Below the pieces are notes generated by a model. That model was not told where the DNA came from and did no database searches. It saw only the letters and a list, made by a program, of their open reading frames with translations. A stretch of 64,000 nt of DNA from Opitutia bacterium (GTDB taxonomy: Bacteria > Verrucomicrobiota > Verrucomicrobiia > Opitutales > Coraliomargaritaceae), in assembly GCA_029252625.1 (NCBI GenBank), contig JAQXBA010000021.1:25067-89066 (forward strand), in the 5' to 3' direction. Shown in pieces: positions 1-64,000 of this stretch. Both the position numbers and the translations under genes were made by a program. The number at the start of each line of letters is the position of its first letter. Positions within the stretch are counted from its first letter, which is position 1.

Positions 1-985
1 CCAGTCCTTTAATCTCTTTTTGGTATTCTTCGATACGCGCTTCGAGATCCTTCATGCGGATACCAGAAAACTCGGCCTGATTCTCGGAGTTCTCCTTCTC
101 AGAGCGCAAATTAAACACGCGCTGCTGCAGATCCTGCATGTTGTCGTATAGCTCGGCACGAGCGTTTTTTTGCGTCGTCAGTGCTGCCTCATCGGCGGCC
201 ATAGATTCGGTGTGCGTCTCCAGCTTTTTACGCAGCTCATTCGCGCGTGCGGCGACCTCATCAATCGAGCTTTTTAAGGCGGTGAAGCGATACGAGCTGA
301 AGGCCAAATCCAAGTGAGTCAAGCGGTGCTTAATACGCTGATAGCGTAACGCTTTACTAGCTTGACGCTTCAATGAGCCGATTTGACGGCTGACCTCCTC
401 GATCACATCGGTGACACGGGCGAGATTGGCATCGACCAGCGAGAGCTTGCTAAGTGCTTCTTTGCGTTGCGCCTTGTAGAGTGTAATACCCGCAGCCTCT
501 TCAAAAATAGTGCGACGCTCGCCAGGGTTAGTAGATAAGATCTGATCGATCTGGCCCTGCAGCATGAACGAGTAAGACACACGGCCTATCCCAGTATTTG
601 CAAACAAACGTTGGATATCCTTTAGGCGTGAGACCTTGCCATTAATATAGTAATCACTGCCGCCATCACGCGTGACGCGGCGAGCGATCTCGACCTCATT
701 AAAAGCAGTGCCAAGTTCGGCTTCGCAATCGGTAAACGTCAGCGAGACCTCGCAGGTGGGCAGGCCTTTGCGCTTATCAGTGCCCTCAAAGATGACGTCC
801 TGCATGGACGCACCGCGCAGCGCTTTGGCACTCTGCTCACCCAGCACCCAACGAATCGCATCAACGATGTTACTCTTGCCGCAACCATTCGGACCTACGA
901 CGGCAGTTACCCCACGGCGCAGGTCGAGACGCGTGCGATCGGCAAAACTCTTAAAGCCACTGATGACGATCTCTTTGAGATACAT
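1..985 (-). CDS. smc: Chromosome segregation ATPase SMC, N-terminal part; runs off the left edge of the window
   Basis: Manual translation of the minus strand from the ATG at 985 gives MYLKEIVISGFKSFADRTRL...VVGPNGCGKSNIVDAIRWVLGEQSAKALRG, the SMC N-terminal Walker A signature. Not in the ORF track because it is truncated. Confidence 0.95.
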   Translation of the reverse strand, partial: MYLKEIVISGFKSFADRTRLDLRRGVTAVVGPNGCGKSNIVDAIRWVLGEQSAKALRGASMQDVIFEGTDKRKGLPTCEVSLTFTDCEAELGTAFNEVEIARRVTRDGGSDYYINGKVSRLKDIQRLFANTGIGRVSYSFMLQGQIDQILSTNPGERRTIFEEAAGITLYKAQRKEALSKLSLVDANLARVTDVIEEVSRQIGSLKRQASKALRYQRIKHRLTHLDLAFSSYRFTALKSSIDEVAARANELRKKLETHTESMAADEAALTTQKNARAELYDNMQDLQQRVFNLRSEKENSENQAEFSGIRMKDLEARIEEYQKEIKGL

Positions 986-1137
986 GAATACTATATATGG
1001 ACAGCTAGGATAGGAGAGAAAGAGCCTAGAAGAATCGCTCAGAGCGGCCCTCGCAACCCTAAAAGATAATAGAGAAACAGTTGCTAGGGGGATAGCATCT
1101 AGCCATAATCACTCCAACCCTCATTCATCCTATTTTT

Positions 1138-1986
1138 ATGCCAAAATCTATACACTGCTCTCGCGACGAATGGCCGATCAAGGCCTATAAAGACCTCAAT
1201 TTCTTGAACAGTGACGAAGCCCGTAATATCAGGGTGCTCTGCGAAATGACTGAGCCTGGACTGCGCTTCACAGAGGAAAAGATCAAAGATACCATCGTGC
1301 TATTTGGCTCGGCCCGGATCATGCCCATTGATGTCGCACAGGCTAAACTAGAGGACGTACAGGCGGCCATCAGTGACCCCGAGCACCTCAACACCGCCGA
1401 GAAGTGCGCGCTGCAGCTTGCACAAAGCGCAGTGAAGGCAGCGCCTTACTACCAGATGGCAGTCGAACTCGCCGAAGAACTCACCAAATGGTCGATGAGC
1501 CTAGCAGAGAAAGATCAACGCCGGTTCATTATTTGCTCTGGCGGCGGCCCCGGCATTATGGAAGCTGCTAATCGCGGCGCGCATAATGTCGGCGGCAAGT
1601 CAATCGGCCTCGGCATTAGCCTGCCTTTTGAGCAAGGCGTGAACGAATATGTCCCGGATGGGCTCCAATTCGAGTTCCACTATTTCTTCGTGCGTAAATA
1701 CTGGTTTGTATTGTTGGCCAAAGCGCTGATCGCCTTCCCTGGTGGATTTGGCACCATGGATGAACTGTTTGAAATACTCACACTGGTGCAGACCGGCAAA
1801 GTCTCCACGCCACCTCCGATCGTGCTGTTTGGCAGTGAATTTTGGAACCGCGTAGTCGACTTCGAGGCGCTAGTCGAATGGGGCACGGTCTCACCGGCAG
1901 ACCTCGATTTGTTTAAAGTGGTCGATACTGTCGAAGAAGCACGCGACTATATTATCGAGCAACTCACAGCGCGGTTCTTATCGTAA
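1138..1986 (+). CDS. LOG/TIGR00730-family nucleotide monophosphate nucleosidase (Rossmann-like fold)
   Basis: Motifs SGGGPGIMEAAN, SIGLGISLPFEQ and FPGGFGTMDELFE (PGGxGTxDE signature). Confidence 0.9.
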   Translation: MPKSIHCSRDEWPIKAYKDLNFLNSDEARNIRVLCEMTEPGLRFTEEKIKDTIVLFGSARIMPIDVAQAKLEDVQAAISDPEHLNTAEKCALQLAQSAVKAAPYYQMAVELAEELTKWSMSLAEKDQRRFIICSGGGPGIMEAANRGAHNVGGKSIGLGISLPFEQGVNEYVPDGLQFEFHYFFVRKYWFVLLAKALIAFPGGFGTMDELFEILTLVQTGKVSTPPPIVLFGSEFWNRVVDFEALVEWGTVSPADLDLFKVVDTVEEARDYIIEQLTARFLS

Positions 1987-1993
1987 CGGCTGC

Positions 1994-3451
1994 TTAGCGA
2001 TAGACGCGCTCACTATGTAGTGAGAGCAGCTTCACGCTGACACAGAGTAAGCCATTGAGCGCGAGCCAATAGACGGGACTTTGAAAGATGAAGTCCACAA
2101 AGGCATGCCCAAATGCCGTGCTGAGGCCAATCATTAGCATCAGCGCGCTGAGGGCATTGCCCGATGCTCGAAACAGCATATGCCAAATCCAATAGGCAAA
2201 GATCAGCAGCAACATGCCGCAGCCAACAAGCCCATACTCACAGATAAACTGCACAACATCATTGTGCGCATAGTGATAGACCTTTCGTCCAATCCAGCCG
2301 CGCTTCGGGTGATAACGCTGATAGTAAATCTCAGGGTAACTCTTCTGGTACATCGGGAAGATGTAGCGCCATGATCCCGCCCCCCATCCGAGCCACAATT
2401 CCTCTTGCGCCATCTCCCAGGTCACTTTGGTCGTGATCGCTCGCGAATCTTGGTCAGCCGTTTGAATCGCCTCTTCTATATTACCGAAACGCGTCTCGAT
2501 GTCTTGAATATCGACGTATTGAAACATAATATAGCCCCCACCACCCAATAAGGCACCAATCAGCAACGTCAGAAGAATCGAATTGCGCACCGAGTTCGAA
2601 AACAGCCAACGCGCAGCGGCCGCGATAAAGAAGCAGGCCATCATCAGACCACCAAAAAGAATCCCGCCCCGCGAAAGCGCCAAGCCAATCGACGTATACA
2701 GCACCGCCACAAACACAAAGAGTAGCAAGTGCGGCCCGCCACTCTGCCCACGACGCTCTGCTTGATTGAAATGGTAAAAATAGAGCATGCCACAGGCGCA
2801 GATAATCAAGTTCAGATAAGCTACTCCCTCATTTCGGTAAAAGAACGTGCCCCAGAAATTAGCGTTCGATGATTTCACTGTCCACAGCACCGAATCGGCG
2901 CCAGAGAACTTTTGCAATATCGCCACGATCGCCATGCACACACCACTAATCACCAAAGTCCACAGTAAGAGCACCGCACTGCTGCGCCGACGCACCCCGA
3001 CCCACAATCCCCAAACCAAAGTAAACGCCGCCGCGAAACTCGACAACACACGAAACGCATTCATCGGCACATAGCTGGTATCGACTCCAGCAGGTAGCCA
3101 GCTCACCGGCTCCACTTCCTCGACCCACCAGCCACCGTCATTCCGCAACAGCTCCCACGCAGGGTTCAGCCCCTGAATGGCGATATAGGCCAAAAAAGCC
3201 AACCCCAGCCAAAAGACGGGAAACTTCAGCAGGCGTGTTACATTTTGTGCATTACCATGCTCACCGTCCGTCCCATTCCACTTCTGCGGCAATGGCACGA
3301 CTGAGAGTAGCCAGGTCAACAAGCCGCCCGCTAACAAAGTATGTAACGACCAGAGCTGTACACCAGCCAGCCCCCAAGCCGTAAAGGCCAAGGTCAAGCC
3401 ACCGAACCCAACAACCGCCCACTCACGAGGCGCAACAGATGGAGATCCCAT
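1994..3451 (-). CDS. O-antigen ligase-like (Wzy_C) polytopic membrane protein
   Basis: About 12 hydrophobic segments, SRGG motif, LGWGAGSW, and HYAHNDVVQFICEYGLVG (the HN...G.VG signature). Confidence 0.8.
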   Translation of the reverse strand: MGSPSVAPREWAVVGFGGLTLAFTAWGLAGVQLWSLHTLLAGGLLTWLLSVVPLPQKWNGTDGEHGNAQNVTRLLKFPVFWLGLAFLAYIAIQGLNPAWELLRNDGGWWVEEVEPVSWLPAGVDTSYVPMNAFRVLSSFAAAFTLVWGLWVGVRRRSSAVLLLWTLVISGVCMAIVAILQKFSGADSVLWTVKSSNANFWGTFFYRNEGVAYLNLIICACGMLYFYHFNQAERRGQSGGPHLLLFVFVAVLYTSIGLALSRGGILFGGLMMACFFIAAAARWLFSNSVRNSILLTLLIGALLGGGGYIMFQYVDIQDIETRFGNIEEAIQTADQDSRAITTKVTWEMAQEELWLGWGAGSWRYIFPMYQKSYPEIYYQRYHPKRGWIGRKVYHYAHNDVVQFICEYGLVGCGMLLLIFAYWIWHMLFRASGNALSALMLMIGLSTAFGHAFVDFIFQSPVYWLALNGLLCVSVKLLSLHSERVYR

Positions 3452-3460
3452 AGCAATGCC

Positions 3461-4444
3461 TTATGAAAAGCTCGGTTGGTAGGCATCGTGCAGACGCAGT
3501 AAACCCAACAGCTCGCCGCCCTCAGCCACTACGGGTAGCACCGAAATTTGTGAACTGCGGTCTTCCATCATACGCACCGCATCACCCAGAGGCACATTCG
3601 GCTGCGTCGAGATTGGAGATCTCGTCATGCAATCCCCCACTTTGAAGTTCAGAATATCACCTTCCTGCGAAAGAATACGGCGAATATCACCATCGGTTAT
3701 AATTCCAGCCAAGCCATTCGCCGCATCCACGATGCAAGCCGCACCGAATGGAAACTTCGTCATCCGAATCACCACTTCGCGCAGGGTTTCCTCCGCTTGC
3801 GCGCAGGCGACCTGATCGACGGCGTGCATCACATCAGCCACTGTCATCAGCAGATTCCGCCCAAGTTGTCCACCGGGATGGAAGCTTGCGAATTCCTCTC
3901 TGGTGAAATCACGCGCTTTAACCAAGGCCGCCGCCAGGGCATCGCCAATCGCCAAGCTCACCGTCGAGCTTGACGTCGGCATTAAATTCAGCGGATCAGC
4001 CTCTCGCTCGACACTGCCATCCAACACCACATCGGCTGCTGCCGCGATCGGAGAGTCCACGTTGCCGACAATCGCAATCACAGGAGACTTAAGTTTTTTA
4101 AACATCGGCATCAAGCGCAGCACCTCCGCCGTGCTGCCGCTCTTCGACAACACGACCGTCGGATCACCGGGCTGATACACTCCCAGATCGCCATGAATGG
4201 CTTCAGCCGCATGCAAGAACACTGAAGGGATGCCACAACTCGATAAAGTCGCCGCCAGCTTCGTGCCGATGTGCCCAGACTTACCGATGCCACAAATCAC
4301 CAACTTACTGCCGGACTCTAAGATCAAATCCAATGCGCGCTCAAAGGCAGCATCCAAACGCTCTGCCGCGATTTGGATTGCAGCCGCCTCCGCCTGCATT
4401 GATTGACGCCCTACTTCGAGTCGACTGAGACCTAAATTACTCAT
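3461..4444 (-). CDS. kpsF: KpsF/GutQ-family arabinose-5-phosphate isomerase (SIS domain plus 2 CBS domains)
   Basis: GIGKSGHIG, AEAIHGDLG, SKSGST, PTSSST and HPGGQLG motifs, with a C-terminal CBS pair. Confidence 0.9.
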   Translation of the reverse strand: MSNLGLSRLEVGRQSMQAEAAAIQIAAERLDAAFERALDLILESGSKLVICGIGKSGHIGTKLAATLSSCGIPSVFLHAAEAIHGDLGVYQPGDPTVVLSKSGSTAEVLRLMPMFKKLKSPVIAIVGNVDSPIAAAADVVLDGSVEREADPLNLMPTSSSTVSLAIGDALAAALVKARDFTREEFASFHPGGQLGRNLLMTVADVMHAVDQVACAQAEETLREVVIRMTKFPFGAACIVDAANGLAGIITDGDIRRILSQEGDILNFKVGDCMTRSPISTQPNVPLGDAVRMMEDRSSQISVLPVVAEGGELLGLLRLHDAYQPSFS

Positions 4445-4678
4445 ATCTTAGTGCTAAGCAGTTCCCAACAGAAGGTAAAGCACTTTGCCAAGCACATCTT
4501 GCTCGATTCAGCAGCGAGGCGAAAGTCTGTCGTTAATGGTAAGCCAGTTAGATTTCCTCAATCAATCAGTTACGTTACTATGGCTCTGACTCAAAATTGA
4601 TAAACGATAGTCGATTCATGACCTGCAGTGCATCAGCAACTAACTTCTATTTCCGCCAACTCACCGCCCTTTTGAGGA

Positions 4679-5626
4679 TCATGCCCCAACCCTCGCATAC
4701 CACGCCAAGGCCAGCAAGCCTAGGGATAGGGCCGCGCAAGCAATTGACCAATGCTGCAAAACGAAGACCCAGCGCTGCACGCAGGCCCCCAGCAAACCGA
4801 AGACCATGCCACAGACAAATCCACTAATATGCGCGGCAACATCTACAGTGCCATCCCCCACGCCCAATAATCCCAACAAAGTCAGCCCACCGAACACAGG
4901 AATCAACCATCGTGGCAACGACAGCCGATGATATGGGTCTAAGGCGGCCGCCCAAAGACCGATCCCCGTCAACAAACCCAAGGCGCCAAACACTGCAGTC
5001 GAGGCCCCAATCGAGTAATGCTCAACTGGATAATAAACCACCGCATTGAGCACATTTCCCGCAATGCCGCTGAGCAATATTAGCAGCCAACCAGGACCTG
5101 CCCCAAAAAAGCGACAGACAAAAAACGCAAAACCCATGCCGGCAATCAAATTGGAGGCCAAGTGCACCACATCTGCGTGCAAAGTCAGCGCAGTGACCGC
5201 TCGCCACCACTGCGCACCTTGGACCATGGCCACCGAATCCGCCTGTCCCAGCGAAACAATACCGGCGCTCTCTTGCCACACAAAGCAAGCAATCAATACC
5301 CCAGCATACAGCGCGAACGACAACCAGCCAAAATCAAACTCCTGATACTCAAACAGAGCACCACCGACGCGCCGAGCCTCCAAGGCCGCGATTGCATCTA
5401 ACTCAGCGCTAACCGCTGTGTACCGATTTTCGACCACACAAATCACATAGCGCCCATCTTGCAGAATTATCCAGTACGCGTTTCCCATCGCCAAAATCGC
5501 CAGCCCAGCTTCTCCCGCTGCGACATAATCATCAAACACAGCGACTGCGGCGAGCCCCTCTTCGGGCTCAAAATCGACTAGACCCTTCAGCACCTCCTTA
5601 CTTTCTATCGCTTTCAAGCTCGCCAT
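4679..5626 (-). CDS. Rhomboid-family intramembrane serine protease with an N-terminal soluble domain
   Basis: WWRAVTALTLHADVVHLASN, catalytic IGASTAVFG, and VAAHISGF. Confidence 0.9.
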   Translation of the reverse strand: MASLKAIESKEVLKGLVDFEPEEGLAAVAVFDDYVAAGEAGLAILAMGNAYWIILQDGRYVICVVENRYTAVSAELDAIAALEARRVGGALFEYQEFDFGWLSFALYAGVLIACFVWQESAGIVSLGQADSVAMVQGAQWWRAVTALTLHADVVHLASNLIAGMGFAFFVCRFFGAGPGWLLILLSGIAGNVLNAVVYYPVEHYSIGASTAVFGALGLLTGIGLWAAALDPYHRLSLPRWLIPVFGGLTLLGLLGVGDGTVDVAAHISGFVCGMVFGLLGACVQRWVFVLQHWSIACAALSLGLLALAWYARVGA

Positions 5627-5682
5627 ATAGCGATTATGCGCTATTCTTCAGCACGCAATCAATCAATTAACTTAACACGTAT

Positions 5683-6447
5683 ATGATAAAAAAAATATTC
5701 CTATTCCTTGTAATCGTTGCAGTGGCCGCTGTGGCCGCGATTTATTTCCTCGGCTCAAGCGCGTTAAATAAAGGTATCAAGACTGGTGTCGAAAAATTCG
5801 GCCCAGAGATCACTCAAACCTCCGTGCGACTCGATGAGGTGAATCTTTCTATTCTTTCTGGCAATGGCACACTCACGGGCCTCTACGTGGGCAACCCAGA
5901 TGGCTATAAGAGCGAAAATATCTTCGCCCTCGGCGAAATCGAGGTCGATATTGATACTAGTACCGTCTTTAGCGATAAGGTCATCATTAACAAAATCATC
6001 ATCCAAAAGCCTGAAATCAGCTACGAAAAGACGCTGATGAGCTCGAATATCAAAACACTGATGAAAAATATCGATGCTTTCACTGGTAGTGCTGACGAGA
6101 ACGCGCCCGATTCCACAGAGGCAGTTGCTGCAGAAGACGGCTCCGCAAAGCAAGTAGTCATCAAGCAACTTGTCATTGAAGACGGCACCGTCTTTCTAGG
6201 CTTAATGGGCGCTGGTACAACCGTACCGCTCCCACGGATCGAGATGAATGACATTGGCGAAGACGGCAACAGCAAGAGCATGGCAGAAATCATCGACCTG
6301 ATCCTGACCGAAGTGCTCACATCAATCGGCCCCGCTATTGGAAATACAGGGGACCTTGTCGGCGAAGGAGGCAAAGACGTACTGGAACAAGGCGAAGCTG
6401 CCCTCGAAAAGGCGACCGAAAGTATCAAGGGCTTGTTCGGCAAATAA
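5683..6447 (+). CDS. AsmA-like/DUF748-like protein with an N-terminal membrane anchor
   Basis: A single N-terminal hydrophobic helix followed by a beta-rich region (VRLDEVNLSILSG, FALGEIEVDID). The family call is by resemblance only. Confidence 0.55.
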   Translation: MIKKIFLFLVIVAVAAVAAIYFLGSSALNKGIKTGVEKFGPEITQTSVRLDEVNLSILSGNGTLTGLYVGNPDGYKSENIFALGEIEVDIDTSTVFSDKVIINKIIIQKPEISYEKTLMSSNIKTLMKNIDAFTGSADENAPDSTEAVAAEDGSAKQVVIKQLVIEDGTVFLGLMGAGTTVPLPRIEMNDIGEDGNSKSMAEIIDLILTEVLTSIGPAIGNTGDLVGEGGKDVLEQGEAALEKATESIKGLFGK

Positions 6448-6676
6448 GGCCCGCGCGACACACAGAGCTTTTTGGGTCAACATCGATTAGTGCGAGAACG
6501 CAAAGAGAGGGAGATCGATTCGCCTTTTTGTGCAGCAAGTCAGGATGACTGAGGCATGTGATCGCAGTCCTGCCACGTTGAGTTGCTCAAAAAATTCCTG
6601 AGTAGGTAGTCATTGCCTCCTAGAAAAACAGCCTGCAGTTCCAACCAAGACTTTCCCACGAATCGAAGGCGAACCC

Positions 6677-6704
6677 AAAAAAAGCCCGTCCAATTGGACG
6701 GGCT
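6677..6704. terminator. Intrinsic terminator after rplQ, probably bidirectional
   Basis: AAAAAAA-GCCCGTCC-AATT-GGACGGGC-T, lying between convergent genes. Confidence 0.8.
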
Positions 6705-6730
6705 CTTGAAAGTGTGTGCGATGAAAGGAA

Positions 6731-7372
6731 CTACGCGTCGGTATCTTCTTTAGCTGGCGCTTCTTTTTTAACCGGCTTTTTAACCGGCTTTTTAACCGCC
6801 TTTTTGGCTGCCTTTTTGGCGACTTTTTTAACCGCTTTTTTGGCGACCGCTTCAGTAGCTTCAGCTTCAGCTTCAGCTTCGGGCGCATCAGCCTCAGGCG
6901 TTTGCGTTTTTACCGCTTCAGTTACTTCTGCTTCGGCCTTGGTCGCTTTTTTAGCTGGCTTTTTGGCTGACTTCTTGGAGTAGCCCTCGTCATTGCCGTC
7001 GATCAGTTCGATCAATGCCATTTCAGCTGCATCGCCGATACGTTGACCAACCTTATAGATACGTGTGTAACCACCATTGCGCTCGGTGAACTCGCTAGCG
7101 AGCTCATCAAACAGCTTAGCGACTGCTTTTTTGTCGCGAACACGAGAGATCGCCAAGCGACGGAAGTGCAATTTACGTGCAGTGTCGTTTGCAGCTTCTG
7201 CCTTCTTCGCGAAGGTAATGATCTTCTCGATGAATGGACGAAGCGCCTTGGCTTTAGTTAATGTTGTTTGAATACGACCATGTGTAATGAGTGCAACGGA
7301 AAGGTTGCCCATCATGGCGGATAAATGAGGTCCGGAAACCCCGAGTGAATGTCTTCTTTTGCTGTGACGCAT
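6731..7372 (-). CDS. rplQ: 50S ribosomal protein L17 with a long low-complexity C-terminal tail
   Basis: MRHSKRRHSLG...GRIQTTLTKAKALRPFIEKIIT...RNGGYTRI, located after rpoA. Confidence 0.97.
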   Translation of the reverse strand: MRHSKRRHSLGVSGPHLSAMMGNLSVALITHGRIQTTLTKAKALRPFIEKIITFAKKAEAANDTARKLHFRRLAISRVRDKKAVAKLFDELASEFTERNGGYTRIYKVGQRIGDAAEMALIELIDGNDEGYSKKSAKKPAKKATKAEAEVTEAVKTQTPEADAPEAEAEAEATEAVAKKAVKKVAKKAAKKAVKKPVKKPVKKEAPAKEDTDA

Positions 7373-7403
7373 GTTCTAAATGTCTTGTGCCTAAAAGGCG
7401 GGA

Positions 7404-8405
<1,002 letters not shown>

Positions 8406-8477
8406 AATATGCTTTGTTTTAACTGATTACAATGAATTGCTAATGTCTGACCAGAGAGGTCATAAAACGAAAACTGA

Positions 8478-9086
8478 CTATCGGCTATAAAATTCAACGA
8501 TGAGCTGAACATTAATGCTGTTTTCAGTTTCTTCTGTCGACGGAAGGCGGTTGATCGTTGCCTTAAGAGCATCCGCATTGAGTGTGAGCCACTCAGGGAC
8601 GGTGCGACCTTGGCTTTCTTCCATGCTGCGTGTTGCAAGCTGCCGAGATGAGGTGCGCTCACGCACTTCGATTTCGTCACCTTCCTTAACAATGAAAGAA
8701 GCGATGTCGGTCTTCTGGCCGTTCACGCAAACGTGGCCGTGGCCAACAAGCTGCCGAGCTCCAGCGCGTGACTTAGCGAAGCCGAGGCGGTAGATAACAC
8801 TATCTAAACGTGTTTCAAGCACCTGAAGAAAGATCTCACCAGTTACGCCACGAGTGTTTTTGGCTTTTTCGAAAGTTAGACGGAATTGTTTTTCCGTGAT
8901 GCCATACATGAAACGAAGCTTTTGCTTTTCGTTCAGGCCGACTGCGTACTCGCTGAATTTACGGCGCAGACGAGGGCCATGTTGACCAGGAGGGTGAGGC
9001 TTACGCTCGAATGCCTTGGTGGGCGCGAAAATAGCCTGACCGAAGCGGCGATTGATGCGAGTTGTTGGTCCAGTGTAACGGGACAT
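8478..9086 (-). CDS. rpsD: 30S ribosomal protein S4 (Cys-free form)
   Basis: MSRYTGP...LETRLDSVIYRLGFAKSRAGARQLVGHGH...IVEFYSR. Confidence 0.98.
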   Translation of the reverse strand: MSRYTGPTTRINRRFGQAIFAPTKAFERKPHPPGQHGPRLRRKFSEYAVGLNEKQKLRFMYGITEKQFRLTFEKAKNTRGVTGEIFLQVLETRLDSVIYRLGFAKSRAGARQLVGHGHVCVNGQKTDIASFIVKEGDEIEVRERTSSRQLATRSMEESQGRTVPEWLTLNADALKATINRLPSTEETENSINVQLIVEFYSR

Positions 9087-9148
9087 AGTTTTATTCCTTA
9101 ATAGGTTATCTGCAGACTAATTATATATATCTAGATGGCAGTAGCATC

Positions 9149-9658
9149 TTAGACACGACGACGTTTAGGAGCACGGCAACCGTTATGAGGGACCGGAGTC
9201 ACATCAATAATTTCGGTCACGACCATGCCTAAAGATTGAAGCGCACGAACAGCTGAATCTCGTCCCATACCAGGACCGTTCAGCTTAACGACGACTTCCT
9301 TCATGCCGTGCGACATCGCGACACGACCTGCATCTTGCGTGACAACTTGTGCCGCGTATGCAGTTGATTTGCGAGAGCCACGGAAGTTGCACTTGCCGGC
9401 ACTTGACCAGGAAATGACATTCCCGCGAGGATCGCTGAAAGTAACTTTAGTGTTATTGAAAGTAGCGAGTACATTAACAATACCGACGGTAATGTTTTTG
9501 CTGCCCTTGGCACGACGGATTTTGACACCATCAAGATCGCTTTTAAGAAGATCTTCAGCAGTTTCTTGCTTCTTCACTGGTGCTTCGGCCTCAGCCTCGA
9601 CAGCTGCGTCAACAACTACTTTTTCTTCTTCTACAGGTTTTGTTTCTTCTTCGCTCAT
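9149..9658 (-). CDS. rpsK: 30S ribosomal protein S11 with an acidic N-terminal extension
   Basis: ATFNNTKVT...[10 protein letters not shown]...[18 protein letters not shown]. Confidence 0.98.
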
Positions 9659-9675
9659 AGGAAAGATGTCTTAGG

Positions 9676-10038
9676 TTACTTGCGGACTGGCTTGACCGCG
9701 CCCTTGCGTGTACGGGCATTAGTTTTAGTGCGTTGGCCACGAACCGGAAGTCCACGCATATGGCGAACGCCACGATAGCTGCGGATCGCCGAAAGACGCT
9801 TTAAATTGGCAGTGCGCTCACGACGGAGATCACCTTCAACGATATATTGTTTTTCAGCAACCAAAGATGCGAGCTGATTGAGCTCCTCTTCGCTTAGATC
9901 ACCAGCACGGCGATCCGCATCGAAACCAGACACTTCGACAATTGCCTTAGCGCGTGTTGGCCCAATGCCATAGATGTAACGAAGCGAGTACTCTAGCTTC
10001 TTGTTTGCGGGGATATCGACTCCAAGTATACGTGGCAT
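9676..10038 (-). CDS. rpsM: 30S ribosomal protein S13
   Basis: MPRILGVDIP...RGLPVRGQRTKTNARTRKG. The start was moved to the ATG at 10038; the track ORF extends into map. Confidence 0.97.
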   Translation of the reverse strand: MPRILGVDIPANKKLEYSLRYIYGIGPTRAKAIVEVSGFDADRRAGDLSEEELNQLASLVAEKQYIVEGDLRRERTANLKRLSAIRSYRGVRHMRGLPVRGQRTKTNARTRKGAVKPVRK

Positions 10039-10112
10039 GATAAAAGATGTTGTATTACCCGCGTGATTGCGGGAAAATTGTGATAAATAGCAGTTAAGTT
10101 TAGTTTGAAAAG

Positions 10113-10880
10113 TTAATTCTTCGGAATTGTTAAGATTTCCGGGTCCGCGCCAGTGACGAGGACAGTGTGTTCGAAGTGGGCTGATGGCTTTCGATCGCGC
10201 GTTACAGCGGTCCAACCATCATCAAGCATCTCGATTGCAGCGCCACCAAGATTGATCATCGGCTCGATTGCGAGCGCCATACCAGGCTTGAGTAATGCAC
10301 CGCATCCGCGACGACCATAGTTCGGGATCTGCGGCGCTTCATGCATCGTAGCTCCTACACCATGTCCTACAAACTCGCGAACGATACCGTAGTTGTGACG
10401 TTTAATAAAGCGCTGCACAGCATTGGAAATATCACCCACGCGATTGCCAGCCCGTGCAAAAGTAATTGCATAGTCTAGTGCTTCGCGTGTGGCGCTAATA
10501 AGAGCTTGGTTCTCATCCACAATTGGTGGAATCAGAACCGTGCGAGCATTATCGCCAATAAATCCGCGGTAACGAACCACTACATCAATGGAAACAACGT
10601 CACCACCTTGAATGGCGCGGCGCATGCTTCCAATACCATGGACGATTTCTTCATTAACAGAAATACAGGTATAAGCAGGAAAGACGTGTTCGCTGTTACG
10701 GTAATTATAACAAGCGCTTTCAGCCCCCAATGCCTCGATAGCCTTGCGGCCGAGTTGATCGAGATCGTAGGTAGTCATCCCCTCACCGACTGCATCGACC
10801 AACTGCTTTAAAACAGTTGCTGCGATTTGGCAGGCTTCGCGAATCGATTGGATTTCTTCGTCGGAACGAATGCTTTTCAT
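10113..10880 (-). CDS. map: Type I methionine aminopeptidase
   Basis: CISVNEEIVHGI, IDVVVRYRGFIGDNART, GHGVG...HEAP, IEPMIN, SAHFEHT. Confidence 0.97.
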   Translation of the reverse strand: MKSIRSDEEIQSIREACQIAATVLKQLVDAVGEGMTTYDLDQLGRKAIEALGAESACYNYRNSEHVFPAYTCISVNEEIVHGIGSMRRAIQGGDVVSIDVVVRYRGFIGDNARTVLIPPIVDENQALISATREALDYAITFARAGNRVGDISNAVQRFIKRHNYGIVREFVGHGVGATMHEAPQIPNYGRRGCGALLKPGMALAIEPMINLGGAAIEMLDDGWTAVTRDRKPSAHFEHTVLVTGADPEILTIPKN

Positions 10881-10976
10881 CGGTTTGCAGTACGGGGATT
10901 ATTCAAAGAACAGGAAATGAAACGGAGAGGCAACTGAAACGGATGCTTCTTCGGAGGTCAGTCAATCGACTGATGT

Positions 10977-12491
10977 TTAACTTAAATTTAAAAAGAAGGA
11001 TACAATCCCGAGAACGAACAGAGCCACCGCAATAAACAAGAGCGGACGCCAAGCAGTCCAAAAATCCTGCAACCCAGCTGAGTCAACTAGTTGCTTGTTG
11101 CGTGCAGCAGAACGACCGCGAATCTTGCCTTTCTTGAGAAAACCGTCGTAATGGCGCTGCAACAAATAAGTTTCGATTTGACGCATGGTATCAAGTAAGA
11201 CACCGACCGTAATTAGCATTCCAGTACCACCGAAGAACACGGCAACTGAGAACGGCACATTGTAAGTGAACAGAAGTATATCAGGGAACAAAGCGATCAC
11301 AGTCAAAGATAACGCCCCGAATAGAGTAAGGCGAGTCATGATGTGATCCAAGAACTTCGCAGTTGGCTCACCTGGACGAACACCTGGAATGTAACCGCCA
11401 TTCTTCTTCAAATCATCCGCGATCTGAACTGGTTTGAACATCATCGACACCCAGAAATAACTGAATACGAAAATTAATAAGCCGAAGACGAGGTAGTATG
11501 CCACCTCACCGCGACCGAGCGAATCAGCGACGTCGTTAAAGAAGCGCATTCCAGTCGCAGTCCCCAAGTAACTAAGGATCTGTGTCGGAAACATCAGAAT
11601 CGCAGAGGCAAAGATGACGGGCATAACACCTGCATAATTGACCTTGAGCGGCAAAAACGAGCTCTGCCCACCATAGACCTTACGGCCAACTACACGCTTG
11701 GCATACTGAACCGGGATCTTGCGCTGCGCTTGCGTAATCGCTACGAGTCCGGCAGTCACCGCAAATAATAGAAACAACATCAACACACCTTCAGGCACGC
11801 CAAGTGCGGCACTTTCAGAACCAACTGGCGCAACGAACATTTGATAAGCAGATGCAACCGCAGCGGGAAGCCCAGAGATAATACTAATGGTGATCAACAA
11901 AGAGATCCCATTACCAATGCCCTTCTCTGTAATCTGCTCACCGAGCCAAACCATGATCATGGAACCCGCAGTCAGGAAGATTGTGCCAGTAATCAGAAAC
12001 TGAACCTGACCAGCGATAACGACCGGACCATATGTCTCAGGGCTAAAACCTTGGCCAATGATGCTGCCCGGGTTGGTGCTGAGCGCAACCAAGAGAAGTA
12101 GACCTTGAACCACGCAAATACCGAGAGTCAGGTAGCGCGTGTATTGATTGATTTTCTGACGTCCTACATCCCCTTCTTGCTGCAAACGAGCAATGACAGG
12201 AAAAACAGCGCCGACCAACTGCATGATGATCGAAGCACTGATGTAAGGCATGATTCCCAGAGCAAAGACAGCACCATTCAGGAGCGCCCCACCGGTAAAC
12301 ATGTTGTAAAGACCTACAAGTCCACCGCTGGCCGATGCCTGATCCGCCATGAACTCGCGGATTGGACCGACATTCATCCCAGGCAACGGGATATTAGCCC
12401 CGACGCGTGCGATGAATAGCAACGCCAATGTGAAGAAAATCTTCTGGCGCAGCTCTGGGATCTTCAGAGAATTTGTGAAAGCAGATAGCAT
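10977..12491 (-). CDS. secY: Preprotein translocase SecY with an extra C-terminal hydrophobic segment
   Basis: ALGIMPYISASIIMQL, WLGEQITEKGIGNGISL, PLKVNYAGVMPVIFAS, YIPGVRPGEPT. Confidence 0.98.
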   Translation of the reverse strand: MLSAFTNSLKIPELRQKIFFTLALLFIARVGANIPLPGMNVGPIREFMADQASASGGLVGLYNMFTGGALLNGAVFALGIMPYISASIIMQLVGAVFPVIARLQQEGDVGRQKINQYTRYLTLGICVVQGLLLLVALSTNPGSIIGQGFSPETYGPVVIAGQVQFLITGTIFLTAGSMIMVWLGEQITEKGIGNGISLLITISIISGLPAAVASAYQMFVAPVGSESAALGVPEGVLMLFLLFAVTAGLVAITQAQRKIPVQYAKRVVGRKVYGGQSSFLPLKVNYAGVMPVIFASAILMFPTQILSYLGTATGMRFFNDVADSLGRGEVAYYLVFGLLIFVFSYFWVSMMFKPVQIADDLKKNGGYIPGVRPGEPTAKFLDHIMTRLTLFGALSLTVIALFPDILLFTYNVPFSVAVFFGGTGMLITVGVLLDTMRQIETYLLQRHYDGFLKKGKIRGRSAARNKQLVDSAGLQDFWTAWRPLLFIAVALFVLGIVSFFLNLS

Positions 12492-12532
12492 GTTTTGGTA
12501 ATTCTAAACGAACGATTAAAAGAATTCGCCGA

Positions 12533-13006
12533 TTAAGCCTCTTCCTTCGTTTCAGCTGCAACTGGTGCTGCCTCAACGATCTTGCCGCCAGCAGCCTCGA
12601 TAGCGCTCTTTGCAGAAGCGGATACTTTACAGACTGTTACCGTGTATGCTTTAGATACTTCACCGTCACCAAGTAGCTTAACGCCTTGCTTGTTGTCACG
12701 GATAAGACCGGCTGCGATCAAAGTTTCGCGAGAGACGACGTCTCCTTCGAGCTTTTCGAGCTGGCCAAGGTTCACTAACTGGTAGCTAACCTTGAAGTTG
12801 AAGTTATTGAAGCCACGACGTGGAAGTTTACGATAGAGTGGCATTTGGCCACCTTCGAAACCGATACGGATACCACCACCAGAACGAGCCTTTTGGCCCT
12901 TATGTCCCTTGCCGGATGTTTTACCGTGACCACTACCTTCACCTCGTCCAAGACGCTTAGTAGGATGGGTTGCCCCCTTGATTGTAGGAATGTTTTCGAG
13001 ATTCAT
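12533..13006 (-). CDS. rplO: 50S ribosomal protein L15
   Basis: RLGRGEGSGHGKTSGKGHKGQKARSG...FEGGQMPLYRKLPRRGF. Confidence 0.98.
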   Translation of the reverse strand: MNLENIPTIKGATHPTKRLGRGEGSGHGKTSGKGHKGQKARSGGGIRIGFEGGQMPLYRKLPRRGFNNFNFKVSYQLVNLGQLEKLEGDVVSRETLIAAGLIRDNKQGVKLLGDGEVSKAYTVTVCKVSASAKSAIEAAGGKIVEAAPVAAETKEEA

Positions 13007-13017
13007 TATAATAATCC

Positions 13018-13539
13018 TTATGCTTCAGCTTTATCACCAAAGCGGACGTTTTTAATTTCCTCGTTCGAACGGAGCTGCACCAGTGCTGCCATTGTCGCCT
13101 TGACCATTGCAAGGTGATTGTTCGAGCCGAGAGACTTGGAAAGAATGTTCTTGATGCCGACAGACTCAAGAACCGCGCGGCAACCGCCACCTGCGATCAC
13201 ACCTGTTCCGTCAGATGCCGGGCGAAGAAGAACTTTACCGCCGTCAGCTTCACCCAACACATGGTGTGGAATCGTGTCGCCGCGCAGCTTAATAGTAATC
13301 AGGTTCTTTTTGGCTTGTTCTGTGCCCTTACGGATCGCTTCAGGAACTTCCTTCGCTTTACCGTAACCGACTCCAACTTCACCTTTTTGATTACCCGTAA
13401 CCACAAGTGCCGAGAAACTGAAACGGCGTCCGCCCTTTACAACTTTAGCACAACGGTTGATGTGAACCACCTTTTCAACGTATTCTGGTGCTTCTTCTGG
13501 CTCGTTCTTCTGAGAGAATGATCTGTTTTGTCTGCTCAT
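13018..13539 (-). CDS. rpsE: 30S ribosomal protein S5
   Basis: [18 protein letters not shown]...[13 protein letters not shown]. Confidence 0.98.
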
Positions 13540-13548
13540 ATGGTAACC

Positions 13549-13902
13549 TTAGAATTGTAAACCACCTTCGCGGGCAGCTTCTGCAAATGATTTAACGCAA
13601 CCGTGGTAGCGACGACCGGAACGGTCAAAAACTACAGACTCAATGCCTGCCGCTCTTGCCTTCTCAGCAACTGTCTTACCGAGTGCGACTGCACCTTCAG
13701 CGTTTGCTTTAAGAGTTGAATCTTTAGTAAGCGATGTAACATAGACCATTGTATGGCCTTTTACATCATCGATACATTGCGCATAGATGTGCTTGTTAGA
13801 GAATGTGACCGCGAGACGAGGACGCTCGGCAGTGCCGTTGACCTTCTTGCGGATGCGCCACTTCCGGCGCTGTAAAAGAGATTTTTTCTTATCGAGTTTC
13901 AT
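13549..13902 (-). CDS. rplR: 50S ribosomal protein L18
   Basis: GTAERPRLAV...VVFDRSGRRYHG...AREGGLQF. Confidence 0.98.
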   Translation of the reverse strand: MKLDKKKSLLQRRKWRIRKKVNGTAERPRLAVTFSNKHIYAQCIDDVKGHTMVYVTSLTKDSTLKANAEGAVALGKTVAEKARAAGIESVVFDRSGRRYHGCVKSFAEAAREGGLQF

Positions 13903-13918
13903 GTTATGTGTGCCTCAA

Positions 13919-14455
13919 TTAAGCGGATTTCTTACCCTCCTTACGACGAACGTATTTGCCGACGATATGTACACCCTTGCCCTTATAAGGCTCGGCTGGG
14001 TAGTAATTAAAGATAGTCGCAGTAATTTCGCCAACCATGTGCTTATCAGCACCTTCAATTGTTAGCTTTGTATTTTCAGCGATTTTAACGGTGATGCCTT
14101 CTGGAATAGTCAGGAGGCACGGGTGTGAGTAACCAAGTGCAAGGTCAAGAACGTTGCCCGTGAGGACAGCACGAAAGCCGACGCCCTTTAGAACAATCTC
14201 TTTCTTATAGCCTTCAACAACGCCGATCACCATGTTGTTAATAATGGAACGGACAGTGCCGAACATTGCTTTAGCGTGACGGCTGCTGTCAGCAGGAGTC
14301 ACTTTGATTTCATTATCGACCAACTCGATGTTCGTAGAACGATCGAAAGTCTTTTCAAGTTTACCCTTAGGGCCTTCGACGCGGACAGTCTGACCATCAA
14401 TGGTCACAGATGCCTTATCAAGGACGGGGATAGGAAGTTTACCAATTCTGCTCAT
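13919..14455 (-). CDS. rplF: 50S ribosomal protein L6
   Basis: MSRIGKLPI...GVGFRA...AEPYKGKGV. Confidence 0.98.
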   Translation of the reverse strand: MSRIGKLPIPVLDKASVTIDGQTVRVEGPKGKLEKTFDRSTNIELVDNEIKVTPADSSRHAKAMFGTVRSIINNMVIGVVEGYKKEIVLKGVGFRAVLTGNVLDLALGYSHPCLLTIPEGITVKIAENTKLTIEGADKHMVGEITATIFNYYPAEPYKGKGVHIVGKYVRRKEGKKSA

Positions 14456-14473
14456 TGTAGTAGTCTCAGTATA

Positions 14474-14872
14474 TTACCAAACCTTGCAGAGCACTTCACC
14501 GCCAACACCCAATTCACGGGCATCGCGGGCGCGCACTACGCCTTTGGAAGTTGTAAGGATTGCAACACCTAGGCCACCAAGAACACGAGGGATCTCAGTT
14601 GCACCGTAGTAGAGGCGACGACCTGGCTTGCTGTGACGCTCGATGCCAGTGATAGCGGGCGTGTTATCGATGAACTTCAGAGTCAGTTCGATGGTCTTGA
14701 AACCGCGCGCATCTTTGCCTTCCGTGAAATCACGGATGTAGCCTTCTTGTTTGAGGATCGCTGCAATAGCAGCGCGCATTTTGGAGTGCTGCGTAATGCA
14801 AACATCCTTGCGACCGGAGCTACCGTTGCGAATGATGGTGAGGAAATCACCGATTGTGTCGTGAACTGCCAT
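14474..14872 (-). CDS. rpsH: 30S ribosomal protein S8
   Basis: DTIGDFLTIIRN...SKPGRRLY...GLGVAILTTSKG...GGEVLCKVW. Confidence 0.98.
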   Translation of the reverse strand: MAVHDTIGDFLTIIRNGSSGRKDVCITQHSKMRAAIAAILKQEGYIRDFTEGKDARGFKTIELTLKFIDNTPAITGIERHSKPGRRLYYGATEIPRVLGGLGVAILTTSKGVVRARDARELGVGGEVLCKVW

Positions 14873-14917
14873 AGTCTAACTAATGGGTTTTCAGTGGGTG
14901 TATTGAGCCTTGGAGAA

Positions 14918-15223
14918 TTACCAAGATGATTTTGTCACACCAGGAATCTTGCCTTGTGTAGCAAGCTCGCGGAATGTGAGACGAGAGAGACCGAACTTAC
15001 CGATGTAAGCACGTGGACGTCCGGTGACTGAGCAACGGTTGCGAGCACGGATCGGTGAGCTGTTCTTGGGAAGCTTAGTAAGCTTTGCTTGCGCCTTGTA
15101 GAACTCCTCATCTGGAGTTTCAGGGTTCGCGAGGATTGCTTTAAGACTTGCACGCTTAGCAGCGAACTTCTCAATGAGACGGACGCGCTTGAGGTTACGT
15201 TGGATTGCTGATTTTTTAGCCAT
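14918..15223 (-). CDS. rpsN: 30S ribosomal protein S14, long Zn-independent form
   Basis: 101 aa. [12 protein letters not shown]...[11 protein letters not shown] retains only one of the four Zn-ribbon Cys positions. Confidence 0.97.
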
Positions 15224-15238
15224 GAGGAATTTGTTCTG

Positions 15239-15823
15239 TTATGCTTGAGCTGCTTCCGCCTCTGCGGCTTCAGTTTCAGTACTTGTCTTACGAAACGGCA
15301 TGCCAAAGAGAGCGAGGAGCTCGCGACCTTCTTCATCATTCTTTGCACTCGTGTTAATACAAATATCCATGCCAATTGTAGCGGTCGTGCCGTCCGAACT
15401 CACTTCAGGGAAGATTGAATGATCGGACACGCCTAGAGTGTAGTTGCCTTGACCGTCAAGCTTTGCAGGAACGCCACGAAAGTCGCGAATCGCTGGAAGT
15501 GATACCTGAATTAAGCGATTAAGGAACTCATACATGGCACGGCCGCGAAGAGTTACTTTGACGCCAATCGGCTGTCCTTCACGAAGCTTGAAATTCGAGA
15601 TACTGAGCTTTGCTTTAGTGGTAACAGGACGTTGACCAGCGATTTTACCGATCTCCTGGTTGACGTATAGAATGTGGTTCTTGTCGTCAGTGGCACTAAA
15701 GCCTGAATTGATGACGATCTTTTTGATTGAAGGAACCTGGTGCTTATTAGCGTAACCGAACTTCTTTGTGAGTTCAGGAACAACCTTTTCGGCGTATTGT
15801 GTTTTAAGTGCTGGTGATTGCAT
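15239..15823 (-). CDS. rplE: 50S ribosomal protein L5
   Basis: IAGQRPVTTKAKLSISNFKLREG...LPAIRDFRG...DGQGNYTLG. Confidence 0.98.
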   Translation of the reverse strand: MQSPALKTQYAEKVVPELTKKFGYANKHQVPSIKKIVINSGFSATDDKNHILYVNQEIGKIAGQRPVTTKAKLSISNFKLREGQPIGVKVTLRGRAMYEFLNRLIQVSLPAIRDFRGVPAKLDGQGNYTLGVSDHSIFPEVSSDGTTATIGMDICINTSAKNDEEGRELLALFGMPFRKTSTETEAAEAEAAQA

Positions 15824-15897
15824 CGGAATTAAGCCGGATTTCTATCCCGGCTAGGTTTTTTAATGGATTGACGATGTGATTTTGAAAAAAGGGCGTG

Positions 15898-15925
15898 AAA
15901 ATGAGACATTTACTCAACCTGGCAA
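15898..15925 (-). promoter_or_regulatory. Candidate internal sigma70-type promoter in front of rplE
   Basis: Minus strand reads TTGCCA-N16-CATTTT inside an unusually long (110-nt) rplX-rplE spacer. The -10 hexamer is the same as at the tRNA-Thr promoter. Confidence 0.4.
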
Positions 15926-15933
15926 GCTTCCTT

Positions 15934-16176
15934 TTACTTAGTCTTCGCGTCGAATTTCTCAGCCAACACTACATTAGAGTAATGAATCGGAGTTTCGCGC
16001 TCAACAGAACCGCCTTCGGGATTCTCTTGAGACTTAGGGAGAAATTTAGTGATTTGGTTAACGCCCTCGATCACGACGCTCTCGCCTGCTTTCACAGAGA
16101 GAACTTTACCGCGCTTGCCCTTGTGGGAGCCTGAGATGACGACAACTTCTTGTTCGCGTTTAATTGCTTTAGCCAT
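15934..16176 (-). CDS. rplX: 50S ribosomal protein L24 (short, 80 aa)
   Basis: VVVISGSHKGKRGKV (KOW motif)...EGVN...ETPIHYSNV, located after rplN. Confidence 0.95.
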   Translation of the reverse strand: MAKAIKREQEVVVISGSHKGKRGKVLSVKAGESVVIEGVNQITKFLPKSQENPEGGSVERETPIHYSNVVLAEKFDAKTK

Positions 16177-16178
16177 GA

Positions 16179-16541
16179 TTAAAGAACCTCCGGAGCTAGA
16201 GAGATGATTTTCATATATTTCGCACGAAGCTCACGAGCAACGGGTCCGAAAATACGTGTGCCTTTTGGGTTACCATCCGGCGTAAGAATAACAACTGCGT
16301 TGTTATCAAAACGAAGGTAGCTTCCATCACCGCGACGAATTGGAGCTTTTGTGCGTACTACTACAGCACGAACAACTTCACCCTTTTTAACGGACGAGTC
16401 TGTGGATGCGACCTTGATATTACAGACGATTACGTCTCCAACGTCAGCAGTACGCTTGTTTTGTCCAAGGCGACGGATCATCTCCGCTTCCTTGGCACCT
16501 GTGTTATCCGCGATAAAAACGCGGCTGTTCATCTGAATCAT
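16179..16541 (-). CDS. rplN: 50S ribosomal protein L14
   Basis: ADNTGAK...RFDNNAVVI...[12 protein letters not shown]...SLAPEVL. Confidence 0.98.
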
Positions 16542-16584
16542 ATCTAAATCTCCGTTATACGGTTAAAAATAATAAACTTAGAGC

Positions 16585-16863
16585 TTATGCTTCGTCGCCA
16601 ACCTTCGGTGCTCTTTCGAGAACCTTAGTGACGCGCCAGCGCTTGAGCTTGCTAAGTGGACGTGTTTCCATGATCTCAACCTTGTCACCAAGAGAGCAGT
16701 CATTAGTTTCGTCATGCACATGAACCACTGTCTTACGCTTAATTTCCTTACGGTAAAGCGGATGTGGAATCTTATAGAGGTAAGTGACTTTGATTGTCTT
16801 GTCACCGGAACGACTAGTTACGGTTCCAATCAGGGACTTACGGGAATTGCGTGTTGCTTCCAT
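16585..16863 (-). CDS. rpsQ: 30S ribosomal protein S17
   Basis: HPLYRKEIKRKTVVHVHDE...GDKVEIMETRPLSKLKRW. Confidence 0.98.
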   Translation of the reverse strand: MEATRNSRKSLIGTVTSRSGDKTIKVTYLYKIPHPLYRKEIKRKTVVHVHDETNDCSLGDKVEIMETRPLSKLKRWRVTKVLERAPKVGDEA

Positions 16864-16884
16864 AGTATATGTCGTCTGTTAAGA

Positions 16885-17091
16885 TTAAGCAGAGGCCGCA
16901 GCCAACTTCTTCTCTTTAAGAATGGTTTCGAGGCGCGCGATTTCGCGACGCAGTTGAGTGAATTCGTGCGGGCGTTCAACCTGACCAGTCTGCTTGCGCA
17001 GACGAAGGTTAACGTGTGCATCGTGCGTGTCGCGTAGCTTCTTTTCGATTTCGACTTCGGACATTTCGCGGATATCTTTTGTGGTGCTCAT
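16885..17091 (-). CDS. rpmC: 50S ribosomal protein L29
   Basis: LRLRKQTGQVERPHEFTQLRREIARLETI, in the expected operon position. Confidence 0.95.
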   Translation of the reverse strand: MSTTKDIREMSEVEIEKKLRDTHDAHVNLRLRKQTGQVERPHEFTQLRREIARLETILKEKKLAAASA

Positions 17092-17119
17092 ATTAAATGA
17101 TTCCTGGAGTAATATTTTG

Positions 17120-17539
17120 TTACGCGGAGTCTTCGCGAGTAACGAAGCGGCAGTGGAACGGAAGCTTGGTGTCAGCTAGGCGAAGTGCTTCTTGAGCAGC
17201 AGTCTGGGTGCAGCCTGCGATTTCGAAAAGCATGGTACCGGGGCGGATCACAGCGACCCACTTCTCAACAGAACCCTTACCTTTACCCATACGAGTTTCA
17301 GCTGGCTTTTTTGTTACCGGTTTATGTGGAAAAACGCGGATCCAAACTTTACCCTTACGCTTGAGGCTACGTGTCATAGCAACACGAGCAGCTTCAATTT
17401 GCTGGGAAGTCATACGACCGCGAGTGAGTGATTGGATACCGAACTCGCCGAAAGCGAGGGAATTACACGACTGGGCTGTTCCGTAGATGCGGCCAGTGTG
17501 AACCTTACGGTATTTTGTGCGTGATGGAAGATATGCCAT
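17120..17539 (-). CDS. rplP: 50S ribosomal protein L16
   Basis: [10 protein letters not shown]...[27 protein letters not shown]. Confidence 0.98.
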
Positions 17540-17585
17540 GGTTCGCTCAGTTTAATAGGTTAAAAATTGTCTAGGTGACGTGTGA

Positions 17586-18218
17586 TTACGCTTCCTCTTC
17601 TTCAGAAAGACAGATCCAGCATTTCACGCCGATGATACCATAGACTGTGCTTGCTTCGCTGAAGCCGTAGTTAATGTTGGCGCGAAGTGTCTGAAGCGGC
17701 ACCTTGCCTTGATGCTGACGCTCTGTGCGAGCGATATCAGCCCCACCGAGACGACCACCACATTGGATTCGGATACCTTCCGCACCCATTGCCATTGTAG
17801 TCTGAACAGCGCGCTTCATCGCACGGCGGAAAGCGATACGGCGCTCAAGTTGAAGTGCTACGTTCTCAGCAACAAGCTGCGCAGAGAGGTCTGGACGCTT
17901 CACTTCTTGAATGTCGAGCATGATCTCCTGCTTGACGACCTTGTTGAGGCCTTCCTTCAGTTTGTCGAGCTCTGCACCTTTACGGCCGATGACAACACCA
18001 GGACGTGAAGTGAAGATCTTCACACGGATACGGCCAGAGGCGCGCTCAATAAAGATACGAGGCACGGATGCATAACGCAGCTTGCCCGTAAGGAATTTAC
18101 GGATTTCGTAGTCTTCTTTAATGAAGCCTGGAAAATCTTGCTTAGATGCATACCAGCGTGAGTCCCAGTCACGGGTTACTGCAAGGCGGAAGCCGGTTGG
18201 ATGAACTTTCTGTCCCAT
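17586..18218 (-). CDS. rpsC: 30S ribosomal protein S3
   Basis: MGQKVHPTGFRL...RPGVVIGRKG...GRLGGADIAR...GKVPLQTLRANI. Confidence 0.98.
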   Translation of the reverse strand: MGQKVHPTGFRLAVTRDWDSRWYASKQDFPGFIKEDYEIRKFLTGKLRYASVPRIFIERASGRIRVKIFTSRPGVVIGRKGAELDKLKEGLNKVVKQEIMLDIQEVKRPDLSAQLVAENVALQLERRIAFRRAMKRAVQTTMAMGAEGIRIQCGGRLGGADIARTERQHQGKVPLQTLRANINYGFSEASTVYGIIGVKCWICLSEEEEA

Positions 18219-18241
18219 AATAAAATCGGTGTCGTGTTAGC

Positions 18242-18577
18242 TTAGGCTTCGTCGGTAAGGACGATACGAATGTTGCTGGTAGCCTTTTTGTAAGGATGCG
18301 CAGAGCCGCGAGCGGCAGGGCGGAAACGCTTGAACGTAGGACCTTGCTCAACGATTGCAGACTCAACAGTGAGTGCATCCGATGATAGGTTGTTATTGTT
18401 TTCCGCGTTGGCGATTGCCGACTGAAGCGTTTTGCTTACGAGGCGAGCCGACTTGCGCGGGATGAAGCGCAAAATTTCGACTGCTTCGGCAGCATTACGG
18501 CCTTGGATGGCACGAGTGATATCGCGTACCTTGCGGGGCGACATACGGGCGTATTTGGTATAGGCTTGGACCTGCAT
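18242..18577 (-). CDS. rplV: 50S ribosomal protein L22
   Basis: RMSPRKVR...LQSAIANAENN...GPTFKRFRPAARG. Confidence 0.98.
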   Translation of the reverse strand: MQVQAYTKYARMSPRKVRDITRAIQGRNAAEAVEILRFIPRKSARLVSKTLQSAIANAENNNNLSSDALTVESAIVEQGPTFKRFRPAARGSAHPYKKATSNIRIVLTDEA

Positions 18578-18582
18578 GAGAT

Positions 18583-18957
18583 TCAGCTGTTTTGAAGTGT
18601 TTTTACGCGGGCAATGTCTCCCGCTTGAATGGTGGAGTCGTCGACCAACTCTAGGATAAGTCCTGCTGAGCGGTCGCTTCGTGATTCGATAATAATCAAT
18701 TCGCCGATCGATTGTGTACCGCGATTAATGCGGCATTTCATTCCAAGGCGCATACCTTGCTCGAGTCCGCCGTCAAGAATGACAACATCTGCGGCAAAGC
18801 TAGGGACCACTGTCGAGACGGTGGCTGCGTTTGGGCTATAGATCGACTCTTTGACGAAAGCGGGAACTTCCGCTCGCACAACACACCCTGCAAGCAGCGC
18901 TCCGAGAAGGAACAGGCTAGCGAGCTTTGAGCGGCGTTGTGTGGACAGAAGGTGCAT
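18583..18957 (-). CDS. Hypothetical exported protein or lipoprotein (FlgT C-terminal-like beta domain) embedded in the S10 operon
   Basis: 124 aa that fills the rpsS-rplV gap exactly (20 nt and 5 nt spacers). It has a basic n-region, a hydrophobic h-region and an LAGC lipobox. The C-terminal VVILDGGLEQG...IGELIIIES pattern resembles FlgT_C-type domains. Confidence 0.7.
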   Translation of the reverse strand: MHLLSTQRRSKLASLFLLGALLAGCVVRAEVPAFVKESIYSPNAATVSTVVPSFAADVVILDGGLEQGMRLGMKCRINRGTQSIGELIIIESRSDRSAGLILELVDDSTIQAGDIARVKTLQNS

Positions 18958-18977
18958 GACGTAAATAAGAGGTTTAC

Positions 18978-19241
18978 TTATTTGCTGGCTTGGTGGCCCT
19001 TGAACGTGCGAGTTGGCGAGAACTCACCGAGCTTGTGGCCAACCATGTTCTCAGTCACATAGACGGGCAGGAAGCTGCGACCGTTATGAACGTTGAGGTT
19101 GAGACCTACGAAGTCAGGAGTGATCGTCGAACGACGAGACCAAGTTTGGATCGGCTTGCGATCGTTGTTGGCCTGAGCCGCACTTACCTTTTTGGCAAGA
19201 TGTGGATCAACAAAGAAACCTTTTTTAATGGAACGAGACAT
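18978..19241 (-). CDS. rpsS: 30S ribosomal protein S19
   Basis: [12 protein letters not shown]...TWSRRSTI...[15 protein letters not shown]. Confidence 0.98.
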
Positions 19242-19256
19242 AGCTAAAAGAGTTTA

Positions 19257-20102
19257 TTATTTTTTCTTGAGCTGACGACCGTTACGGCGAACGAGAATCT
19301 GCGAGTTGGTTGGGTTAGCCTTCTTACGAGTTGGAAAGCCCTTCGAGAGCTGGCCCCAAGGAGACTGCGGGTGGCCACCACCAGAAGTGCGGCCTTCACC
19401 ACCACCCATAGGGTGATCGACAGGATTCATCGCAACACCACGAACCCGTGGGCGACGTCCGAGCCAGCGATTTCGACCAGCCTTACCGAGGCTTTGGCTG
19501 CCGTGCTCGTGATTGCCAACCTCACCAATCGTTGCGCGGCACCGAGAGTTAAGGAAGCGAATTTCACCAGAAGGAAGCTTCACAGTCGCACGATCGCCAT
19601 CAATAGAGATGAGCTGTGCGGATTGACCGGCAGAACGAGCAATTTGAGCGCCGCGACCTGGGTGCAATTCGATTGCGTGAATCTTAGTTGCTGGTGGGAT
19701 TACCGCTAAAGGCATACTGAAGCCGGGAGAGAACTCGACGCGTTCGCTTGCATTTATCAGCATATCACCAGCCTTCACACCGCGAGGTGCGAGGATATAG
19801 CGCTTTTCACCATCCGCATAAGCGAGTAGAGCGATGTTGGCCGTGCGATTCGGGTCATACTCGATCGCCTGCACGTTCGCGGGGATGTCCAACTTATCGC
19901 GACGGAAGTCGATGATGCGGTAAGCACGCTTGTGACCACCACCCCGACGACGAGAAGTGATGCGGCCGTAGCAATTACGCCCCTTCTTCTTGTGGTTGTA
20001 AGTCGTGAGCTGACGCTCGGGCTTTTTCTTGGAGACGTCCGCCTTGTTTCGGATAAGGAAACGAGTGCCTGGAGTCAAAGGTCTGGATTTTATAAGTGCC
20101 AT
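19257..20102 (-). CDS. rplB: 50S ribosomal protein L2
   Basis: [14 protein letters not shown]...[32 protein letters not shown]. Confidence 0.99.
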
Positions 20103-20123
20103 GATATTTAGGTCTCCTTCGTC

Positions 20124-20414
20124 TTAGACGAGTTCGATCTTATCTCCTTCCTTAAGGCTAACAATGGCCAACTTTAGGCCACCTTTAGTGCCAGGACGGC
20201 CACCGCGAGAGCGGTCTGTCTTAGCTTTGGGCTTTCTGTTAAGAATGTTTACGTTGGTTACTGAGACACTGAATACTTTTTCCACTGCACGAGCGACTTC
20301 CTTGCGGTTAGAGCGAGGATTCACTTCGAAAGTGTATTGGTTCAAGTTCGCGGCAAGATTTGCTGCTTTTTCAGTAACGCGGAATTCGCGTAGAATTGTA
20401 TTTGCAATAATCAT
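20124..20414 (-). CDS. rplW: 50S ribosomal protein L23
   Basis: VTEKA...QYTFEV...AVEKVFSVSVTNVN...AIVSLKEGDKIE. Overlaps the rplD stop by 1 nt (TAATG). Confidence 0.96.
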   Translation of the reverse strand: MIIANTILREFRVTEKAANLAANLNQYTFEVNPRSNRKEVARAVEKVFSVSVTNVNILNRKPKAKTDRSRGGRPGTKGGLKLAIVSLKEGDKIELV

Positions 20415-21049
20415 TACTGGCCTCCGTTTGCACGAGCGATGAGTGTTTCGATGCCCTTAGCGCTCACAATAATGTGGCGGTAGCGGACAACATCAAGAGT
20501 GCTGAGGTTACCTGCTTCAGCGAGGGAAAGTCCATCGATGTTGCGAGCAGCCAGTGCAGCATTAGTTTCAAAAGCATCGTCGATGATCAAAACCTTACCG
20601 CGCTTAGGAAGCACAGCGCTGAGCACCTTGTTAAAAAGCTTTGTTTTAGGCTCTTTAACTTCGAAAGCCTCAATAACAGAAAGACCACCTTCAGTTGCAC
20701 GATTGAAGAGCGCGCGTTTAAACGCGAGTGCCTTCATCTTGCTGTTGATCTTTTGTGAGTAGTCGCGTGGCTTTGGTCCGTGCGCAACACCACCGTGGCG
20801 TTGATGCGGAACCCGACGAGAGCCCTGACGAGCCGTGCCACTCCCCTTTTGGCGAAAGAGCTTTTTACCCGAACCGCGAACTTCAGCGCGTGTCTTGGTG
20901 CAAGCATTACCCTGGCGAAGATTCGCTTGGTGCGCGATGACTACCTGACGAAGCGCAGCGATGCCCTTATCGTCGGTGAAAGCGGGAAACGCTGAGAATT
21001 CCTTCTCTTCGCTCTTAGCCCCGTCGGCTGTGTATACATTAAGTTTCAT
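20414..21049 (-). CDS. rplD: 50S ribosomal protein L4
   Basis: RQGNACTKTRAEVRGSGKKLFRQKGSGTARQG...GGVAHGPKPRDY. Confidence 0.98.
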   Translation of the reverse strand: MKLNVYTADGAKSEEKEFSAFPAFTDDKGIAALRQVVIAHQANLRQGNACTKTRAEVRGSGKKLFRQKGSGTARQGSRRVPHQRHGGVAHGPKPRDYSQKINSKMKALAFKRALFNRATEGGLSVIEAFEVKEPKTKLFNKVLSAVLPKRGKVLIIDDAFETNAALAARNIDGLSLAEAGNLSTLDVVRYRHIIVSAKGIETLIARANGGQ

Positions 21050-21067
21050 CTTAGTATGTCCCTTCGA

Positions 21068-21712
21068 TTACGCCTTAGAGGCTTTTGTTTTAATCGCAGT
21101 ACGGACGGTGACAAGGCCACCACGTGAGCCAGGAATGCTGCCCTTCACCAGGATCAGATTCTTGTCGGCAATCACTTTAACAACTTCAAGGTTTTGAACG
21201 GTGCGAGATACGTCACCCATGTGACCTGGCATCTTCTTACCCTTGATAACGTGGCCGGGCCACTGACACATACCATAAGAACCACCACGACGGTGGAACA
21301 TGGAACCGTGGGACGCAGGACCACCAGCGAAACCGTAACGCTTCACAACACCTTGGAAACCACGTCCCTTAGTTGTCGCGACGACATCGATTTTCTGGCC
21401 AGCTTCAAAACGCTCAACCGTCAACACATCGCCGAGGTTAATTTCAGTTTCACCATCGGTGCGGAACTCACTGAGTTCTGCAACCGGTTCAACTCCAGCT
21501 TTCTTGAAGTGTCCAAGAGCAGCCTTAGTCAGGCGGTGCTCTTTTTGCTGACGGAAACCAATTTGAATGGCGTCGTATCCGTCCTTGTCAGTCGACTTGA
21601 TCTGTGTAACCGGGCAAGGACCTGCTTCGATGACAGTGACCGGAATCAAACGATTCGCATCGTCAAATACCTGTGTCATACCTATCTTTTTACCAAGTAG
21701 GGCTATGTTCAT
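21068..21712 (-). CDS. rplC: 50S ribosomal protein L3
   Basis: LLGKKIGMTQVF...TKGRGFQGVVKRYGF...KGKKMPGHMG. Confidence 0.99.
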   Translation of the reverse strand: MNIALLGKKIGMTQVFDDANRLIPVTVIEAGPCPVTQIKSTDKDGYDAIQIGFRQQKEHRLTKAALGHFKKAGVEPVAELSEFRTDGETEINLGDVLTVERFEAGQKIDVVATTKGRGFQGVVKRYGFAGGPASHGSMFHRRGGSYGMCQWPGHVIKGKKMPGHMGDVSRTVQNLEVVKVIADKNLILVKGSIPGSRGGLVTVRTAIKTKASKA

Positions 21713-21813
21713 AATACTAATAGGCAGGTGAAGCGGATGCTTCGTTTAAGAGACCTGCGTTAGAAAGTTTAAAAAAATGTGATTTATCGCCTCAGATGGG
21801 AAGCGAGCGACGG

Positions 21814-21842
21814 AAAAAAGAGTGAAATTCCAGCCTCGTCAA
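21814..21842 (-). promoter_or_regulatory. Candidate promoter for the rplC...rplQ block
   Basis: Minus strand reads TTGACG followed after 16-17 nt by CTTTTT/TTTTTT, with an AT-rich tract upstream. The -35 hexamer is the same as at the tRNA-Thr promoter; the -10 match is weak. Confidence 0.4.
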
Positions 21843-22374
21843 CCCCCTATTTCGAAAAAATACATTATTTTTCAAAACGATGCACCTTTGCCTAGTTCCT
21901 ACAAAACAATAGAACCAACACTGCTCGGTACATTGGAACAAAGAACGCAGCACTTTAAGGGGCATTCACATGCCTGATTGCAATAGACTTAAGAAAGTAA
22001 AGCTACAGTGGCAGTGCGGACACTCACCCACTTTCGCCAAGAAAATTCACATCATTGGCAGTCAACAGCAAAGAGGAGTTCATTAAGGCACAAGGGACGC
22101 TACGTTATGTGATTTAGAAATGCCGACATAAACACTTTGAGTCCCGTTAATAACTCAGGAATGATGAATCCCAAGGATGTCGATAATTGTAACTCTCCTA
22201 CACCCTTTGATCAGACTAGCTCGGCGCAGGATATTACAAAACATACTCCTTCGAAAATGCTCCCAGGATGGAGTAACAGATTCGGCGTTACACCTTTAGT
22301 AGTGAAGTATTAAAACAATATGAAACACAGGGAAACGATTCAAGGCGAACGACCACACAATCTAGATCACTTAC

Positions 22375-22409
22375 AAAAAAGCCCGCAACTCTTACGAGAG
22401 GCGGGCTTT
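22375..22409 (-). terminator. Intrinsic terminator after rpsJ
   Basis: GCCCGC stem paired with GCGGGC, followed by a 6-U run on the minus strand, about 40 nt after the rpsJ stop. Confidence 0.8.
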
Positions 22410-22451
22410 AAAAAATTCTGATTACTGCCTTCTGGCTACTACCGGCTGATC

Positions 22452-22760
22452 CTAAACGTTGATCGAGATATCAACACCCGCTGGGAGGTTGAGCTTCTTG
22501 AGCTCGTCCACTGTGGCAGCTGTTGGCTCGACGATGTCGATCAGGCGCTTGTGCGTGCGGACTTCGAATTGGTCCATGGATTTTTTATTAACGTGCGGAG
22601 AACGGTTGACTGTGAGCTTTCCGATGTGAGTCGGAAGAGGCACAGGGCCGGAAACGCGTGCGCCTGAGCGCTTTGCTGTTTCAACGATGTCTGTTGCAGA
22701 CTGGTCGATAACGCGATAATCGAAGCCTTTGAGGCGGATACGGATACGTGGTGAGCTCAT
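22452..22760 (-). CDS. rpsJ: 30S ribosomal protein S10
   Basis: [14 protein letters not shown]...GPVPLPT...[24 protein letters not shown]. Confidence 0.99.
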
Positions 22761-22845
22761 ATATTGTACTTGGTTTGGTTAAGTTGGATTTTTTGAAAAA
22801 AATCAGTTTTTAGTTAAAATTTGTTGATTGTTCAGTTCTTAAAGT

Positions 22846-22873
22846 CAGCTCTCAAGCTTCAGCTCTCAGCTCT
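22846..22873. repeat. Heptamer tandem repeat (CAGCTCT, about 4 copies) directly after the fusA stop
   Basis: cagctct caagctt cagctct cagctct is visible in the sequence. Confidence 0.6.
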
Positions 22874-25021
<2,148 letters not shown>

Positions 25022-25065
25022 TGAAATGGACTGGAAAAGAACAGGGGGCGAAGCAGGAATCGAAA

Positions 25066-25539
25066 CTACCAGCGCAGGTGAGCAAATGCACGATTTGCTT
25101 GAGCCATGCGGTGTGTTTCTTCCTTCTTCTTAACGATCGCGCCGGTGTTGTTGTAGGCATCGACGATTTCGTCAGCAAGTGCTTCGTTCATAGGAACGCC
25201 CTTGCGCTTGCGAGCAGCTCCCACCATCCAGCGGAAGGCTAGGCTCTGTTGGCGCTCAAAAGATACTTCGACCGGCACTTGATATGTCGCGCCACCTACG
25301 CGGCGGCTCTTCACTTCAAGCTTAGGGCGAACATTTTCCAGTGCTCCCATGATCAAATCAACTGGATCACCCTTGCCTACTTTTTCGCTTACACGCTCGA
25401 AGGCAGTGTATACGATACGTTGAGCAACGGTGCGCTTACCGCGCTCCATGATCATGTTAACCAGAGTGGTAACCACTTCGCTATTGTAGCGTGGGTCTGG
25501 AATTAAAGGGCGTTTTACGGCTTGTCGACGACGTGACAT
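25066..25539 (-). CDS. rpsG: 30S ribosomal protein S7
   Basis: [18 protein letters not shown]...[15 protein letters not shown]. Confidence 0.99.
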
Positions 25540-25569
25540 AATAAAGTTCGTTTAAAGATTAATCCGAGG

Positions 25570-25944
25570 TTACGCCTTCGGGCGTTTAACACCGTATTTG
25601 GAACGACTACGGCGGCGTTTTTCAACACCAACGCAGTCAAGTGTGCCGCGCACGATGTGGTAACGAACACCAGGGAGATCCTTCACGCGACCACCGCGAA
25701 CGAGAACGATGCTGTGCTCCTGAAGGTTGTGGCCTTCATCTGGAATATAAGCGATGACTTCGATTCCATTAGTTAGACGAACCTTTGCGACCTTACGGAT
25801 AGCGGAATTCGGCTTTTTGGGTGTACGTGTCATGACTTGGACACAGACGCCGCGGCGGAACGGATTGGCGCGAAGTGCAGGTGACTTCGTCTTCTCCTTC
25901 TGCACAATACGCGGATTGCGGACGAGTTGATTAATTGTAGGCAT
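25570..25944 (-). CDS. rpsL: 30S ribosomal protein S12
   Basis: MPTINQLVR...[17 protein letters not shown]...[25 protein letters not shown]. Confidence 0.99.
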
Positions 25945-25981
25945 TGAAAATTTGAATCGCTGGATTTTGAGAAAGACGGCG

Positions 25982-26009
25982 AAAGTAGCGCTTTGAAAAA
26001 GCTGTGCAA
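25982..26009 (-). promoter_or_regulatory. Candidate str-operon promoter
   Basis: Minus strand reads TTGCAC-N16-TACTTT between the rpoC terminator and rpsL. Confidence 0.45.
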
Positions 26010-26074
26010 GAATTATTCTTGGTTTTTTTCGCGATCCGACTGGCGATATTCTAAAATTGTTTAATTGAGAGATG

Positions 26075-26109
26075 AAAAGAGGCGAACGGCATTCGATCCG
26101 CCCGCCTCT
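26075..26109 (-). terminator. Intrinsic terminator after rpoC
   Basis: Minus strand reads AGAGGCGGGCGG...CCGTTCGCCTCT followed by a short T run. Confidence 0.7.
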
Positions 26110-26127
26110 GTAAAGGATTGAAACGGA

Positions 26128-30366
<4,239 letters not shown>

Positions 30367-30407
30367 TAATAAAAACCTTTTTTGAAATTTGCGTTTAAAC
30401 GATACTC

Positions 30408-34196
<3,789 letters not shown>

Positions 34197-34269
34197 AGAG
34201 CGGATGTCCGATGACGGTTAAAAAAGAGTGTGTGACTGACAGGGACCGATCTGGGATCGGCTAAAAGAC

Positions 34270-34318
34270 AAAAACAGTTAGGCGAGGCTCACCTGATTGG
34301 GTGAGCTCACCTAACTGT
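34270..34318 (-). terminator. Long hairpin plus U-tract between rplL and rpoB (terminator or attenuator)
   Basis: Minus strand reads ACAGTTAGGTGAGCTCACC-caat-caGGTGAGCcTCGCCTAACTGT-TTTT. E. coli has an attenuator at the same position. Confidence 0.7.
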
Positions 34319-34361
34319 GAAAAATGTGGGCTATTGAATATAAGCTTGGGTAAGTATCCGA

Positions 34362-34742
34362 TTACTTCAATTCAACCTTAGCACCTGCTGCTTCGAGCTT
34401 CTTCTTGATTTCTTCAGCTTCGTCCTTAGAGGCACCTTCCTTGACAGGCTTAGGTGCACCTTCTACGAGGTCTTTAGCTTCCTTTAGACCGAGGCCTGTG
34501 ATAGCGCGAACTTCCTTAATGGAAGCGATCTTGTTGTCACCAGGAGCTACGAAGATGACGTCAAATTCGTCTTTTTCTTCAACCGCTTCAGCAGCAGCAG
34601 CACCGCCAGCGGCAGCAACAGCGACAGGAGCAGCAGCGCTTACGCCCCACTTCTCTTCCAGTGTTTTAACGAGATCTGCCACTTCGAGCACTGTCTGTGC
34701 GGAGAGGAAATCGATTACTTGTTCTTTTGTGATATCTGCCAT
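34362..34742 (-). CDS. rplL: 50S ribosomal protein L7/L12
   Basis: [14 protein letters not shown]...[19 protein letters not shown]...[11 protein letters not shown]. Confidence 0.99.
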
Positions 34743-34875
34743 GATGTTATACCTTTCAAATGGTTAGCATCCCAAGTGTTGGGACATTTAAGAGGGGAAT
34801 TCCTCCTAACCGGATTATTTTGGTTATTTAAGGCCGCCCACCCGGGGGATGAACGACCAAAATTTGATTTGAGAA

Positions 34876-35391
34876 CTACTCGGCGTCTTTTTCGGCCTTG
34901 GCCTGGAGGGCGAAGAGTAGGTTTTGCGGAACAGCGTTGAGAACGCGGACAAATCCGGTCGCAGGCTGTGAAAGAAGTCCAAGGAGTTGACTGCGAAGCG
35001 CTTCGAGGCCCGGAAGTTTCGCCAAGATCGCGATCTCTTCCTTAGTCAGTGGCTTCTCGTTAAGGATGCCGGCCTTAACGTCGACTTTTTCCTTTTTCTT
35101 GAAGAACGCACCGATTGTCTTAGCGACTCCGGATGGGTTGTCACCACCGACGATGATCGCAGTTTGACCAGTCAAGTGCTCACTGAGATCAGGGAGGTCC
35201 TTAGCTGCGGCTGCGACACCGAAAATGCTGTTTTTAACAACGTGGAATTCTGCGTTATGCTCAGAGAGGGAGGCACGCAATTCTGCGATTTCTTCCACTG
35301 TGATACGCTCGTAGTTAGCGAGGTAAACGTAATCAGACTTGTCGAGGTGTTGATTCACCTCTTGAACGAGATATTGTTTTTCTGGTCTCAT
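34876..35391 (-). CDS. rplJ: 50S ribosomal protein L10
   Basis: MRPEKQYLV...FHVVKNSI...LAKLPGLEALRSQLLG, located between rplA and rplL. Confidence 0.97.
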   Translation of the reverse strand: MRPEKQYLVQEVNQHLDKSDYVYLANYERITVEEIAELRASLSEHNAEFHVVKNSIFGVAAAAKDLPDLSEHLTGQTAIIVGGDNPSGVAKTIGAFFKKKEKVDVKAGILNEKPLTKEEIAILAKLPGLEALRSQLLGLLSQPATGFVRVLNAVPQNLLFALQAKAEKDAE

Positions 35392-35407
35392 GTGATGTCA
35401 GTCTCCC

Positions 35408-36112
<705 letters not shown>

Positions 36113-36138
36113 AGTATTTATCTTTAGTGGTTAAAAAA

Positions 36139-36564
36139 TTATCCCGCGACCTCAAGTCCCATCGAACGAGCAGTGCCCGCGATGATCTTGATAGCAGCGT
36201 CCTCATCGGATGCATTCAGATCATTCTTTTTGATCTCGATGATTTCGAGGATTTGCTTGCGCGTGACGGTACCGACTTTGTCGCGATTCGGCACGCCCGA
36301 TCCTTTTGCGATACCGGCAGCCTTCTTAAGAAGAACAGCTGCTGGTGGAGATTTTAGGATGAAACTGAAGGAGCGGTCGGCGTAGACTGTAATGACAACA
36401 GGGAGGATCATGCCCGCCTGGTCCTTAGTCTTCGCGTTATACTCCTTACAGAAGCCCATGATGTTTACACCCTGCGCACCGAGAGCTGGACCAACCGGAG
36501 GGGCTGGGTTAGCTGCACCTGCTGGCAGTTGTAAGCGAATTTGTCCTATTACTTTTTTAGACAT
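36139..36564 (-). CDS. rplK: 50S ribosomal protein L11
   Basis: [32 protein letters not shown]...IAGTARSMG. Confidence 0.99.
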
Positions 36565-36570
36565 GGCTGT

Positions 36571-37143
<573 letters not shown>

Positions 37144-37203
37144 AATTACGTCTGGATCTTAAAAATTAAAGGTGCCTAGATTCTATATTGATTTGGCAAG
37201 GTA

Positions 37204-37407
37204 CTACTGCACCCAAGAGGTTAGCAAATCGACACCATTCATGAGCGAAAAGTCAGTCAGCGCGATAAAGGAGCCCAAAATTGCAGTCGCGACAAGCACA
37301 ACGATTGTCGAATCACGCAATTCAGTCTTGCTCGGCCAAGTAGCTTTTTTGAGCTCGGCCATCGTCTCCTTGTAGAAAAGGCGGATGCTTGTGAATGGAT
37401 TTTTCAT
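37204..37407 (-). CDS. secE: Preprotein translocase SecE
   Basis: MKNPF...ELKKATWPSKTEL followed by one TM helix. The start was moved to the ATG at 37407; the track start lies inside tRNA-Trp. Confidence 0.93.
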   Translation of the reverse strand: MKNPFTSIRLFYKETMAELKKATWPSKTELRDSTIVVLVATAILGSFIALTDFSLMNGVDLLTSWVQ

Positions 37408-37419
37408 TTGATGTAAAAA

Positions 37420-37497
<78 letters not shown>

Positions 37498-37529
37498 GGT
37501 TATTCAACTATAGTGCTGTTTAAGACAGT

Positions 37530-37559
37530 AAAGCCGAGAGCCCTCTTAGGGCCCTCGGC
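37530..37559 (-). terminator. Hairpin after tuf (terminator or processing site)
   Basis: Minus strand reads GCCGAGGGCCCT-AAG-AGGGCTCTCGGC-TTT; the U-tract is short. Confidence 0.5.
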
Positions 37560-37585
37560 GGAAACTGGAATCAATCTAGCTTAGA

Positions 37586-38776
<1,191 letters not shown>

Positions 38777-38820
38777 GATTGATGTGATTTAGTGTTAAGA
38801 GATTGTGATTATATTATTAC

Positions 38821-38895
<75 letters not shown>

Positions 38896-38965
38896 ACATT
38901 AGCAAAGACTATGAAAAGAGCTATTTCACCTCCCACACGGACAGCGTGGAAAATGAAAGTCCGCG

Positions 38966-38994
38966 AAAATGCTCCCCCCTACTAGACCCGTCAA
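38966..38994 (-). promoter_or_regulatory. Candidate promoter of the tRNA-Thr/tuf operon
   Basis: Minus strand reads TTGACG-N17-CATTTT with an A/T-rich upstream element, about 70 nt before the tRNA. Confidence 0.55.
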
Positions 38995-39452
38995 CACTTA
39001 ATTCAAAAAAAACGGCACTACTTTTAAGCCGCTTATCCACAGGTATTTCGCCTACCAAAAAGCCGCGAAAAACGGCTCATCAGTAGTTAGATCATCACAG
39101 TGATCAGGATTACAGACCGCCCACTCGGCAAATCCCTCAAAAAGCTTCGCCCCAAACCCGCAAAAACGCAGGGTTTATTGTGCAAGATCCCCGCAAACAG
39201 CATGCGCTACCATTTCCGCGCCTCGATTGCGGCAATCGCTGGCAGCAGCGCCAAGAGTGAGCTCATAAGAACCATCCCCTATAATTGGCAAGCCTCCTGC
39301 AACAATATCAAAACGATCCCACTCAAGCATTGCTGGTTCTGCTAGCACTGCATCAATAAAAATGCGACGTATTGGCTTTCACAGCCTCGTAGGTTCTCGA
39401 CCAGGGGTTCAGGCAACATTTATGGTAAAATCAACAACCGTCTTCAGCCGAG

Positions 39453-40667
39453 CTACTGCCCCAATCCGAATGCAGCATGCACCACCCGAGTCGCCTCTTC
39501 TGCATCTTTTGGATCGATACCGACCGAGATCTTAATTTCCGAGGTGCTGACCAGCTGAATATTAATGCTCGCAACGGCGAGTGCATCAAAGAGCTTAGCA
39601 GCCACACCAGAGTGCGAGCGCATACCCACACCGACCACAGATACTTTAGCAATATCGTTGGCCTCAAACAGCTTGCCACTTGCTTCGTCTGGAAACGACT
39701 CAGTCACCACCTTCTCTGCACGATAGATATCATCGCGCGGCACAGTAAATGTCATGTTCGCCTTCCCATCGCGACCGATATTCTGCACGATCATGTCGAC
39801 GCTAATATCTGCATCGGCCAAAGCCTTGAAAAGCTTGGCAGCTGTTCCGGGGCGATCCGGCAAATCGCTCGCAACGATCTTTGCCTGATTTTTATCAAGT
39901 GCGACACCGCTCACGACGACGTCTTCCATGGAGGCTGCTTCTTCTTTCACGATAGTTCCCGGGTTGTTGTTAAAACTGGAGCGGACTTCAAATATGACAT
40001 TATATTTTTGCGCAAACTCGACGGCGCGGTTTTGCATGACCTTCGAACCGCTGCTGGCGAGTTCAAGCATTTCTTCGTAGGAGATCTCGTCGAGCTTCGA
40101 CGCACTCGCCACGAGCCGCGGGTCTGCAGTATACACACCGTCTACATCGGTGCAGATTTGGCAAAGGTCTGCATTCAGCGCCGCAGCAATCGCAATCGCA
40201 CTCAGATCGGAACCGCCCCGACCAAGCGTAGTGATCTGTCCATCCGGCGAATGGCCCTGAAAGCCCGCGAGGATGACGACCTTGCCTGCATCGAGCTGAG
40301 CTTGAATGTCGCCACCGGAAATACTGGTGATGCGCGCACGCGTGTGAGCAGGGTCCGTCAAAATACCTGCCTGCGCTCCAGTGCGAGAAACTGCTGGCAC
40401 ACCTAAGGCATGCAGCGCCATCGCAGTCAGAGCGATGGTCTCCTGTTCACCTACGGTGAGCAGCATATCCATCTCACGCTCGTCCGGAGTCGGGTTGAGC
40501 GCCTTCGCACGCGCGATCAAATCGTTCGTCACACCCGAGCGAGCCGACACCACGACAATCACTTGATTGTCAGCATCACGTGTTTCCTTAACCCGACGGG
40601 CGACATTCTTAATGCGATCGACATCGCCGACTGATGTGCCGCCATATTTTTGAACGATGAGTGCCAT
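39453..40667 (-). CDS. lysC: Aspartate kinase with two ACT domains
   Basis: MALIVQKYGGTSVG, TTLGRGGSDLSA, TDVDGVYTADPR, KVSVVGVGMRSHSGVA, STSEIKIS. Confidence 0.97.
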   Translation of the reverse strand: MALIVQKYGGTSVGDVDRIKNVARRVKETRDADNQVIVVVSARSGVTNDLIARAKALNPTPDEREMDMLLTVGEQETIALTAMALHALGVPAVSRTGAQAGILTDPAHTRARITSISGGDIQAQLDAGKVVILAGFQGHSPDGQITTLGRGGSDLSAIAIAAALNADLCQICTDVDGVYTADPRLVASASKLDEISYEEMLELASSGSKVMQNRAVEFAQKYNVIFEVRSSFNNNPGTIVKEEAASMEDVVVSGVALDKNQAKIVASDLPDRPGTAAKLFKALADADISVDMIVQNIGRDGKANMTFTVPRDDIYRAEKVVTESFPDEASGKLFEANDIAKVSVVGVGMRSHSGVAAKLFDALAVASINIQLVSTSEIKISVGIDPKDAEEATRVVHAAFGLGQ

Positions 40668-41204
40668 TTTTTTAAAAGCTAAAAATCTGAAAGTAAAAAG
40701 AGAAGCAGAGAACTGAAGCGAATACTAGGTATGGCAAGTTTCAAGACCAGACTTTCATTAAGCAAAGAGCCTGTCCCTCAAAAGCAGCTGCCTCGATCGA
40801 TTTACAGTGAGACCTGATCAACTGCAACTAATTGCTCTGATCTGCCGTGACCTTTGGTCTGATTGAAACCATTCATCTTAACCGCAGCCCACGCTGCATA
40901 CTTTGGAACTTATCCAACAGCTTGCTTGAAGTCGCATACAGAGCCATTTCATTATCGTCCGCATCGAGGATGAATAACGACTCTCGCCTGGCTATTGCCA
41001 GACTTACTGTGATGCTTATAGCCATACTAGGATTTGTATTCATATTCAGTGCGCGTCATCGCTTTCGACACGCTGGTTTTCATTGGCTCGGGCACAAACA
41101 GAGGCTCATCAATATAAAGTTCGCCCTCATCGGCTTGGCAAAACCTTGATTATCCGTCCACTCAGTCAATAATCGGACTAATATACCATCACACAATCCC
41201 CGCC

Positions 41205-42530
<1,326 letters not shown>

Positions 42531-42535
42531 ACTAA

Positions 42536-42565
42536 GAGTGAGGGTGAGGGTGAGAGTGAGAGTGA
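42536..42565 (-). repeat. Hexamer microsatellite TCAC(T/C)C x5 immediately before the hom start
   Basis: The + strand reads gagtga gggtga gggtga gagtga gagtga. Confidence 0.8.
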
Positions 42566-42668
42566 CGAAGCGCGAATAGCGCGGAGAACAGTGAGCACGC
42601 GAGCCGTGCGGCTCGAAACGATCCAGACAATATGAGGCCTGATAAGTTTCAAGGCCAGAGTTCGCTCG

Positions 42669-42725
42669 TGAAACAGACATTCCTGTCTGTCCTAGAAATT
42701 AGAATAGGCAGAAATGTCTGTATCA
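42669..42725. repeat. REP-like inverted-repeat doublet (ACAGACATTCCTGTCTGT type)
   Basis: TGAAACAGACATTCCTGTCT pairs with AGGCAGAAATGTCTGTATCA (3 mismatches in 20). A degenerate copy lies at 45769-45848. Confidence 0.7.
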
Positions 42726-42751
42726 TACTTCAGCCCAAACGACCGTAACAG

Positions 42752-43351
42752 CTATTTCTTAAAGCTATTCTCGGTGCCTTGAAACATACGGACGATATTC
42801 GAGCGGTGACGCACCACAATTAATACACTCAGCACCAGACCTAGAGTGAACCGAGGGTCGCCCGCGCCATAGAGCACATAAGCACTCACCGCCAAACTCA
42901 CAGCAAATAACATCGATGCGACCGCGACCAAGCGCGTCGTAAAAAAGATGGCCGCCCATATCGCGACGCCGATCAGCAACACGATCGGCATAATAGCAAG
43001 CAATCCACCCATCGTGGTGGCGACACCCTTGCCGCCTTTAAATTTGAGAAAGGCCGAAAAGCTGTGCCCTATAATAGACGCGATCAGCCCGATGATGCCA
43101 AGCTTCAAGCCTGCATCGCTCATCCACAGCAACGGCCAAGCTGCCGCCGCGAAGCCCTTGAGCGCATCACAGGCAAACACGATGTTGCCATATTTCGAGC
43201 CGAGCGCGCGCGTCACATTCGTAGCACCGGGGTTGCCACTGCCATACTTCAAAATGTCGACGCCCTGACTGCGGGCGACGATCACGGCAAAACTGATAGC
43301 GCCGAGCAAATAGCCAACGACGGAAACAAGGAGGATGTTGAGACTACTCAT
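42752..43351 (-). CDS. plsY: Glycerol-3-phosphate acyltransferase PlsY
   Basis: GSGNPGATNVTR, DALKG, GHSFS...FKGGKGVATT, RHRSNIVR. Confidence 0.96.
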   Translation of the reverse strand: MSSLNILLVSVVGYLLGAISFAVIVARSQGVDILKYGSGNPGATNVTRALGSKYGNIVFACDALKGFAAAAWPLLWMSDAGLKLGIIGLIASIIGHSFSAFLKFKGGKGVATTMGGLLAIMPIVLLIGVAIWAAIFFTTRLVAVASMLFAVSLAVSAYVLYGAGDPRFTLGLVLSVLIVVRHRSNIVRMFQGTENSFKK

Positions 43352-43399
43352 ATTTGAAATTAGAGGTTAAAAATCGCAGGGTAAGCCCGTGGCTCTGAA

Positions 43400-43454
43400 T
43401 CGCGGGATAAACCCGTTCGCTACAAATTCGTAGCGACTGGCTTTACGCCAGGAT
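43400..43454. repeat. Divergent pair of GTAG-type REP elements
   Basis: The minus strand reads GTAG-CGAA-CGGGTTTATCCCG-CGA. Five nt away, the plus strand reads GTAG-CGA-CTGGCTTTACGCCAG. Each is a GTAG tetranucleotide followed by a palindrome. Confidence 0.65.
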
Positions 43455-43483
43455 CTTAAATTCGGAGTTGAAAGAGACTACAT

Positions 43484-43552
43484 AAAAAAGCCGCAGAGGG
43501 CGCAATGGCAACAGAGAATCAATCCCTGCGTCCGGCGCGCACTCTGCGGCTT
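43484..43552 (-). terminator. Long hairpin or terminator after serA
   Basis: AAGCCGCAGAG...CTCTGCGGCTT arms with a 6-U tract on the minus strand. Confidence 0.6.
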
Positions 43553-43567
43553 GTAAAATATAATACC

Positions 43568-45154
43568 TTAGAGACGGATCACACGATATTTATCGATCGC
43601 GGCATGTTCCGCGATCTTCTTAGTCGCGGCCTCAGACGGAGCACTATCCAACTCAAAGACACTGACTGCGAAGCCCTCGCCCTGATCGCGACTGAGCGAC
43701 ATATTGGCAATATTCACATTGTCCTCGCCGAGTGTCACCCCGATGAAACCGACGATGCCAGGAACATCCTTGTTCTTCAACACGAGCAGTGTCGCATCAG
43801 TATTGACCTCGACGCTGTGGCCGTCGATCGCGACGATGCGCGGGCTCTGGTTTTTACCTACCAATGTACCACCAATCGTGCGCGTCTTGCCGCTCTTGCT
43901 GGTGACTTGAACTTCGACGAGTTCAGTAAACTCAGCGTGCGCAGAGCTCTTCACTTGCTCCGTCTCGATGCCAAGCCGTGCGATTTTCTTCGGTGCATTG
44001 ACGTCGTTGACGTTATCGGAAATTTCGCGCAGGTAACCGCGTTGGATTGCGTAGCTGAGCGGCAAAGTGTCGAGCTCGGTGATCTTACCGAAGTAGCGGA
44101 TCGTGATTTTCTCGACGCCCTCAGGCGCGAGCTGCTGAGAAAATGTGCCGAGCTTCTCACCAAGCGTCAGGTAAGGCGCTATCTGCTCCAGCGCCTTCGG
44201 ATCGAGCGACGGCATGTTGAGCGCATTACGCACCATCTCACCCTTAAGGGCCTCGATCATTTGCTTGGCCACGTCGATACCGACGTTCTCCTGAGCTTCT
44301 TGAGTGGAAGCACCGAGGTGCGGCGTGAGCACTAAATTGTCGATTTGACGTAGCGGGCTATCTGCAGCGGGTGGCTCGTCTTCGTAAACGTCAAGACCAG
44401 CAGCTGCCACTTTGCCTGAATTCATCGCTTCGATCAGCGCAGTCTCGTCGATGATACCACCACGTGCGCAGTTAAACACGCGCACCCCATCCTTCATACG
44501 ACCAAACGCATCGGCATTGAGCATGTGCTTGGTATCTGCAGTCAGCGGCATGTGCACCGTTATGTAGTCGGCATTCTCGATCACTTCGTCGAGCGTCGAA
44601 AGTCTTACGCCCAGCGTATTTGCGCGGGACTCAGTCAAATAAGGGTCGTAGCCCAACACAGTCATATTGAAGGCCTGTGCTCGCTTCGCGACTTCTGCGC
44701 CGATGCGGCCCATTCCGAGCACACCAAGCGTCTTGCCGTTTAACTCGGAACCAGTGTAAAGCTTACGGTCCCAGCGACCCGCCGTCATACTAGCAGCCGC
44801 CTGCACGATCGGACGAGTACCAGCGAGCATGTGCGTGAATGTAAGCTCCGCAGTGGCCAGCGTGTTGCCCGTCGGCGTGTTCATGACGATCACACCCGCG
44901 TCAGTGGCTGCTTCGATGTCGATATTGTCGACACCGACACCCGCACGACCGACAACCTTAAGCTTCGGCGCAGCAGCGACTACCTCCGCAGTCACGCGTG
45001 TGTCAGAGCGCAATGCAATTGCATCGACATCCTTAACGATTTTAAGGAGCTCCTCAGGAGTGGATCCATAAGCCTCGATTACTTCAAAACCTTCTTCAGA
45101 TTTGAACAAATCAACACCAATGGGAGAAATACGGTCTGCGACTAGAATTTTCAT
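43568..45154 (-). CDS. serA: D-3-phosphoglycerate dehydrogenase (type I, with ASB and ACT domains)
   Basis: GRAGVGVDNID, GVLGMGRIG, NCARGGIIDE, TPHLGASTQEAQ. The start was moved to the ATG at 45154 (MKILVADRIS). Confidence 0.97.
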   Translation of the reverse strand: MKILVADRISPIGVDLFKSEEGFEVIEAYGSTPEELLKIVKDVDAIALRSDTRVTAEVVAAAPKLKVVGRAGVGVDNIDIEAATDAGVIVMNTPTGNTLATAELTFTHMLAGTRPIVQAAASMTAGRWDRKLYTGSELNGKTLGVLGMGRIGAEVAKRAQAFNMTVLGYDPYLTESRANTLGVRLSTLDEVIENADYITVHMPLTADTKHMLNADAFGRMKDGVRVFNCARGGIIDETALIEAMNSGKVAAAGLDVYEDEPPAADSPLRQIDNLVLTPHLGASTQEAQENVGIDVAKQMIEALKGEMVRNALNMPSLDPKALEQIAPYLTLGEKLGTFSQQLAPEGVEKITIRYFGKITELDTLPLSYAIQRGYLREISDNVNDVNAPKKIARLGIETEQVKSSAHAEFTELVEVQVTSKSGKTRTIGGTLVGKNQSPRIVAIDGHSVEVNTDATLLVLKNKDVPGIVGFIGVTLGEDNVNIANMSLSRDQGEGFAVSVFELDSAPSEAATKKIAEHAAIDKYRVIRL

Positions 45155-45408
45155 AGAAAGCCGAGCAGTAAATTTCACCGCCACCGAATTGCAACGAAAA
45201 GAAGCACTCTGGCGCATCTTCTTTTTAGCTAAACCGATTGCAGCGTCATTTAACTGCCACATATTTCCGAATGAATCCGCCAACAACATCTGCGAATCGG
45301 TGCGCATATTAAGATTCGAATACCAAAGCAATCGCGCTCAATTAAAGTCACTAAAAGTCCCAATTCACGTTGCCAGAGCCCCTTTAATGCTTAACATTTG
45401 AGTTAGTT

Positions 45409-45696
45409 ATGAGTCGCAGACGAAAGCCAATTCTTTATGTAAAAGCCGACTGCCCATGGTGCCGAGAAGCACTCTCCTTCTTTAACTCTCAAGGCGTCGA
45501 CTTAGATCTACGCGACGTGAACGAAAATGCAAAAGATATGGACGCGATGGTCGCCATCAGCGGCCAGACTAATGCACCGACCTTTGAATATGGCGATTTC
45601 GTCGTAGCGGACTTTTCGGTCGATGAATTTCTCGCCGAACTCAACGAGTTCCCTGAAGTCCGGCATCACCTAGGCATCAGCGACAGCGAGAACTAG
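45409..45696 (+). CDS. Glutaredoxin-like protein (CPWC), paralog 1
   Basis: LYVKADCPWC...ISGQTNAPTF...VADF, a thioredoxin-fold CxxC protein. Confidence 0.85.
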   Translation: MSRRRKPILYVKADCPWCREALSFFNSQGVDLDLRDVNENAKDMDAMVAISGQTNAPTFEYGDFVVADFSVDEFLAELNEFPEVRHHLGISDSEN

Positions 45697-45768
45697 CCAC
45701 CAGAGCGCCACACCAGAGAACGCTCGACAGAGAAAGGTAAATACACAGCGCCTACGACTCCCTGACAG

Positions 45769-45848
45769 TGAAACAGACATTGCGGCCTGTCCCAGCAGTG
45801 TCAGCACCCGAGAATCATCCAACATAACAGGTAGCAATGCCTATATCA
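45769..45848. repeat. Degenerate copy of the ACAGACATT-type inverted repeat
   Basis: TGAAACAGACATTGCGGCCTGT ... ACAGGTAGCAATGCCTATATCA. GTGAAACAGACATT is identical to 42668-42681. Confidence 0.55.
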
Positions 45849-46171
45849 TCCAGGCAATTGTGAAAGAGGGGCCCAGAGCAGTCGCTTTCTTCTTTAGGTT
45901 CATCGTCGACTAATGGGTAAAGAAGGAAGGGCCACTCGCTCTTCTTTACTTTCACACTGGATCAATGTGGGCGAGTCGCCCACATTTTTATCGGCCATCT
46001 CAAGAGACTGTCCCTAAAAGCACACTTGCAATCTTAATGAACCGAAAAGATCAAACGATGCATACTAAGCAAAAACCGAATGAGTGCCGGCGAGCACCGG
46101 AAGGTCCTCGGCTCCAAGCAAGCGATTAGAATTGCCCCCTTCAAGCATAACGACACCTTTACTGGCGTTTC

Positions 46172-47380
46172 ATGAAGTCACTTATATATACCAACGAATT
46201 CCCTCCCCACATTTACGGCGGCGCTGGCGTCCATGTGGAATACCTCACCCGTGAACTGGCGAAGTTTATCGACGTCGATGTGCGTTGCTTCGGCGATCAA
46301 GACGTCGCAGAGCAAACGCTAACCGCGAAAGGCTACCAAGTTGACAAGAGCGGATACACCTGCCCAGAAAAATTGCACAGTGTGTTCGCCTGCCTCCAGC
46401 AAGGCCTCGACTTTAACACGGATGGCAACAATGCCGACATCGTGCACTGCCACACTTGGTATACGCACATGGCCGGTATCCTCACCAAGCTCAACTACGG
46501 CATACCGCTCGTGGTGACCGCGCACTCGCTAGAGCCGCTGCGCCCATGGAAACGCGAGCAGCTGGGCGGTGGCTATGACTGCAGCCGCTGGGTCGAAAAG
46601 ACCGCTATCGAAATGGCCGACGCCGTCGTCTGTGTATCCGAAGGCACCAAGGCCGACGTGATGCAACACTTCAACGTCGATCCTGAGAAGCTCCACATTA
46701 TTTACAACGGCATCGACCCTGACGAATACTATAAGCAGGACGCGAGCGAAGCACTCGAACGCTTCGGTATCGATAAAGAACAGCCCTACGTGCTGTTTGT
46801 CGGTCGTATTACCCGCCAAAAGGGCATCATTCACCTCGTCGAAGCGATCAAGCATATGCACCCCGGCTACCAGATCGTGCTCTGTGCCGGCGCACCCGAC
46901 ACGCCAGAGATCGCCGCAGAAATGAAAACTGCCGTAGAAAGCGCCAAGCAAGAGCGCGACGGCATCTTCTGGATCGATGAAATGGTAGACAAACCCACCG
47001 TCATCAAACTCTACGGCGGCGCTGCCGTCTTTTGCTGCCCATCCGTTTACGAGCCTTTCGGTATTATCAATCTCGAGGCCATGGCCTGCGAGACACCGGT
47101 GGTCGGCTCAGCTGTCGGCGGGATCCCCGAAGTGGTCGTGCATGATGAGACTGGCTACCTCGTGCCACTCGCACAGAGCCATGAGAGCCCGTTCAGCCCG
47201 CTCAACCCCGAAGCCTTTGCCAAGGATCTAGCCCACCAAGTCAATCGACTGATGGAAAACCCAGAGCGCCGCGAAGCATTGGGCAAGGCTGGCCGCCAAC
47301 GTGCGATCGAGCACTTCAGCTGGACTTCCATCGCCCAACAAACGCAGGCGCTCTACCAAAACCTGATCGAGCAGAACTAA
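46172..47380 (+). CDS. glgA: GT4 glycosyltransferase of the actinobacterial GlgA/GlgM type (alpha-maltose-1-phosphate synthase or glycogen synthase)
   Basis: EFPPHIYGGAGVHVEYL, HCHTWY, HSLEPLRPWKREQLGGGY, FVGRITRQKG, YEPFGIINLEAMAC. Confidence 0.88.
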   Translation: MKSLIYTNEFPPHIYGGAGVHVEYLTRELAKFIDVDVRCFGDQDVAEQTLTAKGYQVDKSGYTCPEKLHSVFACLQQGLDFNTDGNNADIVHCHTWYTHMAGILTKLNYGIPLVVTAHSLEPLRPWKREQLGGGYDCSRWVEKTAIEMADAVVCVSEGTKADVMQHFNVDPEKLHIIYNGIDPDEYYKQDASEALERFGIDKEQPYVLFVGRITRQKGIIHLVEAIKHMHPGYQIVLCAGAPDTPEIAAEMKTAVESAKQERDGIFWIDEMVDKPTVIKLYGGAAVFCCPSVYEPFGIINLEAMACETPVVGSAVGGIPEVVVHDETGYLVPLAQSHESPFSPLNPEAFAKDLAHQVNRLMENPERREALGKAGRQRAIEHFSWTSIAQQTQALYQNLIEQN

Positions 47381-47421
47381 CCACTTCCTCATCCTTCACT
47401 TTTCACTTCTCTCACTTTATA

Positions 47422-49392
47422 ATGAGCTTGCTTAAAAAATTTAAAGGGCGCAATCGCGTCATTATCGATACCCTAACCCCTGCTCTAGAAGCAGAGAAAT
47501 ATCCACTCAAACGGGTCATCGGCGACGCCCAAGAGTTCCGCGTACATGCCTTTACTGATAGCCACGACATCATTACTGTCGATTTCTGTCATCGCCGTAG
47601 AGGCGCCAAGGAATGGGTCAGGAATACAATGCACGAAGCCGGCAACGACGAGTGGACCTACAATCTACAACCATGGGAAATCGGGCTGTATGAATATTGT
47701 GTGATGTCAGCCGTCGACCACTTCGGCTCATGGCGACACGGCTTCGCCCGCAAGCTCGAGGACGGCCAATCAGCCGACGTCGAGTTAGCCATTGGCGGCG
47801 ACATCGTGCTCGATGCGGCCAAGCGCGCCAAGGGCGACGACAAGATCCGCCTTAAAGAATTTGGCAACACCCTCAAGAATTCCGATCGCATCGACCGTGA
47901 GCGAATCGACGCTGCGCACAGTGAAGAACTTCGCGGGCTCGTTTCCCGTTGCTTCGACGCCAAACTTGCCACTCAGTCGCCAATCCACCTGCTCATGGTA
48001 GAGCGCAAGTTAGCAGTTTTCAGCACCTGGTATGAATACTTTCCCCGCTCGTGCGGACCAGATACCGAAACCCACGGCACCTTTGAGGACGCGAAAAGCC
48101 GTCTGCTCGAAATCGATCGAATGGGCTTTAATATCGTCTACTTCCCGCCGATCCATCCAATCGGCCAAGCCTTCCGCAAGGGCAAGAATAACTCACTCAC
48201 TCCAACAGACAGCGACGTTGGCAGCCCTTGGGCAATCGGCGCAAAATCCGGCGGGCACAAAGACATCTTGGCCGAACTCGGCACTCTGGATGATTTTAAA
48301 TCATTTATTGCTGCCGCCGCAGATTACAAAATCGAAGTCGCAATGGACATCGCCTTCCAATGCTCCCCCGAACACCCGTGGGTCAAACAACACCCGCAAT
48401 GGTTTAAGTGGCGCCCCGATGGCACCTGCCAATACGCAGAGAACCCGCCTAAGAAATATCAAGACATCGTGCCGATCAATTTCGAGAGCGACGATTGGGA
48501 AAACCTCTGGTTAGAATTAAAGTCGGTATTTGATTACTGGATCGAGGCAGGTGTTAGAGTCTTCCGCGTAGACAACCCACACACCAAATCCTTCCCATTT
48601 TGGAACTGGTGTATCCTAGAGATCAAAACGGCGCACCCCGAAGTCATCTTCCTCGCAGAGGCCTTCACACGGCCGAAGCGTAAATACAATTTAGCCAAGG
48701 CTGGGTTCACACATGGCTACACCTATTTCACCTGGCGTAACACACCCTCTGAAATGCGTGAATACCTCACCGAACTCACCACTTCGGAAACCAAAGATTA
48801 CTTCTGGCCCAATTTCTGGCCCAATACACCCGACATCCTTCACGACGACCTACAAGTCAACAGCCGCGCCGCATATTTAGGCCGCTACGTGTTGGCAGCA
48901 ACACTCTCGTCCAATATCGGCATCTACGGCCCCGCATACGAGTTGATGGACTTTGAGCCCTATCCCGGCAAAGAGGAATACAACCACAGCGAGAAATACG
49001 AACTTAAGCAGTGGGACTGGGACAAGCAAGGCAACCTCAAGGGAGAGATCGCCCGCATCAATGCGATCCGTAACCACCATCCCGCCCTGCAGCGCACCTT
49101 CAACCTGTTCTTCGCCGACTCTGACAACCCGCACTTCCTCTGCTACCTTAAGCAGAATTGGGATCGCTCAGATCAAATCCTAGTCGTCGTCAGTATGGAC
49201 TGGGAGCACACCCAAAGCGGATCTATCAACCTACCACTCGACCACCTGGGCCTCGGCGAGCACGACGGCTTCACCGTACGTGACCTCTACGATCCGTATG
49301 AAGCCGAATTCACCTGGCAAGGCTCGCGTAATTTCATCAAGATAAATCCACACGTGCGCCCCGCGCATATTTTTAAGATCCGCAAGCTATAG
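47422..49392 (+). CDS. glgE: alpha-1,4-glucan:maltose-1-phosphate maltosyltransferase (GH13_3)
   Basis: WYEYFPRS, YFPPIHPIG, GSPWAIG, QYAENPPKKYQDI, FRVDNPHTK (nucleophile), FLAEAFT, NTPDIL. Confidence 0.95.
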   Translation: MSLLKKFKGRNRVIIDTLTPALEAEKYPLKRVIGDAQEFRVHAFTDSHDIITVDFCHRRRGAKEWVRNTMHEAGNDEWTYNLQPWEIGLYEYCVMSAVDHFGSWRHGFARKLEDGQSADVELAIGGDIVLDAAKRAKGDDKIRLKEFGNTLKNSDRIDRERIDAAHSEELRGLVSRCFDAKLATQSPIHLLMVERKLAVFSTWYEYFPRSCGPDTETHGTFEDAKSRLLEIDRMGFNIVYFPPIHPIGQAFRKGKNNSLTPTDSDVGSPWAIGAKSGGHKDILAELGTLDDFKSFIAAAADYKIEVAMDIAFQCSPEHPWVKQHPQWFKWRPDGTCQYAENPPKKYQDIVPINFESDDWENLWLELKSVFDYWIEAGVRVFRVDNPHTKSFPFWNWCILEIKTAHPEVIFLAEAFTRPKRKYNLAKAGFTHGYTYFTWRNTPSEMREYLTELTTSETKDYFWPNFWPNTPDILHDDLQVNSRAAYLGRYVLAATLSSNIGIYGPAYELMDFEPYPGKEEYNHSEKYELKQWDWDKQGNLKGEIARINAIRNHHPALQRTFNLFFADSDNPHFLCYLKQNWDRSDQILVVVSMDWEHTQSGSINLPLDHLGLGEHDGFTVRDLYDPYEAEFTWQGSRNFIKINPHVRPAHIFKIRKL

Positions 49393-49419
49393 GCTGCGGC
49401 GGCGGATCAAACATTTAGC

Positions 49420-49452
49420 AAGCCTCGGCATTTACACGCCGAGGCTTTTTTT
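49420..49452 (+). terminator. Intrinsic terminator after glgE
   Basis: AAGCCTCGGC-atttacac-GCCGAGGCTT-TTTTT. Confidence 0.85.
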
Positions 49453-49454
49453 GG

Positions 49455-49707
49455 TTTATTCTCAGCTTAGAGAATGGCATTGATATATTTAGGGAGCGTT
49501 GAATTTGCTTTTGCGCATGGGAGGGACGAGCTACGTGTCGTACGGTACCGATGCGTAAGAGTCAGACAGAATTATCAGCCTTTTGAGACTCCTGGATTTT
49601 CATGCCGTCGCTAAAGTGCCCGCGGTCGACTCGGAAGTCGAGTCTCCCCAATAGAATACCCATACCATTAGGGGCAGTATAGCATCTCCGCGGGAAATGA
49701 CGATTAA
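49455..49707. mobile_element. MITE/REPIN-like element, older copy A
   Basis: Aligns end to end with 51752-52006 (about 75-80% identical by manual alignment). It is flanked by CTTTTTTTGG on the left and CTTTTTTTGTGG on the right, consistent with an eroded 12-bp target duplication. Confidence 0.75.
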
Positions 49708-49857
49708 CTTTTTTTGTGGCAAGAAACACCCCTGTCTCACGACGGAGTCTACCGCAGACCTGACGCGATTCAATACCTGCACGCAGTCGTAAGAACGGAG
49801 AGTTATCTGGATATTTTATAGTAGCTCTAGCCCTCCAGATCAGTTTAGCTCCTCGCA

Positions 49858-50121
49858 ATGAACACACCAATCCTTTATATAAAATCTGGTTGCCCTTGGT
49901 GCACAGAAGCCCTCAGCTACTTCAGCGAAAATAACATTCGTCTCGAAACTCGCGAAGTGCGCAGCAACAAAGTCTTCATGGAGCAGATGGTACAGCACAG
50001 CAGCCAAACCAAAACCCCCACCTTTGTACACGGAGAATTCGTCGTCGCCGACTTTGACATCGGCGAGTTCAAAGCCGCGCTGGATAAAGCGCCCGCCGTC
50101 AAAGTACAGCTTGGGCTGTAG
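49858..50121 (+). CDS. Glutaredoxin-like protein (CPWC), paralog 2
   Basis: LYIKSGCPWC...QTKTPTF...VVADF; clearly homologous to 45409-45696. Confidence 0.85.
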   Translation: MNTPILYIKSGCPWCTEALSYFSENNIRLETREVRSNKVFMEQMVQHSSQTKTPTFVHGEFVVADFDIGEFKAALDKAPAVKVQLGL

Positions 50122-50298
50122 GCTCGGTATCGGCACCGCGATGTCGATTCTTCAACGTACGATCAGAACTTCGCCGACTTGCGTCGTCATCGTCTGCCGA
50201 CCCTCATTGGCTGCCAATTTATTCGAAACATCCTCTGCGTGCCTAGGCATCAGAAGGATCGCACCTGCCCCAGATTAATGACCATAGCCAATTATATT

Positions 50299-50375
50299 AA
50301 AAAAAGCGCCGTCCCTTTCGAGACGACGCTTTTTCCAAACAACAAACTAATAAAACCTAAACAATATGATTATAT
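50299..50375 (-). ncRNA. Candidate small RNA, copy 1 (~77 nt)
   Basis: Preceded by TTTTGAACG-N16-GTCTA. It contains GUUUGUUGUUUG and ends in an 11-bp GAAA-tetraloop hairpin plus 7 U. It has no ORF, and a paralog lies at 50946-51020. Confidence 0.6.
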
Positions 50376-50380
50376 AAAGA

Positions 50381-50410
50381 TAGACGGACCAATGGCCCAA
50401 ACGTTCAAAA
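50381..50410 (-). promoter_or_regulatory. ECF/sigmaE-type promoter of sRNA copy 1
   Basis: GAACGT-N16-TCTAT matches the RpoE/AlgU-type GAACTT-N16-TCTnA layout. Confidence 0.55.
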
Positions 50411-50465
50411 TAGTTTTATTTTTTTAATTAAATGCTGAAAGCGCGCATCTGCGCCTCATCAGCCC

Positions 50466-50831
50466 CTATAGCTCAGTATACTTAATACTTCGCCCGCGGG
50501 CTTTCTCGACTGGATATTTTTCTGCATTACGCTGCATTTTCGCCTCAATAATCGCCGCAATGTTAATTCCAGTGACGTTAGCGAACTCAATTGCGAAGAT
50601 AAATACGTCCGCCAACTCCTCCTCAACCTTTGCACGCAGCTTGGTCACCTCGACATCAGTGTGTGACTGATCTGGGCTCTGCCAGAGGAAGTGCTCCATT
50701 AACTCGGCCGCCTCTGCCGAAATCGCCATCGAAAGATTCTTGGGACTGTGGAATTGCTCCCAATCTCTCTCCTTGGCGAAAGCTAGCACACGATCTTTGA
50801 TTTCCTGTAGGCGAGTCTCAGCGTCATTCAT
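50466..50831 (-). CDS. MazG-like nucleotide pyrophosphohydrolase (dCTP pyrophosphatase-like)
   Basis: ERDWEQFHSPKNLSMAISAEAAELMEHFLW...EELADV...KMQRNAEKYP. Confidence 0.92.
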   Translation of the reverse strand: MNDAETRLQEIKDRVLAFAKERDWEQFHSPKNLSMAISAEAAELMEHFLWQSPDQSHTDVEVTKLRAKVEEELADVFIFAIEFANVTGINIAAIIEAKMQRNAEKYPVEKARGRSIKYTEL

Positions 50832-50945
50832 ATGCAGGATCAATAGGCACTGCTGAGCAAGCTATCAATGGTGAAATAGGCCGAGATCGCCAGACTTCCC
50901 TATTGCACCTCTTCACACCTATGCGGAGATAGCCACTCGCTACAT

Positions 50946-51020
50946 AAAAAGGCGCCGACTCTTTCGAGACGACGCCTTTTACAAACAACAAACACATGAA
51001 AAATCTAATTAAGATTATAT
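50946..51020 (-). ncRNA. Candidate small RNA, copy 2 (~75 nt)
   Basis: Same promoter boxes, same 5' end AUAUAAUC, same GUUUGUUGUUUG core and a homologous GAAA-tetraloop terminator as copy 1. Confidence 0.6.
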
Positions 51021-51025
51021 ATAGA

Positions 51026-51055
51026 TAGACGTGCTAGTGGCCAAAGCGTTCAAAA
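51026..51055 (-). promoter_or_regulatory. ECF/sigmaE-type promoter of sRNA copy 2
   Basis: TTTTGAACG-N16-GTCTATCT; the boxes are conserved with copy 1 while the spacer has diverged. Confidence 0.55.
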
Positions 51056-51277
51056 TACTTTCAGTTTTTTCTACCAAATTTCGAACTACGCCAAAATAGC
51101 GCCCAAGGCCTTGCTTATGAGTGACTTTATAATGCGCCACTTCAGCCGCCGGAAAATGCAAGCCGCCTGTTCTGCTACTGGCAGGCTGAACGCGGACCCT
51201 GCCGAACGCATCAATGAATTCCTCAACACCCCGTTTACAATGCGTGGAGCTTTGTTATCCTTATAGCTACGCCCCCT

Positions 51278-51727
51278 ATGACTGCCCTGACAGATTGGAT
51301 ACAACGCAAGGAACAACTGCTACAGCTGCTCGGCAGCCTCTCGCTGCTCCTACTTACACTCACCCTCGCCGCTCTGGTGCTGGTAGTGATCACCCTGCCC
51401 GATAATTACTTCACTCGCGATCATCGCGCTCCGACCAGCCTCACACACCCACATCCACTACCCTGGCGAGGGTTATCACTGCTAAAAAATCTACTCGGCA
51501 TCCTCTTTATTTTCCTTGGAATAGCGCTGCTGGTCCTGCCCGGGCAAGGCGCACTCACCATCCTGGTCGGTCTGACACTAACCAACTTCCCCGGTAAATA
51601 TCGCCTCGAACGGCGCATGATGCGCCAATCGGTGATCCATAAATCGCTCAACAAAATCCGCACCATGGCGAATAAGCCGCCACTAAAAGTACCAGTGCAG
51701 CAAACGCCGGTAGCAAATCGACGATAA
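51278..51727 (+). CDS. PGPGW-domain membrane protein
   Basis: GIALLVLPGQGALTILVGL (a PGPGW-like motif) followed by FPGKYRLE. Confidence 0.75.
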   Translation: MTALTDWIQRKEQLLQLLGSLSLLLLTLTLAALVLVVITLPDNYFTRDHRAPTSLTHPHPLPWRGLSLLKNLLGILFIFLGIALLVLPGQGALTILVGLTLTNFPGKYRLERRMMRQSVIHKSLNKIRTMANKPPLKVPVQQTPVANRR

Positions 51728-51751
51728 AAATATTGGCAGCTCCATTTTAGC

Positions 51752-52006
51752 TTCATCGTCGATTAGCGGGGAAGGCATTGATATATGTTGGGACCGTTGA
51801 ATGTGCTTTTTGCTCTTGGGAGGGACGACCTCCGTGTCGTCCGATACCGATGCGTGAGAGTCTGACAGGATGATCAGCTCTTGGAGACTTCTAGATTTCC
51901 ATGCGGCTTCTAAAGTGCTCGTGGTCGACACGGAGGTCGACCCTCCCCGGCAAAATAGCCGCTCCATTAGGCGGAGATTAGTATCTCCCCAGTAATCGAC
52001 GAAGAA
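51752..52006. mobile_element. MITE/REPIN-like element, intact copy B (255 bp)
   Basis: Perfect 12-bp direct repeat CTCCATTTTAGC at 51740-51751 and 52007-52018. The 21-bp terminal inverted repeats match at 18/21. It carries an internal inverted REP pair at 51818-51842 and 51923-51947. Confidence 0.85.
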
Positions 52007-52031
52007 CTCCATTTTAGCCCTGCAGCGTGAA

Positions 52032-52469
52032 TTAGCTGTGATTGTCACAGTCTTTACACACGCCGTAAACTTCCATTACGTGCGTAATCTGCGAGTAACC
52101 ATGCGCCTTTGCCCGCCCAAGCACTTCTTTGCCGACGCAGAGGTCCAAGCGCTCGGCTTGATGGCACTCGCGACAAATTAGATGATGGTAATGCTCGCCG
52201 GGAGCAGTCAGCTCGAAAAGTTGTGTGCCATTTTCTAGCGGGATGCGTTGAACGGCACCGATGCCATGCAGTGCCTCCAAGTTGCGATACACTGTCACGA
52301 GGTCAGTTTCCGCTAGCCCTGCGCTCTGCCGAATTTTGTCCGCACTCGCTGGATGGTCGAATTGGGTTAAGGCTCGGACGATACGGATTCGCTTTTGGGT
52401 GATTCGCCCCCCCTCTGCACGCATCCGCTCGAGGATGGTCTCTATCAAACTGTCGGGGGCAGAATTCAT
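52032..52469 (-). CDS. Fur/Zur/PerR-family transcriptional regulator
   Basis: RITQKR, LVTVYRNL, HYHHLICRECH and YGVCKDC (two CxxC motifs). The start was moved to the ATG at 52469. Confidence 0.9.
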   Translation of the reverse strand: MNSAPDSLIETILERMRAEGGRITQKRIRIVRALTQFDHPASADKIRQSAGLAETDLVTVYRNLEALHGIGAVQRIPLENGTQLFELTAPGEHYHHLICRECHQAERLDLCVGKEVLGRAKAHGYSQITHVMEVYGVCKDCDNHS

Positions 52470-52510
52470 GGTAACTATACTGCTAGGACTGCATTCAGGT
52501 TCAAGTTCAT

Positions 52511-52729
52511 TCACTCCCCATATTGTGCTACACTGCAATCTGTCAGTGCGGTCACCGAAGGAAAATAAGTTGGGTTTGCCATTGTAATGTAGACTTAAGC
52601 ATTTGCTGAACCCAGCGTATTTGAGTGGTAATGAGCCCACATATCAATGCCGCCTATAAGTAGACAGAATATGAACGGAATTTATATGCCCACCAGGATC
52701 CCTTTTGAATGAAATATATTCTCTTCCAT
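52511..52729 (-). pseudogene. Possible decayed small membrane or exported protein gene (or a 15-aa peptide)
   Basis: Perfect AAGGAGG 7 nt before the ATG at 52729. The frame reads MEENIFHSKGILVGI*IPFIFCLLIGGIDMWAHYHSNTLGSANA*VYITMANPTYFPSVTALTDCSVAQYGE*. Confidence 0.3.
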
Positions 52730-52763
52730 TATGTTTCCTCCTTAAGTTTAAAAGGCCCTCATA

Positions 52764-54113
52764 CTAGCCCAGCACAACCACCGCGATCGAAAAGTAGATG
52801 ATCAAACCGAGCACATCCATCACAGAGGTGATCAATGGGCTACTCGCTGCTGCGGGATCGACGTTTAAGCGACTCAGCGCAAACGGTAACAAGGCACCGA
52901 AGCTATTCGCCACAAATACGATCGCGATCATGCTCAAGCCCACAATCCAAGCGATGTGACTGTCTCCGCCATAAAGCTGACTGACGACACCGGCGATCAC
53001 CGCCATCGCAATTCCAAGTAAAACTCCAACAAACAGCTCTTTACCAACAGCCATCAGCCAGTCACTCAATTCGAGATCTCCAGTAGCAATCGCACGCACC
53101 ATCAAAGTGGCCGATTGTGCGCCGCAATTACCACCACTCGCAATCACCAGCGGCATAAAGAGCGCCAAAGTAATGAACTCGAGCACAAATTCCTCGTAAC
53201 TAGAAATCACACTCGCCGAAATCAAATTGACGAAAATCAACACCAGCAGCCAGCCAATACGTTTGCGAAAGAGCTGAGCAGGTGATGCCACACTATAGCG
53301 CGTCTCCAACGGCGCAACCGCCGCACCCTTCTGAATATCTTCGGTGGCTTCTTCTTCGGCCACGTCCAAAATATCATCCACTGTGACAATCCCGAGCAAT
53401 ACACCCTCTGAATCGACCACGGGCAAGGCATTGACGTCGTAACGCTGAATCATCTCCACCGCCACTTCGCGGTCGTCATACGCTGAAATACTTACGCAAT
53501 TATAGTTCAACATCTCCTGAATCAGCGTAGCCGGATTGGTCATGATCAGTCGACGTATACGTACAATATCCATCAACTTCCCGCTAGCATCAGTCACGTA
53601 GAGAATGTTGAAAATCTCAGAGTCGCGGCCAAATTTGCGAATATGCGTCAGCGCCTGTTCACAGGTCCACTCCGCGCGAATGCGCAAATAGTCTGGTGTC
53701 ATCAGACGCCCAACACTCTCCTCTGGATAACCCAACAACTGACGCGACTCAGCCAAATCCTCAGGGCTCAAGAGCTGCATCAGCCGGCGGGTCACGGTCG
53801 CTGGCAGTTCTTCAAGCATCGCCGTTCTGTCATCAGGACTTAGGTCGGCCAACAATGCACGCGTATCTGCATCAGTCAGCGCGGCTAATACATCGTCTTG
53901 GTCCTCTGGCTCAAAATAGGCAAACACATCAGCAGCACGCTCACGAGGCAATGCGCGATAGACCAGAACTTGATGGGGTTTGTCTAGGCGCAGGATCAAA
54001 TCACCGACTTCTGGATTCGCCCAGGAAGTCAAAGACTCAGAAAGCGCCTTTAATTGGCCCTTTTTAACAAGTGCCTCGACCTCCGAGTCTGTAACTGTGT
54101 TTTCTTCTCGCAT
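52764..54113 (-). CDS. mgtE: Magnesium transporter MgtE
   Basis: MgtE_N domain, [17 protein letters not shown] pair, [26 protein letters not shown]. Confidence 0.96.
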
Positions 54114-54170
54114 CCAACCTTTGGTAATAGAAGCCCCACCCGCAGAGTAAAGCCGCGAAATCTCAACTGA

Positions 54171-54512
54171 CTACTTTTTCACCGCACGCTCGCAACCATA
54201 CTGCTCCAATAAATCAGCCACTAGACTCGGCAAATGCGACAAATTGGCACCCGTACCCGCTGACGCGACCGCACAAGACACGTAGCCGACATTGTCGCTA
54301 ATCGGTAATTTCAAGCTACGCTCCTCCAGCCATTGATTCAACACGAGCAAGGCCTCCATCCAGTCGCATAGCGAGAAATCACTCTCATCGACCTCTTCCA
54401 GCAAGGCTCGCTGCAAGTCATCTGCACCTGTGAAATGTGCTTCTAAATATGCGAGTACACTGGGTGTGTCTGCAAACTGCTCCCAACACTTGCTTGTTTC
54501 AAATTCTGGCAT
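54171..54512 (-). CDS. Hypothetical acidic helical protein
   Basis: A 113-aa ORF that fills the gap upstream of mgtE in the same orientation; no family recognised. Confidence 0.6.
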   Translation of the reverse strand: MPEFETSKCWEQFADTPSVLAYLEAHFTGADDLQRALLEEVDESDFSLCDWMEALLVLNQWLEERSLKLPISDNVGYVSCAVASAGTGANLSHLPSLVADLLEQYGCERAVKK

Positions 54513-54648
54513 CTGCCGATTTGTGTCAGCAAAAGGCGTTCGAGACAAATTGATTGCGCTGGTTTTTATCGATTAAATTCGCTCACTTCGTGATTTCTAG
54601 CGCTTGAGTCTTGCTCATAGCGCATTCAACCCTTGGCTGTAGGATATT

Positions 54649-55110
54649 ATGCGCACCATTCGCACAGCTGCCAGAGCCCTCATTGTCCTAGAAGGCAAAC
54701 TACTCGCCATCAAAATGCGCGATCAGTCTGGCGTGTTTTACATCCTACCTGGGGGCGGACAGCGGCACGGCGAGACCTTATCTGAATGCCTCCAACGCGA
54801 ATGCCTCGAAGAAATCGGCACCGCTGTGGACGTCGGCGAATTCCTGTATCTGCGTGAATACGTCGGTAAAAACCACGAATTCCGCCATGCGCACCGCAGT
54901 TTTCATCAAGTCGAGAGCGTGTTTCGCTGCTCACTGCCAAATCCGAACGGTATCGGCCCTGGCACCGAGCACGACAAAAAGCAAATCGGTGTCGAATGGA
55001 TCCCACTCGACGAACTGGACACCCGCCGCTTCCTACCTGAGGTGATTAAGCCCTTTTTCACCACAGATAGCTTTGAGCCGAGTTCGAATTATCTGGGGGA
55101 TGTTAACTGA
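54649..55110 (+). CDS. NUDIX hydrolase
   Basis: Nudix box [25 protein letters not shown]. Confidence 0.92.
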
Positions 55111-55245
55111 GTGCATGGCATCACAATTGATGTGGCCAGGCGCAACAGTATGAAGGTGAGAATGTAACTTTCGTTTACGACTTTTGACACCTTTTCACAG
55201 TAACACCTTTCCACTCTTCCACCTTTACTGCCTTCCCACTCTCAC

Positions 55246-56499
<1,254 letters not shown>

Positions 56500-56586
56500 T
56501 CTTAAAAACGATCCACACACTCACACCAACCTGCAGCAGCGACCAGAGCACGGGATCCCCAATTAAACCAGGGACACCCAAAACCA

Positions 56587-58326
<1,740 letters not shown>

Positions 58327-58404
58327 ACTTTCCAATACCGCACGTCGACTGATAAGAACACTCAAGATCTGACCTTCGGCACAGGATTTGCATCTACGCA
58401 GTTT

Positions 58405-59589
58405 ATGAAAATCCTCGCTGTATTCGATAAGTTCAAAGACTCCATGACCGCTGTCGCGGCATGTGCAGCAGCTAGTTCTGGCGCACGCCAAGCGCTGGGT
58501 AATATCGCGCACATCACTCAAGCACCACTGACCGATGGCGGCGAAGGCTTTTGTAGTATTCTAACAAATGCCGCAAATGGTTTCATTCAAACACATACCG
58601 TCTGCGGCGCACTCGGAGCGGATCTCAAAGCACCCTTAGGCTGGGTGAACAGCACTGCATTGCCCACTGCAGTGCGTGAGCGATTCGACCTTCCTCTGGG
58701 CAAGGTCGCGATTATCGAAATGGCTGCTGCTGCAGGCCTAGAACAAGTGCCTGCGGAGCTCCGACACCCAAAACGTTGCACCACTTACGGAGTGGGAGAG
58801 CTAATTCGAATTGCAGCCGCAGAAGGTGCGGATGCGATTTTTATTGGGATCGGCGGCAGTGCCACCAGCGACCTTGGGCTCGGCCTTCTGCAAGCACTAG
58901 GCTTAGAGTTCATCGATTCAAACGGTCACGCCATTGAACGCATCCTCCCAGACAACTGGCCACAGGTCACCTGTATCTCAGGCAGTCTCAAAATCGTCAC
59001 GCCTCCGATTTTCATCGCGTGCGATGTCGATAATCCACTACTCGGCCCACGTGGAGCCGCAGCAATCTATGGCTCTCAGAAAGGCTTACTCGCAGACGAA
59101 CTGGAAAGCTACGAGCGAGAATCTGCTCGCATCGCCTCGATGCTCAGTGCATACTTCAAGCAATCTGATGCACTCCGCGATTCACCAGGGAGCGGCGCGG
59201 CCGGTGGCATCGGCTTTGGCCTTAATGTGGCCTGCGGCAGCCAATACGTCGCGGGCTTCGAGCTTGTAAGCTCTTGGCTTGACCTAGAGAGCAAGATCGC
59301 TGCAGCCGATCTAATCCTCACCGGAGAGGGCAAGATCGACCTCAGCTCACTAAACGGCAAAGGCCCCTACGCACTCGCAACTGCCGCCAATCTTGCCCAT
59401 AAACCAGTTATACTCTTAGCGGGTTGCATCGAAGCGCCAGCAGCTGAACAACTGCACCGAGAGTTCTCCAATTGCACCATTGCAGCCATTACCCCCGAAG
59501 GCTGCCCACTCCCACAGGCACTCGCAGAAGGCCCAGACAATTTACAAAAAAAAACCGCGCAAGTCCTGCAGCAACAGACTCAACAATGA
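58405..59589 (+). CDS. Glycerate kinase (GlxK/GarK family)
   Basis: DKFKDSM, PLTDGGEG, IGIGGSATSDLG, CDVDNPLLG, GSGAAGGIG, TGEGKID. Confidence 0.93.
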   Translation: MKILAVFDKFKDSMTAVAACAAASSGARQALGNIAHITQAPLTDGGEGFCSILTNAANGFIQTHTVCGALGADLKAPLGWVNSTALPTAVRERFDLPLGKVAIIEMAAAAGLEQVPAELRHPKRCTTYGVGELIRIAAAEGADAIFIGIGGSATSDLGLGLLQALGLEFIDSNGHAIERILPDNWPQVTCISGSLKIVTPPIFIACDVDNPLLGPRGAAAIYGSQKGLLADELESYERESARIASMLSAYFKQSDALRDSPGSGAAGGIGFGLNVACGSQYVAGFELVSSWLDLESKIAAADLILTGEGKIDLSSLNGKGPYALATAANLAHKPVILLAGCIEAPAAEQLHREFSNCTIAAITPEGCPLPQALAEGPDNLQKKTAQVLQQQTQQ

Positions 59590-60245
59590 CCATTGAAGAG
59601 CATGAACTAAGAGAGATACGAACTCGGCGAATCCGTCGAGTTAAGCGCTGGCTTAGGCACTTACCGCGCCGCTCCAACATACATCGCTACCCCATACTCT
59701 GGCGCTTTTCCATCGGTGCGCGCAAACGCATTTATCTCTGGAGCTTTCGCGTCGAGAACGCGGTGCCCGCACTCTACGCAGGCTTCATTCTCGCACTCAT
59801 GCCACTCTACGGCATTCAGATTCCGATCGCACTTTGCCTAGCCCTTTTTTTGCGGGCAAATCTACCGATTCTCGTCGGATTACAAATGCTCTCCAACCCA
59901 CTCACGATATTGCCGTTCTGGTATGCCGCCTATCAAGTCGGCAGCAGCGTGCTCCGCATCGTCAGCATTGAAACACGGCCACTAGGCCAACACGATGTTA
60001 GAGCCATAGTGCATAATTTCAAACACGGTGAGTGGAGCAGCAATATTGAACCGCTGTTGGCCAACTTCAGCATTATGTGCCTCGGTGGCATCGTCATGGG
60101 GGTCTTTTTCGGCCTGATCTTTAGCTATGCCTATCGCTTCACAGCCAAACGAACCGCCGCAAGCTATGCACTTTTGATTCACAAGATCCACGACCGTAAA
60201 GCGCGTAAATCAGCCCTCCCTACCGACCCAGACTCCAATGTTTAA
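59586..60245 (+). CDS. DUF2062-family membrane protein
   Basis: [14 protein letters not shown]...LRANLP...[12 protein letters not shown]. The start was moved to the ATG at 59586, which overlaps the upstream stop. Confidence 0.8.
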
Positions 60246-61479
60246 TTTCCTTCGCCTCCTCCCGATCGCTCTCCTAGCAAGCTCTACGCTCATCTCACAA
60301 GCTGAACGTATCTCCCTTGGCATCGACACACTGCAACAATCTGGGTTTCGCGCCATCGCAGGCAAACGAGTCGGGCTGCTTACCCATCCAGCTGGCGTTA
60401 ACCGTGATGGCGTCAGTACTATCGACGTGCTGCGCCGCGCACAGAATGTGAAACTCGTTGCTCTGTTCGGCCCAGAGCACGGCATTTACGGCAACGAAAA
60501 GGCCAACGTGCCAGTCGACAACAAGATCGATCCACGCACCCAGCTCCCCGTCTACTCGCTGTACGGCAAATATCGCAAGCCATCCGCTCAGATGCTGCGC
60601 GGGCTCGATGCGCTTATTATCGACCTTCAAGACGTCGGCGTGCGCTCTTACACTTACGTCAGTTGCATGCGCTATGCGATGGAAGCTTGCTTTGAAAATG
60701 GCGTCGAAGTTGTCGTGCTCGACCGCCCAAACCCGCTTGGCGGCCTGAAAGTTGACGGTCCTCCGCTCGACCGCAAATGGCGCAGCTACGTCGGTGCCTT
60801 CCAAGTTCCCTACGTTCATGGCTTAACCATAGGTGAGCTAGCACAAATCGCAAAGTATACATCCGGCAGTATGGATGTGACCGACAAAGTGCGCCAGCAA
60901 GGGAAGCTCACTGTAATCAAGATGCGTGGCTGGCGGCGCGATATGCTGTGGCCACAAACAGGGCTCAAATGGGTGCCGACCTCGCCTTATATTCCCAACC
61001 TCTCAGCCGTTCTCGGCTATGCAATGACAGGGCTCGGAGCGCAAGTCGGAGGCTTCTCGCATGGCATCGGCACTCCCTATCCCTTTCGCTTACTTCGTTA
61101 CAAAGGTAAATCCGCACTTCAAGTGCAACAAGCACTCAGCGCACAGCACATCCCAGGCATAAACTTTCGCATCCTCCGCACCAAAACCAAATCTGGCGCA
61201 AGCGTCGAAGGCGTATATGTTAGTGTCAGCGATTGGACCAAAGTACGCCCCACCGAAATTAGTTTTTATATGATGCAAATCACCGCGGCATGGACGTCGG
61301 GCAATCCCTTCGCGAATGCAAAGAACCCCGCCTTATTTAACAAGCACGTCGGTAGTACCGCGTGGTGGAATGAAATCAGCCAACGTGGCGCTCAGGCCAG
61401 AACCAAAGACTTCGTGAACAGATGGACCGCGCAGGCTCAAGCCTTTCAACGCAGCCACATCCAATTCCGCCTCTATTAG
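60238..61479 (+). CDS. DUF1343/NamZ-family exo-beta-N-acetylmuramidase, exported
   Basis: Signal peptide, [55 protein letters not shown]. Confidence 0.9.
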
Positions 61480-61615
61480 CTGATTTAGAATTCTCAGACT
61501 TTCGTGTTAACTGAGACACCGCACCAACAACCTCCAGCAATTAGAGGACATAGCCGACAATCTGTGCACCTTAAATACCACACACGAAGTGAAACAAACT
61601 GGCGGATGAAGTGAC

Positions 61616-63967
61616 TCATTCTTGTGGATAAAACAAAATCCGATCATGCACTAACAAAGCAAAATCGAGTTTTCCATCGCCAGTCAAATCTGCAATCACC
61701 ACCTCGCGCGGCTCCACATTACTACCTGTGCGCCCTTGGTAATGTAAGTTCTGTTCAAACACTTCCCAGAAGACGCAGCTCTGCCAATCGAGTTCATGCT
61801 TCACGAGAATCTCTAGTACATGGCTCTGGCCATCCACCGCGAGTAAATCGAAACGACCATCTTGATTAAAATCAGCTCCTTCTACAAAACTGTAATGCAC
61901 GTCTTCAAGATTCGTCTCGAAGCTTTCCTCAAGGATCCGCTTCCATAGCTTTGCCTCTGCAGGCACACGCCAGAAGCGATCTTCCCCTGCAAAAATATAC
62001 TCCGGTGCCCCTTTAGTCTCCTCTAACTGATACCATTCACTTAGATTAATCTTCCCAGCATCGACCGTTGTACAATATCGAAAAACACCATCCTGGTCAC
62101 GCTCGAGGACTTGGAATTCTCCGGCAGCCGCTATGTAAAAAAACAACTGCTGCACCGTACCGTCTTGATCCGATGGGATCACAGCCGACACCACATCGTC
62201 TCCTCGCAGGGCATTAAACTGATCCACCATTTCGAGCATATCATGTTTCACTCGCAGCGCTCGAGCATAGCCGGATCGACCGACGACAAGCTCATTATTC
62301 CCATCTCCATCGACATCAAATATACTGACCTGCGCGGGCTGTATATCTTTCAACAAGCTCTCTCGAATCGTCGATGCCTGCGCCACTTCCTTAAGCACTA
62401 CACCATCCACCGCTTCTGGAAATAATAGCACGGGTGCCTCACGTGGCACAAAGATCATCAGCCCACTACGGTTGCCATCAAACACCGCCACTTCACGGAT
62501 CTCAAACGGCTTACGTTTGACCCCAGTCAGCGGAGTGCGGGAAAGTACAACCCAACTTGAATCAGTATTTTTCCGATTCTCAGGGCGAGCCAGCGTTAAT
62601 GCCATCTCGCCCTTCAGTTCGCTGACTAATGCCAACTCATCGTAGCCATCACCGTCCAAATCCACTGCTTCACAGACCAATGGTTCTCCTTCTCCAATTA
62701 AAAGCTGCCGCGGAAATGAAAGTCTCCCTCCCCGATCCATCTGGCTCAATCCGATTGTCTTCTCACCAGCACTCACCACCACCACAGCAGCTCGGTTATT
62801 TTTAAAAAAGAGCCCACTGGCGATCGAGGATATTTCCGAAAACGACGGAAAAGTTTGGGGCGAATCGAACTGGCCCGAATTCTTCAAGAACAGTACCAAC
62901 TCAGCACTAGCAGGATTTGCGACCAGTAAATCCTCTTGCCCGTCGCCACTCAAATCACCGAGCGCATAGCTCGCGGCCATACGCCCTTTTTTGAAAATCG
63001 GGTAAATCTCCGCTTGCGCGGCTGGAAAACCGTTGACCTCCGGCACTGCCTCCACCTGTGTGAGGCGGAAAAAATCCACCCCACCACTGCGCGAATCAAC
63101 CGAACAAAAAGACCGCCCAGTACCCTCAACTTGGGGCATCGCACGTACCCCACGCACAGGCCGTTCAAAAACAAACCGCCGCTCGGGCCCAAATCCACCA
63201 TCACTTAATTGCTCTCTGAATGCCAGCGACTGATTCCCATTCGCGGAAATATAGAGCACATCCTTACGCCCATCGTCCGTCACATCTTCCAGCAATAAAT
63301 TAAACGGATTCTCCCCCGTCACATAATACACCGCCGCCTCATCGAGATGACCATGTGAATCCTGGCGAAAAACTCGCAACGCATCCGCCGCAACGACGAC
63401 CAGCTCGGCCCTCCCATCGCCATCCACATCTGTAATCCGAACGGTGCCCGTCCATCCCAAGGCCTCGAAATCATCGAACACATGCGTGTCCGCCCAGAGC
63501 CCCGCATCATTTTGATAGCGTACTGTCAGTGGCACCTCCCTAGCAGTATAGGCTAGATCATCGCGGCCATCACCATTCAAATCCCCTACCGACAAGTCAA
63601 AAACTGGAAAGCCAATCGTTATCGATTCACTCTCGAAGCGAGCATTCTCAAGCTTCGGTTCCCAACGATTACGATTCAAGCGTGTCTTGCCACTCGACTC
63701 TGGCGCATCTTTTGCCAACTGATAAAAGATCTCAATCTGTGCGGTATCATTGTTGATCACGACTAAATCGCTCAACTCATCCTGGTTCACATCACTGACA
63801 TTGAGCGCCCGCGTGCCCCAATCCAACTTCAGCACCTCTGGTCCTGAAAACGAAAACGACGCTACCTCTGCACACCCAAGCGCACAGGTCATCAACCAGC
63901 CACTTAAATAAAAGACACCGCGCCTCACACCTTGCAAACCTTCCCATCGATTCCATTTAGCACTCAT
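61616..63967 (-). CDS. FG-GAP/VCBS-repeat beta-propeller protein, probably exported
   Basis: At least 7 DxNxDGxxD Ca-binding repeats (DVNQDELSD, DLNGDGRDD, DVDGDGRAE, DLSGDGQED, DLDGDGYDE, DFNQDGRFD, DLTGDGKLD). Confidence 0.85.
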   Translation of the reverse strand: MSAKWNRWEGLQGVRRGVFYLSGWLMTCALGCAEVASFSFSGPEVLKLDWGTRALNVSDVNQDELSDLVVINNDTAQIEIFYQLAKDAPESSGKTRLNRNRWEPKLENARFESESITIGFPVFDLSVGDLNGDGRDDLAYTAREVPLTVRYQNDAGLWADTHVFDDFEALGWTGTVRITDVDGDGRAELVVVAADALRVFRQDSHGHLDEAAVYYVTGENPFNLLLEDVTDDGRKDVLYISANGNQSLAFREQLSDGGFGPERRFVFERPVRGVRAMPQVEGTGRSFCSVDSRSGGVDFFRLTQVEAVPEVNGFPAAQAEIYPIFKKGRMAASYALGDLSGDGQEDLLVANPASAELVLFLKNSGQFDSPQTFPSFSEISSIASGLFFKNNRAAVVVVSAGEKTIGLSQMDRGGRLSFPRQLLIGEGEPLVCEAVDLDGDGYDELALVSELKGEMALTLARPENRKNTDSSWVVLSRTPLTGVKRKPFEIREVAVFDGNRSGLMIFVPREAPVLLFPEAVDGVVLKEVAQASTIRESLLKDIQPAQVSIFDVDGDGNNELVVGRSGYARALRVKHDMLEMVDQFNALRGDDVVSAVIPSDQDGTVQQLFFYIAAAGEFQVLERDQDGVFRYCTTVDAGKINLSEWYQLEETKGAPEYIFAGEDRFWRVPAEAKLWKRILEESFETNLEDVHYSFVEGADFNQDGRFDLLAVDGQSHVLEILVKHELDWQSCVFWEVFEQNLHYQGRTGSNVEPREVVIADLTGDGKLDFALLVHDRILFYPQE

Positions 63968-64000
63968 TATTCACCTTCACTTTTGATAATTAATGTGCGC

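Follow-up and report, generated by a model that had tools for sequence, protein, structure and literature searches.

A predicted exported beta-barrel protein encoded between rpsS and rplV in Opitutales and its longer relatives across Verrucomicrobiota

Introduction

The gene order rpsJ-rplC-rplD-rplW-rplB-rpsS-rplV-rpsC is among the most conserved in biology. Ribosomal-protein operons also carry passengers, and in E. coli and B. subtilis these include secY, adk, map and infA in the spc operon and rpoA in the alpha operon. The gene described here, ORF X, resembles such passengers, which are non-ribosomal, have no signals of their own and lie within a conserved ribosomal-protein cluster; SecY, moreover, serves the envelope and secretion. 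However, those passengers are near-universal housekeeping genes of the spc and alpha operons, whereas X breaks into the S10 operon proper, is lineage-restricted, can be done without in many lineages and encodes a protein predicted to be exported. X is a passenger of a kind already known, from a protein family that has no name; an exported non-ribosomal gene fixed lineage-wide in the S10 gene order is unusual and, as far as we found, undescribed.

At the level of fold, the protein can be compared with several known systems. FlgT of Vibrio (3w1e; 8z5n_0 of the LPHT ring) is a 350-aa protein of the flagellar H-ring with three domains. Its FlgT_C domain shares with X the small barrel and an hhhxxGxxxGhxxGM motif between strands 2 and 3, but X is a single barrel, joined to a coiled coil in the long form of the family, it is encoded in a ribosomal operon, and the family is present in Akkermansia, which is not known to be motile. 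MreC (PF04085, TIGR00219/PRK13922; 2j5u, 7eft) resembles the long form in its layout, in which a membrane or signal segment at the N-terminus is followed by a coiled coil and a periplasmic barrel, and in a G..GV..GM motif, but it has two barrels where X has one, and X has no mreBCD context. The barrels that form the crown of the F1/V1-ATPases (N-terminal domains of the alpha, beta, A and B subunits) share the six-stranded small-barrel topology of X and pack side by side as rings. Unlike X, the crown is cytoplasmic and part of an enzyme of 450-600 aa; identity is 10-19% with no sequence similarity, so that this likeness is one of fold only.

The PVC signature protein of the CT421.2 family is small, lineage-restricted and without known function, and has been proposed as a marker for PVC groups (Gupta et al. 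2012, PMC3444138). As described in that paper, CT421.2 is another protein, of about 53 to more than 80 aa, and the identification of X with it was rejected.

The original prediction stated that no function was known for this gene. Literature searches on the S10 operon in Verrucomicrobia and on rpsS and rplV in Akkermansia yielded nothing relevant. Here we present the link between the short form of the family found in Opitutales and a long form found elsewhere in the phylum, the bimodal rpsS-rplV spacing and the losses behind it, statistics on the lipobox, dN/dS by segment, the exclusion of MreC, and a paralog linked to pgi. We consider it probable that X is a Sec-exported periplasmic barrel of about 10 kDa with six strands, a truncated ortholog that is co-transcribed with ribosomal proteins and serves the envelope as a module that binds proteins or oligomerises.

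Results

Locus and spacers

The window is the whole stretch of DNA that was analysed, 64,000 nucleotides long. Its features around X are as follows.

18583..18957, minus strand: ORF X (P0001), 124 aa, predicted exported small beta-barrel protein (ORF list, homologs, AlphaFold2, dN/dS)
18978..19241, minus strand: rpsS (uS19), 87 aa, upstream of X (ORF list; tblastn identity to congener rpsS 85-100%)
18242..18577, minus strand: rplV (uL22), 111 aa, downstream of X (ORF list)
18958..18977, minus strand: rpsS-X spacer, 20 nt, with no Shine-Dalgarno-like motif, promoter or terminator (sequence and consensus scan)
18578..18582, minus strand: X-rplV spacer, 5 nt (sequence)

Along the minus strand the gene order is fusA, rpsJ, rplC, rplD, rplW, rplB, rpsS, X, rplV, rpsC, rplP, rpmC, rpsQ, rplN and onward. 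A 124-aa frame had been predicted 20 nt after rpsS and 5 nt before rplV, and the coordinates are exactly so. Among 19 congeners the rpsS-X spacer measures 19-27 nt, and the X-rplV spacer is 5 nt in all 19, a distance short enough that translation of the two genes may be coupled.

The original prediction had also seen no promoter or terminator here, and this agrees with a scan for promoter-like and terminator-like sites, based on a consensus not tuned to this phylum, which found none in either junction. One promoter-like match (9/12) lies within X, and the region holds six such sites in total against 7.7 expected by chance. Over the whole 9-kb region, promoter-like and terminator-like sites are no commoner than in shuffled sequence, and Rfam gave 0 matches between positions 18000 and 23000 of the window.

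Further upstream, fusA (22874..25021, minus strand) is directly followed by rpsJ (22452..22760, minus strand) with no tuf between them, the usual order elsewhere being fusA-tuf-rpsJ. The gap between rpsJ and rplC extends over 739 nt (21713..22451, minus strand) with no ORF of at least 60 aa, and Rfam recognises no known leader in it. A strong terminator-like hairpin, GCCCGC...GCGGGC followed by TTTTTT, lies directly after rpsJ at about 22375..22406 (minus strand), which suggests that rpsJ may be transcribed here separately from rplC and the remaining genes of the S10 operon.

Export signal and lipobox

The N-terminus of X reads MHLLSTQRRSKLASLFLLGALLAGC/VVRA/EV in one rendering and MHLLSTQRRSKLASLFLLGALLAGCVVRAEV in a second. 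It contains both a lipobox and a possible type-I cleavage site, as had been predicted.

18871..18957, minus strand: signal peptide, codons 1-29, with an n-region containing R8, R9 and K11, an h-region L12-G24 and a c-region VRA/E
18883..18894, minus strand: LAGC lipobox, codons 22-25, the Cys codon 25 being 18883..18885 (direct reading)

The N-terminus has what Sec export and signal peptidase I call for, namely positive charges in the n-region, an h-region that is hydrophobic, and small residues at both -3 and -1, with the site at V27-R28-A29/E30; the AlphaFold2 model has a helix at residues 3-24. The prediction of an N-terminal export signal is borne out across the family, since an AxA-like site, found with a crude regular expression, occurs in 119 of 119 close homologs and in 135 of 143 representatives, and the long forms have typical signal peptides. 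From these features the family state is read as Sec export with type-I cleavage at VRA/E, and the mature protein would then have about 95 aa.

It is possible, if less likely than not, that in this species X is instead a membrane-anchored lipoprotein, processed by Lgt and LspA at LAGC, with its barrel tethered to the inner or outer membrane. The canonical L-A-G-C at residues 22-25 ends a 13-residue h-region that follows R8, R9 and K11, and Cys25 is found not only in the window (L001) but also in its three closest sampled relatives (L002, L003 and L005) and independently in L017. However, only 6 of the 67 homologs that are exactly 124 aa long have Cys at residue 25, while 55 have Ser, 5 Gly and 1 Asn, and the commonest motif is VAGSVVRAE; Cys is also missing from more distant short and long forms, and the conserved feature is the VRA/E site four residues downstream. 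With another residue in 61 of the 67 same-length homologs, lipoprotein nature is not supported as a trait of the family, and lipidation cannot be needed for the function of the family.

Within the genus, a Cys completing the lipobox has appeared at this same signal-peptide position in two or more separate lineages, which hints at a recurrent switching between soluble and lipid-anchored forms.

The long form across Verrucomicrobiota

In a search of 301 genomes of the class, the short-form profile matched 227, and outside the order it aligned with 70-100 residues at the C-terminus of longer open frames, about 215-570 aa in length. Among 23 loci from different families of other Verrucomicrobiae orders, 22 have this gene between rpsS and rplV; there the ORF has 213-300 aa and the rpsS-rplV gap is 650-960 nt. 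The spacers of several long forms are only 0-2 nt. The copy of Akkermansia muciniphila (WP_297404337.1, 236 aa) occupies the same slot, is annotated as 'hypothetical protein' and falls in a cluster of 427 sequences at 90% identity. According to one paper, the ribosomal-protein genes of Akkermansia lie around Amuc_0296-0304; the supplement of an Akkermansia outer-membrane proteome has no entries for L22 or S19.

The long form consists of a signal peptide, a helical coiled-coil stalk of about 150 residues that carries a conserved SLAxANxEAExFK...ALG motif, and a C-terminal barrel with the motif LxLVVxNLGxxxGVKxGMPFxVxRxxxxIGxxRVVDVRExxSGAxI...GDR. Alignment of the short-form and long-form profiles with hhalign gave a probability of 98.8% and an E-value of 6.3e-17 over 79 columns, and the long-form profile matches X itself at 3.7e-15. 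When this profile was taken to the phylum, it matched 165 of 251 genomes. Eighteen loci from other classes were inspected: in 12 the gene lies between rpsS and rplV, in a further 4 it is directly upstream of rplV with rpsS beyond the fetched piece, and the remaining 2 are paralogs. One of the S10-located proteins from these classes comes from a record named 'Kiritimatiellia bacterium'. The S10-type copy was never found outside this slot in any genome sampled, across several classes.

In the AlphaFold2 model, X has no coiled-coil stalk and only a 25-residue linker precedes the barrel; the stalk is missing from all sampled Opitutales forms. In a maximum-likelihood tree of the barrel domains, which is unrooted, has only 97 columns and so does not show the direction of change, a branch with support 100/99 divides the Opitutales short forms, without exception, from the other sequences. 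Because every other sampled order and class has the long form in the slot, the simplest reading is that the coiled coil was lost in the ancestor of Opitutales, and X appears to be the truncated Opitutales ortholog of a Verrucomicrobiota protein of 170-300 aa with signal peptide, coiled coil and the same barrel.

Conservation and loss of the slot within Opitutales

Homologs of X were found in 28 of 41 relatives examined, with identities down to 27%, and all 28 lie between rpsS and rplV. We then surveyed the order in 151 genomes of 41 families with the X profile, rpsS and rplV as probes; both flanking genes were on the same contig in 147 genomes. The distance between rpsS and rplV, taken from match ends and thus approximate by a few codons, is bimodal across the order.

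X found by HMM: 68 genomes, rpsS-rplV distance 360-616 nt
Diverged signal-peptide ORFs of 110 and 109 aa (L078, L079): 2 genomes, distances 367 and 385 nt
No X: 77 genomes, rpsS-rplV distance 19-197 nt

The slot is thus occupied in 70 of the 147 genomes with both flanks and 77 are without X. Two intermediate gaps, of 179 and 122 nt (L080, L081), contain no ORF. By family, 14 always have X, 22 never have it and 5 are mixed, one of these only through a diverged copy. Among the families that lack X there are very small genomes, of 0.8-1.3 Mb, as well as large ones, of 4-8 Mb. X has been lost many times in Opitutales, and therefore it is not universally essential.

A second subfamily, away from ribosomal genes, begins with a transmembrane helix, which is followed by a long coiled coil and a barrel that bears the motif NPEWNFVVLNLG...SIADI. 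In the tree these paralogs form a separate clade with support 98/99. Opitutales paralogs from several families lie between pgi and an rsmI-like gene (L076, L077, L122-L126), the neighbours being named by reading translated sequences. The genome of the window has its own paralog of 277 aa just downstream of pgi, outside the window (C119, about 16791-17621), and so this organism keeps a stalked relative while its S10 copy is reduced to the barrel. Neither the pgi-paralog-rsmI arrangement nor the tandem copies gave a functional clue. Those tandem pairs of paralog coiled-coil and barrel genes were seen in two other Verrucomicrobiae genomes (L097 1..1737, L121 662..2253).

The codon adaptation of X is 0.62, which puts it near the 71st percentile of the crude set of ORFs used as reference, compared with 0.63 for fusA, 0.70-0.83 for ribosomal-protein genes and a median of 0.58. 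Since this is below the ribosomal-protein genes, output of the X protein may be well below their level.

These data bear on the meaning of the position. A purely historical explanation is a serious rival, although we regard it as rather doubtful: the gene of an exported protein would have landed early between rpsS and rplV and stayed there for want of its own promoter, so that the link to the ribosome is incidental. It fits well with the clean and repeated losses, which left gaps of 19-146 nt and flanking genes that do not need X, with a paralog subfamily that works from an unrelated locus beside pgi, and with a codon adaptation that is only intermediate. It fits poorly with an S10-type copy that, in the genomes sampled from several classes of the phylum, is nowhere but in this slot, and with spacers as tight as the 5 nt before rplV in all 19 congeners and the 0-2 nt of several long forms. 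At the other extreme, it is unlikely that the slot itself is functional, with X being a Verrucomicrobiota-specific periplasmic scaffold dosed by ribosome output through co-transcription and coupling to uL22, and/or a protein whose co-translational export tethers the polycistronic S10 mRNA to the membrane, and with this mRNA also uS19, uL22 and uS3 synthesis. If it were true, the growth of the envelope would be tied to translation capacity from within the S10 operon itself.

Fold of the barrel

We modelled the short form with AlphaFold2 using 15 diverse short forms as input. The model has a mean pLDDT of 85, with block means of 89-97 over residues 41-120, and comprises the N-terminal helix and six strands.

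18598..18837, minus strand: beta-barrel core, codons 41-120, with strands at 44-51, 58-62, 74-79, 82-92, 96-104 and 115-118

The model of the Akkermansia long form shows helices at 14-75, 81-120 and 126-142 and a barrel with a pLDDT of 95-97. A Foldseek search of the PDB with the short form found nothing at E<1e-3; its top matches are all small barrels, namely the V/F-ATPase crown, the C-terminal domain of alanine racemase, FlgT, MreC and Pbp11. FlgT came at ranks 3 and 6 (8z5n_0, E 4.9e-3; 3w1e, E 9.8e-3). Over the searches with both forms, the ATPase crown gave the most numerous matches (for example 6r0w_F, E 2.3e-3; 3fks_A, rmsd 2.9 over 80 columns), and matches to MreC ranged from E 9e-4 to 8e-3. 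With the long form, the best matches were FlgT (1.5e-4 and 2.5e-4), the alpha subunit of ATP synthase and MreC (9.4e-4).

The original prediction had suggested a small FlgT_C-like barrel. The small barrel is supported by the model, as is a weak likeness to FlgT (E 5e-3 to 1e-2 for the short form), with 12-18% identity in the structural matches and similar scores for the ATPase and MreC barrels. The cut-off of the FlgT_C family model was not reached: Pfam FlgT_C (PF16538) gives sub-threshold matches in 12 of 20 long forms, the best at E 5e-4 and one listed score of 20.6 bits against a gathering score of 27 bits, and no match at E<=1 in X and 9 other short forms. UniRef names the Coraliomargarita sinensis ortholog (P0068) after FlgT_C, yet P0068 has no PF16538 match at E<=1 either. 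'FlgT_C-like barrel' is therefore a fair description of the fold class as modelled, while membership in the family is not established.

MreC was also considered and rejected. Pfam MreC matches 2 of 20 long forms below threshold, and NCBIfam MreC models match 1-5 of 20 depending on the model. X has no MreC HMM match, the genome of the window has a genuine MreC elsewhere (C132:67077-67535, 101 bits), and in Akkermansia the long form occurs in the absence of any MreC.

It is very improbable that X stays in the cytoplasm, its N-terminal helix being an anchor or buried and its barrel a lineage-specific factor associated with the ribosome and acting on it or on translation, as its place within the S10 operon and the appearance in the Foldseek lists of the archaeal barrel protein Pbp11 (7anu) and an IF2 model (3j4j) might suggest. 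These fold matches are all at E>1e-3, the long forms carry a coiled coil of periplasmic type, and positive charges, a hydrophobic segment and then an AxA site, in the short and most long forms, make up a standard N-in/C-out export signal.

Coding status and selection

X has 346 homologs in a collection of 5.8 billion proteins, and a protein identical to it is present on 22 contigs. A profile search of representatives at 50% identity found 879 members at E<=1e-3, 244 of them at E<=1e-10, and the best 150 of the 879 are all small, at 74-209 aa. By source name, the close relatives are marine Opitutales: Puniceicoccaceae, Lentimonas, 'Opitutaceae bacterium BACL24', Thalassobacterium and Coraliomargarita. 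Database copies with a source name are all called 'hypothetical protein' except the one UniRef entry named after FlgT_C. Pfam and NCBIfam gave no match to X even at E=10, and a PDB sequence search with the X profile gave 0 matches at E<=10.

No in-frame stop was found in X across the 28 relatives. Between 19 congeners the dN/dS of the whole gene (Nei-Gojobori) is 0.165, far from the value of about 1 expected for an ORF that is not conserved, and it differs by segment.

Signal peptide of X: 0.36
Linker of X: 0.17
Barrel of X: 0.12
rpsS, rplV, rpsC and rplB: 0.03-0.07

X is thus a genuine protein-coding gene, conserved as the original prediction required, and it is under clear purifying selection that is weaker than that on the ribosomal proteins. 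That X is an accidental reading frame in a widened intergenic spacer has the small size and lack of family annotation in its favour and nothing more; this idea has practically no chance of being right and is refuted by this conservation, that is, by the 346 homologs, the 879 representatives, the intact frame, the dN/dS of 0.165 and the confident predicted fold.

In one Opitutales genus the HMM match of X crosses a single in-frame TAA (G148:C24:7633-7902, G127:C20:260302-260625, G106:C10:106699-106965), where an N-terminal overrun of the alignment or a shortened gene are both possible.

Discussion

As X has no visible promoter or terminator and is separated from its neighbours by very short spacers, we infer that it is most likely transcribed within the rplC...rpsQ ribosomal-protein transcript. 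Its supply would then follow ribosome synthesis, and translation of rplV may be coupled to it. The idea of a dose at the ribosomal level is tempered by the codon adaptation of 0.62 and by frequent loss. Moreover, repeated loss, in at least 22 Opitutales families, weakens the case for an obligatory role in coupling.

The product would be exported via Sec, with the mature barrel located in the periplasm. By analogy with the FlgT rings, the MreC-PBP2 complexes and the ATPase crown, the barrel most probably serves there to bind proteins or to oligomerise within an envelope structure, and the helical stalk of the long form would be a spacer or a dimerisation rod. The barrel survived the truncation and is under the strongest constraint, which points to it as the functional core of the family.

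Akkermansia is a medically studied gut bacterium for which a genetic system has reportedly been published, so that the family can be tested there directly. The short form of Opitutales represents a natural experiment, in which the stalk was deleted, the barrel and the slot were kept, and whole families later lost the gene. Opitutales genomes with and without X thus provide a contrast set for genes that co-vary with it.

What the first reader, a model, noticed from the sequence alone, without database searches (positions are those of the whole stretch)
50299..51055. Twin candidate sRNA genes with an ECF/sigmaE-type promoter and a shared GU-rich seed, flanking a MazG-like gene
Seen: two ~140-bp direct repeats (about 50299-50430 and 50946-51075), each reading on the minus strand A-rich tract, TATTTTGAACG, a diverged 16-nt spacer, GTCTATCT, AUAUAAUC, a variable U-rich stretch, GUUUGUUGUUUG, then a GAAA-tetraloop terminator and U-run. 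The promoter boxes, 5' end and 12-nt core are identical while the spacers drift. The terminator shows an A-U to G-C compensatory swap and a U-G to U-A change. There is no shared ORF on either strand. Established: GAACTT-N16-TCTnA is the RpoE/AlgU promoter layout, sigmaE drives ~75-nt sRNAs (MicA, RybB) that repress envelope mRNAs, and GU-rich seeds (GcvB) pair with CA-rich translation enhancers. Inference: a sibling pair of stress-induced trans-acting sRNAs targeting CAAACAACAAAC-like leaders. I know of no such family in Verrucomicrobiota.
Basis: partly seen in the sequence, partly recalled or inferred. Interest (0 to 1): 0.78.

Follow-up and report, generated by a model that had tools for sequence, protein, structure and literature searches.

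The report
ECF-promoter sibling small RNAs of Opitutales
The two repeats are real copies of a previously undescribed family of ~75-nt small RNA genes, conserved in marine Opitutales (Verrucomicrobiota), each with its own stress-sigma-type promoter, an invariant U/G-rich single-stranded core and a terminator; expression and targets remain untested.

Summary
Observation confirmed and extended. The repeats at 50299-50430 and 50946-51075 (minus strand) are paralogous, self-contained small-RNA genes. Each has an A-tract, TTGAACG-N16-CGTCTAT, an AU-rich 5' part, an invariant UUUGUUGUUU core and a GC-rich terminator.

- **Copies:** a third copy lies on another contig of the same genome.
- **Distribution:** homologs, often in tandem arrays of 2-5, occur in most genera of one Opitutales family. 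Diverged versions occur in at least two other families. None was found in 385 other Verrucomicrobiota genomes, and no Rfam family matches.
- **Conservation:** promoter boxes and core are near-invariant while spacers drift. All 11 terminator pairs covary.
- **Not a mobile element:** tandem arrays exist without the MazG-like gene, and MazG-sRNA adjacency is old synteny.
- **Candidate sigma factor:** one of five ECF sigma genes, SigW/RpoE-like with a membrane anti-sigma-like partner, carries the same GAAC-N17-(A/G)TCTA layout upstream of itself. This is conserved in relatives.
- **Chaperone:** Hfq is absent from the sampled genomes of the order.
- **Targets:** unresolved. Core-complementary sites are not enriched at 5' regions, and the one candidate target tested across relatives (katG) is not conserved.

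Best reading: ECF-sigma-driven, Hfq-independent sibling regulatory sRNAs. This is a new family of a known kind.

The parts
50299..50375 (-). sRNA copy A, predicted RNA of about 77 nt. The 5' end is inferred at A50375 +/-3; the 3' end is the U-run at 50305-50299.
   Evidence: Sequence. R1 covariance-model hit of 91.5 bits. MFE -24.3 kcal/mol, z -5.1, core unpaired. The 5' end is inferred from its distance to the -10 box and was not measured.
50403..50408 (-). Copy A -35 box, TTGAAC. The upstream A-tract lies at 50419-50425.
   Evidence: Information content is 1.5-2.0 bits across 106 homologs, against 0-0.5 bits in the spacer.
50381..50386 (-). Copy A -10 box, CGTCTA. The GAAC-N17-GTCTA spacing is invariant.
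50336..50347 (-). Copy A conserved single-stranded core, GUUUGUUGUUUG.
   Evidence: UUUGUUGUUU is invariant in 33 of 33 aligned homologs. It is unpaired in the MFE structure.
50306..50329 (-). Copy A terminator hairpin, GCGUCGUCUC-GAAA-GGGACGGCGC, followed by U7.
   Evidence: all 11 pairs covary and 97% of cells are paired.
50466..50831 (-). MazG-like gene (PF12643) lying between the two sRNA genes.
   Evidence: Pfam E 6e-16. The start at ATG 50831 is inferred from orthologs that begin MND...
50946..51020 (-). sRNA copy B, predicted RNA of about 75 nt. The 5' end is inferred at A51020 +/-3; the U-run lies at 50950-50946.
   Evidence: R1 hit of 87.8 bits. MFE -23.8 kcal/mol, z -5.2, with a small 5' hairpin AAUCU/AGAUU.
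51048..51053 (-). Copy B -35 box, TTGAAC. The A-tract lies at 51065-51070.
51026..51031 (-). Copy B -10 box, CGTCTA.
50982..50993 (-). Copy B conserved core, GUUUGUUGUUUG.
50951..50976 (-). Copy B terminator hairpin, followed by U5.

Best explanation
Copies A and B, together with a third copy on contig C198, are sibling genes of an Opitutales-specific family of ~75-nt non-coding RNAs. Each gene is its own transcription unit. Transcription starts from an ECF-sigma-type promoter (A-tract, TTGAACG-N16-CGTCTAT). The most likely sigma factor is the conserved SigW/RpoE-like ECF encoded at G000 C183:7490-8101, which sits next to a single-pass membrane anti-sigma-like protein. Transcription ends at a strong intrinsic terminator. 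The RNA presents an invariant, unpaired U/G-rich core (A)GUUUGUUGUUUG between a weak variable 5' part and the terminator. The most likely mode of action is Hfq-independent base pairing of this core with C/A-rich sites in mRNAs when the ECF sigma is released. The multiple copies would give dosage or slightly different specificities. Shown in silico: gene anatomy, conservation pattern, covariation, taxonomic range, absence of Hfq, and the matching promoter upstream of the ECF gene. Inferred: transcription and its 5' end, sigma dependence, the stress signal, trans-action and the targets.
For: - **Anatomy and paralogy:**
- **Core and terminator in 33 homologs:** UUUGUUGUUU is invariant, and the terminator has 11 pairs, 7 of them with compensatory changes.
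- **Covariation in 112 distinct sequences:** 97.2% of cells are paired, all 11 pairs covary, 0 of 500 shuffles reach the observed values, and slid controls give 37-70% paired.
- **Unpaired core:** the core is unpaired in A and B and in 22 of 33 homologs.
- **Promoter conservation:** information content is about 2 bits in TTGAACG and CGTCTA against 0-0.5 bits in the spacer.
- **Unbiased promoter check:** a model that holds no promoter positions found 33 distinct hits. Of these, 28 have GAAC-N17-nTCnn just upstream and 24 have the strict GAAC-N17-GTCTA.
- **Rarity of the box pair in this genome:** there are 16 matches to [TG][TG]GAAC-N17-[AG]TCT[AT]. Eight lie outside my crude ORF-based gene calls or within 250 nt upstream of an ORF. 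Those eight include the 3 sRNA genes, the ECF gene C183 itself, a rhomboid protease gene and an ABC-2 permease gene.
- **The ECF gene:** of the 5 ECF sigma genes only C183 has the motif upstream. It is kept upstream of orthologs in about 22 of 30 relatives. The protein is closest to the SigW/RpoE models and is followed by a TM-containing ORF.
- **Taxonomic range:** an exact pattern scan of 185,579 species returned 82 stretches, nearly all Opitutales. Model hits were 18 of 301 in the order and 16 of 401 in the phylum, all 16 in one family.
- **No Hfq:**
Against:
- Targets are unresolved. Duplex energies of the core with 5' regions are no better than with internal coding windows.
- The 11-mer complement is no more frequent than its reversed control in 41 genomes.
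- The complementary site in the katG leader is not conserved.
- The ECF ortholog is much more widespread than the sRNA, so co-occurrence does not discriminate.
- Four sRNA-bearing genomes have a mutated -35 box upstream of the ECF gene.
- A TATAAT-like box sits just downstream of CGTCTA, and a sigma-70-type match of 10/12 is called for copy B.
Confidence: 0.6

Rival explanations
1. The RNA is real and ECF-driven, but the invariant U/G-rich core is a protein-binding site rather than a pairing seed. The RNA would titrate or recruit a single-strand RNA-binding protein, for example one of the two RRM-domain proteins or the CspA homolog encoded in this Hfq-less genome.
For: - Complementary mRNA sites are not enriched.
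- Hfq and CsrA are absent, while two RRM proteins and a CspA homolog are present.
- The core is flanked by U-runs and is unpaired.
- Tandem arrays of up to 4-5 copies would suit titration.
Against: Invariant single-stranded seeds are equally typical of pairing sRNAs. No binding motif is known for these proteins, and nothing links them to the locus. Failure of a crude single-genome target scan is the usual outcome even for true pairing sRNAs.
Confidence: 0.2
2. Transcription comes from a housekeeping sigma-70-type promoter that uses the TATA(T/C)A(T) box. The invariant TTGAACG and CGTCTAT boxes would then be the operator of a transcription factor, not ECF -35/-10 elements.
For: - A sigma-70-like match, TGGCCA-N18-TATAAT at 10/12, is called for copy B.
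- A TAnAnA-like element 6-10 nt after CGTCTA carries 0.8-1.5 bits.
Against: - The TATA box is much less conserved than GAAC/CGTCTA and is lost in other genera.
- No conserved -35 box lies 17 nt upstream of it.
- TTGAAC is 28 nt from TATAAT.
- AAC at -35 and CGT at -10 with fixed 16/17-nt spacing is the hallmark ECF layout (established knowledge).
- The same layout sits upstream of an ECF gene.
- The boxes are not a repeat or a palindrome.
Confidence: 0.1
3. The repeats are cis-acting leaders or attenuators of neighbouring genes, for example a terminator-based switch in front of mazG.
For: Copy B lies 115 nt upstream of mazG on the same strand and ends in a terminator.
Against: - Copy A lies downstream of mazG and faces a convergent glutaredoxin-like gene.
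- Copy C is convergent with a ROK-kinase-like ORF.
- In other genera the RNAs lie downstream of mazG or form tandem arrays, each copy with its own promoter and terminator.
- No alternative anti-terminator fold is conserved.
Confidence: 0.03
4. The repeats are ends or remnants of a mobile element that delivered the MazG-like gene.
For: They are direct repeats flanking one gene. A dispersed ~230-bp repeat also brackets the wider segment, at 49480-49760 and 51780-52040.
Against: - The genome holds only 3 copies, each at a syntenic place.
- There are no terminal inverted repeats, target duplication or transposase.
- Pairs 170-380 bp apart occur without MazG (G019, G003, G035, G026, G030).
- MazG is adjacent to the RNA genes in four other genomes, from at least three other genera.
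- The a and b subtypes are each orthologously conserved across species of the genus.
- The outer 230-bp repeat is an unrelated multicopy element.
Confidence: 0.02

Closest known systems
Sigma-E-dependent sRNAs of Enterobacteria and Vibrio (MicA, RybB, MicL, VrrA)
   Same: They are short (~70-90 nt) terminator-ended RNAs transcribed from an ECF-sigma promoter of the GAAC...TCT type. They have a conserved single-stranded seed. Their presumed role is the repressing arm of an ECF regulon.
   Different: There is no sequence or structure homology and no Rfam match. Hfq is absent here. The core is internal rather than at the 5' end. Genes are multicopy or tandem. The phylum is different. Sigma dependence and envelope targets are unproven.
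Sibling or tandem sRNA families (OmrA/B, PrrF1/2, Qrr1-5, LhrC1-5, AbcR1/2, Neisseria NmsR/RcoF, Rhodobacter CcsR1-4)
   Same: A genome holds two to five paralogous copies, often adjacent. Each copy shares an invariant seed and the same regulator-specific promoter, while the rest of the RNA drifts. The arrays keep synteny with a small neighbouring gene (here MazG-like), as the CcsR arrays do with a DUF1127 gene.
   Different: The regulators and seed chemistries differ: C-rich or UCCC loops in those families, a U/G-rich linear core here. The weak NmsRb score (26.4 bits against a gathering threshold of 52) reflects the terminator and composition only.
GcvB (GU-rich R1 seed)
   Same: Both have a conserved single-stranded G/U-rich region able to pair with C/A-rich sequences.
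   Different: There is no homology. GcvB is about 200 nt, Hfq-dependent and GcvA-controlled. No C/A-rich target set could be shown here.

Membership tests
ECF (sigma-E type)-dependent sRNAs (functional class) | The promoter matches an ECF sigma layout: AAC-containing -35 box, CGT/TCT-containing -10 box, fixed 16-17 nt spacing. | tested here: met
   GAAC-N17-GTCTA is present in all three copies and in 24 of 33 promoter-blind model hits. Information content is about 2 bits in the boxes and 0-0.5 bits in the spacer.
ECF (sigma-E type)-dependent sRNAs (functional class) | Transcription requires the cognate ECF sigma and is induced by its stress signal. | not testable with these tools
   Support is indirect only. 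The same box layout sits upstream of the SigW/RpoE-like ECF gene C183 and its orthologs.
ECF (sigma-E type)-dependent sRNAs (functional class) | Acts with Hfq. | tested here: not met
   There is no Hfq by tblastn in G000. PF17209 has no match above cut-off in 41 genomes of the order, while the control genomes are detected.
MicA / RybB / GcvB / any Rfam 15 family | The covariance-model score reaches the family's gathering threshold. | tested here: not met
   Only two tRNAs pass in the window. The best sub-threshold hits are EF3314_EF3315 at 27.8 bits (threshold 100), NmsRb at 26.4 (52) and GibS at 23.4 (115).
Sibling (multicopy) trans-acting sRNAs | One genome holds at least two paralogous genes that share promoter type and seed but have a diverged remainder. 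| tested here: met
   G000 holds three copies. Relatives hold 2-5 tandem copies.
Sibling (multicopy) trans-acting sRNAs | Seed-complementary sites lie in the mRNAs that are regulated. | tested here: inconclusive
   There is no enrichment at 5' regions. The 11-mer count equals its reversed control. The katG leader site is not conserved.
MITE or other mobile-element termini | Terminal inverted repeats or target duplications, many dispersed copies, and variable insertion sites. | tested here: not met
   There are three copies at syntenic sites with no TIR.
Cis-regulatory leader or attenuator | A constant position upstream of the same gene, with alternative folds. | tested here: not met
   The RNAs lie upstream of, downstream of or convergent with their neighbours. 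The 5' part is essentially unstructured.

The most novel reading that the evidence does not exclude
In a bacterial order that lacks Hfq, an ECF sigma factor drives an array of small RNAs. Their invariant U/G-rich single-stranded core would work not by ordinary seed pairing but by titrating or recruiting an RNA-binding protein (RRM-type or Csp). That would be a sigma-controlled protein-sponge RNA system, and the first post-transcriptional regulon defined in Verrucomicrobiota.
Probability: 0.18. Interest if true: 0.72.

Novelty: new member of a known kind. Interest (0 to 1): 0.55.

Why it matters
I found no report of conserved regulatory sRNAs in Verrucomicrobiota, either in four literature searches of the held paper library or in Rfam. 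Opitutales such as Lentimonas and Coraliomargarita are major degraders of marine algal polysaccharides.

This family offers three things:
- a ready-made RNA model for annotation;
- a predicted sigma factor, promoter and sRNA circuit that can be tested in cultured carriers;
- a case of sRNA regulation without Hfq.

The conceptual novelty is moderate, because stress-sigma-driven sibling sRNAs are well known in Proteobacteria.

Tried and rejected
- **Rfam:** I ran gathering and permissive E-value searches. No family matched; the weak hits are terminator and composition effects.
- **Shared ORF:** none. The ATG in copy B is absent from copy A.
- **Target prediction:**
  - Duplex energies of the core against -80..+30 of about 2,400 crude ORF starts were no better than against internal coding windows.
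  - Of the exact 12-mer and 11-mer complements outside the sRNA genes, two lie on the strand opposite to coding sequence and two lie more than 100 nt upstream of an ORF.
  - The 11-mer count in 41 genomes equals that of the reversed control.
  - The katG leader (CCAAACAACA at -29) looked attractive, sitting beside an oxyR-like gene, but the site is not kept in orthologous leaders.
- **PWM scan including spacer columns:** it was over-trained. The box-only scan found essentially only the sRNA genes.
- **The ECF gene next to the sRNAs in G026 (C132 type):** it has no matching upstream motif in G026 or G000.
- **5' hairpin SL1 (AAUCU/AGAUU):** it is weak (-1 to -4 kcal/mol). It shows some compensatory changes within the genus but is not conserved beyond it.
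- **The consensus terminator scan:** it missed both obvious terminators, whereas folding and covariation support them.
- **Oddly labelled records in the pattern scan:** hits in records labelled Clostridia, Pirellulaceae and Flavobacteriales did not match the RNA model and are chance matches. Those labelled Yoonia and Cyanobacteria match strongly and look like mis-binned Opitutales contigs.

Full report
**Observation**

The repeat finder gives two blocks of 56 and 61 nt, 86% and 82% identical and 645-646 bp apart. A global alignment of 162 columns is 86% identical.

Copy A:
- A-tract 50425-50419
- TTGAAC 50408-50403
- CGTCTA 50386-50381
- core GUUUGUUGUUUG 50347-50336
- hairpin 50329-50306
- U-run 50305-50299

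Copy B:
- A-tract 51070-51065
- TTGAAC 51053-51048
- CGTCTA 51031-51026
- core 50993-50982
- hairpin 50976-50951
- U-run 50950-50946

Between the two lies a MazG-like gene (PF12643, E 6e-16). Its real start is probably ATG 50831. No ORF is shared between the copies.

**More copies**

The window is C169:25067-89066 of a 3.03-Mb, 219-contig genome. BLAST and a pattern search found a third paralog at C198:10784-10904. It has TTTTGAACG-N16-GGTCTAA, the same core, and a terminator with a different loop and compensated stem.

**Relatives**

BLAST found strong matches in most genomes of the same genus. In many of these genomes they form pairs about 670 bp apart, the MazG-containing arrangement. Elsewhere the pairs are 170-380 bp apart. 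Thirty-four distinct copies were extracted and 33 were aligned.

- UUUGUUGUUU is invariant in all 33.
- The consensus fold is an 11-bp terminator, with compensatory changes at 7 pairs.
- Copies A, B and C fold at -24.3, -23.8 and -27.4 kcal/mol, with z-scores of -5.1 to -5.7. The core is unpaired in A and B.

**Taxonomic range**

I built a covariance model of the RNA part only (R1).

- It hit 18 of 301 genomes of the order. Twelve are in the window's own family. The weaker hits in two other families also show GAAC-N17-CG(T/A)CT and GUUUGU(U/A)GUUU.
- It hit 16 of 401 genomes sampled across the phylum, all 16 in that one family.
- An exact pattern scan, TTGAAC-N16-18-GTCTA-N18-45-GTTTGTTGTTT, over one genome for each of 185,579 species returned 82 stretches. 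Nearly all are labelled Opitutales, Puniceicoccaceae, Coraliomargarita, Lentimonas or Thalassobacterium, including two named isolates. Up to four or five copies occur in tandem.
- R1 confirmed 124 hits on these loci. The three hits in unrelated taxa did not match the model.

On 112 distinct sequences the terminator is 97.2% paired, all 11 pairs covary, no shuffle reaches the observed values, and slid controls give 37-70% paired.

**Promoter**

When the homologs are anchored on GAAC, information content is about 2 bits in TTGAACG and CGTCTA. It is about 1 bit in an upstream A-tract, 0-0.5 bits in the spacer, and 0.8-1.5 bits in a TATAYA element 6-10 nt after the -10 box.

Most of those loci were chosen by the pattern itself, so I repeated the check on hits of the promoter-free model. 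Of 33 distinct hits, 28 have the boxes in place and 24 have the strict form.

An AAC-containing -35 box and a CGT-containing -10 box at fixed spacing is the established ECF layout (background knowledge). A sigma-70-like match is called for copy B using the TATAAT box. That box is much less conserved and has no conserved -35 partner.

**Which sigma factor**

The genome has seven sigma-70-family genes, five of ECF size. Only C183:7490-8101 has the layout upstream of itself: TTGAACG-N16-ATCTAAG, with the same GAAC-N17 spacing.

- The motif is kept upstream of its orthologs in about 22 of 30 relatives.
- Lineages without the sRNA (G015, G017, G022, G027) also lack it. This is suggestive only, because these represent few independent events.
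- The protein scores best against the SigW and RpoE models, below their equivalog cut-offs.
- It is followed by a 223-aa ORF with one membrane helix and no Pfam match.

Genome-wide, [TG][TG]GAAC-N17-[AG]TCT[AT] occurs 16 times. Eight of these lie outside my crude ORF-based gene calls or within 250 nt upstream of an ORF. They include the three sRNA genes, this ECF gene, a rhomboid protease gene and an ABC-2 permease gene. That set is compatible with an envelope-type regulon, but it is small and unverified.

The ECF ortholog is much more widespread than the sRNA. Another ECF gene that lies next to the sRNAs in one genome has no such motif.

**Context**

The MazG-like gene is adjacent to the sRNA gene or array in other genera too. 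A SixA-like phosphatase gene and mgtE recur nearby. The MazG linkage is therefore old synteny.

The arrangement with one copy on each side of MazG is shared by many genomes of this genus. Within the genus, a-type and b-type copies are each conserved orthologously.

The 193-nt repeat pair at 49509-49701 and 51808-52000 belongs to a dispersed ~230-bp element on at least 10 contigs (12 matches or more). It is unrelated to the sRNA genes.

**Mechanism**

Hfq is absent by tblastn in this genome. PF17209 has no match above cut-off in 41 genomes of the order, while the control genomes are detected. CsrA was not found. Two RRM proteins and a CspA homolog are present.

Target prediction failed to give a signal:
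- Duplex energies at 5' regions are no better than at internal coding windows.
- Of the exact complements outside the sRNA genes, two lie on the strand opposite to coding sequence and two lie more than 100 nt upstream of an ORF.
- The 11-mer count equals its reversed control in 41 genomes.
- The katG leader site is not conserved.

The 5' hairpin is weak and confined to the genus.

Base pairing remains the most likely mode, by analogy with other invariant single-stranded seeds. A protein-binding role cannot be excluded.

**Known or new**

No Rfam family matches. Four literature searches found no report of such an RNA. Earlier notes of this scan hold no look-alike.

By class, this resembles the sigma-E-dependent sRNAs and the sibling sRNA families. 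By sequence it is a new family, and it differs in being Hfq-independent.

Noticed in passing
window 49480-49760 and 51780-52040: A ~230-bp dispersed repeat with an internal 25-nt inverted repeat (GGGAGGGACGACCTCCGTGTCGTCC / its complement). It matches at least 12 places on at least 10 contigs of the genome, at 70-92% identity. Two copies bracket the segment grx - sRNA A - mazG - sRNA B - PGPGW gene. The multicopy count fits that reading.
   Followed up: partly
G000 C198:10784-10904 (locus L004, 1501-1621): A third, more diverged paralog of the sRNA, convergent with a ROK-kinase-like gene. The same position is occupied in another genus (G034, L052). Its ortholog in G018 has a degraded -35 box (TTGGAC) and a degraded core (UUGUUUUUGUUUG).
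   Followed up: partly
G000 C183:8102-8170 (locus L168, upstream of the ECF gene): The SigW/RpoE-like ECF gene has two overlapping ECF-type box pairs: TTGAACG-N16-ATCTAAG and GGGAAC-N18-ATCTAC. The second ends only 6-8 nt before the ATG, which would give a nearly leaderless mRNA. Both are conserved in relatives.
   Followed up: partly
loci L110, L133, L146 (records PXEJ01000359, JBLHPJ010000024, JBLHPJ010000058): MAG records labelled 'Cyanobacteria bacterium' and 'Yoonia sp.' carry high-scoring copies of this Opitutales RNA (43-82 bits). They are probably mis-binned or mislabelled.
   Followed up: no
loci L120 and L127 (JBPOFZ010000017, JBPOFZ-related MAG_26/27); G289 C32:35862-36426: Arrays of four to five head-to-tail sRNA genes with a period of about 165-173 bp. 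Each has its own promoter and terminator. They lie directly downstream of a MazG-like gene.
   Followed up: partly
G000 C132:22294-22321 (inside an ECF sigma gene): A perfect TTGAACG-N16-TGTCTA match lies inside the coding region of another ECF sigma gene, 180 nt upstream of its anti-sigma-like ORF. It could be an internal promoter or chance.
   Followed up: no
window 49858-50121, 51278-51727, 52032-52640: The neighbours of the sRNA pair are a glutaredoxin-like protein, a PGPGW membrane protein and a Fur/PerR-family regulator. Together with MazG this looks like a small redox or stress-related neighbourhood.
   Followed up: no

Follow-up and report, generated by a model that had tools for sequence, protein, structure and literature searches.

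Positions in this report refer to the window, by which we mean the whole stretch of 64,000 nucleotides that was analysed (C169:25067-89066 of a draft genome of 3.03 Mb in 219 contigs). Two convergent genes, one for a PGPGW membrane protein (51278-51727, forward strand) and one for a Fur-family regulator (52032-52640, reverse strand), would be separated by a spacer of 37 nt were this spacer not occupied by the element described here. A perfect direct repeat of 12 bp, CTCCATTTTAGC (12/12), stands at 51740-51751 and again at 52007-52018, and between its two copies lie 255 bp (259 bp if the 2-nt tips are counted) that begin TTCATCG and end CGAAGAA. Read according to the pattern of its family, N8-GG[element]CC-N8, the element extends from 51750 to 52008 on the forward strand, and the core of each 12-bp repeat is an 8-bp target-site duplication, CCATTTTA, at 51742-51749 on the left and at 52009-52016 on the right (8/8). 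The terminal inverted repeats, TTCATCGTCGATTAGCGGGGA (51752-51772) and TCCCCAGTAATCGACGAAGAA (51986-52006), are 21 nt long and 86% complementary; with the tips included, the left repeat reads GC-TTCATCGTCGATTAGCGGGGAAGG (51750-51775, forward), GC standing for the consensus GG, and the right repeat reads ...TCCCCAGTAATCGACGAAGAA-CT (51986-52008, reverse), CT standing for CC. Farther in is a second inverted pair, formed by GGGAGGGACGACCTCCGTGTCGTCC and its near reverse complement, with arms of 25 nt that are 92% complementary and 80 nt apart. Each arm is a REP-like hairpin: the first (51818-51842, forward) reads GGGAG-GGACGAC-CTCCGT-GTCGTCC, and the second, inverted (51923-51947, reverse), has the stem variant GGTCGAC/GTCGACC.

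The first-pass annotation of this DNA had described a 255-bp element with IS-like ends, a 12-bp repeat and an inner pair, nested as a palindrome, and every one of these features is present at 51740-52018. The palindromy is far above chance. Aligned with its own reverse complement, the element scores 139, against 21 +/- 15 for shuffled sequences (maximum 71.5, n=200), while its predicted folds have z-scores of -5.2 and -7.3, and 0 of 200 shuffles fold equally well. Pfam returned no match for the open reading frame that spans the element, and Rfam returned none at the gathering threshold across the window, nor at E <= 1 over 51650-52100. The PGPGW gene closes with the codons GCAAATCGACGATAAA (51713-51728), 88% complementary to the left end of the element 24 nt downstream. 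A 9-mer at the 3' end of the same gene, AATCGACGA, resembles the right inverted repeat and was considered as a possible cue for targeting. The stretch lines up position by position with the coding sequence of the congener, and the resemblance is probably due to chance.

The element belongs to a family of which its own genome holds about 11 full-length copies, 71-93% identical, and two partial ones. Among the draft assemblies searched, 14 of 23 congeneric genomes contain matches to the focal element, one of them (G001) about 25 copies, and 0 of 18 genomes that represent other genera within the family or order contain any; over these 23 congeners and 18 outside genomes, the family is confined to a single genus. 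A further full-length copy had been reported 2.3 kb away in the window, and it is indeed found at 49453-49708 (forward strand), 78% identical to the focal element and, like it, a member of what we call subfamily F1. This older copy has a degenerate left end, however, and its flanks are T-tract repeats (CTTTTTTT) with no 12-bp repeat among them; it lies directly 3' of the terminator hairpin and T-tract of glgE (49420-49452). When the focal locus was searched together with its flanking genes, precise empty sites were found in four congeners (G020, G009, G007 and G005), where the alignments of the left and the right flank abut with an overlap of 9-10 nt, which means that the target sequence is present there once, as in GAC-TCATTTTAGC-CCCGCAG of G020. 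The focal insertion, with an empty site in all congeners examined, is recent and lineage-specific. The search for further copies and that for empty sites in relatives, both of which the first-pass annotation had recommended, have thus each returned a positive answer.

A search for the pattern of the termini across the genus yielded an inverted pair 1.3 kb apart in one near-complete congener, G019. The pair bounds a parent-type insertion sequence (IS) of 1301 bp (G019:C1:2084395-2085695) with the ends GGTTCATCGTCGATTACCGGGGAATGCAT and ...CCCGGTAATCGACGATGAACC, the sequence AAAAAAAA on both flanks, and an open reading frame for a protein of 398 aa in which Pfam recognizes DDE_Tnp_ISL3 (6.9e-67), HTH_Tnp_ISL3 (2.2e-14) and Zn_ribbon_ISL3 (1.7e-7). 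The terminal sequence GGTTCATCGTCGATTAsCGGGG is common to this IS and to the focal element, which agrees with the IS in 25 of 27 nt at the left end and in 20 of 22 nt at the right. Beyond these 27 + 22 terminal nt, the interior has no likeness to the IS of G019. Since the ends are all that the two have in common, the focal element consists of ISL3 ends around a foreign interior and is not a deletion derivative; a simple internal deletion of a known IS, which had been named beforehand as an outcome that would undo the hybrid reading, can be set aside. By the same comparison, the proposal that the element is non-autonomous, has ends of IS type and owes its target duplication to a DDE enzyme is borne out, the transposase with the same termini that it called for being the ISL3-family protein of G019.

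Relatives of the 398-aa transposase occur in a Coraliomargarita MAG (72%), in Pelagicoccus mobilis (73%), in an Opitutaceae MAG (66%) and in two Vibrio species (54%), and where the ends of their elements are visible (the Coraliomargarita MAG and Vibrio), these start with GGTTCATCG and have 8-bp A/T duplications. To judge from these named relatives, the host probably belongs to the marine Opitutales. Within the genus, the cognate transposase is intact in G019 only, and two short remnants of it are left, in G007 and G009. The genome of the focal element contains a second, unrelated ISL3-family element (C173:1616-3210), with a transposase of 473 aa, the ends GGTTCTTCACGGAAGTGCGTTTT and an 8-bp duplication, AGGTTTT(T). 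We rejected it (C173:1676-2770) as the partner of the focal family, because its transposase is 31% identical to the protein of G019 and its ends, GGTTCTTCACGGAAGTGCG, are different. The cognate transposase is absent from the focal genome, and the copies that remain there are probably now immobile relics.

The inner hairpins have a life of their own. The 25-mer of the focal hairpin occurs 62 times in the genome at <= 4 mismatches, where about 0.005 occurrences would be expected by chance, and 40 of these copies lie outside the MITEs; of the 40, 31 fall outside open frames of >=200 aa, as compared with 17% of random sites. Seven inverted pairs of this REP, which we label class GGGAGGGACGAC, have gaps of 18-45 nt, a REPIN-like arrangement. 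In the alignment of the 7-bp stem, 96.3% of the cells are paired and 29 cells are changed on both sides, at 4 of the pairs, a result matched by 0 of 500 shuffles. Congeners without the MITE, such as G006 and G018, have only short REP-sized matches of about 28 nt. Taken together, the 40 copies outside the MITEs and the REP-sized matches in the MITE-less congeners establish that the REPs exist without the outer ends, a point that the first-pass annotation had proposed to check (40 of the 62 copies); conversely, the outer ends occur without the focal REPs, in other subfamilies. The inner units are a REP-like family and a genuine dispersed repeat.

The name REPIN is not established for them. The conserved 5' extension of the focal REP is GGGAGG, in place of the GTAG or CGTC tag by which such repeats are defined (PMC3733652), and other REP classes in the same genome do bear GTAG. 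The search for a RAYT gene with the focal REP on its flanks came up empty: in the focal genome, the Y1_Tnp loci have other REP classes or none, and at <= 6 mismatches the focal REP is in 0 of 34 scanned Y1_Tnp loci, including the 30 best of the genus (in draft assemblies). The REPIN/RAYT connection drawn in the first-pass annotation is thus unproven, no such gene having turned up in the own genome or at those 30 best loci, and nothing points to an HUH enzyme as the mover of the element. A GGAG-CGTGGGCGACCCGCCCACG pair stands before one Y1_Tnp gene, at C56. Two further RAYT-like genes (C118:6089-6688 and C138:17520-18068) have on both sides GTAG-type REP arrays of their own (CGTAGTGCGCCGC... 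and CGTAGCGACTGG...), from which it follows that the genome holds at least 4 REP classes. There is also a multi-copy protein family, its members about 330 aa long and IS200-like in their N-terminal Y1_Tnp domain (C70:1961-2971, C214 at about 5041-5235, C164:3-998 and C34:4357-4968 in the focal genome); this family reaches 10-18 copies in some congeners, has none of the REP classes seen here on its flanks and looks unlike the single-copy RAYTs.

We therefore consider it highly probable that the focal element is a MITE, a non-autonomous element that retains of an ISL3-family IS only the terminal inverted repeats of about 25 nt. Copies would be mobilised in trans by an ISL3 DDE transposase that binds the two ends, and a staggered cut of 8 bp in the target would be repaired into the duplication. 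The interior would be foreign DNA and not part of the IS, its inverted pair of a genome-wide REP-like hairpin having presumably been captured once, in the ancestor of the subfamily. Of the two options put forward in the first-pass annotation, we prefer the first, a MITE by which a REP pair was captured. On the side of the MITE stand ends that match an IS, a DDE partner of the ISL3 family, an 8-bp duplication, and a small, non-coding, multi-copy form with presence/absence polymorphism. On the side of the REP stand a compensated GC-rich palindrome and dispersed, mainly extragenic copies that include inverted pairs; of two further marks of REP/REPIN systems proper, a flanking RAYT was not found for the focal class at the loci scanned, and the GTAG/CGTC tag is missing from it. 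Besides the deviant tips of the focal copy, two points sit less easily with this reading. An intact cognate transposase is known from G019 alone, so that mobilisation in trans is something we infer, and a single capture does not explain why the REP pair should be as conserved as the ends.

The second of these points deserves attention, and it brings in the relatives of the focal subfamily. Six copies of a subfamily with ISL3-type ends, F2, are found in the focal genome, and one that is complete, having a duplication as well as its two ends, in G014. One of the six is in the window at about 45897, a third related element there that is absent from the earlier annotation: its left part (45897-46015, forward) has the left end GGTTCATCGTCGACTAATGGG as in F1, followed by a REP pair of another class, GGGCCACTCGCTC / TGTGGGCGAGTCGCCCACA. 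A third subfamily, F3, is an element of about 125 bp (C31:11885-12012). The REP class that F2 and F3 carry, GGAGGGCGACTCGCCCTCC / TGTGGGCGAGTCGCCCACA, differs from that of F1 and is the one that precedes the RAYT gene at C56. A fourth type (C77) has ISL3-type ends and neither REP class. We also observed further elements with the same ends (locus L075, 331-703, on G001:C114, and C46:3051-3400 of the focal genome) that contain inverted GCCTCCGTGTGA / TCACACGGAGGC motifs, the core of which, CCTCCGTGT, is the loop region of the focal REP; a binding motif may be shared between the focal REP loop and these elements.

Within the focal subfamily, the alignment columns are conserved at 98% in the REPs, at 90-93% in the ends (93% in the left one) and at 82-90% in the spacers. 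It is thus possible to suppose that the REP-like pair is not passive cargo but is needed for the propagation or the retention of the element, which would make a REPIN-like core on DDE ends a functional hybrid. In favor of this, F1 has two deep sub-lineages whose consensus sequences differ at 0 of 50 positions in the REPs and at 1 of 49 in the ends, against 16 of 42, 16 of 80 and 4 of 38 in the spacers (10-38%). Changes shared by a lineage are about 18-fold depleted in the REPs and private changes are not significantly so (p = 0.14), which suggests that constraint acts on propagating lineages and not on copies once they are inserted. Changes of the shared kind are inherited, however, and few in number, so that they are not independent events and the p-value attached to them is not a real probability. 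The two stems, GACGAC/GTCGTC in REP1 and GTCGAC/GTCGAC in REP2, are kept distinct throughout, and both differ from the commonest solo variants. Gene conversion is unlikely as the cause of the conservation, because REP1 and REP2 retain these distinct, mutually compensated, A/T-swapped stems across subfamilies, and the REPs, being ancestral to the family and conserved, were not added later at random, which had been the other way for the hybrid reading to fail.

That F2 and F3, with the same ISL3 ends, hold pairs of another REP class, and one which flanks a RAYT gene at C56, likewise speaks for a functional pair. The pair might allow the DNA to fold back and join the ISL3 ends, might hold up the replication or transcription of the donor site, or might serve as the substrate of a second enzyme. 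Against it, the autonomous IS has no such hairpins, and so the transposase itself does not need them; the C77 type does without both REP classes; no RAYT is flanked by the focal REP, either in the focal genome or at the 34 Y1_Tnp loci; and REPs and this IS both gather just 3' of genes, so that their co-occurrence may in part reflect a shared niche. We accordingly regard a pair that the element needs as unlikely, if worth stating. The broader form of the same idea, in which REP-like pairs are a functional module of a superfamily of ISL3-derived MITEs comprising three subfamilies with an inverted REP pair each and two REP classes among them, is in our judgment equally doubtful. Were it true, REPIN-type repeats could switch from being spread by HUH/RAYT enzymes to hitch-hiking on a DDE transposase or, alternatively, pairs of GC-rich hairpins would promote the transposition or the retention of ISL3 MITEs.

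Returning to the MITE with a captured REP pair, we compiled the flanks of 28 full-length copies from five genomes, which have the consensus architecture N8-GG[TTCATCG...GATGAA]CC-N8. The 8-bp duplications are in register and perfect (8/8) in 5 of the 28 copies (TTTTAAAA, TTTTATTT, TAAAAAAC, TCTTTTTT and CCATTTTA of the focal copy) and agree in 7 of 8 positions in a further 6; most of the remaining copies have T-tracts, in which a slip of one base restores identity. GG forms the left tip in 23 of the 28 copies and CC the right tip in 19, leaving 5 deviant on the left and 9 on the right. Read as 12-mers, the flanks agree 12/12 in the focal copy only and at <= 10/12 in every other copy, and it is the outer positions that disagree, which is what one would expect of an element with GG and CC as its tips. 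The target duplication of ISL3-family elements is 8 bp long (as is known from ISfinder), and those of three full ISL3 elements (AAAAAAAA, AGGTTTT(T) and AAAAAGAA) fit this length. A 12-bp duplication, which the first-pass annotation had proposed to look for in all copies, is thus rejected as the rule of the family: family-wide, the value is 8 bp with GG/CC tips. In the focal copy, the tips GC and CT, in place of GG and CC, equal the bases beside the 8-bp target (CT-CCATTTTA-GC), which brings the agreement to 12/12. Most simply, then, the 12-bp repeat is the usual 8-bp duplication extended by two deviant tip nucleotides per side that match the flanks of the target, even if the chance that both tips deviate precisely so as to lengthen the repeat to 12/12 is, by a rough estimate, <1% per copy.

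One might instead hold that the focal insertion made a true 12-bp duplication, the element having been cut 2 nt inside each end by a transposition chemistry that is atypical of, or different from, that of its family. A repeat that is perfect over 12 of 12 positions would then call for no substitution, and an insertion so recent that all examined congeners have the empty site leaves little opportunity for later mutation of both tips. But 8 bp with GG/CC tips suits all the other copies as well as the full IS and two further ISL3 elements, the tips stray from GG and CC in 5 and 9 of the 28 copies in any case, and two simultaneous anomalies would be needed, one in the position of cleavage and one in its stagger. 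We judge this very improbable. For annotation, the consequence is that a "12-bp duplication" is no basis on which to infer the transposase family here, the family-wide value being 8 bp.

Most copies lie immediately 3' of a GC-rich hairpin, the duplicated A/T-rich 8-mer being the T-tract of that hairpin. Because it is the T-tract that is duplicated, the terminator remains intact, and insertion at such sites is plausibly harmless. In 18 copies the T-rich strand is on the side of the left end, against 4 with the opposite arrangement (p = 0.004), an orientation bias that could reflect either target recognition or selection on read-through RNA. That the family consists of genes for structured non-coding RNAs, with the terminal stem and the T-tracts as features of the RNA, strikes us as hardly credible, for while the folds predicted for either strand are very stable and the copies show an 18:4 bias in how they face the T-tract of the upstream terminator, the target duplications vary, the empty sites are precise, the ends are identical to those of an IS that encodes a transposase, Rfam gives no match even at E <= 1 and the spacers diverge freely.

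As a MITE with a captured REP pair, the focal element can be set beside several known systems. The ISL3 elements themselves (the IS of G019 and its relatives in Coraliomargarita, Pelagicoccus and Vibrio) have the same terminal repeats, an 8-bp A/T-rich duplication and sites beside terminator T-tracts or A-tracts; the focal element is distinguished from them by having no transposase gene and an unrelated interior. With the Correia, ERIC and RUP MITEs (PMC10969869, PMC3184786), it shares shortness, inverted ends, a duplicated target, multiple intergenic copies, a long hairpin and, presumably, mobilisation in trans by the transposase of an IS, but its parent is an ISL3 element, its host appears to be a marine verrucomicrobium of Opitutales type, and its interior contains a conserved pair of a REP-like repeat that is also dispersed on its own. 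The inner units resemble the REPs, REPINs and BIMEs associated with RAYTs (PMC3116915, PMC2817692) in being GC-rich imperfect palindromes of 25 nt with compensated stems, in their dozens of mostly extragenic copies, and in forming inverted pairs 18-45 nt apart as well as arrays. They differ in that no flanked RAYT was found for the focal class and that the 5' tag is GGGAGG, not GTAG or CGTC; moreover, the two units in the MITE are separated by 80 nt and travel together with ends of DDE type and a target duplication. Small repeats of composite or nested structure have been described as well, among them BIMEs, the pneumococcal clusters in which BOX, RUP and SPRITE elements insert into one another, and a MITE of Porphyromonas gingivalis that contains a minisatellite (PMC10969869, PMC3184786, PMC4596501). 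The focal element is composite in the same sense, and in G009 its inner part has been expanded into tandem arrays; unlike those composites, it has its nested unit fixed at one position throughout the family and conserved as strongly as the ends. A limited literature search found no description of a MITE family with a fixed REP pair as conserved as its ends.

What the analysis provides, for a little-studied marine genus of verrucomicrobia, is a MITE family documented in full, with its parent IS, its empty sites, its preference for T-tracts and its orientation bias. Small bacterial repeats fall mainly into MITEs driven by DDE enzymes and REP/REPINs, two classes whose mechanisms are normally regarded as separate; should the REP pair aid mobility or retention, this family would link them.

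Two minor observations concern other repeats. The tandem arrays of G009 (L142-L145; C20:1915-2776, C20:18378-19266, C29:75539-77083 and C23:22624-24087) amplify the REP-bearing inner part of the MITE and also a REP in another context, with periods of 57, 77, 180, 202 and 389 bp, units that are 87-98% identical, and 3.5 to 9 copies. In the window, two intergenic copies of a repeat of about 120 nt (50300-50425 and 50946-51070), 82-86% identical and 645 bp apart, bracket a MazG-like gene (50466-50843, reverse strand), and each of them comprises an A/T-rich stretch and a hairpin that resembles a terminator (AAAAAGCGCCG...CGACGCTTTTT).
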